From positions 608,001-672,000 of the forward strand of contig CAVXGK010000001.1 in assembly GCA_963761305.1 (NCBI GenBank): a DNA stretch of 64,000 nucleotides, in the 5' to 3' direction. The DNA comes from an uncultured Gemmatimonadaceae bacterium. GTDB taxonomy: Bacteria > Gemmatimonadota > Gemmatimonadetes > Gemmatimonadales > Gemmatimonadaceae. Each line of letters opens with the position of its first letter. The first letter of the stretch is position 1. Of this stretch, positions 1 to 64,000 are shown in pieces. The notes below the pieces were generated by a model. The model searched no databases. It saw only the letters and a list, made by a program, of their open reading frames with translations, and had not been told where the DNA came from. Position numbers and translations under genes: made by a program.

Positions 1-234
1 CGACGACACACACGCGGCACGCGTTCACCGGATGCAGCGTCTCGAGGAAACAGAGCGTGGGCACTTCGATGCCGGCCTGGCGGCACGCCGCGAGGAGCGT
101 CGCGCCTTCAGGGACCGTCACTTTCTGCCCGTCGACGGTCACCGTGACCGTGCGCATGGACGTGCGACGGCTCTTGTCCGTGGCGATCGTCGGACGCTGG
201 AGCTGAACGAGCGGCGGAGCGACCTCGACCGGAT

Positions 235-238
<4 letters not shown>
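1..238 (-). CDS. 2Fe-2S iron-sulfur subunit (NuoG/HoxU N-terminal-like) of formate dehydrogenase complex, partial (runs off window)
   Basis: Not in ORF track. Manual translation from GTG at 238: MNPVEV...VTVTVDGQKVTVPEGATLLAACRQAGIEVPTLCFLETLHPVNACRVCVV, a typical fer2_4 motif. GTGA overlap with upstream stop. Confidence 0.88.
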
Positions 239-2204
<1,966 letters not shown>

Positions 2205-2205
<1 letters not shown>

Positions 2206-4199
2206 CAGTCGTCCCCGGCGGCCGCCAGAGGCTCGGCGCGATGCGAGGAACGCAACGACTTCTTGCGCACCGGCTCGACGCGCACGGCGCACGCCTTGAA
2301 CTCGGCGGTGCCGGACTTCGGATCGGTGGAGTTGATCGTGAGCAGGTTCGTCATGACGTCGTCGGGGAAGTGCAACGTCATGAAAACTACGCCGGCGCGC
2401 AGACCTCGATCGATGAAGACCGGGACCTCGAGCGTGCCGCGGCGCGACGTCACACGCACCGTGTCGCCCGCTTCGACACCGAGACTCTCGGCGTCTTCGG
2501 GCGACAGGTCGAGCGATTCACCGCGGTGCAACGGCGACGAATAGCCGCCCGTCTGCACGCCGGTGTTGTACGACTCGAGACGGCGGCCCGTGGACAGGAT
2601 GAACGGATACTCGTCGTCGGGCTGCTCGACCGGGCCGTCGTGATGTACGACCGAGAACGGCGCGAGCCGCCCCCGCTTTGCTGGATCGTCGTCCCAGAGG
2701 CGCGAGTGCAAGAACTTGGTGCCGGGGTGATTCTCGTCGGGGCACGGCCACTGAAGTCCGCCGAGCTCCTCGAGTCGCTTGTACGTCATGCCGGCGAGCT
2801 GCGGCGAGAGGGCGCGGACTTCGTTCCACACGTCTTCCGCCGTCGGCGATCCCCACTCGTAGCCGAGCCGTTTGGCCAGCTGCGACATGATCCAGATCTC
2901 GTCGCGCGCGTTGCCCGGCGGTTCGACCGCTTTGCGGCAACGCTGAACACGGCGCTCGCTGTTGGTGACTGTTCCCTCGCCCTCGGCCCACGTCGCGCTC
3001 GCCGGGAACACCACGTCGGCGAGCTGCGCGGTTCTCGTGAGGAAGATCTCCTGCACGACGAGATGGTCGAGATTCTCGAGCAGGTGCGTCACGTGCGAGG
3101 CGTCGGCGTCGGACTGCGCTGGATTCTCGCCGATGACGTAGAGCGCGGAGAGCTCCTTCGTCTCCATCGCGTGGATCATCTCGGTGAGGTTCCAGCCGTC
3201 CTTGGGGATGATGTCGCGGCCCCACGCGCGCTCGAACTTCGTGCGATGCGCCTCGGTGGTGACGTCCTGGAAGCCCGGGAGCTTGTTCGGCAGCGCACCC
3301 ATGTCTCCGCCGCCCTGAACGTTGTTCTGTCCACGGAGCGGGTTGCAGCCGCAGCCGTAGCGTCCGACGTGGCCGGTGAGCAGCGAGAGGTTGATCAACG
3401 AGAGGACGTTGTCGACGGCGTTGTGATGCTCGGTGATGCCGAGCGTCCAGCAGACCATCGCGCGGTCGGCCGTGGCGTAGGCGCGCGCGGCGTCCTGGAT
3501 GACGTCGGCCGGAATGCCGGTGACGCGCTCGCCGAACGAGAGCGTGTACGGTTCGACCGCCTCCTTGTACGCCTGGTAGTTCGTCGTGCCGCGTTTGATG
3601 AACTCGCTGTGCGCGAGGCCGGCGTGGATGATCTCGCGCGCCATCGTGTTGGCGAGCGCCACGTCGCTGCCGACGTTGAGGCCGAGCCACGTGTCGGCCC
3701 ATTGGGCTGAGGTCGTCCGCCGTGGATCGACGACGCACAGACGGGCGCCGTTCTGGATTCCTTTCAATAAATGGTGGAACCAGATCGGGTGTGCTTCACG
3801 GGCGTTCGATCCCCAGAGGAAGGCGAAATCACAATGTTCCGCTTCCTCGTACGAGCTAGTCGAGCCGCCCGCCCCCAGGATGGTCGTCAGACCGACGACC
3901 GAGGGAGCGTGTCAGGTCCGATTACAGCTGTCGACGTTGTTGTTCCCGAACACCTGCCGCGCGAATTTCGACGCGAGGAAGTTCACCTCGTTGGTCGACT
4001 TCGAGCAGCTGAAGATGCCGGTTGCCATACGCCCGTTCTTCGACAGGTTCCGCCGGAATCCCTCGGCGGCTCGTTCGAGGGCTTCGTCCCACGACACGAT
4101 GCGCAAATCGTCGCCGTCACGGACGAGAGGCTGGGTCAATCGGGCGTAGTCGCCGGCACGTGTCCGAGCTTCGAAACGCGAGGTCTTCGTCAAGCCCAT
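2205..4199 (-). CDS. fdhF: Selenocysteine-containing formate dehydrogenase alpha-like molybdopterin oxidoreductase
   Basis: ORFs 3912..4295 and 2205..3767 are in the same frame, separated only by TGA 3912-3914 in NNVDSCNRT-U-HAPSVVGL, the FDH active-site Sec/Cys position. PLRGQNNVQGGGDMG motif; AAGGAG RBS before ATG 4199. Confidence 0.92.
3882..3900 (-). promoter_or_regulatory. Bacterial SECIS element
   Basis: mRNA reads UGA-CACGCUCCCUC-GGUCGUC-GGUCU-GACGACC: a perfect 7-bp stem with GGUCU apex, 11 nt after UGA, as in E. coli fdhF. Confidence 0.88.
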
Positions 4200-4340
4200 C
4201 TCCTTGGTGGAGCAACCGTTAGTGGAGATTGCCCCGGAGCGCATGGGACTGCAAGTGGCGTCTCGACCGAGGGGTCGGAACGGGGCATACTTCAAGGATA
4301 ATGTGTTCGCGGTACGACCTTGATTCGCGCGGAGTTACGT

Positions 4341-6110
4341 GTGTCCCGACCAGTCCTTTTCGTTCTCGCTGCATTGACTGCAACTATTTCTTGCGGTCAC
4401 GGGTCATCGTCGCCAACGACGACCCCCACCCCGAACCCGACCGCCGGCGCCAATCGCCCGCCGGGCGTCGTGTGGCCCGACGAGGGCTTCGCGACGTGGG
4501 CCCCTCGGCCGACGACTCCCGACATCACGGCGAACGACCTGCGCACGCGTCTGTATCAGATCTCAGACGATTCCATGCAAGGCCGTCGCATCGGCGAGCT
4601 CGGAAACTTCAAGACGACGGCGTACATCGCGTCCGAGTTCAAACGGCTCGGCCTCAAGCCGGCAGGCGAGAACGGCGGCTACTTCCAGGATCTTCCGTAC
4701 GGCGCGATGAGGGTGGACAGCACCGTCGCGCGGTTGATCGCGGCCGGCGGGCCTGCTGTCGCGGGAACAGAGTGGATTCCCGCGCCCGCGGCTGCGGCGA
4801 GCCGAATCGTCGGTGACGCGAACGTGACCGACGCCGGCTCGGTGTTCGCGGGACGGTGGGGTGACACGACGACCGCGCTCGACGCGAATGCGATTCGCGG
4901 AAAGGTGGCCGTGTTCACCTACACGCCGCCCGGCGGACGTGGCGGCGCCGGCGGAGGCCGCGGCGGATTCGGTACCGTGCGAGATCCTCGCGCGGCAAGC
5001 GCCGGCGCCGCGCTCATCCTCGTGACCGGACCCGACTCGGCGCGCGGAATCGGCGCGTCCGCATTTGCGAGTCGCCCCGGGATGCGGCCCGTCGCTTCGG
5101 TCACAGGCGCCCCGGCGGCGGCGATCAGCGGTTCACTCGCCACGAAGATCTTCGGTCAGCCGGTGGCGCAGCTCAGCGTGGGCGCCACGGGCGCGCCGAT
5201 CAGCGCGAACTGGACCGACACATTCACGCCGTCCAAGTACACGGCGCGAAACGTTATTGCGATCCTCCCCGGCTCGGATCCAGCACGCGCGGGAGAATAC
5301 GTCCTCCTGAGCGCGCACAACGATCACGTCGGCATGCTGCCCCGCCCCGTCGACCATGATTCGGTCCGCGCGTTCAATCGCGTCATGCGGCCGCAGGGCG
5401 CGAACGACCGTCCCGGGCCGCCGACCGCCGCGCAGCAGAAGCAGATCGACTCGCTGATCGCCTACGCGCGCTCGATCCGGCCGCCGCGCCCCGACTCGGT
5501 GAACAACGGAGCCGACGATGACGGATCAGGCACCGTCGTCTTGCTGGAGGTCGCCGAGAAGTTCGCGACGGAACATCCCGCGCGGTCGATCATCTTCGTC
5601 TCGCACACCGGCGAGGAAGCCGGCCTGCTCGGCTCGCGCTGGTTCGTCGAGCACCCGACGATTCCGCTCGATTCGATCGACGCCGCGCTCAACATGGACA
5701 TGGTCGGCAAGGGTCGCGCGAGCGACGTGAAGTTTGGCGGTCCGTCGTCGGTCCAGACGCTCGGTTCGCGCCGGCTGTCGAAACAATTCGGCGACGTCAT
5801 CGACTCGGTGAACGCCACGCTGCCGGACACGATGACGATCGACCACAGTTGGGACGTGCCCAGCAATCCGATGAATCGCTTCTGCCGCAGCGATCAGGTG
5901 AACTACGTGCACTCCAACGTGCCGGTGACGTATTTCTCGACCGGCTACTCGATCGACTATCACGAACCGACCGACGAAGCGCGCTACATCGACTTCGACC
6001 ACATGACGCGGCTCGCGCGATTCATGCACGCCGTGATGGCGGGGATCGCCGATCGGAAGGATCGGCTGGCGATCTCGGGGCCGGATCCGTCGTATCCGAC
6101 TTGCCGGTGA
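4341..6110 (+). CDS. M28 family peptidase, probable lipoprotein
   Basis: Lipobox-like TISC after hydrophobic leader; SAHNDH, GADDDGSG, GEEAGLLGS, NMDMVG, RSDQ, DYHEPTD motifs. GTG start with GGAG RBS. Confidence 0.9.
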   Translation: MSRPVLFVLAALTATISCGHGSSSPTTTPTPNPTAGANRPPGVVWPDEGFATWAPRPTTPDITANDLRTRLYQISDDSMQGRRIGELGNFKTTAYIASEFKRLGLKPAGENGGYFQDLPYGAMRVDSTVARLIAAGGPAVAGTEWIPAPAAAASRIVGDANVTDAGSVFAGRWGDTTTALDANAIRGKVAVFTYTPPGGRGGAGGGRGGFGTVRDPRAASAGAALILVTGPDSARGIGASAFASRPGMRPVASVTGAPAAAISGSLATKIFGQPVAQLSVGATGAPISANWTDTFTPSKYTARNVIAILPGSDPARAGEYVLLSAHNDHVGMLPRPVDHDSVRAFNRVMRPQGANDRPGPPTAAQQKQIDSLIAYARSIRPPRPDSVNNGADDDGSGTVVLLEVAEKFATEHPARSIIFVSHTGEEAGLLGSRWFVEHPTIPLDSIDAALNMDMVGKGRASDVKFGGPSSVQTLGSRRLSKQFGDVIDSVNATLPDTMTIDHSWDVPSNPMNRFCRSDQVNYVHSNVPVTYFSTGYSIDYHEPTDEARYIDFDHMTRLARFMHAVMAGIADRKDRLAISGPDPSYPTCR

Positions 6111-6116
6111 GGGAGC

Positions 6117-6204
6117 GAACGGCAGTTCCTAGCCGAGAGTGATCGGTAGAAGTTGCGAGTTATCTCACGATTGCGACTGGTCACTCCCGGCTCAACTGTC
6201 GTTC
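6117..6204 (+). other. Long imperfect RNA hairpin between convergent genes
   Basis: Nested arms GAACGGCAGTT/AACTGTCGTTC, AGCCGAGAGTGATCGGT/ACTGGTCACTCCCGGCT, AGTTGCGAG/CTCACGATT. Confidence 0.7.
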
Positions 6205-6206
6205 CA

Positions 6207-7463
6207 TCAAAGAATCGGAATCCCCAACCCGTACGTCGCGTTCAACGCCTGCGCCGCGGCTCGGGCGAGTATCGCTTGACCCGCGACGCTCGGGTGCAAG
6301 CCGTCGAGCGAGAAGTACGGGCCGAACGGCGCCGCGGACGTCAGCAGCTTCACCACGCTGAACGGTGCCTTGGCGTTCTTCGTGTCGTAGAGCGCACCGA
6401 GCGGGAAATATGCGAACCCGCGCGCGGTCGCCTGCATCTGGATGTGCGCGTTCATCATCTTCACCTGCCCGTCGATGAAGCCGGCGTCCGCGGGCGTCAG
6501 GATGAAATCCTGTTGTCCAGGGGCGTCGGTGCAGCTCAGTGTGGCTGGTCCGAGCCCGTGCTGCGCTTGCGCCAAGCCGGTGGCGACCGTCAACGGCACC
6601 TTCAACGACACGAAGATCAAGTTCTGGTTGCTTTGGCAGTCGGGCGAGACCTGGACATTGAACAAGGCGAACTCGAGACGGTCTTGCCACAGATCATCGC
6701 CGAGGCGAAACGCTTGAACGTCGGCCAGGTGGTCGATGAGTCCGACGAGGACGCCCCGGCTCGTTGTTGGCACCGCGTTGATCACCTGGTCGTAGACGTG
6801 CTCCCACGCGGCCTCGGGAAAGACCAGGGCCGTGGTGCCGCTCGTGGCGCCAAGCACCTCGTTGGACCCGAGTTCCACCGAAACAAGCGTCGGGTTGCGC
6901 GCGATCATCGTCGAGACCTGCGTCATGCCCGGCTGCAGCACGCGGCTGTAGATCTTCGCGTTCGCATTGCCGGGGGAACTCGGCGTCGTGCCGAGAGCGT
7001 CGGTCGTGAGGGCGCCGTTGAGCGAGACGTTGTCGAACGGAGGCGCCAGGCCGAACAACAGCGGCGAGCAGTTCAGGGAGGACGCGTCGAGCACCGCCGC
7101 CGGTTCACCGCTGAGGCGAACGTCGAGCAAGAGCGGGGCAATGATCGGCGCCGGGCAACCCGTGCCGGCGATCAACGGCTGCTTGAGCAATGATACGGCC
7201 ATGCCGGAGAGTTGGGCCGGCCACGACGCTACCTGGGTCGCGGCGATCAGACCGTCGCTCTGAACCCCCGCGCTGATGCTCGTGCCGATCGCGACGTAGC
7301 GCTGAAACGCCGCATGCGCGGTGAAGATGTTCTCTTGCGGAGCCGAAGGCGCGGCCTGCGATGTCGACGGCGCGACGATTTGATCGGACGTGCACGCCGA
7401 CGTGCCGACGGCCAGCATCGAGGCGAGTGCGAGCGCTGAACGACCCAACGTGGTGCCTGGCAT
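6207..7463 (-). CDS. SGNH/GDSL-type hydrolase lipoprotein
   Basis: Lipobox TSAC; block I AIGTSISAG, block III LGSNE, block V DGLHP. Confidence 0.8.
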   Translation of the reverse strand: MPGTTLGRSALALASMLAVGTSACTSDQIVAPSTSQAAPSAPQENIFTAHAAFQRYVAIGTSISAGVQSDGLIAATQVASWPAQLSGMAVSLLKQPLIAGTGCPAPIIAPLLLDVRLSGEPAAVLDASSLNCSPLLFGLAPPFDNVSLNGALTTDALGTTPSSPGNANAKIYSRVLQPGMTQVSTMIARNPTLVSVELGSNEVLGATSGTTALVFPEAAWEHVYDQVINAVPTTSRGVLVGLIDHLADVQAFRLGDDLWQDRLEFALFNVQVSPDCQSNQNLIFVSLKVPLTVATGLAQAQHGLGPATLSCTDAPGQQDFILTPADAGFIDGQVKMMNAHIQMQATARGFAYFPLGALYDTKNAKAPFSVVKLLTSAAPFGPYFSLDGLHPSVAGQAILARAAAQALNATYGLGIPIL

Positions 7464-7564
7464 GATCGTCTGCTCCCGAGCGGAGGAGGAGGATCAATGT
7501 CCCACGGTCTCGGCGTGTCGTCCAGAGGACGCGTCTGGTAGTCGTGGACGAGCCGCCGCGACTC

Positions 7565-9499
7565 CTACCTCGCGGCCGCCGGCTCCGGCGTGGAAGCGGG
7601 CTCCGCTTCGTCGAGCGTGTCGTCGTGGCTCATGCGGTCGCGCAATCGAACCGAGCGTCCGACCAAATATGGCACGGCGGTGACGACGACGTTCGGCCGA
7701 AACAGAAACGCCGTGCGTATGAACAACGATGTCTTGTTGTGCAGCAGATGGCCGAGCCAACTGCGCGGCACGATCTCGGGAACGACGAGCGTCACCAGAT
7801 CGCCTTCGCCTCGCTCGAGCAGTCCGTTCACGTAATCCACGAGCGGCCGCAACACGGAACGGTACGGCGACGGCAACACGACCAGCTCGACGCCAATGTC
7901 CCATGCGTCCCAACTGCGCCGCAGCTCGGCCGACGTGTCTGGATCGACCTCGACGTAGATGGCGCGCACGTCTTCCGAGATGGTCGTCGCGTAGACGAGC
8001 GCGCCGGCGGCGGGCTTCGTGATGCCGTTCACCGGCACGAGCACCGTGTGGTGCAGGAACATCAACGGCGCCTGGCCGTTGTAGGCGACGTCGCGCGCGA
8101 AGTGCTCGTAGTGGCGATGGATGCGAACGAGGACGTAGATGATCACCGGAATGATCAGCACGACGATCCACGCGCCCTCGGTGAACTTGGTCGCGACCTG
8201 AATGAGCGACACGATCGCCGTCGCGACCGCGCCGAGCCCGTTGAGCGCCGCGCGCCACTTCCAGCCGGGTGCGCGGCTCCGCACCCAGTGCATCACCATC
8301 CCCGCCTGCGACAGCGTGAAGCACACGAACACGCCGATCGCGTACAGCGGAATCAGTGCGCTCGTCTCACCGCGGAATGCCCAGATCAGCAACGCCGCTA
8401 CGACCGCGAGCGCGATGATGCCATTCGAGAACGCCAATCGATCGCCGCGCGCCGCGAACTGGCGCGGCATGAAGTGGTCCCGCGCGAGAATGCTCGAGAG
8501 GCGCGGGAAGTCGGCGAACGCGGTATTCGCCGCCAGCACGAGGATCGCGAACGTCGCGTACTGGAAGACGTAGTAGACGAGCCCACCGCCGAACACGTGC
8601 CGCGCCACCTGCGACAACACCGTCTCGCTCCCCGACGGCATCACGCCGAAGTGTCGCGCCAGGCTGCTCACGCCCAGGAACAACACCGCCAGGATCGCCG
8701 CCATCCATCCCAGCGTCGTGGCGGCGTTCTTCGCGCTCGGCTGCCTGAACGCGCTGACGCCGTTCGAGATGGCCTCAGTGCCCGTCATCGCCGAACATCC
8801 TTCGGCGAATCCGCGTAGCACGAGAAACGCGAGCGCGAAGCCAGCCGGGCCGGCCATCACCGGCGGGCGAACGGGCGGAGCAGTCGTCGCGACATGCGGC
8901 GAGGTTCCGACGAACGCCATGATGATCCCCGCCGCGATCATGGCGACCATCATCACCACGAACACGTATGTCGGAATGCTGAAGGCGATTCCCGACTCGC
9001 GCACGCCGCGCAGGTTGACGAGCATCAACACCAACACGGCCGCCACTCCGATCAGCACCGTGTGCGGCATCAGGTTCGGGTACGCTGACGTGATCGCGGC
9101 CACGCCGCCCGAGATCGACACCGAGACCGTAAGGATGTAGTCGGTCAGCAGCGCCGCCGCCGCGATCAGCCCCGGCATCGTCCCGAGGTTGTCTTTGGCG
9201 ACGGTGTACGATCCGCCGCCAGCGGGGTACGCGAAGATCGTCTGCCGGTACGACAGCGCGACGAGCACCAGCAGCCCGACGATCACCGCCGAAATCGGCA
9301 CGACGTAGCTCAGCGCCGCCGTGCCGAGCACGGCGAGGACGATGAGCGTTTGCTCCGTGGCGTAAGCGACGGAGGAGATGGCGTCCGAGGAAAGAACGGC
9401 GAGCGCGGTGCGCTTGTTCAGGCGTTCGTGCTCGAGCCGATCCGACGCCAGCGGGCGTCCAAAAAGAACTCGTTTTAGGCGGCCAAGCGGGCTTGGCAT
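7565..9499 (-). CDS. APC family permease, KimA-like K+ transporter
   Basis: GRPL...HERL, SSDAISSVAYA, GGGSY, TGTEAISNGV, AANTAFADFPRL, C-terminal SPYRS and LHNKT motifs of KimA/YdaO; about 12 TM segments. Confidence 0.85.
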   Translation of the reverse strand: MPSPLGRLKRVLFGRPLASDRLEHERLNKRTALAVLSSDAISSVAYATEQTLIVLAVLGTAALSYVVPISAVIVGLLVLVALSYRQTIFAYPAGGGSYTVAKDNLGTMPGLIAAAALLTDYILTVSVSISGGVAAITSAYPNLMPHTVLIGVAAVLVLMLVNLRGVRESGIAFSIPTYVFVVMMVAMIAAGIIMAFVGTSPHVATTAPPVRPPVMAGPAGFALAFLVLRGFAEGCSAMTGTEAISNGVSAFRQPSAKNAATTLGWMAAILAVLFLGVSSLARHFGVMPSGSETVLSQVARHVFGGGLVYYVFQYATFAILVLAANTAFADFPRLSSILARDHFMPRQFAARGDRLAFSNGIIALAVVAALLIWAFRGETSALIPLYAIGVFVCFTLSQAGMVMHWVRSRAPGWKWRAALNGLGAVATAIVSLIQVATKFTEGAWIVVLIIPVIIYVLVRIHRHYEHFARDVAYNGQAPLMFLHHTVLVPVNGITKPAAGALVYATTISEDVRAIYVEVDPDTSAELRRSWDAWDIGVELVVLPSPYRSVLRPLVDYVNGLLERGEGDLVTLVVPEIVPRSWLGHLLHNKTSLFIRTAFLFRPNVVVTAVPYLVGRSVRLRDRMSHDDTLDEAEPASTPEPAAAR

Positions 9500-9580
9500 G
9501 GGGCGGGCAGGAGGTACCACAGGTCTCCAATGACTACCGACCCGCGCATAAAGAACGCGTGAAGAACCGTCGTGTTTTCG

Positions 9581-11188
9581 TTAAGATTTCGACGGCTGGT
9601 CCAGGTCGGCGCTCGGGATGGCCGGTACGCGGAGGCGGAACGTGCTCCCGCCGCCCGGCCGGTCTTCGAGATCCAAACCGCCGCCCTGTGCCGCCGCGAC
9701 TCCGCGGGCGATCGAGAGGCCGAGACCAGCGCCGCCCACGTCCGGAAACCCCGATCGTCGATAAAACGCCTCGAAGATTCGCTCGCGCTCGGCGCGTGGT
9801 ACGCCCGGTCCGCGGTCGGACACCGAGAATACGAGCCACTCGCCGTCCCCTTCCAACGACGCGGTGAGATCGATCGGCGTTCCGGGCGGCGAATACTTCG
9901 CCGCGTTGTCGATCAGATTCACCACGGCGCGCAACGTCTCCGAGAAGTCGAACCGGCCAAAGAGCAGCGCCTCGCTCGAGTCCGTGGCCACACGCAGCTC
10001 GCGTCCGGCGAGCCTGCCGGTCACCTGCTGCGCCGCCGCGCCGAGGAGATCCTCGGCTTCGTTCGGCTGGATGTTGGGAGCCGCCGTGCCGGTCGTGATG
10101 CGCGAGAGGTCGAGCATCTGCGCGACGAATCGCGTGAGTCGATCGGCCTCCTCCTCGATCACGTCCGCCCGCTCGTCGCCACCGGCGGCGATCTCGTGCG
10201 CCAGGCCCTTGATCGTCGTGAGCGGCGTGCGCAAATCGTGCGACACCGACGCGAGCACCGCGTCCTTGGCGCGATGCGCCTCCTGGAGCACCCGTGCCTG
10301 CTCGGCGTCGGCGACGAGCCGCGCGCGTTCGATACCCAGCGCCGCATAGTACGAGAGCGCGTCGAGCACACGGATCTCGGCGGCGCTCGCCGAGAGACCG
10401 GCGGCGCGCGCGATCCGCAGCACGCCGACAGTTCTGCCGCGCGCTTGCAGCGGCCGAACGAACGCTCGCAACCGCGGCTGCGCGCCGTCGTGAATCGTGA
10501 GCAGATCGGGCGACGCGTCGACGGTGGACGTGCCATCCACGAATTCGGCGGCGCTGCGCCCTTCGCGCGCCGCCCACTCGACGAGCGGATGCTCGACGTC
10601 AGAGGCGTCGGACGGCTCGCCCGACTGCGCCGCCAAACGAACGGCGTTCGTGGCTGCGTCGGTGGCGTAGAGGCTGGACTGATCGAGCGCGAGCGACGTG
10701 CGGATCACCGACGCGATGGCGACGAGCGCGTCTTCTGCGCGGGCCGTGCTCAGCGTCTCGGCGCCGAGCGCTGCGAGTCGGTCCATCTCCACCGCCCGCT
10801 GGCGCGCGTCGGCCGCCTCCGCCTGCGCGCGATAGAGCAGTTGTGCCGACAACACGCCCGTCGTGAGGAATGCCAGGAGCACCAACCAGTTGAGCGGGTC
10901 CTGGACGGTGAGCCTCCCGAAAGGCGGGAGGAAGAAATAGTCGAAGCTGAGAAACGCGACCGACGCGAGCGCAATTCCGAGCGGTCGTCCGCGCCGCGCG
11001 CTGCCGCCCTGCACGACGAGCAGGTAGGCGAGCGAGATGTAGGTGGCGTTCAGGTGCGTGCGAACGGAAACGAGAAACGCAGTGACGATCGCCAACAAGG
11101 CGAACCAGGCGACCCACTCGAGCCACGGCCGATCTTCGCCGCCACCTCCAGGGGCGCGCCGCACGTGGTGGCCGCGCGGTTCGTTCAC
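9581..11188 (-). CDS. KdpD-like sensor histidine kinase (DUF4118-GAF-HisKA-HATPase), lacking the KdpD N-terminal domain
   Basis: 4 TM with FDYFFLPP (DUF4118); SVSHDLRTPLT H-box; NAAKY, DRGPG, GLGLSI boxes. Confidence 0.88.
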   Translation of the reverse strand: MNEPRGHHVRRAPGGGGEDRPWLEWVAWFALLAIVTAFLVSVRTHLNATYISLAYLLVVQGGSARRGRPLGIALASVAFLSFDYFFLPPFGRLTVQDPLNWLVLLAFLTTGVLSAQLLYRAQAEAADARQRAVEMDRLAALGAETLSTARAEDALVAIASVIRTSLALDQSSLYATDAATNAVRLAAQSGEPSDASDVEHPLVEWAAREGRSAAEFVDGTSTVDASPDLLTIHDGAQPRLRAFVRPLQARGRTVGVLRIARAAGLSASAAEIRVLDALSYYAALGIERARLVADAEQARVLQEAHRAKDAVLASVSHDLRTPLTTIKGLAHEIAAGGDERADVIEEEADRLTRFVAQMLDLSRITTGTAAPNIQPNEAEDLLGAAAQQVTGRLAGRELRVATDSSEALLFGRFDFSETLRAVVNLIDNAAKYSPPGTPIDLTASLEGDGEWLVFSVSDRGPGVPRAERERIFEAFYRRSGFPDVGGAGLGLSIARGVAAAQGGGLDLEDRPGGGSTFRLRVPAIPSADLDQPSKS

Positions 11189-11195
11189 GCTACGT

Positions 11196-11891
11196 TCACG
11201 GTTCGTTTTCGAACCGATACCCGACTCCCGGTTCGGTCACGATCAGACGCGGGCGAACGGGGTCCGACTCGAGCTTTCGTCGCAGGCTGCGCACGTGCAC
11301 GCGGAGGTACTGCTGCATGTCGCCCGAGGAATTCCCCCACACGGCGCGGAACAGCTGCTGGTGAGTGAGCGTGCGGCCGGTGTGCTTGAGCAGCGTTCGC
11401 AGCAGCTCCCACTCGGTTTTCGTGAGGTGCACCGGCACGTCGCCCTTTTTCGCCGACGGCTTCACCGGGTCGAGCACGAGGTCGCCGATCGTGATCACTT
11501 GTCCCGCGCCGGCCGCGGGCGCGAGTCGAGAGCGACGCAATTGCGCGCGCATGCGGGCCTGCAGTTCGCCCGGACTGAACGGCTTGGTCATGTAGTCGTC
11601 GGCGCCCGCGTCGAGGAGCGTGACCTTCTCCTGGTCGGAGTGGCGCGCCGAGAGCACGATGATCGGCACTTGCGACCACGCGCGAATCTCACGGCAGACT
11701 TCGACGCCGCCCGCGTCGGGGAGGCCGAGGTCGAGGACGATGAGCGCGGGTCGCTCGGCCGCGGCGAGATCGATCGCCTCGCGCGCGGTTGCCGCCTCGA
11801 TGACCCGCGTCGTATCCGACGCGAGCACGTTGCGGACGACCCGCCGAATCTGCGGTTCGTCATCCACGACAAGCACCACGTCGTTGGCCAT
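11196..11891 (-). CDS. kdpE: KdpE-like OmpR-family response regulator
   Basis: VDDEPQIRR, LDLGLPD, GADDYMTKPF, YLRVHVRSLRRKLESDP...TEPGVGYRF. Confidence 0.85.
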   Translation of the reverse strand: MANDVVLVVDDEPQIRRVVRNVLASDTTRVIEAATAREAIDLAAAERPALIVLDLGLPDAGGVEVCREIRAWSQVPIIVLSARHSDQEKVTLLDAGADDYMTKPFSPGELQARMRAQLRRSRLAPAAGAGQVITIGDLVLDPVKPSAKKGDVPVHLTKTEWELLRTLLKHTGRTLTHQQLFRAVWGNSSGDMQQYLRVHVRSLRRKLESDPVRPRLIVTEPGVGYRFENEP

Positions 11892-12064
11892 CCGTGAAGT
11901 CTGACCGCACTACGACTCGGCGGCAACGGCGCGCGGTTTGCTCAGCTATGCACCTGTTAACGCCGGCACGGCTCAATCGTCCCACCAACCGGGGGCACGG
12001 GTTGCCGAGCGATCGGACCGTGACACGAGGCACAACCCACTCGCAAGACGCAGGGAGGAAAACG

Positions 12065-12289
12065 ATGAAGATGCTTCTGTTGGCGGCCGGCTTGACCGGC
12101 ACGATGGCGTTTACGCCTGTGACACTCGAACCGCATCCGCACATTCACGGCGCGATCGTCGAGCTCGAAGCGGCTCGCAACGAGTTGAAGACGGCGGCCC
12201 ATGACTTCGGCGGCCACCGCGTCGAAGCCATGAGGGCGATCGACGGCGCGCTCAAGCAGCTCCGACTCGCGCAGCAGTTCGACAAGTAG
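12065..12289 (+). CDS. Small secreted helical protein with HDFGGHR motif
   Basis: GGGAGG RBS, signal-peptide-like N-terminus, followed by a terminator. Confidence 0.75.
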   Translation: MKMLLLAAGLTGTMAFTPVTLEPHPHIHGAIVELEAARNELKTAAHDFGGHRVEAMRAIDGALKQLRLAQQFDK

Positions 12290-12304
12290 TCGTCGCACGA
12301 AAGC

Positions 12305-12340
12305 AAAACGGCGGCGGACTTCGGTCCGCCGCCGTTTTTT
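12305..12340. terminator. Bidirectional intrinsic terminator
   Basis: AAAACGGCGGCGGAC-TTCG-GTCCGCCGCCGTTTTTT: perfect stem, cUUCGg loop, between convergent genes. Confidence 0.92.
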
Positions 12341-12359
12341 TCGTGCGAGGTCGCCGCCG

Positions 12360-13625
12360 CTACGGCGCCACGAACAGCTGGACCAGATGCACCAGCGTCT
12401 CGGTCGTCTTCTCGAGCCCGCGGCGTGAATTGAATTCCAGCTTGCTGTGGAAGTTGTAGCCGCCCGTGAAGATGTTCGGGCACGGCAGGCCGCGGAACGT
12501 GAGCTTGGATCCGTCGGTGCCGCCGCGGATCGGTTTGATGAACGGTGACAACCCGGCGCGCCGCGCGGCGTCGAGCGCGTTGGCCGTGAGCTCGGGTCGT
12601 GACTTCAGCACCTCTTTCATGTTCTTGTAGTTCTCTTTGACGTCGATCGTCACGGTCACGCCTGGACAATGGCGCTCGGTTTCCAGCGCCATCGCGCGCA
12701 GGACGCGCTCCTTTTCGTCGAGCCCCTTCACCTCGAAATCGCGCAGCAACACCTTGACGATCGACTGCTCGACGTCCGCGACGCCCGCGTACGGGTGCAC
12801 GAACCCGACGCGGTCTTCCGTCGTCTCGGGGAGCATCTCCTTGGGCATGCGCCCGACAAAATCGCCCAGCGCGTAGATCGAGTTGACCATCACGCCCTTG
12901 GCCGTTCCGGGATGCGTGTTCTTCCCTTGGAACGTCACCGTTGCCAGTCGCGCGCTCCACGTTTCGTCGCTGATCTCGCCCAGCTCGCCGCCGTCCACCG
13001 TGTAGCCCACCTCTGCGCCGAAACGATCGACGTCGAACTTGTCGATACCGCTTCCGATCTCCTCATCGGCGGTGAAGCCGACCTTGATCGTGCCGTGCGG
13101 GATGTGTGGATTGCGGAGCAGCGTGTCGACCAACGTCATGATCGCCGCCACGCCGGCCTTGTCGTCGGAACCGAGGAGCGTCGTACCGTCGGTCGTGATG
13201 ATGTCGTCGCCGACCATCGTGGCGAGCGCCGGATTCTGCGCGACCGTCAGCACCTGTGTGCGATCGCCGGGGAGCGTGATGTCGCCGCCCCGGTAGTTCT
13301 TGTGAACCATCGGTTTGACGGCGGTGCCGCTGACCGCGGGCGACGTGTCGACGTGCGCGAGCAGTCCGAGCACCGGCGTCGCCTTGGCGCGCGCGCCGCT
13401 GACGGTCGCCGGGATCGTCGCGTACACCATACAGTGGTCGCTCACCGACACGTCGCGTGCGCCGAGCGACGAGAGCTCTTCGGCGAGTTGTCGCGCCAGG
13501 GTCCACTGCGTGGCCGTGCTCGGCGTGGTGGCCTCGTCCTCGCGCGACTGTGTGTCGACGCGCGCGTAACGGAGGAACCGGTCGACGACGGATTCCTGAG
13601 GAGGTTGCATCGATTGGTCGCTCAT
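12360..13625 (-). CDS. pepT: Peptidase T (M20B tripeptidase)
   Basis: RFLRYARVDTQS, LAHVDTSP, TDGTTLLGSDDKAG, FTADEEIG, PIRGGTDGS, NFHS. Confidence 0.95.
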   Translation of the reverse strand: MSDQSMQPPQESVVDRFLRYARVDTQSREDEATTPSTATQWTLARQLAEELSSLGARDVSVSDHCMVYATIPATVSGARAKATPVLGLLAHVDTSPAVSGTAVKPMVHKNYRGGDITLPGDRTQVLTVAQNPALATMVGDDIITTDGTTLLGSDDKAGVAAIMTLVDTLLRNPHIPHGTIKVGFTADEEIGSGIDKFDVDRFGAEVGYTVDGGELGEISDETWSARLATVTFQGKNTHPGTAKGVMVNSIYALGDFVGRMPKEMLPETTEDRVGFVHPYAGVADVEQSIVKVLLRDFEVKGLDEKERVLRAMALETERHCPGVTVTIDVKENYKNMKEVLKSRPELTANALDAARRAGLSPFIKPIRGGTDGSKLTFRGLPCPNIFTGGYNFHSKLEFNSRRGLEKTTETLVHLVQLFVAP

Positions 13626-13694
13626 GACGCTCAGAGCTACGCGGAGCGCCGCGCGGAATCAACCCTCATTGGGTTTCGCGTTACCTTCCGGGCC

Positions 13695-14255
13695 ATGGAT
13701 GTCATCGACGCAATACGCACACGCCGTTCGATCAAGCGATTCACCGACCAGCCGGTGTCGCGCGAGCAAATCGAAGCGATCCTGGACGTCGCGACCCTCG
13801 CTCCGAACCACCGTCTCACACAGCCGTGGCGATTCTACGTGCTGGGTCCCGCTGCGCGGCACGCCTACGGCATGGCCCTCGGCGAACGCAAGGCGCGCAA
13901 GCAGCCGGATCCGGAGAGCGGCCGCGCGCTGCGCGATACAGTGGCGCGCGAACACCTGGCGCTGCCCGGCATGATCGCCGTGGCGCTGGTCGAAAACGGC
14001 GACGCGGAGATCGCCAAGGAGGACTACGCGGCCGCCATGATGGCCGTCCAGAACCTCTCGCTCGCGGCGCTCGACCTCGGGCTCGGCACGCACATCAAGA
14101 CGGGCGGAGTGATGGACGACGCCGCCGCTCGATCCGCGGCGGGAGTCGCCGAGAACGAGCGAATCGTGGCCATCGTGAACGTCGGCGTGCCGGCCGATGT
14201 GCCGCCCGGAAAGAACCGAACGGCTGCGAAGGCGCTGACGACCTGGCGGGACTGA
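13695..14255 (+). CDS. Nitroreductase family protein (YdjA-like)
   Basis: MDVIDAIRTRRSIKRF, APNHRLTQPWRF, QNLSLAA..LGLG. Confidence 0.9.
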   Translation: MDVIDAIRTRRSIKRFTDQPVSREQIEAILDVATLAPNHRLTQPWRFYVLGPAARHAYGMALGERKARKQPDPESGRALRDTVAREHLALPGMIAVALVENGDAEIAKEDYAAAMMAVQNLSLAALDLGLGTHIKTGGVMDDAAARSAAGVAENERIVAIVNVGVPADVPPGKNRTAAKALTTWRD

Positions 14256-14271
14256 GGGCGACCCTCAGCCG

Positions 14272-15369
14272 TCAGCGACCTATCCGATTGAACGGCTCGT
14301 TGCCGATCGCGTACTCCTTCCACCCGTTGAAATCGAAGTGCCACCACTCCGTGGGATTCACCGTGAATCCCTGCTCCTCCATCGCCCGGCGGAGCAGAGC
14401 GCGATGCCAGCGCTCGAGCGACGTGCCGCCCGGATAATCGGCATAGGCGCGATCGGTGCTCTCGTCGTAGGTGCTCGGCATGTCCACCGGCCGGCCCGTC
14501 GACAGCCGGTACAGCGTGAGATCGACCGCGGCGCCTCGGTTGTGTTTCGAGCCCTCGTCGGGATTCGCCACCAGCCAGCGCTTGTCGGCCGGCGTCGCGT
14601 CCCAGAACATCTTGGTCACGTACCACGGCCGATACGCATCGTGGATCAGCAGACCATAGCCGAGCGGCTCGAGTGAGCGGTGCGCGCGAGCGACGGCCTC
14701 CGCCGCCGGCCGCTGCATGAACGCGCGCGGCTCGTCGTAGAAGCGCGAGCCGAGGAAGTTGTTCGTCGTCGCGTAGCGGACCTCGAGCTTGATCCCCGGC
14801 TCGAGCGCCGTGAGCTCGACGAGATCAGACTTCTTGAACGTGCCCGATTCGTGCGGCGGCGACGCGGCGAGCGCTTCGCGGCGCAGTTCCTCGACGGGCC
14901 GGACGGGCGCGACGCGGAGCTGATTCGTTCCCGCGGCCGGCTCGATCTCGCGGCGCGCGAACCGCTCGCCGCCAACGATCAGTGCGCGCGCACGGTCGCC
15001 GCGGTCCACGACGAACGAGATCGCCGCTGCGCGCCGGCCGAGCACACGCTCTTCGTTCCCTCCCCCGGGCGCGACCTCGAATTCGGTCGCGCCCCGTTCG
15101 GTCAATCGGAGCGCGTGGTGGTTCGTGTCGGCGATCCAGAGATCACCGCCGTCCTCGAGCACGAGTCGCATGCCGACGGGCGTGTCGTACTCGCCGATCA
15201 GGCCGCGCCAACGTGGCGGCGCCGCCGGCGGCGCGGGCGGCATCTCCAGCTCCCGCCGCGCGACGGCCCGCGCGTTCACCGGCCGACGAACGGCGGGCGC
15301 GCACGCGGCAAGCGTCGCCGCCGTGGCGAGCAGAATGCCTCGCCATCTGAGAACCGCCATCTGCGCCAT
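14272..15369 (-). CDS. M15D D-Ala-D-Ala dipeptidase (VanX/DdpX-like), lipoprotein with N-terminal extension
   Basis: YATTNNF, DAYRP, SKHNRGAAVD, EWWHF motifs; LAAC lipobox. Start is 15369 or 15375. Confidence 0.88.
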   Translation of the reverse strand: MAQMAVLRWRGILLATAATLAACAPAVRRPVNARAVARRELEMPPAPPAAPPRWRGLIGEYDTPVGMRLVLEDGGDLWIADTNHHALRLTERGATEFEVAPGGGNEERVLGRRAAAISFVVDRGDRARALIVGGERFARREIEPAAGTNQLRVAPVRPVEELRREALAASPPHESGTFKKSDLVELTALEPGIKLEVRYATTNNFLGSRFYDEPRAFMQRPAAEAVARAHRSLEPLGYGLLIHDAYRPWYVTKMFWDATPADKRWLVANPDEGSKHNRGAAVDLTLYRLSTGRPVDMPSTYDESTDRAYADYPGGTSLERWHRALLRRAMEEQGFTVNPTEWWHFDFNGWKEYAIGNEPFNRIGR

Positions 15370-15371
15370 GG

Positions 15372-18300
15372 TCAACGACGCTCCGTCTCTGACAGTCGCG
15401 CCAGCCGCTTGCGAACCTCGGCAACCTGCGGCTGGAATTCAGGTTCGGCGTCCTTCCAGAAGTCGACGAACGCCTGATAGTGCTTCACGGCGCGATCGCG
15501 GTCGCCCTTCGCTTCATACAGCTCGCCGAGGCGGCGTTCGATCGGCGCACGGAACATGTCGTAGCTCACGCGGAACATGTAGGTGCTCGCGCTCGACTTC
15601 TCGTAGTACTTGATCGCCGAATCAGGTTGATTCGCCTTGTCGTAGGTTCGGCCGACCAGCGTGTAGGTGCACAGGTCGCAGTCGTCGAGCGGACCATCGG
15701 GGAGGCTGTCACCCTTCCACAGATATTGAGTCGCCTCCGCCGGATGCCCTTCGGCCAGAGCAACTTCCCCGAGCACGCGATTCAGTCTGGGTAACTCGGC
15801 ACGCAGCCTCGACGTATCGCGAACGTCGCCGCTTCGTTGCGCAAGGATCGTCCTCGCTCTGTCCGCGCGGCCGGCCTGCGCGTAACCCTCAGCGACGCCG
15901 AGATAATCACGATCCGACTCGGCCGCGGACTTGATCGGGCTGATCGTCAGAGCGGAGTCGAGATGCGACACGGCGGGAACCGGGCGGTCGAGCGCGACGT
16001 TCATTGCCGCGACGTATTCCGCTTCTTGAATCGCGTTGGGCGGCAGGCCGGCCGAAGACGCGAATGCATTGAACGCCACGATTTTTTGTAGCGCCTCGCG
16101 AGGCCGGCCGCGCAACATCGCAGCCTGCGGCGCGTATAGCATCGCCTGTCCGCGCGTCTGCATGTCCCCGTGCGCCGCGAGCGAGTCCAGCACGTGCGTC
16201 ACCGCCGCGACGTCGCCGGACACTTCGTCGAGCACCATCTTCACCATCAGGAGATCCCCCGTCCGCGTCGGCGAGTCCGACTTTTTGATCGCATCGACGA
16301 CCAGGCGTCGGGCAGACGGCAAATGCCCGGCGTCGACCTCCGCGTCGACGAGATTGTCCAGTCCAACGCGCGCAGTGCCCGGAAAACGGGCCGTCGCCGC
16401 CAGCACCGACTCGGCGTCGGCCCACCGCCGCTGCGAGATCAGAACGAGGCCATAGTTGTTGAGGGCGACTTCGCTGTCGCCCGAGGCCAGCATCTGCTGA
16501 TAGGCCTCCGCGGCGCGGGCGCGGTCGCGGCCAGGCCCGGACAGGTAATACGAGCCCGTCGTCATCTCGCGTTCGCGCGCCGTCAACCGATCGCGGTGAA
16601 TGAATGCGTGCGTGAGCGCTGAATCGACGAGGCTCTGCGGGTAGGCCCCATTCATCGCGACATACGCGACACCGAGTTTGCGCCACGCCATCGCGAATCC
16701 GCTGTCGATTCGCACGGCGGCCTTCAGCTTGTCGATCGCGCTCGGCAGGTCGCGGAGGATGTCGTACGCGCGCACGCCCTCGGAGTAGAGACGCAACGCC
16801 TCGAGCGACGGGGTGGTGACCTGATCGAGCGTCGGCGCGTTTTGGACGGATCGGAGCGACTCGCCAATGCGTTCACGCAGGTCGCGGCCCACTCTGTCGG
16901 CGGCGGCGATCAAGTCCGTCGGCGAGGCGGCGACCTGCTGAACCCGCGCCAGCACCGCGCCCGAATCCGCCGACACGAGACGAACCGTGATGGCGTAGCC
17001 GTTGCCCAGCGCCGCGACGTCGCCGTCGACGATCGCCTTGGCGCCTTCGCGCTGCGCGACGTCGCGCGCCAGGGCAAGGTCGAGACGCACACCCGGAGGC
17101 TTCTGCATTCTCTGAAGCGCGCCGGCGACCGCCGCCGGCGCCATCAACGTCACCGCGTTGGACTGGGCCAAACTCGCGCGAATCGCCTCGGCGACCACGC
17201 CGCCGAGCGTGCTGTCGCCCTTCGTCACCGCGAAGTCGGTGACGAGCAATCGCTCGCGCGCCGAGATGCGCCCCGCGGCGAGGAGTGAACCCGCCGGACC
17301 GATGCCGAGCGCGCGCAGCACCATGAACGCCGCGACGACTGCGACGAACGCACCAAAGGCCAGCAATCCGCCTCGTGTCGTGCGCCGCCAACTGACGTGC
17401 GGGCTCGCCTTCATCGCGATCGTCGCCAGCGTCGAGTTGGGCGACGGCGTTCCGCCAGGCGTGAGCGTTGGCGTGCGCATGAGCGCTTGATGCGCCGTCC
17501 TCTGCACGAACGCGGTGAACAGAATGACGGGCAGTCCGAGTCCGGCGATGACCAGCGCGCCGGGAAGCACCCACGACGGCAATCCGATGCCGACGATGGA
17601 CGCTTTGGCGAGAATCCACGCGGCGACGAACACGGCCACCCAAACCATGAGCGCCGTGCCGGTCTTCACGCGACCGCCGAGGAGCACCGCCGACGCCGCG
17701 GTCGTGTTGCCGCTCGTCGTCGACAGCGATTCCAGCGCGCGAACGACGTCGGCCGCACTCGTTGGCCGCTGTGAGGGCTCCTTCTCGAGACACCGCATCA
17801 CCAACTCGGCGAGGAGCGGCGGCGTGTCTCGCCGGAGCGATGAGACGTCTTGCGGATGTTCGCCCATGTGCGCCGCGAGCAGCTTCTGCGGCGACGGAGC
17901 GACGAACGGCGGACGACCCGTGAGCAGCTCGTACGCCACGCAGCCGAATGAGTAAAGATCGGCGCGGGCGTCAGTCGCGGGATCGGCGGCGGCCTGCTCC
18001 GGCGCCATGTATGTCGGCGTGCCGAGCGACGTGCCGACCTGCGTCAGCGATCCGCGCGTCGTGCCGACGTCGCCCGCGGTGCGCGACGCCGAAAGGGCTT
18101 TGGCGATGCCGAAGTCGGTGACGACGGCGGTGCCGCCGGTGAGGAGCACGTTGTCCGGCTTGATGTCCCGATGCACGACGCCGCTGTCGTGCGCGTACGC
18201 GAGCGCTTTGGCGACCTCGCGCAGCGTGCTTACGGCCTCGCCGATCGGAAGTGGTCCCCTCGTTACGCGCTGGCGAAGCGACTCCCCTTGCACGAACGGC

Positions 18301-18575
18301 ATGGTGAACCAGGGCACGCCGTCCATCTCGCCCGAGGCGAGCACCGGGACGATGTGCGGATGCTGGAGGCCGGCGGCGACGAGAATCTCCCGTCGAAAGC
18401 GCTCGACGTTGACGCCTGCAATCAGTTCCGGCGGCAACACCTTGATCACGACGTCGCGCCGCAACGCCGTATCGCGCGCCACGAAGACGCGCGACATACC
18501 ACCGCCGCCGAGCTCGCGTTCGATCGTGTACGCGCTACCCAGCGCAGCCTGAAGGTGGTCGCGGAGGTCGGTCAC
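15372..18575 (-). CDS. Membrane Ser/Thr protein kinase with C-terminal TPR-like repeats
   Basis: GGGGMS, VIK, HRDIKPDN, DFG, GTPTYMAPE; TM segments, then helical repeats. Confidence 0.93.
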   Translation of the reverse strand: MTDLRDHLQAALGSAYTIERELGGGGMSRVFVARDTALRRDVVIKVLPPELIAGVNVERFRREILVAAGLQHPHIVPVLASGEMDGVPWFTMPFVQGESLRQRVTRGPLPIGEAVSTLREVAKALAYAHDSGVVHRDIKPDNVLLTGGTAVVTDFGIAKALSASRTAGDVGTTRGSLTQVGTSLGTPTYMAPEQAAADPATDARADLYSFGCVAYELLTGRPPFVAPSPQKLLAAHMGEHPQDVSSLRRDTPPLLAELVMRCLEKEPSQRPTSAADVVRALESLSTTSGNTTAASAVLLGGRVKTGTALMVWVAVFVAAWILAKASIVGIGLPSWVLPGALVIAGLGLPVILFTAFVQRTAHQALMRTPTLTPGGTPSPNSTLATIAMKASPHVSWRRTTRGGLLAFGAFVAVVAAFMVLRALGIGPAGSLLAAGRISARERLLVTDFAVTKGDSTLGGVVAEAIRASLAQSNAVTLMAPAAVAGALQRMQKPPGVRLDLALARDVAQREGAKAIVDGDVAALGNGYAITVRLVSADSGAVLARVQQVAASPTDLIAAADRVGRDLRERIGESLRSVQNAPTLDQVTTPSLEALRLYSEGVRAYDILRDLPSAIDKLKAAVRIDSGFAMAWRKLGVAYVAMNGAYPQSLVDSALTHAFIHRDRLTAREREMTTGSYYLSGPGRDRARAAEAYQQMLASGDSEVALNNYGLVLISQRRWADAESVLAATARFPGTARVGLDNLVDAEVDAGHLPSARRLVVDAIKKSDSPTRTGDLLMVKMVLDEVSGDVAAVTHVLDSLAAHGDMQTRGQAMLYAPQAAMLRGRPREALQKIVAFNAFASSAGLPPNAIQEAEYVAAMNVALDRPVPAVSHLDSALTISPIKSAAESDRDYLGVAEGYAQAGRADRARTILAQRSGDVRDTSRLRAELPRLNRVLGEVALAEGHPAEATQYLWKGDSLPDGPLDDCDLCTYTLVGRTYDKANQPDSAIKYYEKSSASTYMFRVSYDMFRAPIERRLGELYEAKGDRDRAVKHYQAFVDFWKDAEPEFQPQVAEVRKRLARLSETERR

Positions 18576-18663
18576 GACGATTGATTTTGGGGAACGAGGG
18601 AGGGCACGTGGAAGCTATGGTTGGGCCGCAATGCTGTCGAGGCGTCGAGCCGTCAAGACCTCC

Positions 18664-19590
18664 TCAGCGTCGTGTCGAACGCTCGACGTCGAGCCTCAGC
18701 AGTTCCGGACGATGATAGTGGCCGCTCACGTCGAGCGTCATACGCTCCTCGCGCACTCGCCCAAGGTCGATGTCGTGCACGATCAGTCCCGGCCGATCGA
18801 AGCACGGCTCGACGACATAGCGCCCATCCGGGCCGATGATCGCGCTGCCGCCGCGCAGCACCCAATCGCTCGGCGACCGCACCTTGTCTTCGTGCGGCTC
18901 GAGCTCCGCCGGCAGCGCCGACGCACGCATCAGAGAGCCCGCGGCCAGCACGAAACAGCGCCCCTCGAACGCGTAGTGCCGGCTGGCGACTTGCAGCATC
19001 TCGTGCGCGGTCGGCCAGAGCGCGACGTGAATGTCTTCGCCCGAGTCGTGCATCGCCTGTCGCGCGAGCGGCATCCAATGCTCCCAGCAAATGAGCGCGC
19101 CCACGCGCCCGACGCGCGTTTGCACGGCGGCGAGTCCATCCGCATCGCCAAGTCCCCACACCAGTCGCTCGGTGTAGGTCGGCACGAGTTTGCGATGATG
19201 ATTCACCAACCGGCCGTCGGCGTCGAACGTGAGCACGGCGTTGTAGAGCGTGCCGTGCGATGGGCCGTTGTCGACGCGCTCCGTCACGCCGATGACCAGC
19301 ACGACCCCGTTCTCCTTGGCCGCTGTGCTCAGCGTCTCGGTGGCCGGTCCCGGAACGACGACGCTCTCCTCGGCCATGCGTCGAAAAACCCGCTTCACCG
19401 GTTCGTGATCCCACAGCGCGACGTCGCGGCAGACGTCGAGCCACACGGGATAACCGGGAAGCCAGCTCTCCGGAAACACGACGAGCGAAGCGCCGGCGTC
19501 GTGTGCCTCGCGGATCGACCGCAGCGTCGCCGCGAGACCGGCGTCGAGCGACGGTTGGACTTCGGCTTGGACGATGGCGACTCGTGTCAT
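18664..19590 (-). CDS. Nitrilase (carbon-nitrogen hydrolase)
   Basis: Catalytic triad FPES / HRKLVPT / ICWEHWMP; DVSGHY tail. Confidence 0.92.
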   Translation of the reverse strand: MTRVAIVQAEVQPSLDAGLAATLRSIREAHDAGASLVVFPESWLPGYPVWLDVCRDVALWDHEPVKRVFRRMAEESVVVPGPATETLSTAAKENGVVLVIGVTERVDNGPSHGTLYNAVLTFDADGRLVNHHRKLVPTYTERLVWGLGDADGLAAVQTRVGRVGALICWEHWMPLARQAMHDSGEDIHVALWPTAHEMLQVASRHYAFEGRCFVLAAGSLMRASALPAELEPHEDKVRSPSDWVLRGGSAIIGPDGRYVVEPCFDRPGLIVHDIDLGRVREERMTLDVSGHYHRPELLRLDVERSTRR

Positions 19591-19650
19591 GCCGCGAAGT
19601 TACGCGGGACGCGGGCTCGGCAACACGTCTTCGCCTGGCGACAAAGCGAA

Positions 19651-19686
19651 AGCCCCGGCGCTCGCGCGAATGCGAGCGCCGGGGCT
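19651..19686 (-). terminator. Probable terminator hairpin after VOC gene
   Basis: 15-bp perfect inverted repeat AGCCCCGGCGCTCGC/GCGAGCGCCGGGGCT, followed by TTCGCTTT on the minus strand. Confidence 0.7.
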
Positions 19687-19704
19687 GTGCCCAACGTCGG
19701 CCGT

Positions 19705-20505
19705 TTACGGAGCCGTCGGCTTCGAGTGTACGGCGAACACCGCGCCCTGCGGATCGCTCAGCACGGCGATGCGATCGCCGCCGGGCACTTCCATCGGTCC
19801 GGACAACAGCGTAGCGCCCGCCTGCTGCGCGCGTGCCGCGGCGGCGTCGGCGCTGTCCTCGACGGCGACGTAGTGCAGCCAGTACGGCTCGGCCGGCGAA
19901 TCGCCCGCCTTGTTCATCACGCCACCGTACGTGAATCGGTCGCGCCCGAACATCTGATAGACGCCCGATTCACCCATGTCGAAGTTCCCCTTCACTTCCC
20001 ACCCAAAGAGCTTCTTGTAGAAATCGAACGCGGCGTCGGCGTTCGTCGTGACGAGCTCGTGCCACGAGAACTCGCGAGGCTGCGGATCGTTCTCGTCGCC
20101 GATCGGCGTCGCGCTGGTGATGACGGCGAACGCGACGCCCTGCGGATCGCGCAGGATGCCGAAGCGGCCGACGTTGTCCACTGAGTTCGCCGGAACGACG
20201 ATCGTCGCGCCGAGCTCCTGTGCTCTGGCGATCGTGTCGTCGACGTTTGGGACTTCGATGTACGCGAGCCAGTTGGGCGGCGCGCCCATGTCGGCCGCCT
20301 CCTTCGTCAGCTCCATCAATCCGCCGACCGGCCGCTCGCCGGCCATGAACATCGAGTAGTCGATCGCGCTGGTGTCGTACTTCGTCGTCGTCCAGCCGAC
20401 CACTTTTCCATAGAAGTCCTTCGCGGCGTCCGGGTTCGGCGTCATGAGCTCGTGCCAGACGTAGCGTCCGCGTGTGGTGCTGGTAATCGAAGTGTCGTCA
20501 GCCAT
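19705..20505 (-). CDS. Two-domain VOC/glyoxalase family protein
   Basis: Duplicated WHEL.T....AA.DFY....GW ... DPQG..FAV units. Confidence 0.9.
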   Translation of the reverse strand: MADDTSITSTTRGRYVWHELMTPNPDAAKDFYGKVVGWTTTKYDTSAIDYSMFMAGERPVGGLMELTKEAADMGAPPNWLAYIEVPNVDDTIARAQELGATIVVPANSVDNVGRFGILRDPQGVAFAVITSATPIGDENDPQPREFSWHELVTTNADAAFDFYKKLFGWEVKGNFDMGESGVYQMFGRDRFTYGGVMNKAGDSPAEPYWLHYVAVEDSADAAAARAQQAGATLLSGPMEVPGGDRIAVLSDPQGAVFAVHSKPTAP

Positions 20506-20785
20506 TGGATCTCTCCCTCGAGCAATGTCGGTTGGCAAACGGGTGCCGGGGTTTTGAACCTGCTTCGGTTCCACGCCAGCTTCAATCCCAGCTTGCAAAA
20601 GGATTGCAAACTCGAGGGCGAGCCGTTACACGGCCGCGTTCGTCGCTCGGCACCTGCCGGGCTCGGCCGGATTTTGGATCCTTGGCGCCAACGGGAGAGT
20701 AGGAGCAAGTACGCATATCGAGGGGCTGGGCCCCGGCCACATGACTTGGGCGCTCGCCCCTTCGCATTCACAGGATGGAGTGGTC

Positions 20786-21238
20786 ATGAGAAAACTGTCA
20801 TTCATTGCGGCAATAGCCGTGTCACTGGCCGGTGCTCAGGCCGTTCACGCCCAGGCGCCTCGCGATTCGACGGCGCATCGCTGGGGCGGACGCGGAGGGC
20901 GCGTCGGACCGGGGACGATGGAGCACGCGCTCCTCAAGAACATCTCGCTCAGCGACGCCCAGAAGTCGCAGCTCGCACAGCTCCAGAAGTCCGAGCGGTC
21001 GTCGATGCAGGCCGACGCCAAGTCGGGACGCGCCGATTTCGACGCGATACGCAAGGCGCGCCAATCCGGCGACACCGTGACGGCGAATCGGCTGATGCAG
21101 GAGCAGCGCGCCAGGATGGAACAGCGATTCACGGCGCACACGGCCGCGGTCCGCGCGATGCTCACGCCCGATCAACAGAAACAGCTCGACGCGAACGTCG
21201 CCGAGCTGAAAACACATCAACTGCACCAGCGACGCTAG
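20786..21238 (+). CDS. Spy/CpxP family periplasmic chaperone-like protein
   Basis: Signal peptide; LSDAQ and LTPDQ (LTXXQ) motifs; GGAG RBS. Confidence 0.85.
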   Translation: MRKLSFIAAIAVSLAGAQAVHAQAPRDSTAHRWGGRGGRVGPGTMEHALLKNISLSDAQKSQLAQLQKSERSSMQADAKSGRADFDAIRKARQSGDTVTANRLMQEQRARMEQRFTAHTAAVRAMLTPDQQKQLDANVAELKTHQLHQRR

Positions 21239-21303
21239 TCGCCGAACATGAAGGGAACGCCGTCCGGGCTCGTCGAGGGCGGACGGCGCCGCTTACCGCG
21301 AGC

Positions 21304-21681
21304 TCATTTTGGTTTCGCGATTCCGCCGTGGCTCGAGCAGGCGCCTTGCCCGCCCTTGCTCATCGTCCCGTCGGTGCACTTGACCATCGCCGTCTTGGTC
21401 TTGCTGGACGTTTTCGCCTTGGTCGTGTCGGCCGGTTTCGGTGACTTCGGCGTGGAGGTCGCCGCTTTCGTCGTCGTCGTCGAAGCCGATTTCGTTCCGG
21501 CCTTGGTCGTGTCGGACTTCTTCACGCCGCCGTGACTCGAGCATGCGCCGCGGCCCGTCGAGGTGGAGGTCGCGCCGTCGTTGCAGGTCACGGTGCCCGC
21601 CTGCTTCACCTGCGCGCCTGCCGCCGACGTGAGACACGCGAGCGCGACGACTGAGAGGAACGCCGAAACACGCGTACGCAT
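21304..21681 (-). CDS. Secreted DUF3761-like protein with two Cys/His repeats
   Basis: Two CxDG...GACSSHGG repeats joined by a Thr/Lys-rich linker; signal peptide; AGGAG RBS. Confidence 0.8.
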   Translation of the reverse strand: MRTRVSAFLSVVALACLTSAAGAQVKQAGTVTCNDGATSTSTGRGACSSHGGVKKSDTTKAGTKSASTTTTKAATSTPKSPKPADTTKAKTSSKTKTAMVKCTDGTMSKGGQGACSSHGGIAKPK

Positions 21682-21763
21682 AGCTGATCTCCTGGTTGAG
21701 GCAGGTGGATGGTCGACGACTCGCCCTGTTCGACCTTGTCGCCGGAGCAAACGTCACACGCCG

Positions 21764-24526
21764 CTACGACGCCGCCGGCGACCGCTCCCTCTTCACGAAC
21801 GACTGCTGCGCCGAGTCGCCGGCCCGTTCGCGCGATTCGTAGTTGCCGTCGGGCCGCAGCTCCCACGCGGTCGGATCATCGAGGTACAGCGCGAGGATGT
21901 CGTCGAGTCGGCGGCGATGGTCGGCGGAATCGATCGGCACGAGCACCTCGACTCGCCGCCGCAGATTTCGCGGCCGGAGGTCTGCCGAGCCGATGAAGTA
22001 CCGCGGCGTGCCGCCGTTCGCGAAGCGATAGATCCGCGAGTGCTCGAGGAACCGCCCGACGATCGACGACACGCGGATCCGCTCGCTGCGCCCGGGAATC
22101 CCCGGACGGAGCGTGCAGATTCCGCGCACCACGAGATCGATCTCCACTCCGTCGCTCGACGCGCGATACAGCGCGCGTGCGACGTCGGGGTCCGAGAGTC
22201 CGTTGATCTTCGCCGTGATTCGTGCCGGGCGGCCCGCTCGCGCGTGCGCCGCTTCGCGATCGATTTGTTCGATGATGCCCGGCAACAGATGCTGGGGCGC
22301 GACGAGCAACGACCGTTTGGTGCGGCGCGGAGCCGCCGACACGCCGGTCAGTTCGTTGAACAGATCGGCGACGTCGTCCGCGATCTCGTCGTTCGTCGTG
22401 AACAGGCTCAGATCGGTGTACTGCTCGCCCGATCGCGTGTTGTAATTCCCGGTGCCGATGTGCACGTAGCGCTTGAGCGCTCCCGCCGCGCCGCCCGGGT
22501 CACGCCGGACGACCAGCGTCACCTTCGCGTGGTTCTTGAAGCCGACGATGCCGCGAACGACGTGGCCGCCCGCCGCCTCGAGCGCGCGCGCCCACCCGAC
22601 GTTGACCTCCTCGTCGAAGCGCGCCTTGAGCTCCACGAACACGGTGACCGCCTTGCCCCCTCTTGCCGCGGCGAGCAACGCATCGGCGATCGGCGACGGA
22701 GTGCCGATGCGATACAGCGTCATCTTGATCGCCGCCACGTCCGGATCGGCCGACGCTTCGCGCAGGAACCGCACGACGGTCTCGCCGAACGAATCGAATG
22801 GATGATGCGCCAATACGTCTCCCGCGGCGAGCGCCGCGAAGACGGTCGCGTCAGCGGCGAAGGGCCGACCCGCCGCGAACGGCGGATACGACCCGTCGGC
22901 ACGCGCCGGAAACCGCAGATGCGTCACGCCACGCAGGTCCAACAGGCCATCGGTTTCATCCACGTCTGGCAAGGGTGGCGCGCCGGCCGCCGCTTGCTCG
23001 CGTCGCACGTTCTCGAGCAACAGCGCGCGCACGATCGCCGGCATTCCGCGTTCGACCTCGAGGCGCACCGCGACCCCCTGGCCGCGCGACGTTGTCGCCC
23101 GCTCGACTTCCTCGAGCAGGTCGTCGGCGTGCTCTTCGTCGAGCTCGATCTCCGCGCTCCGCGTCACGCGAAACGCGTACGCGTGTTCGACGGTGGCGTC
23201 CGGATACAACGCGTCGAGGTTGCCTCGGATGACTTCTTCGATCGGGACGAACGTTTTCGCGCCCTCGTTCTCGCCGCCCGCGGCGAAAAAGCGCGGCAGC
23301 GTCGCCGGTAGCTCGAGCTCCGCGAAGCGCGGCGGACCGCCGGCCCGCTGCCGGAGAATGACCGCCATCGAAAGCGACAGGTGTCCGAGGCGCGGCAATG
23401 GGTGGCCCGGACTCAGCGTCATGGCGAACGGCGTCAGGAGCGGCTGGATCTCATCGCGGAAACGATCGGCGAGCGCCGCCCGGCCCGCCTCCGGCAACGC
23501 CTCCCACGTCGCGACGTTGACTCCCATCGACGTCATCACCGCGCGACAACGGTCGAAGCAGACCGCCTGACGGGCGGAGATCGACGCGGCCGCTTCCGCA
23601 ACCGCCGCGACCTCCGCGGCGGCCGACAACCCGTCGTCGGCGCGCTCGCCGGGCTCGTCGCGAGTGGAGGCGAGCAGCCCGGCCATTCGCACCATGAAGA
23701 ACTCGTCCACGTTCGCGCCGACGATCGACAAAAATCGCAAACGTTCGCGAAGCGGCGTCGACTCGTCCTCGACCAGCGACAGCACGCGATGCTGGAACGC
23801 CAGCAGGCTCAACTCGGCGTTGAAGAATTCGGGTCCGTCGCCGTCGGACATCGGAACCGGTGCGCGCAGGAAGCGGTCGGAATACGCCGCGCCGCGCGGC
23901 ATGTCCTCGAGGCGCGCCCACTTGATTGCCAACTCCGCCCGCTCGTGCGTCGACACGGCGGACCGGCGAACGCCGTGATCCTGCTCGAGCGCGTGCTCGA
24001 GCAGCTGCAATTCGGACGCGTCGCCCCGCAGGCAATGCGCGCACATCTGATAGAATCGCGCGGCGGTTCCGTTGCGGCGCACGGTGACGCGATCCAGGTG
24101 CACGCTGAGCCGCGGCCGGCGCAACCAGTCGAGCGACGCGCGCCGCGTGAGGCGGTCCACCTCGAGATCGACGCGCACTTCGAGCAGCGACGGATCCACG
24201 ATGCCGCGAATCCGCTTCGACACGACGGTCTCCGCCGCCATCGCCGACTGCGCGTCGCCGGCCGCGACGCGCGCGTCGACGCGCGTCTCACCGCCGTCCG
24301 GTTCGCCGCCGGCGATCCGCAGGGAGAGCGCCGCGCCGCCTTTGGCGTCGAGCCGCAGCCGGCACACCACGCCTCGCCGACGGAGCGAATCGTCGACCGT
24401 GTCGAGATACAGATCGCGATGCAGCGAGCGACGCGCTTCGCCGGCGGCGATTCCCGGGGGCAACGGCCCTGAGGCGAGCGCGCCGAGTTGGTCAGCGGAC
24501 AGCAACTCGCACCGAAACTCGGTCAT
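21764..24526 (-). CDS. ppk1: Polyphosphate kinase 1 with N-terminal CYTH-like domain
   Basis: NAELSLLAF, ERLRFL, NVDEFFMVR, phospho-His HHPFDSF, ELKARFDEE, HAKV, GTGNYN, GRFLEHSR, SADLRPRNL. First ~200 aa carry DLYLDT.D..L...G..CRLR (CYTH). Confidence 0.93.
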   Translation of the reverse strand: MTEFRCELLSADQLGALASGPLPPGIAAGEARRSLHRDLYLDTVDDSLRRRGVVCRLRLDAKGGAALSLRIAGGEPDGGETRVDARVAAGDAQSAMAAETVVSKRIRGIVDPSLLEVRVDLEVDRLTRRASLDWLRRPRLSVHLDRVTVRRNGTAARFYQMCAHCLRGDASELQLLEHALEQDHGVRRSAVSTHERAELAIKWARLEDMPRGAAYSDRFLRAPVPMSDGDGPEFFNAELSLLAFQHRVLSLVEDESTPLRERLRFLSIVGANVDEFFMVRMAGLLASTRDEPGERADDGLSAAAEVAAVAEAAASISARQAVCFDRCRAVMTSMGVNVATWEALPEAGRAALADRFRDEIQPLLTPFAMTLSPGHPLPRLGHLSLSMAVILRQRAGGPPRFAELELPATLPRFFAAGGENEGAKTFVPIEEVIRGNLDALYPDATVEHAYAFRVTRSAEIELDEEHADDLLEEVERATTSRGQGVAVRLEVERGMPAIVRALLLENVRREQAAAGAPPLPDVDETDGLLDLRGVTHLRFPARADGSYPPFAAGRPFAADATVFAALAAGDVLAHHPFDSFGETVVRFLREASADPDVAAIKMTLYRIGTPSPIADALLAAARGGKAVTVFVELKARFDEEVNVGWARALEAAGGHVVRGIVGFKNHAKVTLVVRRDPGGAAGALKRYVHIGTGNYNTRSGEQYTDLSLFTTNDEIADDVADLFNELTGVSAAPRRTKRSLLVAPQHLLPGIIEQIDREAAHARAGRPARITAKINGLSDPDVARALYRASSDGVEIDLVVRGICTLRPGIPGRSERIRVSSIVGRFLEHSRIYRFANGGTPRYFIGSADLRPRNLRRRVEVLVPIDSADHRRRLDDILALYLDDPTAWELRPDGNYESRERAGDSAQQSFVKRERSPAAS

Positions 24527-24574
24527 GCCCGCATCATAGCCGCCCGGGGCGGGAGGCAGGAACCGGCGACTCGT

Positions 24575-25708
24575 TCAGCGCTTGCCGAGGCAAGCCTCGA
24601 CGATGTCGGATTTGGCGTTCTTCGGGTTGTCGATCGTCTTGTAGAACTCGTCGAGGTATTTGGTCGTCTCGTCGACGATCTTCGGCTGCAGCAGCGCACC
24701 GACTTTGTCGTGGTAGAGCGCGTAGATCGCGTCCTTCTTGGAGTCGAACAGCGCGAACGCCTTCGGGTATTCCGCGTCGGGAGCGCAATAGCCGCGATAC
24801 AGCCGGTCGCGAACGACATGGATCCGCAGGTGAGGGTCGGTGGTGGCGTAGCGTGCGTTCACCAGCCCGGAGAAATCGAAGTCCCGGGCGATCGGAATAG
24901 GATCTGTTCCGTCAGTCTTGGTGAACAACTCGATGTTGTGGAGTCCCGACACCGAAAAGTCGGTGTTCCCGATGAGATATTCGAAGACTCCCATCATGAC
25001 CATCGGACCGGGCTGCATGTCATCGGGCCCGGCGCCCTTGATGTCGAGAAGCTTGCCGCCGAGGCGGGCCGCCATGCGCCCGGGATCCTCGGAAATGAAG
25101 GCGTAGCGGGTCGTCAACGGTTTGCCGCTCGCGCTATCGACGTACGTGACGCGCAGCGCGCGAGCCGCGTGCGTGTTGTGCGTGATCGTCCAGTAGATCC
25201 GCCACGCCTGCAACTCCTGCAGCACGTACTGTTCGTACGTGTCGTCGTCGCGGCAGAAGTTGGTGAGCTTCGGCTTGTTCAACCCGGCGAAGATCGTCTT
25301 CTTCGTGTTGTCCTTGGAGAAGTCGAGCCGGATCGGCGGGAACTCGCAGTGATTGAGACGCCAGATGCCGTGCGTCTTGAGCTTGAGCGACAGCACCTCC
25401 GGCGCCGACGCGCCGGGCGGCGTGTATGCGATCGTCGCGTCGCGCCACGGTGCCTGGTCGTCCTTGTCGCCGCGGATGCGCTTGATGTTCAACGTCAGCG
25501 TGATCGGCAGCGGATCTTCGCTGGCGAAGAACTTGGAGAGCGGCGCCGTGTCGTCGGGCGCCCGATCGGGCTTCGCCGCTTTGGGCTTCTTCGTCGTTCC
25601 CTGCTGCTGCTGGCCGACGGCGGGCTGCATGGCGCACAGCCCCGCGCCGATGGCGAGGAGCGCGGAAGCCGCCCACAGTCGCCAAGGAACGCCTCGATGC
25701 TCGATCAC
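24575..25708 (-). CDS. Secreted atypical kinase-like protein (CotH-like)
   Basis: Signal peptide; KTHG..R, KPKL, QELQAWRIY, FISED, IGNTDF...HNIEL...PIARDFDFS follow the CotH-type motif order. GTG start inferred. Confidence 0.6.
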   Translation of the reverse strand: MIEHRGVPWRLWAASALLAIGAGLCAMQPAVGQQQQGTTKKPKAAKPDRAPDDTAPLSKFFASEDPLPITLTLNIKRIRGDKDDQAPWRDATIAYTPPGASAPEVLSLKLKTHGIWRLNHCEFPPIRLDFSKDNTKKTIFAGLNKPKLTNFCRDDDTYEQYVLQELQAWRIYWTITHNTHAARALRVTYVDSASGKPLTTRYAFISEDPGRMAARLGGKLLDIKGAGPDDMQPGPMVMMGVFEYLIGNTDFSVSGLHNIELFTKTDGTDPIPIARDFDFSGLVNARYATTDPHLRIHVVRDRLYRGYCAPDAEYPKAFALFDSKKDAIYALYHDKVGALLQPKIVDETTKYLDEFYKTIDNPKNAKSDIVEACLGKR

Positions 25709-25749
25709 GTGATCTCCCGCGCGGATGAGGTGGAGAGACAGCGGGTACG

Positions 25750-26790
25750 CTACAACAGCTCGGCCTCGACCATGTTCCTTCCACCGGCGACGCGCAGCAA
25801 CGCCAGCAGCTCGTCGGGGCCACTTTTCTTTTTCGGCATAATGACGTAGTCGATCACCGTCGTGCCGTCGTCGGAATCCGCCAGCGCGGCGAGCTCCCAT
25901 TTCTTGGTCGCGTCGTCGAGCCGCGCCTCGAGCACCGGCTGGGTCATCATCGGCTCGGTGATCCGCACGCGAATCCGGCATTCCACCTTGTCGCCGTCAC
26001 GCTCCTCGGCGTCCGGGCTGTGCTCGCGAGCGCGGCGCCACGCGCGCTGGGCGATGCCCTCGAGCTGCTCGGAGGTCATCTCGCTCAGCACCTCGTCTTC
26101 GATGCGCGCCACGAAGGTGCCCGTCCGCGCCAATTCGCGGGCGCGCTGGAGTCGCCGCTCGCCGAGCTTGCCGTCGAGCGCCACCGGCGTGCGACCGAAA
26201 TCCGCGGTCCACAGCGCGAAGATGAGCGCGTTGAAGGCGACCGAGATCACCGCCGCCACGGGAAGGTCCACGGCGGCGGCGATGCCAAGTCCCATCATCA
26301 GGAAGATGTAGGCGGCGTCCTTGCTGTCGTCCAACGTGTTTCGGAATCGAACCGCCGCCGCGATGCCGCCCAGGCTGAAGGCCAGCGGGAGGCTGTACTT
26401 CACCATCGCGACGATGCCCGCGACGACGACCGGCAGCACGATGAGAAGTTGAACGACCGATTGCTGATAACCGCGGCGCGACCGAGTCAGCGTGTACACC
26501 CAGGCGACCGGCAGCGACAGCAGCGCCGAGCCGAGCATCGCCAGCGCCACCGTCGCCGCCAGCGTTCCCTGTCCGACTTCGGGGAGAATGACGTTCTTGC
26601 CGGTGCTCCGGACCGCGTCCGGACCGGTTCCGAACAGCGCGTCGAGCGACGTGTCGGTGATGACGTGCGTGCGCGGCAGATACCGCCACGCCAGCGCGCC
26701 GGCGACCGCCAGCCCGATGTAGTAGAGGATGACCCTCAGTATGACTCTGTTGGCGGGCGTTGCGGCTGGCGCAACCGTCCTCGTAGCCAT
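25750..26790 (-). CDS. DUF4956-like membrane protein
   Basis: Multi-TM; AFSLGGIAAAVRFRNTLDDSKDAAYIFLMMGLGIA matches the DUF4956 signature; soluble C-terminal domain. Confidence 0.8.
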   Translation of the reverse strand: MATRTVAPAATPANRVILRVILYYIGLAVAGALAWRYLPRTHVITDTSLDALFGTGPDAVRSTGKNVILPEVGQGTLAATVALAMLGSALLSLPVAWVYTLTRSRRGYQQSVVQLLIVLPVVVAGIVAMVKYSLPLAFSLGGIAAAVRFRNTLDDSKDAAYIFLMMGLGIAAAVDLPVAAVISVAFNALIFALWTADFGRTPVALDGKLGERRLQRARELARTGTFVARIEDEVLSEMTSEQLEGIAQRAWRRAREHSPDAEERDGDKVECRIRVRITEPMMTQPVLEARLDDATKKWELAALADSDDGTTVIDYVIMPKKKSGPDELLALLRVAGGRNMVEAELL

Positions 26791-26885
26791 GCGCGGACGT
26801 CCCGAGTTCGGGGAGGCGAGACTAGCGCCCCAAAAATCGCCACCGACGCCGCCGTCCGCTAGCTCACGAGGTCGTTATTTCGCCC

Positions 26886-27461
26886 TTAACCCGACGGCGG
26901 CCGCGCTCCGCGGCCGGATCCGCCGCTCTTCCGCGCATCCTCATCCTCGATTCTCTGTTCTGCTGCCGCCTCCAGCGCGTGCGCCTGGTCCAACTGCTTC
27001 GACGACAAGAGCGCGTAGGCCTGATCGCGACCCGACGCGTTGTTTTCCCGAACCGCCGCGGTCACGTCGCGCACGAGCGAATGCGCCTCGTTCAATGAAT
27101 CCCGGCGCTCGGCGCTCCCTTCGCTGAACACGGGGCCGTTCTTGAACAGCCGCTGGACCGAGTCGAGCTTGCGCAACAACGGCGAGTTGGTGGAGTCGAG
27201 CGTGCGCTTGATGGCGATGACGCGCATGAACTGCGTGTCCGACAGCGCGAGGTCCTGCCGGTGTTGGACGAGCAGGTTGACGGCATTCACGACTTCGGGG
27301 ATGTCGACCCCCGCCGCTCGTGGAAGCGCCGACGCGCCGCGGTTGCTCCCGCCCCGGCCGCCGCGGCCCATTCCCCCCTGTGCGGCCGCCGCGTCCGGCG
27401 ACGCGCTGACCAGCGCAACCGCCAGCATGATCGCGCTCGACACCGACCTGTAGCTCACCAT
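26886..27461 (-). CDS. Secreted Spy/CpxP-like helical protein
   Basis: Signal peptide, GRGG segment, LALSDTQ and LLSSKQ LTXXQ-like motifs. Confidence 0.65.
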   Translation of the reverse strand: MVSYRSVSSAIMLAVALVSASPDAAAAQGGMGRGGRGGSNRGASALPRAAGVDIPEVVNAVNLLVQHRQDLALSDTQFMRVIAIKRTLDSTNSPLLRKLDSVQRLFKNGPVFSEGSAERRDSLNEAHSLVRDVTAAVRENNASGRDQAYALLSSKQLDQAHALEAAAEQRIEDEDARKSGGSGRGARPPSG

Positions 27462-27568
27462 TTCCGCGCCTTTGTGAACCGAAGAACAAACACACCCGTG
27501 CCACCATGAATGACACGGGTGCGCCCGACTGCCCCGACCCGGCTCGGCCGCTACAGCTCGTACGGCTG

Positions 27569-27919
27569 CTACTGCACCAGGACAGACCCCGTCTGCCCAT
27601 GGATGGTACAGCTGTACGCGAACGTTCCCGCCGTGCCGAACGTCCGGCTGAACGTAGCGCCTCCCGTCAGATTCGCCGAAGCCGTATCCGCGAACGTGAC
27701 GTTGTGCGCGGTGCCCCCGGAATTCCAGGTCCACGTGACCGTGGTGCCGACCGGAACTTGGATGTTGGCCGGATCAAAGAAGTCGTTTCCGACGGAAACC
27801 TGATTGGTCTGCACGGGCGGACCCGACGCCCCCCCACCACTCGGACTTGTCGAGTCACTGCCGCACGCGGCAACCGCAACGATCGCGGTGATCGCGAAAA
27901 GAGCCCAAACCTTACGCAT
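27569..27919 (-). CDS. Plastocyanin/cupredoxin-like lipoprotein
   Basis: VAAC lipobox; FDPANIQVPVGTTVTW, AHNV, YSCTIH copper motifs. Confidence 0.87.
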   Translation of the reverse strand: MRKVWALFAITAIVAVAACGSDSTSPSGGGASGPPVQTNQVSVGNDFFDPANIQVPVGTTVTWTWNSGGTAHNVTFADTASANLTGGATFSRTFGTAGTFAYSCTIHGQTGSVLVQ

Positions 27920-28016
27920 GTCCCTCTCCCGATGATTGAAGACGACACCCTCTTCGATATCCACGCATCGGGAGGCGGGTTCCGGACTTCACGAATCGGC
28001 GGTCAAGATCCGGCAA

Positions 28017-29354
28017 TCAGGTGAAGAGATCTTCGCGCGTCGGCGGCAGGTTGGTTTTGCCGCGGCAGGGCTTCGACAGCAGCGTTTGCAGAACGTTCAA
28101 GTCGCCGCGCGCGAACCCGCGTTCCGCCGCCGTCATGTAGAGCTGCCACACGCGAAATGCCGGCTCGCCGACGAGCGCGATGGCGCGATGCCGGCACCGG
28201 TCGAGCCTCGCGATCCATTCGCCGAGCGTTCGCGCGTAGTGCTCACGAAGGCTCTCCACGTCGCGCGTTTCAAACCCCACGGCTTCGGCCGCGGAAACCA
28301 CGGCGTGAAACGGCCCGAGTTTCCCGTCCGGAAATACGTACTGGTCGATGAATGCGTCGGCCCGCCAGAGTCGACGTAGCACGGACTCGCGCCAACCCAT
28401 CGGATGCGCCGCTTGCACGCTCACGATCCCGTGATTGAGAAAGAGTCCACCCGGAACGAGCGCGCCGAACGCCGACGCGAAGTAGTCCGCGAGGTGATCC
28501 ACGCCGACGTGCTCGACCATGCCGACGCTCGCCATCTTGTCGAACGGCCCGAGCGCGGCGACGTCGCGATAGTCGCGCAGTTCGACGCGGCACGAGTCCG
28601 ACAGGCCGGCTGCGTCGATGCGCTCCCTGGCGAGCTCGGCCTGTTGCGTACTCAGCGTGACGCCCGTCGCGCGCACGCCGTAGTGCGACGTCGCGTGCAG
28701 CAGGAGCGCCCCCCAACCACATCCGATGTCGAGGAATCGTTCGCCGGGTTGGAGTCGCAGCTTTCGGCAGACGAGATCGAGTTTCGCCTCCTGAGCCTCG
28801 TCGAGCGTGTCGTCGTCGTGCTGGAAATAGGCGCACGAATACACAAGGCGCCGGTCGAGCCATAGCTGGTAGAACTCATTGCCGACGTCGTAGTGGTAGC
28901 TGATCGCCGCGCGATCGCGCGACGGGTCGTGCTTGTTCCCCGCCGGCGTCACCTTCGCCGCCGCACGCCGGCCGCGCACGTCGGTCTTCCCGTTTCGATG
29001 CGGGCTTGGGAGCGACAACAGGTCGCGCGTCAGCGACAGCAGCGCTCGCGCCGAGGAGAGTCGTCGCTTGATCGCTTCACCCAGGGCGACGGCCGCCGCG
29101 AGCTGGCCCTCCACGTCGACCACGCCGGACAAATAGGCTTCGACGATCGAGAGCTCGCTGGGCGGCAGCAGCATCTGCCGCAAGGCCGACGGCGTTCTGA
29201 GGACGAGCGTAAACGGAGCCGGGTCGATCCCGGCCTCCTCGACGGTTCCGTCCCAGTAGCGCACGCCGAACGCGCGCTCGACCGGGGGACCGAACAGTAT
29301 GCCGACGGCGTGCTGGCTACGTGGAAGTGCCGATCCCGCGTCGTGCCGATCCAC
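28017..29354 (-). CDS. cfa: Cyclopropane-fatty-acyl-phospholipid synthase family methyltransferase
   Basis: ISYHYDVGNEFY, YSCAYF, LDIGCGWG, SVGMVEHVG, FIDQYVFP, REHYARTL. Start uncertain. Confidence 0.9.
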   Translation of the reverse strand: MDRHDAGSALPRSQHAVGILFGPPVERAFGVRYWDGTVEEAGIDPAPFTLVLRTPSALRQMLLPPSELSIVEAYLSGVVDVEGQLAAAVALGEAIKRRLSSARALLSLTRDLLSLPSPHRNGKTDVRGRRAAAKVTPAGNKHDPSRDRAAISYHYDVGNEFYQLWLDRRLVYSCAYFQHDDDTLDEAQEAKLDLVCRKLRLQPGERFLDIGCGWGALLLHATSHYGVRATGVTLSTQQAELARERIDAAGLSDSCRVELRDYRDVAALGPFDKMASVGMVEHVGVDHLADYFASAFGALVPGGLFLNHGIVSVQAAHPMGWRESVLRRLWRADAFIDQYVFPDGKLGPFHAVVSAAEAVGFETRDVESLREHYARTLGEWIARLDRCRHRAIALVGEPAFRVWQLYMTAAERGFARGDLNVLQTLLSKPCRGKTNLPPTREDLFT

Positions 29355-29574
29355 GTCGCTATCGCCTGAGCGATCGCATGATTTCGATATCGCGTTTGCG
29401 CGGTGGTGTCGCAAGACACAGCACATGGTGGACCAACGTCACCGGCGGGCGGACCGGACGGCAATCGTCGCGTGCGCTTCCGCTCGCCTGGATGGAGCGG
29501 GCGCATCCCCTTCCCGCGCACGCGGCAGCGATCCAGAATTGAGCCGTTCCCCTCGTGCCCAATCAGGAGGCCCG

Positions 29575-31647
29575 ATGCGCGTGCTCCGCTCACTAGTCGC
29601 GGTCAGTTTCGCCGCGATTCCGGTCATCACCGTTCCGATCGCGCTGCGCGCACAGATGGCCGCGTCGCAGCATTCCAACCGTATCGCCCTCGACCAGTAC
29701 CTCGATTGGGAAGAGGTGCAGGCACCCCAGCTCTCCCCCGACGGGTCTCAGATCCTGTTCGGGCGGCGCTGGGTCGACAAGATGAACGACAAATGGGAGT
29801 CGTCGATCTGGCTCATGAACGCCGACGGCTCACATCAGCGTTCTCTCGTGCAAGGATCCGACGTGCATTGGTCGCCCGACGGCAAGCGCGTCGCGTACGT
29901 CGGCAAAGGCGAGCCGAGTGGACAGCAGATCTTCGTGCGATGGATGGACGCCGAGGGCGCCGTCACGCAGATCTCCCACCTCACCGAAAGCCCGGCGAGC
30001 CTCGAGTGGTCGCCCGACGGCAAGACGATCGCCTTCACGATGAACGTGCCGGTGAAGGAGTCGTGGCGCATCGCCATGCCGACGCCGCCGAAGGGCGCGA
30101 AGTGGATCGAGGCGCCGAAGATCGTCACGCGGCTCAACTACAGATCCGATCGCATCGGCTACACCGACGACGCGTATCGCCACATCTTCGTGATCCCCGC
30201 CGACGGCGGCACGCCGCGACAGATCACGAACGGCGACTGGAACCACTCGGCGCCGGCGTTCTCGGCCGACGGCAAATGGATCGCGTTCTCGGGACTTCGC
30301 GAACCGAACGCCGAGAACTTCTTCCGCAAGTCGGAGATCTACGCGGCGAATCTCGAGACGGGCGAGATCAAGCAGATCACGCATCGTCCCGGCGCGAACA
30401 CCGCGCCGGTCTACTCGCCCGACGGCAAGTCGATCGCGTTCATGTCGGCCGACTCGGTCGATCACTCGGCGTGGGCCGAGACGAAGCTGTGGGTGATGAA
30501 CGCCGACGGCTCGGGCGCGCATGTCCTCTCGGGAACTCTCGACCGGCCGATCTCCGCCGCGTCGTGGTCGCCCGACGGATCGGGCGTGTACTTCGACGTC
30601 GAGAGCGAAGGGTCGAAGAACCTCTACTTCGCGACGACGTCCGGCCAGTTCCACCCCGTCACCGCCGGCAAGCAGGTGTTGACGGTGGCCGCCGTCGGAA
30701 AGACGGGCGCCGCGGTCGGCATTCGCTCGACGCCGGTGAAGCCGAACGACGTCGTGTCGTTCACCGTGCCGAAGACAGGCACCGTTTCGACGTTCACGCA
30801 GCTCACCGCGGTGAACGACGACGTGCTCGCCGGCAAGGAGCTCGCGCAGACCGAGGAGATCTGGTACACGTCGAAGGACGGACTCAAGATCCAGGGATGG
30901 GTCGTGAAGCCCCCGGGGTTCGACGCGTCCAAGAAGTATCCGCTCATCCTCGACATTCACGGCGGCCCGCAGTCGATGTACAACGTCGCGTTCAGCTTCG
31001 CGCGGCAGGACCACGCGGCGAACGGCTACGTCGTGCTCTACACGAACCCGCGCGGCAGCACGGGGTACGGCGAGAAGTTCACCAACGAGATCAGGAACGC
31101 GTATCCGGGCAAGGACTTCGATGACCTGATGGCCGGCGTCGACACCGTCGTGGGCCGCGGATACATCGACACGAAGAACATGTTCGTGTACGGCTGCTCG
31201 GGCGGCGGCGTGCTCACGGCGTGGACGGTCGGCCACACGAATCGGTTCGCCGCGGCCGCGTCGCTCTGCCCGGTGATCGACTGGATCAGCTTCGTCGGCG
31301 AGACCGACGGCGCCGGCTGGTACGAGAACTTCGAGAAGCCGTTCTGGGAAGACCCGAGCGAGTATCTCAAGCGCTCACCGATCATGTACGTCGGCAACAT
31401 CAAGACGCCGACGATGCTCATGACGGGCGTGCTCGATCTGCGCACGCCGATCCCGCAGATCGAAGAGTTCTATCGCGCGCTCAAGATGCACGGCACGCCG
31501 ACGGTGATGATCCGCATGAACAACGAATACCACGGCACCTCGAGCACCCCGTCGAACTTCCTGCGCACGCAGCTGTACGTGCGCGGCTGGTTCGAGAAAT
31601 ACGGAACGCTGCATTCCGGCGTGGTGACGACCACCCAGGATCGCTAG
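29575..31647 (+). CDS. S9 family peptidase (acylaminoacyl/dipeptidyl aminopeptidase)
   Basis: Signal peptide, WSPDG propeller repeats, IHGGP, NPRGSTGYG, GCSGGG nucleophile, D and H of the triad. Confidence 0.93.
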   Translation: MRVLRSLVAVSFAAIPVITVPIALRAQMAASQHSNRIALDQYLDWEEVQAPQLSPDGSQILFGRRWVDKMNDKWESSIWLMNADGSHQRSLVQGSDVHWSPDGKRVAYVGKGEPSGQQIFVRWMDAEGAVTQISHLTESPASLEWSPDGKTIAFTMNVPVKESWRIAMPTPPKGAKWIEAPKIVTRLNYRSDRIGYTDDAYRHIFVIPADGGTPRQITNGDWNHSAPAFSADGKWIAFSGLREPNAENFFRKSEIYAANLETGEIKQITHRPGANTAPVYSPDGKSIAFMSADSVDHSAWAETKLWVMNADGSGAHVLSGTLDRPISAASWSPDGSGVYFDVESEGSKNLYFATTSGQFHPVTAGKQVLTVAAVGKTGAAVGIRSTPVKPNDVVSFTVPKTGTVSTFTQLTAVNDDVLAGKELAQTEEIWYTSKDGLKIQGWVVKPPGFDASKKYPLILDIHGGPQSMYNVAFSFARQDHAANGYVVLYTNPRGSTGYGEKFTNEIRNAYPGKDFDDLMAGVDTVVGRGYIDTKNMFVYGCSGGGVLTAWTVGHTNRFAAAASLCPVIDWISFVGETDGAGWYENFEKPFWEDPSEYLKRSPIMYVGNIKTPTMLMTGVLDLRTPIPQIEEFYRALKMHGTPTVMIRMNNEYHGTSSTPSNFLRTQLYVRGWFEKYGTLHSGVVTTTQDR

Positions 31648-31673
31648 ACCCTGGCGCACTCTCCCACAGCGCG

Positions 31674-31714
31674 TGCGGGACCGCGGCCGCTCCGGCCACG
31701 GTCCCGCATTTTTT
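31674..31714 (+). terminator. Intrinsic terminator
   Basis: TGCGGGACCGCGGCCG-CTC-CGGCCACGGTCCCGCA-TTTTTT. Confidence 0.85.
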
Positions 31715-32003
31715 CCCGCCGCCAAGCAAGTCGACTCGGCGAGCCGAGGGTAAATCGTCCGGTAGCATCCGTCGTCTCCTCGCCTCCGATCGGTTGACGT
31801 GCGTCCAGCCGCTTGGCTCGGCGGCTCTCACGAGCACCCATCGAGCGCTTCCCGGCGCTGATTCGACGACGTCCTGCACTCACTCCACCGCGACGCGAAT
31901 TCATGTGGAGAATCCCGGGATGCCGGCGTCGCGCGCTGCGCGCAACCATCCAACAACTCCACTTCGTTTTCAACTTCCCCGCGAAAACTCGCTGTCACCC
32001 CGA

Positions 32004-32507
32004 CGCCAATTCGTCGATTCCAGATTTCAACTCGCCACTGCTCGCGGTGAGTCCGGCCTCGCTCGGATTTCACTCATTGCGGCGCGAAATCAGATCGCAC
32101 TGGCGTGGCGCGCGCGCAACACCACGCCGTTTTTTTCGCCACCGCACGACAGTCAGTCGTCGCCGCCTCGAGCTCAGCTTTCGACGGATCGCATTCAGTC
32201 GCCAACGGACCGACGTCATTCGACGCAGGATCGCTCTCAGCCCGTCTCTCCCCGCCCTCCGTGTACGACAGCGCGTGGAACTGCCGTCAACTCCCGGCCG
32301 CAATCCACATTTCAACACCGAAAGGCGCGACGAACGCGAGTCGGGCGAGCGATGCCCTCCGTGGTGTCGGCTCATATCGGTGCTCGGGGCTCAACGCCTC
32401 CTCGATCGCTCGCGCAAGACCGCCGAAAAACGGCTCACGACCGTGCAAAGCCAGCGCCGCACGAGCCAAAGTCCGCGCCGACGCGCCACGAGTCATCAAC
32501 GGACCGA
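32004..32507. repeat. Highly degenerate 21-nt tandem periodic tract (24 units)
   Basis: Units such as GCTCAGCTTTCGACGGATCGC / ATTCAGTCGCCAACGGACCGA / CGTCATTCGACGCAGGATCGC. 16 of 24 units end in an Arg codon in one frame. Confidence 0.65.
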
Positions 32508-32641
32508 GGTAAATGCAACAAGTGTTGCGGAGACGCAGCAAAGGAACGAACTCAGTGAGCTAACGACCGAACTCAGAGACCAAAAGAAAAACTCAGTCGT
32601 CAAGCGACCGAGCTGCGGGTCCTCCGACCACCGCGGCAGTG

Positions 32642-33133
32642 CTAGTCAGGGCCCGGATGCGGCAATTCCCTATGGTCGGCCGGCGGTTCCTCGCGCGCGA
32701 CGTCCAGTTGGTGCTCACCCACGCGCCGCCGCGACGTCCGGTGAGCCTCCGCCCGGACGCGCACCTCCTCGAACTGCCGTTGAAGAGCCACCAACTCGTC
32801 ATCGCTCAACCCTTCCATGTGCACCAACTCGTTCCGAGCCTGGCGAACGGCGCGAAGCAGCTCGTCGAGCTTGAGCTGCGTCACCTGCGAATCACGGTTC
32901 TGAGTGTTCTGAATCACGAACACCATCAGAAAGGTCATGATGGTGGTTCCGGTGTTGATCAGCAGTTGCCAGGCGTTCGAGAAGTGGAAGATCGGCCCGG
33001 CGATTCCCCACGCGACGACCAGCAACAGCGCGGACGCGAACGCCCACGGCGCACCGACCGCGCGCGAGATGCCCTGCGAGAATCGCCGGAACCAGTCGAA
33101 GCGTGGCGAAAGAATCGTCTGCGAATCGCTCAT
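32642..33133 (-). CDS. Low-affinity iron permease (Fet4) family small membrane protein
   Basis: GPIFHFSNAWQLLINTGTTIMTFLMVFVIQNTQNRD...QLKLDELLRA. Confidence 0.9.
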   Translation of the reverse strand: MSDSQTILSPRFDWFRRFSQGISRAVGAPWAFASALLLVVAWGIAGPIFHFSNAWQLLINTGTTIMTFLMVFVIQNTQNRDSQVTQLKLDELLRAVRQARNELVHMEGLSDDELVALQRQFEEVRVRAEAHRTSRRRVGEHQLDVAREEPPADHRELPHPGPD

Positions 33134-33177
33134 GGTCGACGTACTGTGCAAGGATCGTTCGACCCGCCCCGCCCGCG

Positions 33178-33684
33178 TCACTCGGCGAGCGGCCTCGTCT
33201 CTACGGTCACGACCCGCGGCGCGTGCCCCGTCTCCTCGAGAAAGCGCTCGATGCCGGCGCGCTCCATGACGATCGTTTCGGTGTTCACCAGCGGATGGCA
33301 TCGCCACCGAGTCGCGGCCCATACGTCGCGGTCGACGAACAGCTCGACGCCGTGCGCCGTGTCGTTCGCCAGGCCGAACACCGTCACCGAGCCGGGCTCG
33401 ACGCCCAAATGTCGCATCAAACGGTCGGGCGAGCCGAAGCTGAGATGATCGGCGCCGGCAGCGTCCGCGAAGCGTTTGACGTCCACCGCCTTCGCGCACG
33501 TCGTCACGAGCAACAGGTGCCGGCGACCGCGCTTGTCGCGCAGGAACAGGTTCTTCGTCTGTACGGCGTCGCTCGCCGGGATCGCGGCCTCGGCTTCGTC
33601 GCACGTGTGCACGGGCGCGTGGATGTGGCGCTCGTACACGAGTCCGAGCCGATCGAACATCGCGCACAGCTCGTCCGGCGTCAT
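33178..33684 (-). CDS. Prolyl-tRNA editing protein (ProX/YbaK family)
   Basis: H.PVHT, TKNLFLRDK, LSFGS, LGVEPGSVTVFGL.ND, HPLVNT. Confidence 0.9.
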   Translation of the reverse strand: MTPDELCAMFDRLGLVYERHIHAPVHTCDEAEAAIPASDAVQTKNLFLRDKRGRRHLLLVTTCAKAVDVKRFADAAGADHLSFGSPDRLMRHLGVEPGSVTVFGLANDTAHGVELFVDRDVWAATRWRCHPLVNTETIVMERAGIERFLEETGHAPRVVTVETRPLAE

Positions 33685-34940
33685 CACGAGACCGCCCGCG
33701 CCGCGGCCGGCGTTTCGGTCCGCATCGGGCCGAGCGCGATCACCAGAGCGATCGTCGTCAATGCCGCCACGAACGTGACGACGCCGGGCCAAGCCCAGCG
33801 ATCCCAGAACACGCCGCCCGCCGATCCGGCGACGCTAGACCCGATGTAGTAGAAGAACAAGTAGAGCGCCGCCGCCTGCGCCTTGGCGTGGCTCGCGCGC
33901 AGTCCCACCCAACTGCTCGCCACCGAGTGGCCGCCGAAGAATCCGAACGTGACGACCGCGACGCCGGCGATCACGAACGCCAGCGGACGCGTGACGGTTA
34001 GCGCGACGCCGACCAGCATCACCGCCGCCATCCGCGCGAGCATCGTGCTTCGGCCGACGCGATCGGCGCGTGATCCGATCCACGCCGACGCGAAGATGCC
34101 GACCAGATACACGATGAAGATGAACCCGACGGCGGCTTGACTCAGCGAATACGGCTCGCGCAGCAGATGATACGCGACGTAGTTGTAGGTCGTGACGAAG
34201 GCGCCGGAGAACAGAAAACCCAGGGCATACAGCGGAACGAGCCGAGGGTCGCGAAGCTGTTCCCAGAACGTGAGCGACAGCGCGCCGACTCGCAGTGGCC
34301 GTGGTTTGAAGTGCCGCGACGGTGGAAGGCTTCGCCATGCGACGACGGCCGCGACGACGCCCAGAAATCCGATCGCGGCGAGCGCCCAGCGCCACGAGAG
34401 AGCGTCGGTGACGAGCCCCGTGAGCAACCGACCGATCATGCCGCCGAGTCCGTTGCCGCCAACGGCCAGCCCCATGGCCAGCCCGATCGAGTTCGGATGC
34501 ACTTCCTCGCTCAGATACGCCATGGAGAGTGCCGGCAACCCGGCGAACGAGATGCCCGCCAGCGCGCGAAGCAGGAGCAACACGCTCCACCGTGTGGCGA
34601 ACGCGCACCCGATCGTGAGCAGCGCCGAGGCGAGCAGCGACGCGAGCATCAGTGGTACCCGGCCGCGCGCTTCGGAAAACGCGCCGGCGATGATCAACGA
34701 CGGCGCCAGGAAACCCGTCGTCAGCGACAGCGGCAGACTGCTCGCCGCGGCGCTGACGTGGAAATCGCGCGCGAACACCGGCATCAACGGCTGCACGCAA
34801 TACAGCAGCGCGAACGTCGCGAAGCCGGCGGAGAACAGCGCGAGCGTCGTGCGGCGAAACTCCGGTTGTCCGTGCCGAATCAGTTGCGGCGGCGCGGGGA
34901 CCGGGCTCGCTGACGGGGCGGGCGTGGCGGAGGGGAGCAC
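33684..34940 (-). CDS. MFS transporter, YnfM-like
   Basis: GFATFALLYCVQPLMP, MAYLSEEV, GGMIGR, HSVASSWVG; 12 TM. Confidence 0.9.
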   Translation of the reverse strand: MLPSATPAPSASPVPAPPQLIRHGQPEFRRTTLALFSAGFATFALLYCVQPLMPVFARDFHVSAAASSLPLSLTTGFLAPSLIIAGAFSEARGRVPLMLASLLASALLTIGCAFATRWSVLLLLRALAGISFAGLPALSMAYLSEEVHPNSIGLAMGLAVGGNGLGGMIGRLLTGLVTDALSWRWALAAIGFLGVVAAVVAWRSLPPSRHFKPRPLRVGALSLTFWEQLRDPRLVPLYALGFLFSGAFVTTYNYVAYHLLREPYSLSQAAVGFIFIVYLVGIFASAWIGSRADRVGRSTMLARMAAVMLVGVALTVTRPLAFVIAGVAVVTFGFFGGHSVASSWVGLRASHAKAQAAALYLFFYYIGSSVAGSAGGVFWDRWAWPGVVTFVAALTTIALVIALGPMRTETPAAARAVS

Positions 34941-34986
34941 GACGTGAAACTAAGTCGTCGTGCTCCCTCCGCTGCGACCGTCGTGG

Positions 34987-37503
34987 CTACTCGGCCCCGC
35001 CGCCGCCTGTCGCCATGCGGATCTGCGCCATCCGCTCCGGCGACGCCGAGAACAGACCCTCGGGGAAATGCCGGTACTGGAGCATCTGTCCGTAGATCGT
35101 CGCCTGGTCGTAACGGTTCAGGCCGAGGCCGGCGAGAAATTGCAGCCGCAGGTTGCGGTCGTGGTTGATCTGCGCGTCGGCGAGCCACGGACGGAGCATG
35201 GCTTCGTTGCCGGCGAAGGTCGCGAACAGCTCGGTCGCCGAATTCACACCGATCTCGTGGAGCGACTTCGCGACCTGCGCGTACTGCGGACTGGCCAGAC
35301 GCTGCTCGATGTCGTCGACGTTGATGTGCATCGCGCCCATCTGCCCGACGAGCACGAGGTCGTAGCCGGCGCCGTTGTTCGTGTTGCCGAACACCACGCC
35401 GTTCGGGAACGCCTGGAAGAACGTCGCGATCTCGCTCTTCACCGCTTCCGGGCTGCTCTCGTAGAGCTGCACGAAGAGCGTCACCACGCCCCCCGGATTC
35501 AGGTGATCCTTCACGACGTCGAAGAATTCCTTCGTGTAGAGCGTCGCCGCGCCCTTCACCCACGGATCGAGCGGGTCCGACGTCACGGCGTCGAACTTCT
35601 GCTTCGTCGTGAGAATGAAATGCCGCGCGTCGTCGATTTCGACGTGGACCTTGGGATTCGTGACGACGTTGAAATTGTGCGCGCCGAAGTACTTCGACAC
35701 GACCGCCGGCACCAGCGGCTCGATCTCGGCGATCGTCTCGCTCTGAAGCGCGGGGTCGATGCTCACCGCGCCGGCCGTGACGCCCGCGCCGCACCCGATG
35801 ACCAGCACCGAACTCGGATGCGGCGGCAGCAGCGTCGTCAGATGGCCGAGCATTCGCTGTAGCTTCATGTCCTGCGGCTCGCTCGACGCCTGCACTTTGC
35901 CGGCGTTGTGGTAATTCAGCACGCCGTTCGACAACTGCGACACCGCGACCGACGCGGTCATTCCTTCGCCGACGTAGATGAAGTCATTGGCGTTTTCGAG
36001 GCGCGTCGCGAACCAGCGGCCGTAGCCGACGAGAAGCGGGGGCACCGGGGGCACCGACTTCATGAGCAGCAGCGAAATCGCCGCCGTCGCGACGCCGATC
36101 CAGACTCGCCGCGGCGTGGTCCTGAGCTTCGAGACGCCTTCGACGGCGACCGGCACGAGCGTGATCAGCGCGCTCAGTGCCGCGACGGCGATGAGCAGGC
36201 GCTGGGACGTCCGCGTTCCGAGCCACGCGATGATCAACAAGCTCCCGAACAGCGCGCCGACGATCCCACCGATCGTGTTCGCGGCGTACACGCTGCCGAC
36301 GAGGCGGGCGGGATCCTTGGCGCCGCGACCGACTGCCGCCAACGCGAGCGGGAAGCTCGCACCCCAGAGCACGGCCGCCGGGAACACCGACCACACGCAG
36401 CGCACGAGGTCGATTTGGAACGTCGGCGTCGCGTCGACCGCCAGACCCGGACTGACCGGCCAATACGGAAGGATCACGGTCATCGAGTACGCGGCCCACG
36501 CAATCGCTCCCGTGAGCAGCAGCTGACAGACGCCCAACATCACGCGGGGATGCTTGGTCGTGCGAGCGATCGCCGAACCGCCGGTGCTGCCCAGGCCAAG
36601 GCCGAGCAGGAACGCGGCGAGGATCAACGAGAACGTGTACGTCGTGGCGCCGAGCAAGAGCGAGAGAAGACGCGTCCAAACGGCTTCGGCGGCCAGCGCC
36701 GTCGCGCCCGAAAGCGCAATGGCGGCGTACACCGGCCATGCGCCCGGCGCGACCAGCGGGCTGGACTCGGCCTCATCGGGCGAGGCGTCGTCGGCGCCAC
36801 GGTAGACCGTGGCGCGAGCGAGGGCGAGGCTGGTGAATGCGACCAGCACGTCGATGGCCACAGCGACGTAGGTCGCGACAGCCATGTCAAAAACGCGAAG
36901 CAGATAGAACCCGGCGAGGAGGCAGCCGAGCACCGCGCCGGCGATGTTGCCGCCGTAGAAGAACCCGAGCCAGGCCACGCCCTCGGACGTGGTCTCCACC
37001 CATCGGGCGATCGCCGGAAGCGTGGCGCCCATCAGCAGCGTCGGGGGCAACAGACAGAGCGCGCAGAACAGGCCGCGCACCAGCAGATCGGCCGTTCCGT
37101 GCAGGGCGATCGCGAAGTACAGACCGCCGGCGTACGGAAGACCCCACAACACCAGCAGCCCGAATGCGGCGATCGCCAACTCGAGAATCGCGTAGACGCG
37201 CAGCGGGTGTTGTCGTCGCGAGACGAACTTGGCCAGGTACAGACTGCCGATGCACATGCCGCCCATGAACGTGCCTAGCAGCACACCGAGCGACACCGCC
37301 GACGATCCGATGATGAGGCTCAGGAGCTGAAACCAGACGATCTCGTAGATCAACGCCGCGCACCCGCTCCCGATGAACAGGAGGACGACGAGCGGCAGCA
37401 GGCGATTGGCGACTGGCGACCCGCTCCCGACATCCCCGGCCGAGGCTTGGCCAGGACCGGTGTAGGACGCGCGACGCTGTTGTTGTTTGGTGGATGACGA
37501 CAC
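34987..37503 (-). CDS. Fused membrane domain / spermidine synthase-like protein
   Basis: SGCAALIYEIVW repeated TM units; VLVIGCGAGVT, AEIEP, DDARHF, FDAVTSDP. Start uncertain. Confidence 0.85.
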   Translation of the reverse strand: MSSSTKQQQRRASYTGPGQASAGDVGSGSPVANRLLPLVVLLFIGSGCAALIYEIVWFQLLSLIIGSSAVSLGVLLGTFMGGMCIGSLYLAKFVSRRQHPLRVYAILELAIAAFGLLVLWGLPYAGGLYFAIALHGTADLLVRGLFCALCLLPPTLLMGATLPAIARWVETTSEGVAWLGFFYGGNIAGAVLGCLLAGFYLLRVFDMAVATYVAVAIDVLVAFTSLALARATVYRGADDASPDEAESSPLVAPGAWPVYAAIALSGATALAAEAVWTRLLSLLLGATTYTFSLILAAFLLGLGLGSTGGSAIARTTKHPRVMLGVCQLLLTGAIAWAAYSMTVILPYWPVSPGLAVDATPTFQIDLVRCVWSVFPAAVLWGASFPLALAAVGRGAKDPARLVGSVYAANTIGGIVGALFGSLLIIAWLGTRTSQRLLIAVAALSALITLVPVAVEGVSKLRTTPRRVWIGVATAAISLLLMKSVPPVPPLLVGYGRWFATRLENANDFIYVGEGMTASVAVSQLSNGVLNYHNAGKVQASSEPQDMKLQRMLGHLTTLLPPHPSSVLVIGCGAGVTAGAVSIDPALQSETIAEIEPLVPAVVSKYFGAHNFNVVTNPKVHVEIDDARHFILTTKQKFDAVTSDPLDPWVKGAATLYTKEFFDVVKDHLNPGGVVTLFVQLYESSPEAVKSEIATFFQAFPNGVVFGNTNNGAGYDLVLVGQMGAMHINVDDIEQRLASPQYAQVAKSLHEIGVNSATELFATFAGNEAMLRPWLADAQINHDRNLRLQFLAGLGLNRYDQATIYGQMLQYRHFPEGLFSASPERMAQIRMATGGGGAE

Positions 37504-37774
37504 GGCGGGAATAGCTCGGAAAAGGGAGAGGAGCCGGCCTTCGGAACTGGCTGCGGCCAGAACCGTTACGCGGTCGGCAGACCCTATGTTGGCAGCGTGC
37601 GCGACGTCAGTCCAGTTGTCGCGCGCCGGGACGACGCAAGGGCCCACAACGGGTGCCGGGTCGCCTGACAAAAAATAGCGTCGGGCGTGAGGACTCGAGG
37701 GCCTCACACCCGACGCTGCGAATCGTTCGGAATCGGAGTCGGCGCCGGCGTTTGAGCCGGCGCGGCCGAGCGAA

Positions 37775-37954
37775 TTAGTTGTTCAATTCGTTGTCGTCCG
37801 CGTCGAAACTGGGCTGCGACCCATCGTCGCGACGTGCGTAGTTCGAACCGGCCTGGGCCGTGTGCTGTTGACGGGTGTGGCGGTCGAGCTGCTCACGCGA
37901 ATCGAAATGCGCGCCGCATTGGTGGCACTCGAAATCCTGATCGTTCTGGGCCAT
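37775..37954 (-). CDS. Small C2H2 zinc-finger protein
   Basis: FECHQCGAHFDSREQLDRHTRQQH; GAGG RBS before ATG 37954. Confidence 0.75.
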   Translation of the reverse strand: MAQNDQDFECHQCGAHFDSREQLDRHTRQQHTAQAGSNYARRDDGSQPSFDADDNELNN

Positions 37955-38113
37955 GTGCGTGTCCTCGCGGTTGGGGCCGGCCCACACGCGTCGCTCGACG
38001 CGGCGACGCCGCGCCACGTCGCACGCGGTTCGCACGCGGTGTGCCGGACAAACCAACTCGCCCCGGCAATTCGATGCCGGGGCGAGCGGTTGTCACCAAG
38101 ACGGGTGCGCGTC

Positions 38114-39007
38114 CTATCGCTGAACGATGATCAGATACTTCGACGTCGCCCAGAACTTGTCGGCTTCCGCGATCTCGAGCGGCCCGTGGAACTTGGCGCC
38201 GTCGCGCGCCGCGACCTTGGCGTCGTCGAGGCTCTGGCGCGACACGATCTGATATTCGCGCGTCGAATCCGGAAGCGAGATCGAATGCACCGCGCGCGTG
38301 TCGATCGGCGTGAAATCCGTTGGCTTGAGATCGCGGGCCGGCACCAGCGTGCGGCCGAAGCGATGGACCAACAAGTTCGTGCCGCCCTCGCGCGTGATCA
38401 CGCCCTTCTGCAGCAGCTCGTCCTCCGTGCCGACCACATAGTAGGCCTTGGCCGACTCGGTGCGAACCGTCTCGAGATCCTTCCCGAGCTGGTCGATGCG
38501 GCCCTGCAGGAGCACGATCGTCTGCGCCTGCTGGTCGACGCTCGTCATCAGATCGGCGATGTGCTTCACGTCGCCCGCGATCGAATCACGGAGCGCGCGA
38601 TTCTCGTCGGTGAGCTTGCCGTTGGCGGCGAGCAGCTGCTCGTGTTGATGCTTCAGCTCAGTGACCTGGCGCGCCGTGGCGCGCGCCCGTTCGACGAGCG
38701 CGTCGACGCGGCGCAGCATGTCCTTGCGCGCGCGCAGCTGATCCTGGATGCCGCTCTCGGACGTCTTCTTGTTCGAGCTCGCGCTGAGACCCTTCACGCG
38801 CGAGATCGAGCTGTCGATGCGGCCGATGAACAGATTCGCGTCGGCCAGCGTCTGCGACACCGAGTCGCGCTCGGCGGACAGCTTGCCGAGGAGCGCGCGC
38901 TGCTGCGAGACGAGCGCGGTCGCGCTGTCGGCGCGGACGCGTTCGTGCGTGTCGGTGCACGCGGTGGCGAGAAGAACGAGCGAGGGAACAAGAAGGCGGT
39001 TGCGCAT
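38114..39007 (-). CDS. Coiled-coil lipoprotein with globular C-terminal domain
   Basis: LATAC lipobox, long heptad region, AYYVVGT..EL..KG...GG and FW..SKYLII C-terminal motif. Confidence 0.75.
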   Translation of the reverse strand: MRNRLLVPSLVLLATACTDTHERVRADSATALVSQQRALLGKLSAERDSVSQTLADANLFIGRIDSSISRVKGLSASSNKKTSESGIQDQLRARKDMLRRVDALVERARATARQVTELKHQHEQLLAANGKLTDENRALRDSIAGDVKHIADLMTSVDQQAQTIVLLQGRIDQLGKDLETVRTESAKAYYVVGTEDELLQKGVITREGGTNLLVHRFGRTLVPARDLKPTDFTPIDTRAVHSISLPDSTREYQIVSRQSLDDAKVAARDGAKFHGPLEIAEADKFWATSKYLIIVQR

Positions 39008-39160
39008 GAGAATCACACTCGGGTAAACGGCCGCGCGTCCATCGCGCGACCCGAATGAAAGGTGCCCTCGCCGGCCCTCAAACGTGTAGGGCGAGCGGCA
39101 CACCGCCTCTGTGACGAAGCGCACACCGGGCGCGCAACATCAGATTGCTGCTGAGTACCC

Positions 39161-40138
39161 TCAGATCGTTTCCAGATCTTCTAAGTACATCGCCAGCGCG
39201 AAATGGCCCGCGAAACGGGCCCAGTCCGCCGGCGTCGCCTCGTGGTCGGCGTCCTTGACCCGGGGATTCGCGCCGGCGGCGAGCAGCGCGTCGACGACGT
39301 CGCGCGCGTTGCACTTCGCCGCGTAGTGGAGCGGCCGGTCGCCCTGCGGCCCGCAGGACACGTCGACGTCCACGCCCTGCACGATGAGAAAGCTCACCGT
39401 CGCCAGATTGGCCAGCGCCGCCGCGGTGTGCAGCGGCGTTTCGCCGTAGCCGCTCGCCGGATTGAGCCCGTCGCGTCGGGCGCCGAGGATGTCGGCGCGG
39501 CGGGCCGACAGCGCGAGCAGCGCGTCGACGTCGTCGAGGGCGGCGAAGAGCCACGCGTCCGCCTCGCCGCTCCGCTCCATGAGGAATCTTGCAATCGGGC
39601 GCCGTGTGCGGCGTCCGTAGGCCGCGCTGCGGGCCGCCGAGGCGCCGTATTTGTTGAGCGCGTCGAGGTCGGCGCCGTGCGCGACGAGAAAAGCCGCCAC
39701 CTCCACCGTCGCCGCAAAGTGCAGCGGCGGCGCCTGGTTCGCCCGCCGCTCGCGCACCACGCCCGGATCCCGCGCGACGATCTCCGACAACCGCGCGAGG
39801 TCGCCGAGCGCCGCGGCTTCCCACGCGTCCACCTGCGCGCCGTGCGACCGTAGCAGGTCGACCAGCTCGCGCGATTCGCGCCCCGCGGCGAGGAGCATCG
39901 GCGTCCAGCCGTCGTACATGTCGCTCGGATGATTCGGGTCGGCGCCGGCTTCGAGCAGCAGCGACGCGACGTCGGTGCGTCCGTTCTCCACCGCCACGTG
40001 CAGCGCCGTCGGCTCGCCGCCCCAGATCGGGTGCGGCCCGGTCACCCGCGCCAACTCCGGCGAACGCGCCAGCACCCGAGCGGCCGCCGCGCGGTCTCCC
40101 GCGCGCGAGGCGTCGAAGAGTTCGTCGAGCGATTTCAC
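39161..40138 (-). CDS. Ankyrin repeat protein
   Basis: TALHVA, GADPN, GWTP, TPLHTAA, PLHYAA repeats; GGAGG RBS before GTG. Confidence 0.9.
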   Translation of the reverse strand: MKSLDELFDASRAGDRAAAARVLARSPELARVTGPHPIWGGEPTALHVAVENGRTDVASLLLEAGADPNHPSDMYDGWTPMLLAAGRESRELVDLLRSHGAQVDAWEAAALGDLARLSEIVARDPGVVRERRANQAPPLHFAATVEVAAFLVAHGADLDALNKYGASAARSAAYGRRTRRPIARFLMERSGEADAWLFAALDDVDALLALSARRADILGARRDGLNPASGYGETPLHTAAALANLATVSFLIVQGVDVDVSCGPQGDRPLHYAAKCNARDVVDALLAAGANPRVKDADHEATPADWARFAGHFALAMYLEDLETI

Positions 40139-40404
40139 GTGTGCCTCCCCTGTTCCGTCACTCGCCCACGCCGAATGCCCCCGACAGTCGACGGCTAACG
40201 TACGATCGCCTTGGACGCGCCGCCATGCGGCTGTGTTCGCCCCTAGATTGCTCGCCGCGAATCCAACGACGTCCCGTCGCGCCGCCGGTAAACCTTCGCC
40301 CCATCCCGCGAGACTAAGCCCAGGAGCCGGTGAAGGATGCTGGGCCGGCAGACGTTGGAATTCGCCAGGCTGTCCCACCACCCTACTCCAGCCCGAGTTT
40401 CGCC

Positions 40405-43400
40405 GTGAGTTTTCGACGTAGCATCATCGCCGCTCTGGCGATGGCGGTCGTTGTCCTCGTGCGTCCCCACATCGCCGCCGCGCAGACCGACGTCGTTCGC
40501 GGCCGTATCATCGGTCCCGACAGCCTCCCGGTCGAGCGCGCGACGATCACCGTCACCTCGCTGACCGGCAACGTCACACGCAGCGCGCGGACCGACAAGA
40601 ACGGCCGCTACACAGTCACCTTTCCCGGCGACGAGGGCGACTATTTCGTCAACGTCGCCGCGCTCGGTTTCGCCGGGCGCCGATTCGAGATCAAGCGGAC
40701 GGGCGATCAGGAGATTTTGATCGCCGACGCCAAGCTTCAGCGAGTCGCCGAGCGGCTCGACGCGGTCAAGGTCAACGCCGACCGGCAACGCGTCGGACGC
40801 AACGACGTGCCCGACATCAGCGGCAGCGAACGCTCCGCGTCAGCGGCGAACGTGTCCGCCGATCAGCTGGGTGATTTGGCCGCCCTCGCCGCCTCGCTTC
40901 CCGGCGTGCAGCTGATTCCCGGCGCCGACGGCAATCCAAACGGGTTCTCCGTGCTCGGCCTCACGCCGGACCAGAATGCGACCACGCTGAATGGGATGAA
41001 CTTCGGCGGATCGAATCTGCCGCGCGACGCGAACGTCAGCACCTCGCTCGTCACGTCGCCGTACGACGTCTCGCGCGGGAACTTCAGCGGCGGCTTGCTC
41101 AATGTTCGGTCGCGTCCCGGCTCGAACTACATCATTCGTACGTCGAGCCTCAACTTCGACGCGCCGCAGATGCAGTGGACGGATCCCGCGGGGCGGCAAC
41201 TCGGCCAGCAGTATCACAACATCTCGGCCGGCGGTCTGTTTTCGGGACCGCTCGAGACCGACAAGTCGTTCTTCTCGATCGCCTATCAGGCCGGGCGGCG
41301 GTCGTCCGACCTTCAGAGCTTGCTCAACACCGACGCCCTCGGGCTTCGCGCCGTCGGGGTCGCGGAAGATTCGGTTCGCAATCTGTTGAACATCCTCGGA
41401 CAGGATCACGTGCCGCCGACCATCGGCGGCGTGCCGGGCGCCCGGCTCAACGACCAAGCGCTCGTCTTCGGCACGTTCGACTGGGCGCCGCCGTCGTCCA
41501 CGACCGGCCAGGCGGTGAACATCACCTTCAACGGCTCGTGGAATCGCCAGGATCCGTCGGGCCTGTCGAGCACCGAGCTCCCGTCCCACGGCGGTGAGCG
41601 CGAGAACTGGTACGGCGGGGTTCAGGCGAAGCACTCGGGCTATTTCGGCTTCGGCGTGCTGAGCGAGACGCAAATCGGCATCAACCGTCTGCGCTTCTAC
41701 GGGAATCCGTTCGTCGACCTGCCCAACGCGTCGGTCCGCGTGACGTCGATGTTCGACGACGGCACGTCGGGCGTGCAGAACCTGTCCTTCGGCGGCAACC
41801 CGACGATGAACGTCAACATGACCACCACGACGGCGCAGGCGATGAACACGCTGTCGTGGTTCAGCGAGAACAACAAGCATCGGCTGAAATTCACGACCGA
41901 GTTGCGGCACGACGAGTACGAGCAGGATCTCAGCACCAACGAGCTCGGCACGTTCAGCTTCAACTCGCTGAGCGATCTCGCCGCCGGGACGCCGGCGTCT
42001 TTCACGCGCCAACTCACGCCGCGCGCGCGCAGCGACGGACAATATGTGCTGGGCACGTCGCTCGGCGATTCATATCGTCCGACCGACGATCTCCAAGTCC
42101 AGTATGGCGTTCGCCTCGACGGCAACCGGTTCGGGTCGACGCCCGAATTCAACCCGGCGGTCGAGCAGGCATTCGGCCTTCGCAACGACTACGTGCCGAG
42201 CAAGATTTACGCGAGCCCGCGCGTCGGCTTCTCGTGGACGTACGGCACGGCGCCGCAGGTCGCCGCGTTCCAGGGTGCGGCGCGCGGCCCGCGCGCGGTG
42301 ATTCGCGGCGGCGTCGGTCTCTTTCAGAACACGCCGAACGCGCAGTCGATCGGCACGGCGCTCGACAACACCGGGCTCCCGTCGGCGGTGCAGCAGCTCG
42401 CCTGCGTCGGCATCGCGACGCCGACGCCGGACTGGCTCGCCTACGCGACGAGTATCGGCTCGATTCCCACGCAGTGCGCGGACGGCACGACGGGGACCGT
42501 GTTCGCCAGCACGGCGCCGAACGTCGCGCTGTTCGACAAGAGCTACTCGGCGCCCAAGGCCCTCCGCTCGAACCTGCAGTGGAACGGCTCGATTCTCGAC
42601 AACATGTTCCTCGCCTCGGTCGACGCGACGTACTCGTTGAACCTCGACCAGCCGAGCACGTTCGACCTGAACTTCAATCCGGTGGAGCAGTTCGCGCTGG
42701 CCAACGAGGGTGGCCGGCCGGTGTACGCGCGCACGTCCGGCATCGTGCCGATCAGCGGCGCCATCGCCGCGGGCGAGTCGCGCCTGGATCCCGCGTTCAC
42801 GCACGTGAGCGAGCTGCGCTCCGACATGGAGTCGGACGCGCGCCAGCTCACCTTCCAGCTCCGGCCGTCGTCGTTCAACTCGAACTATTCGTGGAGCCTG
42901 TCGTACGTGTACGCGAACGCGCGCGATCGTGTGCGCGGCTTCTCGAACACGGACGGCGATCCGCGCACCGCATCGTGGGCGCGGTCGAGCTTCGACTCAC
43001 GCCACCAGATCGTCTACGGCCTGACCTACAACGCGTTCGATTTCATTCGCCTGTCGTGGAACGGCTCGTTCCGGTCTGGCACGCCGTACACGCCGCTCGT
43101 CAGCGGTGACATCAACGGCGACGGCTACTCCAACGATCGCGCATTCATCTTCGACCCGACCAAAACGGCCGACACCGCGCTCGCCGCGGGCATGCGTACG
43201 CTCCTCGCGACCGGCTCGCGCTCGGCGCGCGACTGCCTCCTGAGTCAGTTGAACACCGTGGCCGGACGCAACACCTGCCAGGGTCCGTGGACGTCGACCG
43301 CGTTCCTCAATTTCTCGTTCAACCCGGCCAAGGTGCGCATGCCGCAGCGCGCCAACATCTCCTTCCAGATCTCGAATCCGCTGGCCGCGGCCGACGTGAT

Positions 43401-44145
43401 CATGCACGGCGAAGATCACCTGCACGGCTGGGGTCAGCCGTTCATCCCGACGTCGCAGCTGCTGTTCGTACGCGGGTTCGATCCCGTCAGCCAGACGTAC
43501 AAGTACGACGTCAACCCGCGGTTCGGCGCGACGGCGCTGTCGCAGTCGTCCATTCGCGCGCCGGTCACGCTGACCGCGTTGCTGCGCGTCGACGTCGGAC
43601 CGGCGCGTGAGCGCCAGGATCTCACGCAGTTGCTCGACCGCGGCCGCACGACCGACGGTACGAAGGCCCCCGAGGCGCTGCTCCGTGCCTACTATGGATC
43701 GGGCGGCGTCATGAATCCGATGGCCCAGATTCTCCGGCAGGCCGACACGCTCGCTCTCGGGGAAAACCAAGCGGACAGTATCGCGATCCTGAATCGCCAA
43801 TACACCATTTCACTCGACTCGATCTGGTCGCCGGTGGTGAAATACCTCGCCACGCTGCCGGAGCGATACGACCAGACGGCGGCGTACGACCGCTACAAGG
43901 CCGCGCGCGAGGCGTCCGTCGATGCGCTGATCCGCCTGGCGCCGACCGTTCGCGGACTCCTCACGAGCGAACAGATGCGCAAGCTCCCGGCCTTCGTCGG
44001 CCCCTATCTCGACACGCGCTACCTCGCATCAGTCCGCTCCGGCACGACCGGCACCGGCCTCGGCATGATCATGCTGCCTGGCGGCGGTGCGGTTCCGGCC
44101 GGCGGCGGTGGCGTGCAGGTGATCATCAAGTCCGGAACACCGTGA
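40405..44145 (+). CDS. TonB-dependent-receptor-like outer membrane protein (carboxypeptidase regulatory-like N-domain) with C-terminal helical extension
   Basis: Signal peptide, VRGRI..PD..PV..ATI N-domain, plug-like PGV...G.FSGG, amphipathic beta strands (SPRVGFSW, SGTPYTP, GDINGDG..ND). Confidence 0.82.
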   Translation: MSFRRSIIAALAMAVVVLVRPHIAAAQTDVVRGRIIGPDSLPVERATITVTSLTGNVTRSARTDKNGRYTVTFPGDEGDYFVNVAALGFAGRRFEIKRTGDQEILIADAKLQRVAERLDAVKVNADRQRVGRNDVPDISGSERSASAANVSADQLGDLAALAASLPGVQLIPGADGNPNGFSVLGLTPDQNATTLNGMNFGGSNLPRDANVSTSLVTSPYDVSRGNFSGGLLNVRSRPGSNYIIRTSSLNFDAPQMQWTDPAGRQLGQQYHNISAGGLFSGPLETDKSFFSIAYQAGRRSSDLQSLLNTDALGLRAVGVAEDSVRNLLNILGQDHVPPTIGGVPGARLNDQALVFGTFDWAPPSSTTGQAVNITFNGSWNRQDPSGLSSTELPSHGGERENWYGGVQAKHSGYFGFGVLSETQIGINRLRFYGNPFVDLPNASVRVTSMFDDGTSGVQNLSFGGNPTMNVNMTTTTAQAMNTLSWFSENNKHRLKFTTELRHDEYEQDLSTNELGTFSFNSLSDLAAGTPASFTRQLTPRARSDGQYVLGTSLGDSYRPTDDLQVQYGVRLDGNRFGSTPEFNPAVEQAFGLRNDYVPSKIYASPRVGFSWTYGTAPQVAAFQGAARGPRAVIRGGVGLFQNTPNAQSIGTALDNTGLPSAVQQLACVGIATPTPDWLAYATSIGSIPTQCADGTTGTVFASTAPNVALFDKSYSAPKALRSNLQWNGSILDNMFLASVDATYSLNLDQPSTFDLNFNPVEQFALANEGGRPVYARTSGIVPISGAIAAGESRLDPAFTHVSELRSDMESDARQLTFQLRPSSFNSNYSWSLSYVYANARDRVRGFSNTDGDPRTASWARSSFDSRHQIVYGLTYNAFDFIRLSWNGSFRSGTPYTPLVSGDINGDGYSNDRAFIFDPTKTADTALAAGMRTLLATGSRSARDCLLSQLNTVAGRNTCQGPWTSTAFLNFSFNPAKVRMPQRANISFQISNPLAAADVIMHGEDHLHGWGQPFIPTSQLLFVRGFDPVSQTYKYDVNPRFGATALSQSSIRAPVTLTALLRVDVGPARERQDLTQLLDRGRTTDGTKAPEALLRAYYGSGGVMNPMAQILRQADTLALGENQADSIAILNRQYTISLDSIWSPVVKYLATLPERYDQTAAYDRYKAAREASVDALIRLAPTVRGLLTSEQMRKLPAFVGPYLDTRYLASVRSGTTGTGLGMIMLPGGGAVPAGGGGVQVIIKSGTP

Positions 44146-44168
44146 TTCTCGCTCATTCCATAACTCTT

Positions 44169-45476
44169 ATGCGTACACACATCCTGTCGTTCGTCGCACT
44201 CGTCCCCGCCGCGCTCGCCGCGCAGACGCCGGCCGTTCGCCTGATCAACGCCCCCGACGCCTCGTCCAAGCCGGAGTTCTCGATGGTCGCCGCGGTGCGC
44301 CAGCTCGCCGGCGGCCGGCTGCTCGTGAACGACATCAACAATCGGCAGCTGACGATTCTCGATCCCGGACTCGGCAACGCGTTCCTGCTCGCGGACTCCA
44401 CGAGCGGCCGCGCCAATTCGTACGGAACCCGACCCGGTGGACTCATTCGCTATGTGGGCGACTCGACGCTGTTCGTGGACCCGGCCGGCTTGTCGATGTT
44501 CGTGATCGACCCGGCTGGCAAGATCGCGCGCGTGGCCTCGGTGCCGCGGTCGCAGGACGCCCCCAGTCTCGGCAACAACCTGCTCGGTACGCCGGGCGTC
44601 GACGCCGCCGGGCGTCTGGTCTATCGCAGCGCGGGACTCCGCCTCACCCAACAAGGCGGAAAAGGCGCTGGCGGAATGGTCGCGCCCGACTTTCCCGATT
44701 CCACGGCGATCGTTCGCGTCGATCTTGCCACGCGCAAAGTCGACACGGCGGCATATTACAAGATTCCGAAAACGAAAATGAACATTGTGCAGTCCGACAA
44801 GGGCGTCACGATGACGAGCGAACTGAATCCGATGCCGATCGTCGACGACTGGGCCGTGCTGTCGAACGGGTCGATCGCGATCGTGCGCGGCCAGGACTAC
44901 CATGTCGACATCCTCCACGCCGACGGAACGACGGCGTCGGCGGCGAAGATTCCGTTCGATTGGCAGCGTCTCAGCGACGAAGAGAAGGTCGCCGTCATCG
45001 ATTCGGCGAAGGTTGCGTTGGATCGTGCCCGCGCCGCCGGCCCCGGTGACGGGAATGCCGTCATCGCCGGCGGCGGACGCGGCGCCGGCGGTCCCGGCGG
45101 AATGGTGGTCATGAGCTTCCGAACAACCACCGACGGCGGCGGAGACGGCGGCGGTGTCGGTTCGAAGGTCGCGAGCATGGGCGGCGGCATGACGCCCTCG
45201 TTCGTGAGTGCCAGCGAGCTCCCCGACTATCGCCCCGCATTCAACCAAGGCGCCGCGCGCGCCGACGAAGATGGCAACGTCTGGGTGCGCACGAGCGCCA
45301 TTCGCGCCGGCGCCATCGGCGGGGTGATCTACGACGTGATCAACGGCCAGGGCGCGCTCATCGATCGCGTGCAGCTGCCGTCCGGTCGCACGATCGCCGG
45401 CTTCGGCAAGGGTGGCATCGTCTTCATGGTCGCGCGAGACAAGACCGGCGCCTGGATCGAGCGCACGCATCGGTAG
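44169..45476 (+). CDS. Secreted beta-propeller-like hypothetical protein
   Basis: Signal peptide; GDSTLFVD, DEDGNVWVR, YDVIN..G beta-rich motifs; directly follows the receptor. Confidence 0.7.
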   Translation: MRTHILSFVALVPAALAAQTPAVRLINAPDASSKPEFSMVAAVRQLAGGRLLVNDINNRQLTILDPGLGNAFLLADSTSGRANSYGTRPGGLIRYVGDSTLFVDPAGLSMFVIDPAGKIARVASVPRSQDAPSLGNNLLGTPGVDAAGRLVYRSAGLRLTQQGGKGAGGMVAPDFPDSTAIVRVDLATRKVDTAAYYKIPKTKMNIVQSDKGVTMTSELNPMPIVDDWAVLSNGSIAIVRGQDYHVDILHADGTTASAAKIPFDWQRLSDEEKVAVIDSAKVALDRARAAGPGDGNAVIAGGGRGAGGPGGMVVMSFRTTTDGGGDGGGVGSKVASMGGGMTPSFVSASELPDYRPAFNQGAARADEDGNVWVRTSAIRAGAIGGVIYDVINGQGALIDRVQLPSGRTIAGFGKGGIVFMVARDKTGAWIERTHR

Positions 45477-45502
45477 CCGAATCGACTCTCGGTTGTTGAA
45501 AC

Positions 45503-45541
45503 AACGCGGGGACTGTCGCCACGACGGTCCCCGTCGTTTTT
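45503..45541 (+). terminator. Probable intrinsic terminator
   Basis: CGGGGACTGTCG-CCA-CGACGGTCCCCG followed by TCGTTTTT. Confidence 0.75.
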
Positions 45542-45544
45542 CCG

Positions 45545-45608
45545 GTCCACCGGTCCACCCGTCCACCCGTCCACCCGTCCACCCGTCCACCCGTCCACCC
45601 GTCCACCC
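45545..45608. repeat. Octamer tandem repeat GTCCACC(C/G) x8
   Basis: GTCCACC recurs exactly every 8 nt from 45545 to 45601. Confidence 0.97.
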
Positions 45609-45611
45609 ACC

Positions 45612-46556
45612 TCACGCGAACAACCCAACCTGTCCACCGGTGTGCCAGAACAGCACCGTCTGGTCCGGTGTGAACCGCTCGTCGCGCACGTACGAGATGA
45701 GCGCGCCCAGCGCTTTCGCCGTATACGTGTGATCGACGAAGAGCGCTTCCGTCCGCGCCGCCAGCGACTGCGCTTCGCGCGATGCGTTCGTCGGAATGCC
45801 GTAGCCGTCACCGACCCACGAGTCGTCGACCTCGATCTCTCCATCGAACGACTCGAGTCCGCCGATGCCGCGAACGATCGCCAAGACGCCGTTGCGGATC
45901 TTTTCCGCTGAGTCGTCGGCGCTCACCGCGATGACGCGAGTCGGAAGCCCGAACCGCGCCACGCCCGCGATGAGACCAGCCTGCGTGCCGCCCGACGACC
46001 CCGCGTGCACGATCACGTCCGGCAGAATCGCTTGCGCGAGCATCTCTTCGATCGCCGCCACGAATCCGAGCGCGCCGACGACGGTCGATGCACCGAGCGG
46101 AATGAAGAACGGACGTCGCCCCTCATCCCGCAGGCGACGCATCACTCGCTCACCCGCGCCCGCGCGCGCTTCGCGTGACGCGATGTACTCGATCTCGGCC
46201 CCGAGCAGCCGGTCGAGGAGCGCGTTCGCCGACGGATGCGGCGGCGGCGTGCCGTTGATGATGAGTACGCACCGGAGCCCGAGTGACGCCGCGGCAGCCG
46301 CCGTGGCGCGCGCGTGATTCGACTGCACGCCGCCGACCGTCACGAGCGTGTCCGCGCCGCGCGCAACCGCCTCCGCCAGGACGAATTCCAGCTTCCGCAC
46401 CTTGTTGCCGCCGAAGCCGAACGGAATCGAATCGTCGCGCTTCACGAGCAGCGTGGGTCCGCCGCCGAGCGCGGCGCGAAGGCGCGGCACCTCTTGCACC
46501 GGCGTGGGACCCGACAACAACGACACGCGCGGTTGAACGAGGCTCGACGTCGTCAC
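45612..46556 (-). CDS. D-cysteine desulfhydrase / ACC deaminase family PLP enzyme
   Basis: PTP, VKRDD, GGNKVRKLE, QSNHAR, SSGGTQAG, YTAK, WHTGG. GTG overlaps the upstream TGA. Confidence 0.9.
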   Translation of the reverse strand: MTTSSLVQPRVSLLSGPTPVQEVPRLRAALGGGPTLLVKRDDSIPFGFGGNKVRKLEFVLAEAVARGADTLVTVGGVQSNHARATAAAAASLGLRCVLIINGTPPPHPSANALLDRLLGAEIEYIASREARAGAGERVMRRLRDEGRRPFFIPLGASTVVGALGFVAAIEEMLAQAILPDVIVHAGSSGGTQAGLIAGVARFGLPTRVIAVSADDSAEKIRNGVLAIVRGIGGLESFDGEIEVDDSWVGDGYGIPTNASREAQSLAARTEALFVDHTYTAKALGALISYVRDERFTPDQTVLFWHTGGQVGLFA

Positions 46557-47527
46557 TCCTCCGCCGACGGCGCGCCGCCGGTCCGCGCCACCTGATCCGC
46601 CTTGATCTTGCCCGCGTCGAACCGCCGCGCGCTGCCCAGCATCTTCTCGATCGTTTCGTCGAAGTCGGCCGTCGGCTTGCGCTGAAAGCGCAGCGGGTTG
46701 ATCCGCGCGACGACGAACGCTTTGAGATACGGACTCTCGAGTCCCTTGGTCTTGAGGTTCGCCACGATTTCGTTCACGAGCTCGTTCAGCTCGAGCAGCT
46801 TGGACGCGCGTTCGCGCCGCGTCTCGAGCGCCGCCGTCAGCTTCGACGCGAGAAACTTGTCGCATCGCTTGAGAATCGGGTGATACGCGCCGCCCGAGAA
46901 TCGCCCGTTCTCCATGTAGCAGAAGCCGAGCGTGAGAAGCGCCGGTTCCTCGAACTCGGTCGTGAACTCCTTCTCCGGCCGGTTGTCGATCGCCGCCAGG
47001 CCTTCGGCGAGCCGCGCCACTTCGAGCGCGCGCTCACGAAGGTTGTGCGCCTTCTCGGTATTGAGAATCAGGATGCGGTGCGCCACTTCCGGTTCCGGGA
47101 CCACGATCGCGATGATCGACTTCGCGCCGAGCTGCCGCATCGCCCCGAGCCGATGATATCCGTTCGGCGACCAGTACTTTCCCTCGGGACCGGGCACGGC
47201 GATCACCGGATCGAGGTAACGGTCGAGTTGATCGATCGCCTTCGCCACGCGCTCGACGTGCGCCTCGGACAGATCGCGCTGATACGGCGTCGGTTCGACT
47301 TTGTCGATCGGCAGCGCCGCAAGAATTTGCCAGTTCGAGCCGAGCGGATCGCGATACGTCGCGAGCACCGACCCGCCGTCGGACTCGATCGTCTTGCCGA
47401 GCGATTCGACCGACGCGGGCGGCGAGACCGACGTCAGCCGGCGAGCGTCCAGCCCGCGCGACGCGGCAGGGGCAGCCGCCGCCTTCTTTCTGGTTCGCTT
47501 CTTGGTCGCGGGCTTGGTCGCGGGCAT
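46553..47527 (-). CDS. ParB/Srx N-terminal domain-containing protein
   Basis: LPIDKVEPTPYQRD, DPVIAV, NGYHRL (ParB GxxR-like motif); Lys/Ala-rich N-tail. Confidence 0.75.
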   Translation of the reverse strand: MPATKPATKKRTRKKAAAAPAASRGLDARRLTSVSPPASVESLGKTIESDGGSVLATYRDPLGSNWQILAALPIDKVEPTPYQRDLSEAHVERVAKAIDQLDRYLDPVIAVPGPEGKYWSPNGYHRLGAMRQLGAKSIIAIVVPEPEVAHRILILNTEKAHNLRERALEVARLAEGLAAIDNRPEKEFTTEFEEPALLTLGFCYMENGRFSGGAYHPILKRCDKFLASKLTAALETRRERASKLLELNELVNEIVANLKTKGLESPYLKAFVVARINPLRFQRKPTADFDETIEKMLGSARRFDAGKIKADQVARTGGAPSAEE

Positions 47528-47676
47528 TGTCCGGCGAAAGCTAGGTCCACCCCGATCGCTCACGCCAGCCGCCGTGGTTCTGAAGAATGATGTGACGTAC
47601 ACCCGGAGCGGTCGCGCCCGCCAACGCATATTTTCCTCGCAGACGCCGCGCCCTTACTCCCTCCCACCGTCGCGCC

Positions 47677-49728
47677 ATGCGCCTTCGCCCACTCGTCGCG
47701 CTTCTCCTCGCCGCACGACCGCTCGCTCTCGCCGCACAGACGCGCGGAATCACGCCGCAGGACTACTTCTCGTTCGAGCTCGTGGCCGATCCGCACATCT
47801 CGCTGGACGGCTCGCGCGTCGTGTACATCGTGTCGCGCGTCGACCGTACGCAGAATCGGCGGATCTCCTCGGTGTGGATCGCGCCCACCGACGGCAGCGC
47901 GCCCGCGCACGTGCTCCTCGACGAAGCCTGGGCCCCGAGCGCACCGCGTTGGTCGCCCGACGGATCGGCCGTCGAATTCATCTCAGCGCGCGCGTCGACG
48001 GATACGAGCTCCGCTACCGGGCGCCGCCCGAGCGCGGCTCGCCCGCAGCTCTGGATTGTGTCCCTCGCCGGCGGCGCCCCGCGCAAAGTGACGAGCGTCA
48101 TGAACGGCGTATCCAACTGCGTGCCGTCGCCGACGGGCGGTCGCGTCGCGTGCTTGAGCCGCACCGGCCCGAGCGACAAGAAGCCCGCCACCGCGCAGAG
48201 CGACGTCCGCCATTATTCGCATCTTTCATACAAGTTCAACGACACCGGCTGGTACGACGACAAGAGATCTCACATCTGGATGGTCGACCTCGCGAGCGGC
48301 GCGGCGCATCAGATCACCGACGGCGACGATTGGAACGACACCGATCCACAATGGGCGCCGGACGGGACACGCCTGGCGTTCGTCTCCGATCGCACGGGAC
48401 ACGAATACGACGGCGGCCGCAACACCGACGTCTGGATTGTGAGCGCCGACGGTGGCGGACTGACGAAAGTCTCCGCCTCCGAGGGTCCGGACAACGCGCC
48501 GCGCTGGTCGCCCGACGGCAAGTCGATCGCCTACGTGACCGCGGCCGCCGAGGAAGCGCCGCCGCAGATCATGATCGCGCCGGCTGGCGGCGGCGTCACC
48601 ATGGCGCCGTATCCCTCGCTCGATCTGATCCCGACCGATCTCCAATGGTCGGGCGACGGCCGCGCGCTCTACTTCGACACCGGCGTCAAGGGCGAGTATC
48701 AGATTTTCCGCATCGAAATCGCCGAACACCGTCTGATGCAGGTCACCGCCGGCTCGCGTGCCGTGCGGAGCCCGAGCATCGCCGCCAACGGCCACATGGT
48801 CTACCTCGTGAACGACTTCACGCACATGGACGACGTGTACTCGTCGGCCATCGACTCGTTGCGGGAACGAAAGCTCTCGAACCACAACGCCGCGCTCTGG
48901 TCGTCACTCGCGCTCGCGCCGGTGCAACGGATGACCTACAAAGGCGCCGACGGCTGGCCGGTCGACGGATTCCTCGTCAAGCCGCTCAACTGGCAGCCGG
49001 GTCGCTCCTATCCGCTCGTGCTCAGCATCCACGGCGGACCCGCCGGCCAGTACGGCGTCGACTGGTTCCACGAATTCCAGGTGTATGCCGCGCACGGATG
49101 GGGCGTGTTCTTCACCAACCCGCGCGGCTCGACGGGCTACGGCCGCGTGTTCCAGCGCGGCATCGAGAACGAGTGGGGCGGCAAGGACTACATCGACATC
49201 ATGAACGGGTTGGACGCCGCGATCGCCGCGAATCCGTGGATCGACACGACCAAGATCGGCGTCACCGGCGGCAGCTACGGCGGGTACATGACGAATTGGA
49301 TCGTGGGCCACACGGGTCGCTTCAAGGCCGCGGTCACGCTCCGCGGCATCTCCAACTTCATCAGCGACGACGGCACGCGCGACGGCGCGTACGGCCACAG
49401 CGACGACTTCGGGGGCGACATCTTCCAGCAGCACGATCTCTATTGGGATCGCTCGCCGCTCAAGCATGTCAAGAACGTCACCACGCCGATTCTCATTCTG
49501 CATTCGGACAACGACTACCGCGTGCCGATCGAACAGGGCGAGCAGTGGTTCCGCGCGCTCAAGCACTACGGCAAGACCGCGGAGATCGTCTTCTTCCCGC
49601 GCGAGAATCACAACCTCACGCGCACCGGCGAACCTCGCCACCTAGTCGAGAGTCTCGACTGGCAGCTCTACTGGTTCGACAAGTATCTCGACGGAAAGAC
49701 GAGTCTCGTCGCGCCAGACTGGCGTTAG
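47677..49728 (+). CDS. S9 family peptidase
   Basis: Signal peptide, WSPDG repeats, IHGGP, NPRGSTGYG, GGSYGG, DYRV, ENH. Confidence 0.93.
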   Translation: MRLRPLVALLLAARPLALAAQTRGITPQDYFSFELVADPHISLDGSRVVYIVSRVDRTQNRRISSVWIAPTDGSAPAHVLLDEAWAPSAPRWSPDGSAVEFISARASTDTSSATGRRPSAARPQLWIVSLAGGAPRKVTSVMNGVSNCVPSPTGGRVACLSRTGPSDKKPATAQSDVRHYSHLSYKFNDTGWYDDKRSHIWMVDLASGAAHQITDGDDWNDTDPQWAPDGTRLAFVSDRTGHEYDGGRNTDVWIVSADGGGLTKVSASEGPDNAPRWSPDGKSIAYVTAAAEEAPPQIMIAPAGGGVTMAPYPSLDLIPTDLQWSGDGRALYFDTGVKGEYQIFRIEIAEHRLMQVTAGSRAVRSPSIAANGHMVYLVNDFTHMDDVYSSAIDSLRERKLSNHNAALWSSLALAPVQRMTYKGADGWPVDGFLVKPLNWQPGRSYPLVLSIHGGPAGQYGVDWFHEFQVYAAHGWGVFFTNPRGSTGYGRVFQRGIENEWGGKDYIDIMNGLDAAIAANPWIDTTKIGVTGGSYGGYMTNWIVGHTGRFKAAVTLRGISNFISDDGTRDGAYGHSDDFGGDIFQQHDLYWDRSPLKHVKNVTTPILILHSDNDYRVPIEQGEQWFRALKHYGKTAEIVFFPRENHNLTRTGEPRHLVESLDWQLYWFDKYLDGKTSLVAPDWR

Positions 49729-49754
49729 TTCGCATCGCCGAACAAGACCTGCTT

Positions 49755-49973
49755 AACGCAGAGACGCAGAGAACGCAGAGAACGGCCGCAGAAGAAGTTC
49801 CGTCGCGCCACGAGCGGGATGTTTTTGTGAAAGCCGCTCGGGATGCTCAAACCCGCAGAGAAGGCTTCGGCGACGCGAGAGGCATCCCGAGCGGCAGTTC
49901 CCCCACAAAATCCCGGCTCGTGGCGCACCGGGACTCGGTTGTCGTTCTCTCTGCCTTCTCTGCGCTTCTGCGT
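49755..49973. repeat. Nested palindromic element (REP/MITE-like) with CGCAGAGA-repeat termini
   Basis: Left end AACGCAGAGACGCAGAGAACGCAGAGAACG; right end is its imperfect reverse complement. Inner arms GCGCCACGAGC 49805/49916 and GCCGCTCGGGATGC 49833/49882 are perfect inverted repeats. Confidence 0.8.
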
Positions 49974-50023
49974 CGAGCAGTTGCAGTTCAGTCGGTTGCA
50001 GTCGGCGGATCGGCCGGGCGGTG

Positions 50024-52366
50024 CTACATCCGGAACAGGTACGAGTACTTGAGGAAGAAGTAGTCCGACGTGCGCTGGATCGGCACGAAGTTGAATCGCT
50101 GCGTCGCGTCGGGCAGACCGGTCCCCGCATTGCCGTATCCGACGTAGAGAACCGTCCCCGGACGCGGCGTGTAGGAGAACAGGTAGTCGCCGCGCAACGC
50201 GCGGGACCGCGTCGCGAGCGCCGGCGCGCCATTGATCAGCAGCGGATAGTTCGTCCGCGTCTCGTCGCGCAGGTCGTTCGTCTCGCCGAAGTCGTACTCG
50301 CCGACCACGCGAAGGAAGATCGACCGTGTGAGCTGGTACTCGACCTTGAGCCGCGGGATCGCGTTGCGGGCGACGAGCGACCCGTCCGTGCGCCGCCAGA
50401 AATCCTGATACGAGTACGACCCATCGACGCGCGCGCGATCGCTCGGCCGCATGCTCACGGTGAGCGTCGCGAGGTTGATGTTCGCCTGCGCCCACTCGTA
50501 GAAGTTCTCGTCCTGGCCGCCGACATAGAGCAGACTGGCGTTGAACATCTTCCATTGCGGCGTGGCCAGCGTGAACACGTAGTCGCGGTTGAAGATTCGC
50601 CCCACGCCCGTGAACGGAAGCGTGTCGCCGGCCGGCGAGAGGATTCGATAGTTGGCGTAGAGCGTCGAGTCCCACCCGAACGTCTCCCAGTACACGCCGA
50701 GGCCCACGTTCCAGCCGCCGCGGAACGCCGCCGTCCCGCTCGTGTGGAACTTTTTGTCCTGCGCGTCGCCGCCACGCATGAAGTGCGAGTACTCCCACGT
50801 GTCGTCGTAGTTAACCAGGCCGGTGATCGCCTCGAGTTTCGACCCGCGCTCGGCGAACCACGTGTAGCGTTCTTCGGCGAGCCCATGCACGATGCCCGCG
50901 CGCGAGATGAATCCGCTGCCGGCACGGAAATCGTCGCTGATGCCGTCCAGCAGGTACCGGAAGCCGTACTCCTTTCCGTTGCGTACGACGGCGCCGGTCC
51001 ACAACGGCGCGTTGCGCACCACGTTCTGCGTCTTGTCGAAGCTCTCGGCGTACTGGAAAATCGCGTTGTACGCGCCGCCGAACGCGACTCGGCCGTCGAC
51101 ATCGGCGACGCGGTTGTAGTCGCCGCCGAGTACGCGGTCGGTATACGCTACGCCGACGCGCGACTGGTCGCCGAAGTCGTGCTGCGCGCGCATGATGTCG
51201 TAGACGGCGCGGTCCCGGTCATTCGGCGATAGACTCGGATTGTCGGCCGCAGAGAGGAAGCCCACGCTCGTGCCGTCGACTTTGCCGGCGAGCTTCACCG
51301 CGGCGTCGGGCTGCTCGATGTCGCGGGTGTAGATCAGCGTGTGCGGGACGCTAAACGCCTCGAGTCCCTCGATGAAGAACGGCCGCTTCTCGGGAAAAAA
51401 CAGCGCGCGCCGCGGATCGATCACGAACTGCCCGGCATCCGATTCCACCTCGGCGAAATCGGGGTGCGCCGTGCCGGTCATCGTCAGCGTGTTCGTCAGG
51501 CCCCACCGCGCCGTGCCGCCCAGCTGCGGCGTCTCAGCGTGGTAACCCCAGCCCGTTGCCGCCGGCGCGCCGTTCACGTGCTGCGTCAACACCGGATTGA
51601 TGTCGAGCACAACCCCACGGTCGAGTCCCGTCAGTCCTTCGAGCGTTCCCGACTGCGCGAGAAACGACGAGTTGGCCCGCACGGCCGGCGCCCAACTGTC
51701 TTCATACCCGGAATGCTGCACCTCCCGCACGACGTTCAGATCCCACGTCTGCTGCACCGCCGATTGATACTTGAGACTCTTGAACGGAATTCGCATTTCG
51801 ACTTCGTAGCCGTACTCGGTGACGCGCCCCTTCGACTCGAACACGAAGTCCTGGCTCAGGTCCGCCGACGCGCGCCCCGCGAGCGTCGGCGTCCAACTGC
51901 CTCGCGCGCCCAGCCCGTTTTCGACGAGCATCCCGTCCATCTGCACGCCAAGCGGATTCACCGCGAACACGTACGCCTGCCGCTGGTCGTGGAACGTGCC
52001 GATGAGCAACTGCACATTGTCGTCGGCCGAGATCTTGTCGCGGTCGGCGAGCGTCGCGTGCACGGCACCGTGCGACTCGTAGGCGCGAATGCCCACGTAG
52101 AGGGCCGTCGGCGAATACCAGAGCAACACCTGCGTGGAATCCGCGGCCGGCACGCCGTCTTGCGGCGAGAACTGCGAGAAGCCGGCGAGCACCGCGGCCG
52201 CCTTCCACACGGGTTCGTCGAGCAGCCCGTCGATCGTCACCGTCGCCGCGTCGGTCTCGACGCGAGGGATGTGGACGTGCAGCTGGTTCTCGCGTCCCAC
52301 GTACGTCGCGGGTGGCGTCGGCCCGCCGGAGGCGAGCGCGTGGCAGAAAGCGAGGCAGGTGAGCAT
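50024..52366 (-). CDS. DUF5916 / carbohydrate-binding family 9-like outer membrane protein
   Basis: IDGLLDEPVW, EMRIPFKSL, PDFAEVESD, FFPEKRPFF.EG; ends FFLKYSYLFRM (barrel signature). Confidence 0.85.
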   Translation of the reverse strand: MLTCLAFCHALASGGPTPPATYVGRENQLHVHIPRVETDAATVTIDGLLDEPVWKAAAVLAGFSQFSPQDGVPAADSTQVLLWYSPTALYVGIRAYESHGAVHATLADRDKISADDNVQLLIGTFHDQRQAYVFAVNPLGVQMDGMLVENGLGARGSWTPTLAGRASADLSQDFVFESKGRVTEYGYEVEMRIPFKSLKYQSAVQQTWDLNVVREVQHSGYEDSWAPAVRANSSFLAQSGTLEGLTGLDRGVVLDINPVLTQHVNGAPAATGWGYHAETPQLGGTARWGLTNTLTMTGTAHPDFAEVESDAGQFVIDPRRALFFPEKRPFFIEGLEAFSVPHTLIYTRDIEQPDAAVKLAGKVDGTSVGFLSAADNPSLSPNDRDRAVYDIMRAQHDFGDQSRVGVAYTDRVLGGDYNRVADVDGRVAFGGAYNAIFQYAESFDKTQNVVRNAPLWTGAVVRNGKEYGFRYLLDGISDDFRAGSGFISRAGIVHGLAEERYTWFAERGSKLEAITGLVNYDDTWEYSHFMRGGDAQDKKFHTSGTAAFRGGWNVGLGVYWETFGWDSTLYANYRILSPAGDTLPFTGVGRIFNRDYVFTLATPQWKMFNASLLYVGGQDENFYEWAQANINLATLTVSMRPSDRARVDGSYSYQDFWRRTDGSLVARNAIPRLKVEYQLTRSIFLRVVGEYDFGETNDLRDETRTNYPLLINGAPALATRSRALRGDYLFSYTPRPGTVLYVGYGNAGTGLPDATQRFNFVPIQRTSDYFFLKYSYLFRM

Positions 52367-52447
52367 GTGTCGAACTTGGAGTTCGGGATGCGACTTCGCT
52401 AACTCACCGCGTTCGAATCATGTAAGGATTCGTGCGAGGCCACTGCG

Positions 52448-54643
52448 TTAGAACCGCACCGTGCGGTAGACCGCGCTGACGTCGCCCGTCTGTCGCGGGA
52501 CGACGTACGACGGGCGCGGCGGCACGACCACCGACGCCGGCAGGCCCGGCCGCCGCGCCACCATCGCCAGATCGAAATGCGCGCCGGGCGGCACGGCGAT
52601 GGAGAACACCGCGCCGCTGTCGGGGACGTTCCAGAAGGTCCAGCTCCACGTGCGACCGTGGAATCGGAATCGTGTCGTGTCGACGACGCGGGCGTCGATC
52701 GCCGTGCGAACGACCGGCGCGCCGGTCGCGCGCAATGAGAGTGCGGTCGTTCCCGGCGGCGCGTTGACGCGCACGATGACTCGACGCGCGCCATCGATCA
52801 GCGTGTCGAGCAAAAGCCTCGCTGTTGGCGGTTCGAGACTGGCCCGCGCTTGCGGCTTGGCCGAGAAAAGCGCGCCGCGGCGAAGCGAGAGCGCCCACTC
52901 GGGCGGCGTCGCGAGCGGCGGACCAATCACTCGCTCAGCCCAGGCGCTGGATCCGTCGATGGAACCGAGCAAGGCGTCTCCGCCGTCGGCGTTTTGCGCG
53001 AACACAAGCGCGCTCGGCAACGGCGTGCTCGCGCTCGGCCCGGAGGTCGTCGCGCCGATGATCGCGAACACCACCGCCGCACCGGCGAATGCCGCCGGCA
53101 GCGGCCAGGACCGCCGTCGCCCACCGGCGGCACGCATGACCAGAGGCGCGGCAAGCCAGACGACCAACGCGGTCACGACCGCGAGCGCTGCCGAACCGGG
53201 ACCGGCGACGCCCAGCATGATCGCCGCGATCGTGTACGCGAGCCCGGCCAGCATGAGCAGGGCGACGGCCGCGGCAATCCACCACGCGATCTCGCGACCG
53301 GAACGCGCGGCGATCAGCGCGAACAGCAGCGGCCACGTGAACAGATAGCTCGTTCCGGGCGCGATGAAGCTCGTCACGATCGCGAGCACGAGCCACACGA
53401 CCAGCGCCCCCGCGTGGATCTCGGGCGACCAGCGAGTCGCCCCCGCATAGAGGAGAAGGTTGATCGCCACGATGGCGAGAGCGAGCGCCGCGGCGAACGT
53501 TCCGCTCCACGCCGCCGGTCCGTGCAGCCGCACCATCCATCCGAGCGCGCCGGACACCGCGAGCGCGACGATCATGGCCAGCGCGCCGACGGCGACGCCC
53601 TTCACGTCGCGCCGTACGACGATCACCGTCAACATGAGCGCGACCAACGCGAGTGGAATGGCGAAGCCCACGGGATATACCACCAGTCCGAGCAACGGCA
53701 GATCGAAGAACACCGCGTCGCCGGTCTTCGGACGCGGCAGATCCTCGCTGGCGACCTTGCGCGTGACGGCAAGCATCTGCAGACCGAGGTGTTGCACGCT
53801 CCTCGGATCGAGATGTGCGGCGTCATCGCTCGCCGTGTGATAGCGCTGCACTCCATCGACGAACGCGAAGTTCATCGCCGGCACGCGCAGCGCGAGGAGC
53901 TCCGACAGGTCGGTGTCGTTGGGAAGCGCGTGATAGATGGTCGTGAAGACGGAGCCGGCGGTCACGTCGCCGGCGGCGCGCAGCGCGGTGACCGCATCTC
54001 TGTTGCCTTCGCCCGTCTCGAACATGTAGGCGCGTCCGGTCGTGCCGCGGACGTCGAAGTTCAAGATGAACGCCACGTCCTTCGCCCACGGATGCTCGCG
54101 CACGAACGCCGCCGCGCCGAGCAATCCTGCCTCTTCGCCGTCGGTGAACAGCGCGATGACGTCGTGCGCCAACGGCTCTTTGCGCGCTCTGAGCGCGCGC
54201 AGCGTCTCGAGGAGCGCCACGCATCCGGCGCCGTCGTCGGCTGCCGCCGGTCCGGCTTCGACGCCGTCGTAGTGGACGACGAGCAGCACCGCTTTGCCGG
54301 TCGCGCTCGTTCCGGGCAACCAGGCGAGAATGTTCTGCACGCGGCCCGCGTCCTGTTCGCGCGTGCCGACGGCCGTGGCCGTTTGCAGTTGTGGCTTGAT
54401 GCCCAACGCGACGAGCCGGCCCATGATGTAGTCGCGGACGCGATCGTGATCCGCCATCCCGATCGCGTGGGGACGCGCGGCGATGGCCTCGATGTCGTGC
54501 ATCGCGCGCTCGGCGGAGAATACAGTGTCCGGCGCGGTTGCCGGAACGACCGACGGCGGACGCGTGACGCGCGCCACCGCAAACGCGCACAGGGCGGCCA
54601 GGCCGATCAGCGTGCCGACGCGAAGAGGGATTGACCTATCCAT
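52448..54643 (-). CDS. Membrane-embedded M28 metallopeptidase (ERMP1-like)
   Basis: FSAERA, HYD, AADDGAG, DGEEAGLLG, LPNDTD, YHTASD, followed by multiple TM helices. Confidence 0.88.
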   Translation of the reverse strand: MDRSIPLRVGTLIGLAALCAFAVARVTRPPSVVPATAPDTVFSAERAMHDIEAIAARPHAIGMADHDRVRDYIMGRLVALGIKPQLQTATAVGTREQDAGRVQNILAWLPGTSATGKAVLLVVHYDGVEAGPAAADDGAGCVALLETLRALRARKEPLAHDVIALFTDGEEAGLLGAAAFVREHPWAKDVAFILNFDVRGTTGRAYMFETGEGNRDAVTALRAAGDVTAGSVFTTIYHALPNDTDLSELLALRVPAMNFAFVDGVQRYHTASDDAAHLDPRSVQHLGLQMLAVTRKVASEDLPRPKTGDAVFFDLPLLGLVVYPVGFAIPLALVALMLTVIVVRRDVKGVAVGALAMIVALAVSGALGWMVRLHGPAAWSGTFAAALALAIVAINLLLYAGATRWSPEIHAGALVVWLVLAIVTSFIAPGTSYLFTWPLLFALIAARSGREIAWWIAAAVALLMLAGLAYTIAAIMLGVAGPGSAALAVVTALVVWLAAPLVMRAAGGRRRSWPLPAAFAGAAVVFAIIGATTSGPSASTPLPSALVFAQNADGGDALLGSIDGSSAWAERVIGPPLATPPEWALSLRRGALFSAKPQARASLEPPTARLLLDTLIDGARRVIVRVNAPPGTTALSLRATGAPVVRTAIDARVVDTTRFRFHGRTWSWTFWNVPDSGAVFSIAVPPGAHFDLAMVARRPGLPASVVVPPRPSYVVPRQTGDVSAVYRTVRF

Positions 54644-54736
54644 AGATTGCTTCAGGTGGCGGCGGGTGCGGCGGGTCCTTGCGCTTGTCGGTCAACGCAT
54701 CATTGTACATCGACGCACTTCCATTCTGGAGCAGCG

Positions 54737-55138
54737 ATGGCCGACGCAGCACACCACGACGACGCCAAGACCGTTCTCGTGGTGGACGACCACGAAACGA
54801 CGCGACAAACCATCGCTCGCATGCTCGAAGCGGGTGGCTTCGCCGTGCGCACGGCGCGCAGCGGGCCCGAGGCGCTCGAGATGTTGGCCTCCGGTCGCGA
54901 CGAGATCGATCTCGTGCTCTCCGACGTCACCATGCCGGGCATGACCGGCATCGATTTGTCGTACCACATTCGCGATCAGTATCCCGAGATGCCGGTCGCC
55001 ATCGTCTCGGGCGACGTGAGCGAGCTGGAACGGAGCATCATCGGTCGCGCGGAAGTGCCCTTCATCAAGAAGCCGTTCCACGCCGAGTCGTTGTACAGCG
55101 CGGTACGCGAAGCGATGCGCCGCCACGCGTCCGACTGA
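54737..55138 (+). CDS. Single-domain response regulator
   Basis: LVVDD, LSDVTMPGMTG, VSG, KKPF. Confidence 0.9.
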   Translation: MADAAHHDDAKTVLVVDDHETTRQTIARMLEAGGFAVRTARSGPEALEMLASGRDEIDLVLSDVTMPGMTGIDLSYHIRDQYPEMPVAIVSGDVSELERSIIGRAEVPFIKKPFHAESLYSAVREAMRRHASD

Positions 55139-55165
55139 CGTCGAACGCGCCCGCGGGCGGCAACG

Positions 55166-55660
55166 CTACGGCTTGACGAACGTTTGCTTCCCCGAGAACG
55201 ACTGTCCGGCGACTGACGCGTCGTTCGTGATCACGAGCGTCTTCTTGTCGGCCGAGAGCGAGTAACGCTCGGTTCCGGAAAACGGCGAGCCGCCGAAGTC
55301 AGCCGACGTCTTGATCACGAGGACGTCGTCGCTCCACGCGGCGGTCGAGTTGAAATCGACGTTCGTGCCGTTGGCGTTCACCGTGTTTTTCGACGGCGAT
55401 CCGTCGAGCGCGTACGTCGACGTGCCCGAGCGCGTCATGCCCATCGCCGTCGTCGTACGATCGATGGTCATCGACTTGTCGGTCTGCGTCACCTTGAGCG
55501 TCGCCGATGTCGGCACCATCGGACCTTCGCTCTTGGCGACGTCGAGCGTCCACGTGCCCGAAAAATCCGGGTGCGCTCGTGCGCGCGCCGTCGGCCCCGG
55601 AATGGCGGCGAGGGTTGTCAGCATGAACATCCCGGCCATCCAGGGAACAACGCGTCGCAT
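55166..55660 (-). CDS. Secreted hypothetical (lipocalin-like beta protein)
   Basis: Signal peptide, PDFSGTWTLD..KS motif; AGGAG RBS. Confidence 0.75.
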   Translation of the reverse strand: MRRVVPWMAGMFMLTTLAAIPGPTARARAHPDFSGTWTLDVAKSEGPMVPTSATLKVTQTDKSMTIDRTTTAMGMTRSGTSTYALDGSPSKNTVNANGTNVDFNSTAAWSDDVLVIKTSADFGGSPFSGTERYSLSADKKTLVITNDASVAGQSFSGKQTFVKP

Positions 55661-55698
55661 CGGGTCTCCTGAGGAGAGGTGGGCCTGCGAATCGATTC

Positions 55699-57021
55699 CT
55701 ATTTCTTCTTCGCCGGCTTGGCCGCCGGCTTGGCCGCCGCTTTGCTCGCGCCCTTCGGCGCGTCGCGCAGCACCATGTTCTGGCCCTCGTAGGCGAATTT
55801 CACGTTCGCGCTCTGCTCGATCTGGTGGATCGCCACCATGTTCGAATCGAGCGACGCGTCAATCGAGGTCGGTCGGTCGAGCAGCGGTGCGTCCGGCACC
55901 TTGAGGTCGGAGTTGAGCCACCGGCCGACGGTCGCAACCGCTTGCCGCAACGGCTTCTGCCTTACGACGAGCCGGTGATCCAGCCAACTGAACGATTCAG
56001 CCTTGCCGTCGTCACTGAGCGCGTGGATCCCGGTCTTGTCGGCGACCATCGCCTGCCCGGCGGCGACCACGCTGGTCAGTTTCCCGGACTTGATAGTAAC
56101 CGATCCTTCCTGTACGAGGACTTTGGCAGAGCTGTCTTCCGGGTAGGCCGAAACCGCGAACTTGGTCCCGGTGGCGATGAACTGCGTGTGGTTCGCCACG
56201 ACACGCAACGGCATCTTCTGGCCGGGCGCCACGTCGAACGAGGCCGTGCCCTCGACGCGAATCGCTCGCAGCGTCGTCGGAAAACCTTCGGGTTTGAAGA
56301 TTTTGGTCTCGGGACCGAATTGCACAGCCGAACCGTCTTCCAGCTTTGTGCTGCCAATTTGCCCCGCGCTCGAGGAGATCGGCTGAAGGTTCGGCGCCGC
56401 CACTGAGGCGAGCACCGCGTCGTCTTCACCGAGGCCGCTCAGGTAGCGCACTCCCCCGATCGCGATCACGAGGGCCACGACGCCGGTGATGACCGGCACC
56501 GTCCAGTTGCGCTTTTGCGACATGTCCTTCACGCGCGACGCAGCGTCGTGCCGGCCGGCCGACGCGGCCGCCTGATGCGCGGCGGCGGTGTTTCCTTCAC
56601 CGCGGATCGTGCGCGTGATGCGTGACCACGCCTCCTCGGCATCCGCCTGCGGCGACGCCGCGTGCGTGCCGGTCATCGTCACCTCGTCACGCGACGACGA
56701 ACCACCGAAACGCTGCGCGGCGACTCGCCGGCTCAATGCGCGGGCCGAGCCGTGCGTGACTTCGTCCGCCAACACCTTTTTGAACTGCGCGAGCGACGTC
56801 AGCGTCGCGCGCTGCTGCCACACGTTGACGAAGGCCGTCTCGACGACGCGCGGTGCAAGCGTCGGAGCATCCTTCAGCTTCTCGTGCGCCATCGCCATGG
56901 CGCCGGCGAACTCCGCGTCGAACGCGCGCCGCAGTGCCGTCTCGTCCCGCAAATAGTTCGATGACGATGGAGCGGACTTCACGGACGAGGGGGTATCGGT
57001 GCGGGCATCCTGCGACGCCAT
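55699..57021 (-). CDS. FecR-domain protein with sigma-region-2-like N-terminus
   Basis: Single TM, then LEDGS.V..GPET.I, VEGTASFDV, ATGTKFAV, VQEGSV, SWLD..LV (FecR); GGAGG RBS. Confidence 0.82.
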   Translation of the reverse strand: MASQDARTDTPSSVKSAPSSSNYLRDETALRRAFDAEFAGAMAMAHEKLKDAPTLAPRVVETAFVNVWQQRATLTSLAQFKKVLADEVTHGSARALSRRVAAQRFGGSSSRDEVTMTGTHAASPQADAEEAWSRITRTIRGEGNTAAAHQAAASAGRHDAASRVKDMSQKRNWTVPVITGVVALVIAIGGVRYLSGLGEDDAVLASVAAPNLQPISSSAGQIGSTKLEDGSAVQFGPETKIFKPEGFPTTLRAIRVEGTASFDVAPGQKMPLRVVANHTQFIATGTKFAVSAYPEDSSAKVLVQEGSVTIKSGKLTSVVAAGQAMVADKTGIHALSDDGKAESFSWLDHRLVVRQKPLRQAVATVGRWLNSDLKVPDAPLLDRPTSIDASLDSNMVAIHQIEQSANVKFAYEGQNMVLRDAPKGASKAAAKPAAKPAKKK

Positions 57022-57430
57022 GCTGCCTCCAAGGCGGTTGGCCGTTAGATGATGTGGCTGCGAGACATATATCATGGCGTCGGGGCGGGCGCGTGCAAGA
57101 GGTGATGGCCGTTTGGTGGCGTGATCGCGCGCCTTGTTTTGGATGGGTCTCGCACAGTCGGTGCACTCCGCGTGCGCCTCGATGGCGACACGATCCGCGA
57201 TAGGTCGCGACGTTTCCGAGCCCGATTCCGGCCCGACTCACCTCGCAGGGACGCTACGACTCGAACCTTGCGCGATCTGGGCGAGGAACAGAGTCGATGC
57301 GTCGTGTCGCAACCGGTGATGCTTGAGTGCAACAGTTAGCCCCCTCTCTCGCAATCTGCCGATACGCGGCCGAATCCATAAGGCATTGTATGGAACGAAC
57401 ATAGGCGACGTGACGAGCGGGCCCGGCCTG

Positions 57431-57446
57431 TGGCACGTCCGCTGCT
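57431..57446 (+). promoter_or_regulatory. Putative sigma54 promoter of STAS gene
   Basis: TGGCACGTCCGCTGCT, GG-N10-GC, one mismatch to TGGCACG-N4-TTGCW; 60 nt before the ATG. Confidence 0.65.
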
Positions 57447-57506
57447 ATCCCCTCGTGGCTTCACAAGGCAATGCGCGACGGATGTCGGCGTCGGCGCGGA
57501 GGTCTC

Positions 57507-57812
57507 ATGGAAACGGCCCTTAGTAAGACGTTGATTCCCTGTACGATCGAGCTGCGTCACGAGATGGCGATGTCTGGCCCGCGTTCGGTGCGTACGTCGA
57601 TCATGACGGCGCTCGGCAAGGGTGATCGGCACGTCGTGGTGGATTGCTGCGGCTGGGAGCAGTTGGATTTGGTGGTCTTGAGCACCCTCGTGCAGGGCGC
57701 CAAGGCGTGTGCCGCGTTCGGAGCGTCGTTCGAGCTGGTGAACCTTGCTGGCCATGTCCATGATGACATCGTCGCGCTCCGTCTGGAACGCCGGCTAGGA
57801 CTGATCGCGTAG
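57507..57812 (+). CDS. STAS domain protein (anti-anti-sigma-like)
   Basis: GDRHVVVDCCGWEQLDLVVLSTLV...GASFELVNL...LRLE pattern; GGAGG RBS. Confidence 0.72.
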   Translation: METALSKTLIPCTIELRHEMAMSGPRSVRTSIMTALGKGDRHVVVDCCGWEQLDLVVLSTLVQGAKACAAFGASFELVNLAGHVHDDIVALRLERRLGLIA

Positions 57813-57954
57813 GTTGTGTTGCATGGGGACCACAGATACTGAGGATCGCCGGCAACATTGGCATCAAATGTTTCAATTGAATTGGCGAGGGCGTTTTTTG
57901 CGTAAACTGCTTTGCAACAACGTTTTAGTACCATGTAAAGCTTGTTGGGAAGCG

Positions 57955-57970
57955 TGGTATGGCCCCTGCG
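57955..57970 (+). promoter_or_regulatory. Putative sigma54 promoter of PEP-CTERM gene
   Basis: TGGTATGGCCCCTGCG (GG-N10-GC) after an AT-rich tract containing TGTAAA and CGTAAA-N4-TTTGCA. Confidence 0.55.
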
Positions 57971-58036
57971 ATAGCGGGCCCAAGGATTGAGCGCCGGTGG
58001 ACGCCGCGCTCTGAAGGCGAACCTGAGTCTGGAGGA

Positions 58037-58663
58037 ATGATGAGAGTGCGTAACCTCGCGTGTGCCGTGATGATCGGTACCGCGGCAGTTTCGTTGGCGT
58101 CGGCGCCAGCATCGGCACAGCTGGTCACATTTTCGACGTCAGGCGCGTTCAGCCAAGGGTCCTGTGGACCGTCTCTATGCGTCTTCGGTGGTTATGTGCT
58201 GACGTACGTTCCGGAATTCAACGTCCAGTGGCAACAGCCAAGCGACATCAGCCTGGGCGACTTCGCGGCCACCTGCTTCTCTGCCCCGTGCTCCGGCGGG
58301 AACATCCTCTCCGGCTCGACGTTCATGCTGACCATCAACGAGAGCGGCCCGACCCCTGGCTCCGCGTCGATTTCCGGTCTGCTAGGCTGGGACGCGTCCA
58401 CCAACACGCTGTCGTGGAACCCGAACACGAGTACCGTGACCATCGGGGGCACCACGTACACGCTGGACGAAGACAATACCGGCTGCGCGTTCCAGAACTC
58501 GCAGTGCGTCGACATTTCGACGCCCCACGTCAATGGGATTCCACTCTTCACGAACATCACAGATCCCGTCACCGCCACGCCCGAACCGGCGACGATCGCC
58601 CTCATGGCCACCGGCCTTGTCGGCCTGATTCCCGTCGCCCGGCGCCGTCGCAAGAACGCCTAG
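58037..58663 (+). CDS. PEP-CTERM sorting domain protein
   Basis: Signal peptide; C-terminal TPEPATIALMATGLVGLIPVARRRRKNA; GGAGG RBS. Confidence 0.92.
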   Translation: MMRVRNLACAVMIGTAAVSLASAPASAQLVTFSTSGAFSQGSCGPSLCVFGGYVLTYVPEFNVQWQQPSDISLGDFAATCFSAPCSGGNILSGSTFMLTINESGPTPGSASISGLLGWDASTNTLSWNPNTSTVTIGGTTYTLDEDNTGCAFQNSQCVDISTPHVNGIPLFTNITDPVTATPEPATIALMATGLVGLIPVARRRRKNA

Positions 58664-58712
58664 ACCTTACCTCGCTCCAGTTCACGGGCAGGTAACGGCG
58701 TCCACCGTAGAC

Positions 58713-58758
58713 ACCGCGGGAGTCGCTGCTCAAGCAGCGACTCCCGCGGTCTTTTTTT
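58713..58758 (+). terminator. Intrinsic terminator
   Basis: ACCGCGGGAGTCGCTGCT-CA-AGCAGCGACTCCCGCGGT-CTTTTTTT. Confidence 0.92.
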
Positions 58759-58834
58759 GCGTTTGCGGTTCTCTTGCGTCGAAAAGACGAGCCCGCTCCA
58801 CCGCCTCTCAACTCCACGACAAGGGTTTTTCTTC

Positions 58835-59371
58835 GTGCCTCAACTCTCGAACGAGTTCGTTCGCCGAATCCAGGTCCCTGTCTACCTCATTGTCGCGTAT
58901 CTGAGCATCGGGTCGATCATCGAGCTCCTGGTGGCCGGCTGGCCGCTCCATCTCCATGACGTGAATTTCCGGCTTGGATTGCTGAATTCCGCCGCCGCCG
59001 CCACAGGGACTGAGTTGCTCGCGCTGCTCCTTCTCGTGGTGATGGGTCAGCTCGCCATGTCGAGCGGGGCGCTTTGGGCCGGCTTCTGGTACTGCCTCCT
59101 CGTTGCGCTGGCGTACATCGCCGCCGCCGGCACCTTCGTGCTCGATGCCCTTCAGCTTCGCGGCCGGGTCCCCGCCGCCGAGGTGACGCGATTCGACGTC
59201 ACGATCGCGTGGGCGCTCGGGCGCTTCGCGGCCGCCGAGATCGTGTGCCTGTTCCTCGCGGCGTGCGCGATGTATGCCGCTCGCTCACTCCGGCGTGAGT
59301 CCCCGCGCGACAGCGCCAACAGGCTGGTGGTCGGCGTCCCCGGTGCCAGCACGACGCCCGTCCCGCACTGA
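58835..59371 (+). CDS. Four-TM membrane protein (possibly HpsJ-like)
   Basis: Four hydrophobic segments; WP......FRLG and FVLDALQLR motifs. Family call tentative. Confidence 0.6.
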   Translation: MPQLSNEFVRRIQVPVYLIVAYLSIGSIIELLVAGWPLHLHDVNFRLGLLNSAAAATGTELLALLLLVVMGQLAMSSGALWAGFWYCLLVALAYIAAAGTFVLDALQLRGRVPAAEVTRFDVTIAWALGRFAAAEIVCLFLAACAMYAARSLRRESPRDSANRLVVGVPGASTTPVPH

Positions 59372-59395
59372 CGCCACGCCGAAGCCAACGGCGCC

Positions 59396-60328
59396 TCAGG
59401 GCGCCAACGTCGGATCGTAGCTGGTGACGAACTCGATGAACTTCGAAACGTCCACCATGTCTCGCCCGACGAATCGCACCGTGTGCGAGTCGATGCGTTG
59501 TACGTTCGGCAAGTACCCGAGCAGCTCGACCGGACGATAGTTCTTGAACGACACGTCGAGCGTGATGGGATGAGTCATCGCGTAGGGCTTCATCTCTCCG
59601 CGCCGTTTGACCGCGGTCGCGGCGTGCTCGCGAATCAAACGTCGCGCCGTTTCCGGCGTCATCGTCCCCGTCGAGTGGAAGCCGATCGCCCGCTTCACCG
59701 CGACGCCCTCGATCGGGCCCAGTCGCGCCTTCGTCTCGGCCACGATCGCGTCGTCACCGGTCAGCATCACGACGGGAACACCGTACTGCGCGGCGATCGC
59801 GGCGTTGATTCCCGCCTCGGACATCGAGACCCCGTTCAGCGAGATGCGGGTCAGCAGCGCGCTCGAGATCGTGTGTGCACGCACGCCGGTGGTGCTCGAT
59901 GTCGAGGCGTGGTAGCCGATGAAAATCACCGCCGCGAACGTCGAATCGATCCCCTCCATCATGCCGAGTGGCCGAGGAAATGATCGGATGATGGTTACCG
60001 GAATGTCGGTCGGGAATCGATCGATCAAGAGCGATTCGCCGTTGCCATGCGAATCGCTCACCACGAACTCGGTGGCCCCCGCATCGCGAGCTCCCTGGAT
60101 CGCCGCCAGCACTTCACCAGTCATCCAGTCGCGCGCCCGCTCGTACTCGAAGTTTCCGGGCCCCAGCTGGTCCACCGACGCCACGCCCGTGATGCCTTCC
60201 ATGTCCGCCGAGATGTAGACCTTGAGCGGGGCGGTGGGTCGCTGCGCCTGCGCGGTGACCGCACTCGCGACCAAGGCAATCGCCACCAATCCAAACGCGG
60301 TGGGGCCGGCGTGTCGGGCGCGCCTCAC
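59396..60328 (-). CDS. dppA: M55 D-aminopeptidase (DppA-like) with signal peptide
   Basis: KVYISADMEG, VSDSHG, IGYHA, AHT, TGDD. GTG overlaps the MFS stop. Confidence 0.87.
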   Translation of the reverse strand: MRRARHAGPTAFGLVAIALVASAVTAQAQRPTAPLKVYISADMEGITGVASVDQLGPGNFEYERARDWMTGEVLAAIQGARDAGATEFVVSDSHGNGESLLIDRFPTDIPVTIIRSFPRPLGMMEGIDSTFAAVIFIGYHASTSSTTGVRAHTISSALLTRISLNGVSMSEAGINAAIAAQYGVPVVMLTGDDAIVAETKARLGPIEGVAVKRAIGFHSTGTMTPETARRLIREHAATAVKRRGEMKPYAMTHPITLDVSFKNYRPVELLGYLPNVQRIDSHTVRFVGRDMVDVSKFIEFVTSYDPTLAP

Positions 60329-61668
60329 TGGGCGACCTCCACGTTCGGCTCGTCGACTTCCTGCCACACTCGCCCCGGCCGCGTTTCAGGCAGCGCGAAG
60401 GTCCCGATCACGACCGTCAGCAGCGACACGCCGATCGGGAACCACAGACCGGCGAGCTTGTTCCCGGTCGCGGCGACGATCGACGTCGCGATCAGCGGCA
60501 TGAATCCGCCAAACCAGCCGTTTCCGAAATGGTAGGGGAGCGAGAGCGACGTATACCGGATTCTCGCCGGGAAGCTCTCGACGAGGAACGCCGCGATCGG
60601 TCCGTAGACCATCGTCACGTAGAACACCTGCACGAACACGAGGAACACCAGCATCGGCACATTGAGCGGCTGCGCCGCCGAGATCATCGCCTTGTAGATC
60701 GGGATGTACGTCAACGCGGCGACGAGGCACCCGGCCATGATGATTCTCTTGCGGCCGATGCGGTCCGAGAGCGAACCGAAAACGACGAAGAACGGCGTCG
60801 CCAACACGAGCGCGATCGCCACGATGATGTACGCCGTGTCGATCGGAATCTTGAGAATCGTCTGCAGGAAGATGAGCGCGTAGAACTGGCCGGTGTACCA
60901 CACGACCGCTTGTCCCGCCGTGGCGCCGAACAGCACGAGCAGGAAGAAGCGCCAGCGCTCGAGCGTCCCATAGCTGTCGGCGATCGGCGCCGTGGACGTC
61001 TTCCCGGCCGCCTTGAGCTGCGCGAACACCGGCGACTCGGCCATACGCGCACGGATGTAGTACGAGACGATCACCAGCATCGACGACAGCAGGAACGGAA
61101 TCCGCCAGCCCCACGCCTTGAAATCCGCATCGCTCATCGAGTGCTTCGTCACGAGAATCACGATCAGCGACACAAAAAATCCGAGCGTCGCCGTCGTCTG
61201 GATGAACGACGTGTAGTAGCCGCGCTTGTCGTCCGGCGAGTGTTCGGCGACGTAGATCGCCGCGCCGCCGTATTCACCGCCGAGGGCCAGCCCCTGAAGC
61301 AGGCGAAGCGTCACCAGCAGAATCGGCGCGAAGATTCCGAGCGTCCCGTAGCCCGGGAGCAGACCGATCGCGGCCGTCGCGCCGCCCATGATGAGCAATG
61401 TCATCATGAACGCGTACTTCCGTCCAACGAGGTCCCCGATGCGGCCGAACACCAAGGCACCGAACGGGCGCACGGCGAAGCCCGCGGCGAACGTCGCGAG
61501 CCACTTCAGCAGCGAGACCGTCGCATTCGCCTCGGGATAGAAAACCGCCGAGAGCACCGCCGCGAGACTGCCGAAGATGTAGAAGTCGTACCACTCGATG
61601 ACCGTGCCGGCCGACGACGCGGCGATCACGCCCCAAATCCCGCGCGTCTGTGCGTTGGATGTTGTCAT
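60325..61668 (-). CDS. MHS family MFS transporter
   Basis: GTVIEWYDF, RPFGA..FG.IGD..GRK, QGLALGGEYGGA, GWRIPF, ESP.F. Confidence 0.93.
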   Translation of the reverse strand: MTTSNAQTRGIWGVIAASSAGTVIEWYDFYIFGSLAAVLSAVFYPEANATVSLLKWLATFAAGFAVRPFGALVFGRIGDLVGRKYAFMMTLLIMGGATAAIGLLPGYGTLGIFAPILLVTLRLLQGLALGGEYGGAAIYVAEHSPDDKRGYYTSFIQTTATLGFFVSLIVILVTKHSMSDADFKAWGWRIPFLLSSMLVIVSYYIRARMAESPVFAQLKAAGKTSTAPIADSYGTLERWRFFLLVLFGATAGQAVVWYTGQFYALIFLQTILKIPIDTAYIIVAIALVLATPFFVVFGSLSDRIGRKRIIMAGCLVAALTYIPIYKAMISAAQPLNVPMLVFLVFVQVFYVTMVYGPIAAFLVESFPARIRYTSLSLPYHFGNGWFGGFMPLIATSIVAATGNKLAGLWFPIGVSLLTVVIGTFALPETRPGRVWQEVDEPNVEVAQ

Positions 61669-61723
61669 GCGCACAATACTGCGTTCTGTGAGCCGCTTTG
61701 ACGAGAGCGGCCGCCCGCCAGGT

Positions 61724-62662
61724 TCAGGGCTCGAACGCCTTGTCGGTGGACATCGCCAGCCACGCCCGTGCCGTTCGCTCGGTCGGCAGCCACGATGTCG
61801 GGTACGCCGGCAGCGCGCCCGCGTTCGCCGCACGAACGGAATTCGTATGCGCGTCGCCGACGAACCCCGACGCCTCGGCGAGCGGGCGAAGTCCCTCCTC
61901 TCCCATTCGCAGCGGAATCACGTCGTCGAAGAACATGATCGACAGGTCGCGAGAGCGCCCCACGATGTGCGCGGCGTTCGGCTCGGGCGCGAGCGCCCAG
62001 AGCGCGCCGCCGCGACGATTCAAATCGAACAAGCCCGTGATCGTGTTCACGCGCGATTCGAGATCCTTGCCGCCGATGAACAGCAGCGCGGGAATCGCTC
62101 GCGTCGCGCGAGGCGTGAGCGCGGTGTAGTAGATGCCGCCCTTGTTGACGACGAACGCGAGCACGCGCTCCGGCTTCCACGCCGCGAACTCGTAGTTGAA
62201 CTGTCCGCCGGCCGACATGCCCCAGAACAACAACGGCTCGCTCGTGAGCTCGGGGTGTTTCGAGCGTTCGGCGAGGTGCCCGAGCGCGTCGAGCAGCGCC
62301 TGGCCGCTACCGCGCGAGACGTTCACGTAGTCTTCGAGGAAATTCTGGTCGTGCGGCTTGTCGGTGAACCGGCAGGCGAGCAAGGCCAATCGCTGTTTCG
62401 TCGCGAAGGCCTGCCACACGGAATCCTCGGCCATGGCGCGGCCGTCGCCGTTCGAGCCCGGCACCAGCACCATCGTGCCTCGAAGCGTGGCCACCCCTGG
62501 CGGCGCCCAAAAACGGAATTGAGCCTTGTCGAAGTTCGCTCCGGGAGGGATCGTGTCCTCGAGCGTGGAAGTGCTCGGCGCTTGGGCCTCGATGGCGCGA
62601 TTCGCGGCGGAGAAAACGAGGAAGCCGGCGGCAAGCGCGCCAAATCTGCGGAGTCGAGTCAT
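61724..62662 (-). CDS. Secreted alpha/beta hydrolase-fold protein
   Basis: Signal peptide; GMSAGG nucleophile elbow, GGKD, AAH. Confidence 0.75.
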   Translation of the reverse strand: MTRLRRFGALAAGFLVFSAANRAIEAQAPSTSTLEDTIPPGANFDKAQFRFWAPPGVATLRGTMVLVPGSNGDGRAMAEDSVWQAFATKQRLALLACRFTDKPHDQNFLEDYVNVSRGSGQALLDALGHLAERSKHPELTSEPLLFWGMSAGGQFNYEFAAWKPERVLAFVVNKGGIYYTALTPRATRAIPALLFIGGKDLESRVNTITGLFDLNRRGGALWALAPEPNAAHIVGRSRDLSIMFFDDVIPLRMGEEGLRPLAEASGFVGDAHTNSVRAANAGALPAYPTSWLPTERTARAWLAMSTDKAFEP

Positions 62663-62744
62663 CGGGATTGTCAGCGGAAGAGGGCGATCGGTAATTGTCA
62701 GTGGCGCGCGCGGCGCGCGCCAGAGGCACAGAGGAGAATAGAGC

Positions 62745-63656
62745 ATGCGTGTCGTGGTCGTCACATCGGCGTTGGTCGCGGCGCTGACTGGCGCGAGAGG
62801 GTGGCACACATCCGCGCCGCCGCGGACGCGCGTCGTCATGCTCGGCACGGGAACGCCCAATGCCGACCCGGAGCGATCGGGCCCAGCCGTGGCGATCGTC
62901 GTCGGGGACGACGCATATCTCGTGGACGCGGGCCCCGGCGTGGTGCGGCGGGCCGCGCAGGCCGCGCGCGATGACACGATCCCGGCGCTGGCGCCGCGAC
63001 GGCTGCGACGCGTGTTCATTACGCACCTGCACTCCGACCACACGACCGGGCTTCCCGATCTCATTCTCACGCCGTGGGTACTCGAACGCAGCGACCCACT
63101 CGAGGTCTATGGTCCGCGCGGCACGAAGCGAATGGTCGATCTGCTCGAGCAGGCCTATTCGGAAGACATCCAGATCAGGCTCACCGGCGGTGAACCGGCC
63201 AACAAGACCGGATACGCAGCCCTGGCGCACGACGTCGCGCCGGGCGTCGTCTACCGCGACAGCAACGTGACCGTGACCGCGTTCGAGGTTTCACACGGCA
63301 AGTGGGAGCAGGCGTTCGGCTATCGATTCCAGACGCGAGACCGGACGATCGTCCTTTCCGGGGACACGTCGCCGAATGACGCGATCGTCCGCGAGTGCAA
63401 CGGCTGCGACGTCCTCGTGCACGAGGTGTACTCGGCCGAGCAGTTCACGCACCGGACGCCCGTCTGGCAGCGCTATCATGCGGCGTATCATACGTCGACC
63501 GAGCAGCTGGCCGACATCGCCACTCGCGCTCGCCCCAAGCTGCTGGTCCTGTATCATCAGCTCTATTGGGGCGACGACGACGCGGCGCTGATTCGCCAGG
63601 TTCGCGCCAAATATCACGGCCGCGTGGTGTCGGCTCATGACCTCGGCGTGTATTGA
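62745..63656 (+). CDS. MBL-fold metallohydrolase (RNase Z/AtsA-like), secreted
   Basis: LGTGTP, VDAGPG, THLHSDH, SGDT, LVHE, YHT, LYH. Confidence 0.9.
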   Translation: MRVVVVTSALVAALTGARGWHTSAPPRTRVVMLGTGTPNADPERSGPAVAIVVGDDAYLVDAGPGVVRRAAQAARDDTIPALAPRRLRRVFITHLHSDHTTGLPDLILTPWVLERSDPLEVYGPRGTKRMVDLLEQAYSEDIQIRLTGGEPANKTGYAALAHDVAPGVVYRDSNVTVTAFEVSHGKWEQAFGYRFQTRDRTIVLSGDTSPNDAIVRECNGCDVLVHEVYSAEQFTHRTPVWQRYHAAYHTSTEQLADIATRARPKLLVLYHQLYWGDDDAALIRQVRAKYHGRVVSAHDLGVY

Positions 63657-63743
63657 TCGCATCGGGCCCCGCGCACATCGGCGCTTGCTCCCCGGTCAGG
63701 CGCCGGCAGATTACGGTCGACGTTACACCAGGACGGAGGCGCG

Positions 63744-64000
63744 ATGATCAGTCGCCGGGAATTCGTGAAGACGACCGCCGCCGCGGGCGGCGCCTTGAGT
63801 CTGTCGGCGCCGCTCGCATCGGCGCTCGAGCTGACGACGCGAAACGCGGCCGGGCCGCGGCGCGTCGAACGCGCCGCGGCGTCGTTGAACATCCTGATCC
63901 TCGGCGGCACCGGCTTCACCGGTCCCGAGCAGGTCGAGTATGCGATCGCGCGAGGACATCGCGTGACACTCTTCAATCGCGGCAAGACGCGCCCCGGCCT
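63744..64000 (+). CDS. Tat-exported NAD-dependent epimerase/dehydratase, partial
   Basis: Not in ORF track. MISRREFVK twin-arginine leader, ILILGGTGFTG Rossmann motif, GHRVTLFNRG; GGAGG RBS. Confidence 0.88.
   Translation, partial: MISRREFVKTTAAAGGALSLSAPLASALELTTRNAAGPRRVERAAASLNILILGGTGFTGPEQVEYAIARGHRVTLFNRGKTRPG

Follow-up and report, generated by a model that had tools for sequence, protein, structure and literature searches.

By which route does polyphosphate (polyP) leave a bacterial cell, and from what source do secreted bacterial kinases draw their phosphoryl groups? The exit route is an open matter in the available part of a 2026 preprint, with lysis, active export and co-secretion as candidates (PMC13484657). 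Both questions are touched by a widespread gene set, VTC-DUF4956-CotH: CotH, a VTC-like polyP polymerase and DUF4956 figure as accessory genes of Gram-positive pel loci in the accessible text of one study (10.1101/768473), and SIR_1592-1594 of S. intermedius constitutes such a set in that of another (10.1101/2024.04.20.589940). The locus described here lies in a stretch of 64,000 nucleotides, the window, and is a PPK1 form of this set. A literature search, with most subscription journals and paper supplements outside its scope, turned up neither CYTH-PPK1 nor DUF4956-PPK1. The features are as follows.

25750 to 26790, minus strand: DUF4956 inner-membrane protein of the Gemmatimonadota subfamily, 346 aa (PF16316, hydropathy, conserved residues, fusion to PPK1 in relatives).
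24575 to 25708, minus strand: predicted exported atypical kinase with CotH fold, 377 aa, GTG start (AF2 model and fold searches).
23900 to 24526, minus strand: predicted N-terminal CYTH/TTM-fold domain of PPK1, residues 1–209 (predicted model, PF01928 matches in aligned N-domains).
21764 to 23827, minus strand: PPK1 core, residues 234–920, second PPK1 in the genome (TIGR03705 above cut-off).
26886 to 27464, minus strand: small upstream protein with a signal-peptide-like N-terminus (weak Metal_resist match, E 0.05; 95 nt before DUF4956).

The three main genes, DUF4956, then the CotH-fold kinase, then CYTH-PPK1 (21764–24526, 920 aa), are co-oriented and separated by gaps of 41 and 48 nt. The gene identities proposed in the initial annotation were borne out by PF16316, by a predicted CotH fold and by TIGR03705 together with a predicted CYTH/TTM fold. 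The linkage that it had pointed to is conserved: the order is kept in 15 of the 17 genus genomes carrying the kinase and the trio recurs in shuffled orders in other families, so that the arrangement is beyond chance. The small upstream protein, which 10 of 80 related loci share, namely those where kinase identity is highest, is possibly co-transcribed with the trio, and its membership is uncertain. A promoter scan returned no sigma-70-like sites and Rfam gave no matches in the window; terminator-like matches at the locus were set aside, as they lie inside genes or on genes of the other strand.

The last gene encodes an intact PPK1 preceded by a predicted CYTH/TTM domain. Residues 234–910 score 684.7 with TIGR03705 (cut-off 465.85), all four PPK Pfam domains are present (PF13089, PF02503, PF17941, PF13090), and the motifs KNHAK and LEHSR align to H435 and H592 of E. 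coli 1xdo, named as catalytic residues in the available text of 10.1101/567040. The protein thus shares domains and catalytic His positions with canonical PPK1 (1xdo; TIGR03705), but differs in its extra 230-aa CYTH N-domain, in being linked or fused to an integral membrane protein and in belonging to a lineage apart from the housekeeping ppk1 sampled. The genome's housekeeping paralogue adjoins ppx, pit and phoU-like genes, and in a tree the dedicated PPK1s are split from 8 sampled housekeeping PPK1s by a branch with 99% SH-aLRT.

The N-domain model (pLDDT 89.3), a predicted eight-stranded triphosphate tunnel, matches YgiF in Foldseek at E 3.9e-10, and its structural comparison (VIA) gives Z 15.8 to bh2851 (rmsd 3.5 over 176) and Z 11.9 to Vtc4. 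Each of 17 aligned N-domains matches PF01928 at E≤0.1 (the best at 7e-9, the one in the window at 0.026, below cut-off), and the N-domain profile found nothing significant among PDB sequences. The ExExK motif, the metal-binding signature of active CYTH/TTM metalloenzymes, occurs in none of the 84 and none of the 17 N-domains of two alignments: at its site the Glu of position 3 is variable and position 5 is an invariant Arg, while position 160 is mostly Gln in the window's family and the late acidic strand is eroded. R5, R37, R58, R125 and R128 are basic in all rows of both alignments. Acidic residues are required by CYTH/TTM enzymes, according to the accessible part of PMC3440374. Two identities were rejected: an active triphosphatase, as ExExK is missing, and a VTC domain, as the PPK1 protein has no PF09359 match at E≤1 and the fold is nearer YgiF. 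VTC (PF09359) was likewise not found in this genome, which is 93% complete. Fold and basic tunnel-type residues are common to this domain, the triphosphatases YgiF (E. coli) and bh2851, and CYTH-CHAD proteins; the loss of ExExK and of the late acidic strand, and fusion to PPK1 rather than CHAD, set it apart. CYTH/CHAD genes are known beside polyP enzymes, as the available text of 10.1101/567040 has it. The N-domain is likely a non-catalytic polyanion-binding or docking domain.

Some relatives carry a further domain on PPK1, whose atlas features match NUDIX clusters at 0.92, with few shared counts; it has no Pfam match and nothing significant in PDB. The glutamates of its Nudix box look lost.

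The middle gene encodes a protein with no match in Pfam or NCBIfam and no significant sequence match in PDB. Its AlphaFold model (pLDDT 84.6) finds B. cereus CotH as best match (Foldseek E 5e-7), with Z 19.2 and rmsd 3.3 over 270 residues against CotH 5jda (VIA) and a next match at Z 12.5; the product is predicted to have the CotH atypical kinase fold, in keeping with the kinase-like reading made from the sequence at the outset. The motif G-N248-T-D250...H257-N258...D276-F-D278 does not vary among close homologues (81/81); among distant ones D250, N258, D278, E165, E207, C121 and C152 are invariant (136/136), and K147, H257 and D276 are kept in at least 90%. The N-x-D...H-N...P-x(1-3)-D spacing follows that of Bacillus CotH (5jda; PF08757), D250 and D276, with H257-N258 between them, mapping to the catalytic D228 and to the second Asp, D251, by motif order against the 5jd9 sequence and the mutants in the accessible text of 10.1101/469122, not by superposition. 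In contrast to Bacillus CotH, with which it shares 11–12% identity, the protein has a signal-peptide-like N-terminus and four conserved cysteines, and there is no spore. PF08757 gives no match for the window protein and matches at E≤0.1 for 12 of 136 relatives (best 1.9e-5). The family is unannotated and large: 3985 representatives were retrieved at E≤0.001, hence about 4000 clusters when grouped at 50% identity.

Residues 1–32 form a basic-then-hydrophobic, signal-peptide-like stretch. A crude hydropathy rule, not SignalP, finds such a stretch in 105/120 close homologues and in 121/136 distant ones, versus 3/119 CYTH-PPK1 controls; the kinase is likely exported from the cytoplasm. An ATG at 25981 was rejected as its start, as it would overlap DUF4956 and homologues begin near 25708. 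The conserved Lys147 and Glu165 may correspond to the ion pair found in kinases that bind ATP, and B. subtilis CotH is ATP-using according to the available portion of 10.1101/469122.

The first gene scores 40.3 bits with PF16316, above the cut-off of 30.6. Hydropathy reveals four clear hydrophobic segments, and there are probably up to six transmembrane helices. The conserved motif AFSLxG..R148-F-R150..D155..D158 retains R150 in 81 and D158 in 83 of 83 homologues, and the matching atlas clusters are those of Gemmatimonadota DUF4956. The profile found nothing significant among PDB sequences, and a complex prediction of DUF4956 (10–346) with the CYTH domain (1–210) scored 0.00, uninformative either way. 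This protein is proposed to be a membrane conduit or anchor. In the accessible text on a published homologue its transmembrane domain is placed with MgtC, which acts as a regulator rather than as a transporter, an ACT domain is present, and polyP is suggested to remain possibly cytoplasmic (10.1101/2024.04.20.589940); by analogy, the C-terminal soluble domain here would be ACT-like.

How these genes associate elsewhere was surveyed in 251 genomes of the phylum, among which related genomes are not independent. DUF4956 or a kinase or kinase-like gene neighbours CYTH-PPK1 at 47 of 51 places, four having none of these: DUF4956 lies within 6 kb of 37, the soluble kinase within 3 kb of 23 and a kinase-like/Omp85-like protein within 8 kb of 17, and 30 combine DUF4956 with either of the latter two. 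CYTH-PPK1 is found in 29 of 62 family-level loci with both flanks, never without DUF4956, and the Gemmatimonadota DUF4956 subfamily in 48 of the 53 genomes with a dedicated PPK1. Twelve weak CYTH matches were dropped; two that were fetched had no PPK1 nearby.

VTC lies within 4 kb of 0 of 117 Gemmatimonadota-type DUF4956 places, against 13 of 14 for the classical type, and a dedicated PPK1 is near or fused to 44 of the 117. PPK1 thus appears to take the place of VTC beside DUF4956, an exchange that the initial annotation had anticipated, and the two are mutually exclusive as DUF4956 partners; the classical set also occurs within the phylum (loci L162 and L174). As in the Gram-positive pel-locus set, so far as the available descriptions go, DUF4956 is accompanied by a secreted CotH-fold kinase and by an enzyme of polyP-synthase type in the cytoplasm. 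Here, in contrast, a true PPK1 with a signature-less CYTH domain fills the VTC slot, the kinase is divergent and below the PF08757 cut-off, the DUF4956 subfamily is longer, no pel genes are nearby and DUF::PPK1 fusions exist.

The trio, linked as it is, is not an obligatory unit, since 24 of 43 genomes where DUF4956 and the kinase are adjacent yielded no dedicated PPK1. Just 48 of 96 genomes with Gemmatimonadota-type DUF4956 have a dedicated PPK1. Of the remaining 48, 47 carry ordinary PPK1 matches, and in just one of these genomes (G214) does such a match fall within 6 kb of DUF4956. An exported kinase-like protein is the steadier partner (88/117 versus 44/117 for PPK1): the exported CotH-fold kinase, export being judged by hydropathy, adjoins DUF4956 in the window and at 43 of the 117 places, and at 57 a kinase-like gene is nearby but a dedicated PPK1 is not. 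Conversely, the kinase stands more than 2.5 kb from any DUF4956 at 48 of its 91 places. The barrel-bearing partner of other DUF4956 loci has no Pfam match and nothing significant in PDB; its D-x-D-R-H...P-I-P-R-D-R-D segment meets the kinase catalytic segment in hhalign at a probability of 0.1%, not significant.

That DUF4956 is paired most commonly with a kinase-like gene, with PPK1 nested inside this pairing, fits a reading in which DUF4956 provides an ordinary periplasmic kinase with the ATP that it uses, or exchanges ATP for ADP, and a linked PPK1 runs in reverse as a local ATP recharger from stored polyP, hence optional. The PPK1 reaction is reversible, and the kinase retains Lys, Glu, Asn and Asp residues of nucleotide-binding kinases. 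The classical partner, however, is a VTC-domain protein, whose characterised eukaryotic relative spends ATP making polyP, and the small DUF4956, with four to six transmembrane segments, has no found resemblance to known nucleotide carriers (no significant PDB match); this reading is distinctly unlikely.

Other neighbours include a divergently oriented PafA-like phosphatase (33 of 56 loci), metallophosphoesterases, a phytase-like propeller and Omp85-like barrels. Together with the two apparently dead polyP-hydrolase-type folds on PPK1, they would suit inward scavenging, whereby barrels and periplasmic phosphatases or the kinase-fold protein catch polyP or phospho-compounds from the environment for import by DUF4956, and the polyanion-binding CYTH and Nudix-like domains feed PPK1 for ATP. 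This is improbable: the VTC polymerase partner of the classical set suggests synthesis, and it is the other ppk1 that sits with pit, phoU-like and ppx genes in the genome's Pho-type cluster.

Physical coupling of DUF4956 to PPK1 is seen in relatives, DUF4956(TM)::PPK1 being a single ORF in 7 of the 251 genomes, from 3 genera. Among 22 long DUF4956 homologues, 19 are fused to PPK1 (16 DUF::PPK1 and 3 DUF::CYTH::Nudix-like::PPK1, both catalytic His motifs present) and 2 to a Ser/Thr kinase; a single DUF::kinase case (P0396) was discarded, its junction looking like a frameshift. Gene-calling artefacts are ruled out by the single ORF in 7 genomes, the short linker and the single clade that the DUF::PPK1 fusions form in a tree, which also implies few events. 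The fusions retain the transmembrane part of DUF4956 without its C-terminal soluble domain. A CHAD-ppk1-ppx cluster stands, at least in part, beside all 7; at L166 the kinase gene directly precedes the fusion, and six of the seven loci have no exported kinase within the stretch fetched. Of the 19 long fusions, 16 have no CYTH, nor do four loci of the form DUF>kinase>PPK1: the domain is dispensable. The proposal that a CYTH tunnel is a needed hand-over step is accordingly not supported, given also the lack of ExExK and a fold nearer YgiF/bh2851 than Vtc4.

Could the window's split form be no more than co-regulated phosphate-stress genes without physical coupling, the fusions being a lineage-specific side development? 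Each gene is also found without the other two, and the DUF::PPK1 fusions are one clade; yet in different families and classes the linkage outlasts repeated rearrangement and exchange of partners, CYTH-PPK1 hardly occurs outside such neighbourhoods and two fusion architectures exist, which makes this the most improbable account.

A stronger rival casts DUF4956 as an MgtC-like sensor or scaffold, not a channel, which tethers its attached enzyme (PPK1, VTC or Ser/Thr kinase) and regulates it by periplasmic phosphate status, itself set by exported kinase-like and phosphatase proteins, polyP staying inside. The MgtC assignment and ACT domain reported in the available text on the homologue (10.1101/2024.04.20.589940) point this way, as do a weak PF02308 match (E 0.001) of the classical DUF4956 in L162, the Ser/Thr-kinase fusions, DUF>STPK-TPR>CYTH-PPK1 operons in one genus and the frequency of DUF4956 without any linked polyP synthase. 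Against it, two unrelated polyP-type synthases alternate as partners, the fusions discard the soluble domain, which a regulator working through ACT should instead need to keep, and the exported kinase would be left without a phosphoryl source. As a whole, it is unlikely.

The three-gene set likely forms a putative route that would carry polyP out of the cytoplasm and power phosphorylation outside it. As a full mechanism, polyP synthesis coupled to the membrane, with export that would supply a periplasmic kinase, is favoured tentatively, with doubt slightly outweighing belief. The three genes would be co-transcribed; the dedicated PPK1, seated at the inner membrane on DUF4956, would make polyP from ATP; and the arginine-rich pseudo-CYTH domain, with the Nudix-like one in relatives, may bind the chain or dock the enzyme and can be dropped. 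DUF4956 oligomers would pass polyP to the periplasm via the conserved RFR..D..D motif, where the exported kinase would phosphorylate some envelope substrate with polyP directly or via a nucleotide recharged from it, and nearby exported phosphatases would reverse or recycle the phosphorylation. Where a dedicated PPK1 is missing, the housekeeping enzyme would supply the polymer.

Export is supported by the DUF4956::PPK1 fusions, the CYTH-PPK1 linkage and the displacement of VTC, and further by the separate dedicated-PPK1 lineage and the phosphate-enzyme neighbours; polyP is the product common to Vtc4-type polymerases and PPK1 in the accessible text of 10.1101/567040. Weighing against export are the incomplete association of DUF4956 with dedicated PPK1 (44/117) and of the kinase with a near DUF4956 (absent at 48/91), the fusion loci with no exported kinase in the stretch fetched (6/7), the ATP-kinase-like Lys147/Glu165 and ATP use by B. 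subtilis CotH, the MgtC assignment with polyP possibly staying cytoplasmic (10.1101/2024.04.20.589940, available text), and the descent of the fusions from few events in related, non-independent genomes. The boldest version is rather unlikely, namely that DUF4956 is the first dedicated bacterial polyP export channel, served by interchangeable synthases (VTC, CYTH-PPK1 or fused PPK1) and powering CotH-fold kinases that use polyP, not ATP, outside the cytoplasm.

In coupling polyP synthesis to a membrane protein, the proposed mechanism recalls the eukaryotic VTC complex (Vtc4/Vtc3/Vtc1; 3g3q, 7ytj, 8i6v), as do the predicted TTM-fold domain and, in the fusions, synthase and transmembrane segments in one chain like Vtc4. 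Here, unlike there, catalysis would fall to PLD-fold PPK1 and not a tunnel, SPX is absent, the membrane protein, DUF4956/MgtC-like, has no demonstrated homology to Vtc1, and translocation is proposed only.

With PPK1, a well-understood polyP enzyme, in the VTC slot and fused in relatives, there is independent support for DUF4956 working with polyP. DUF4956::PPK1 offers a one-gene reagent for probing vectorial polyP synthesis in liposomes or E. coli and, if the boldest version is true, would have arrived by convergence at a single-gene counterpart of yeast Vtc4. Since the hosts carry the label Gemmatimonadota, a group abundant in soil, such vectorial synthesis, if real, would have a bearing on soil phosphorus cycling.

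The three minus-strand genes reported in the initial annotation are all present in the window:

21764-24526, minus strand: PPK1 gene, 920 aa, a full PPK1 beginning at residue 234
24575-25708, minus strand: kinase gene, 377 aa, predicted CotH fold
25750-26790, minus strand: DUF4956 gene, above the DUF4956 cut-off

The intergenic gaps are 41 and 48 nt, both catalytic histidine positions are kept in the PPK1, and close homologues carry Gemmatimonadaceae source labels. The host genome (93% complete) yielded no Pfam match to VTC, CYTH or CotH; it harbours a second, ordinary ppk1 adjoining ppx, pit and a phoU-like gene. The clade of the window's PPK1 reads ELSLLAFQ (N-domain, about 23790-23830, minus strand) versus ELSWLAFN in the housekeeping copy. 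Most members of the DUF4956 subfamily contain a helical insert of ~55 residues (about 205-260 of the protein encoded at 25750-26790), which is absent from copies in kinase>DUF>CYTH-Nudix-like-PPK1 operons. Upstream (26886-29426, minus strand) lies a run of genes for a small signal-peptide protein, a cupredoxin lipoprotein and a cyclopropane-synthase-like protein, retained in 7-10 of the best 80 related loci. A DUF3761 protein is encoded directly downstream (21304-21750, minus strand; 3 of the best 80), and a Spy/LTXXQ-like gene is convergent (20741-21238, plus strand).

The window kinase gave no family match and no PDB sequence match. The structure nearest to its model (pLDDT 84.6) is that of Bacillus cereus CotH, with a Foldseek E of 5e-7 and, in fold comparison, Z 19.2 and an rmsd of 3.3 over 270 residues, against Z 12.5 for the next match; weak PF08757 matches occur in 12 of 136 family members. 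D250, N258, D278, E165, E207, C121 and C152 do not vary across these 136 sequences (roughly 28-47% identity), and K147, H257 and D276 hardly do. Judged by the order of motifs, D250 and D276 correspond to CotH D228 and D251, mutants of which are inactive according to the CotH study (10.1101/469122). A crude signal-peptide rule is satisfied by 105/120 close and 121/136 distant members versus 3/119 PPK1 controls. We take the protein to be an exported, probably active atypical kinase. K147 and E165 resemble the ion pair found in ATP kinases, which does not speak for polyphosphate (polyP), the phosphodonor proposed in the initial annotation, as direct donor. Beside this resemblance stands a reading in which DUF4956 supplies ATP and PPK1 is the recharger, which we consider rather improbable. 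Tandem arrays of two or three CotH-fold kinase copies occur with no DUF4956 nearby (L106:6043-9446, L098 and L102, loci from related genomes); some genomes with such arrays have a DUF4956::PPK1 fusion elsewhere.

The N-domain of the window PPK1 is modelled (pLDDT 89.3) as a CYTH/TTM tunnel that resembles YgiF and bh2851 (Z 15.4-15.8) more than Vtc4 (11.9). The ExExK signature was found in 0/84 and 0/17 sequences in two alignments, and R5, R37, R58, R125 and R128 are basic in every aligned sequence; the domain is likely to be a pseudo-enzyme that binds either a partner or a polyanion. In families other than the window's, an extra ~135-aa domain with weak Nudix resemblance usually follows CYTH. 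The CYTH domain is dispensable, as four loci with the order DUF>kinase>PPK1 leave no space for it and 16 of 19 long DUF4956/PPK1 fusions lack it.

Within the genus the kinase was found in 17/25 genomes, with DUF4956 upstream in 17/17 and CYTH-PPK1 downstream in 15/17. Both flanks were present in 62 of the 80 best loci (out of 590 genome loci): 29 with DUF4956 and CYTH-PPK1, 17 with DUF4956 without CYTH (three of these with a CYTH-less PPK1), 16 with neither and none with CYTH without DUF4956. The three-gene locus is a real, conserved module. In the family-level survey a PafA-like phosphatase is divergent in 33/56 loci. An inward-scavenging module is improbable in our judgement. The PafA-like alkaline phosphatase diverges from the DUF4956-kinase pair at L068:8141-9883 (a related locus) and at times from the kinase alone; it is absent beside the window's locus.

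The phylum survey was one draw of 251 genomes with five queries, the listed places being cross-compared; with just 8-12 candidates scored in each genome and fragmentation in many assemblies, absences mean 'not found', and counts include related genomes that are not independent. Places used were 91/96 for the kinase (four tandem copies and one fragment dropped), 51 for CYTH (one split match merged, 12 weak ones dropped; PPK1 fusion read directly in most, inferred from frame length in few), 116 for the barrel-bearing partner, and, for DUF4956, 117 at E<=4.4e-36 plus 14 weaker classical-type places (second-domain pieces and nine further rows excluded). DUF4956 lay within 6 kb at 37 of the 51 CYTH-PPK1 places; the soluble kinase accompanied 23 of them and the barrel-bearing partner 17, and four had none of the three. 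Gene orders vary: kinase>DUF>PPK, kinase>PPK, DUF>barrel>PPK, barrel>DUF>PPK and DUF>Ser/Thr kinase>PPK>barrel. In one genus a Ser/Thr kinase gene, with TPR in the single case scanned, lies between DUF4956 and CYTH-Nudix-like-PPK1 (L127, L128, L132, L133, L136, L138, L139, L141). Among the matches listed, the 117 DUF4956 places had the soluble kinase at 43, the barrel partner at 45, both at 0, a dedicated PPK1 (CYTH-bearing, or linked or fused to DUF4956) at 44 and a kinase-like gene plus PPK1 at 31; VTC was found beside 0/117. Classical-type places, likewise among the matches listed, had VTC in 13/14 and CYTH-PPK1 in 0/14. At L162:2082-12463 a CotH-related beta-helix protein accompanies a VTC>DUF4956 pair of the classical type, and adjoining genes resemble, by eye, a flippase and sulfate-activation enzymes. 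Matches to VTC, DUF4956 and CotH also occur in C. glutamicum.

The barrel-bearing family, present in 85/251 phylum genomes, also accompanies the two further DUF4956 genes of the host genome, both on contig C2:

L028:8260-12964: DUF4956, 860-910-aa proteins, metallophosphoesterase
L029:1623-10057: DUF4956, 860-910-aa proteins, metallophosphoesterase

Each DUF4956 gene precedes one or two of these unannotated proteins, then the metallophosphoesterase; one locus also has a phytase-like propeller. The N-termini of the proteins look like signal peptides, the C-terminal region is weakly Omp85-like (E 1.6e-5 at best), and a D-x-D-R-H...D-R-D segment is present. On motif grounds they are treated as a putative second kinase-like partner; profile comparison with the soluble kinase was not significant.

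In 7/251 genomes (three genera) a single ORF joins the DUF4956 transmembrane part to PPK1 through a short linker, for example at L163:5866-8700. One of the seven loci has the soluble kinase gene immediately upstream, and in the other six an exported kinase was not found nearby. Opposite each of the seven fusions lies a CHAD-ppk1-ppx cluster, in whole or in part (ppx-ppk1-(SixA-like)-CHAD, convergent, at L163:116-5864 and L164-L169). Among 22 long DUF4956 homologues retrieved from the protein collection, 16 are DUF::PPK1, three DUF::CYTH::Nudix-like::PPK1, two DUF::Ser/Thr kinase (P0397, P0398) and one a doubtful DUF::kinase. A quick unrooted tree, built from 84 PPK cores without P0417 and incomplete cores, placed 22 DUF::PPK1 rows on a single branch (100%) and 12 CYTH-PPK1 rows on another (100%); all dedicated forms split from the small sample of eight housekeeping PPK1s (99%). 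The fusions are thus real and represent few events. Beside them, the explanation that the genes are merely co-regulated seems the least probable of all.

A CotH-polymerase-DUF4956 set has been published as pel accessory genes, in the available parts of the sources without functional test (10.1101/768473; 10.1101/2024.04.20.589940), and CYTH/CHAD ties to polyP operons are already known (10.1101/567040; PMC3440374). Our literature search found no description of CYTH-PPK1 or DUF4956-PPK1; the PPK1-bearing module is a new form of a known, uncharacterized gene set. Two unrelated polyP-type synthases alternate as DUF4956 partners, one of them also fused to the membrane part of DUF4956; polyP synthesis at the membrane is what most simply links these cases. 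An exported kinase-like protein, the most constant DUF4956 neighbour, requires a source of phosphoryl groups beyond the cytoplasm. PolyP would be synthesized at the membrane by the DUF4956-associated synthase, and its export, coupled to synthesis, would supply the exported kinase with a phosphoryl donor. We favour this synthesis-coupled export feeding the kinase over the alternatives, at somewhat less than an even chance. Against it, a dedicated PPK1 was not found in about half of the DUF4956 genomes (an ordinary PPK1 is present in 47 of these 48), nor DUF4956 at about half of the kinase places; six of seven fusion loci show no exported kinase nearby, and a published DUF4956 homologue is MgtC-like (10.1101/2024.04.20.589940). 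DUF4956 as a sensor or scaffold is an unlikely reading, the foremost among the alternatives to export. Bacterial polyP export is described as unresolved in one account (PMC13484657), and the fusion evidence makes this question directly testable.
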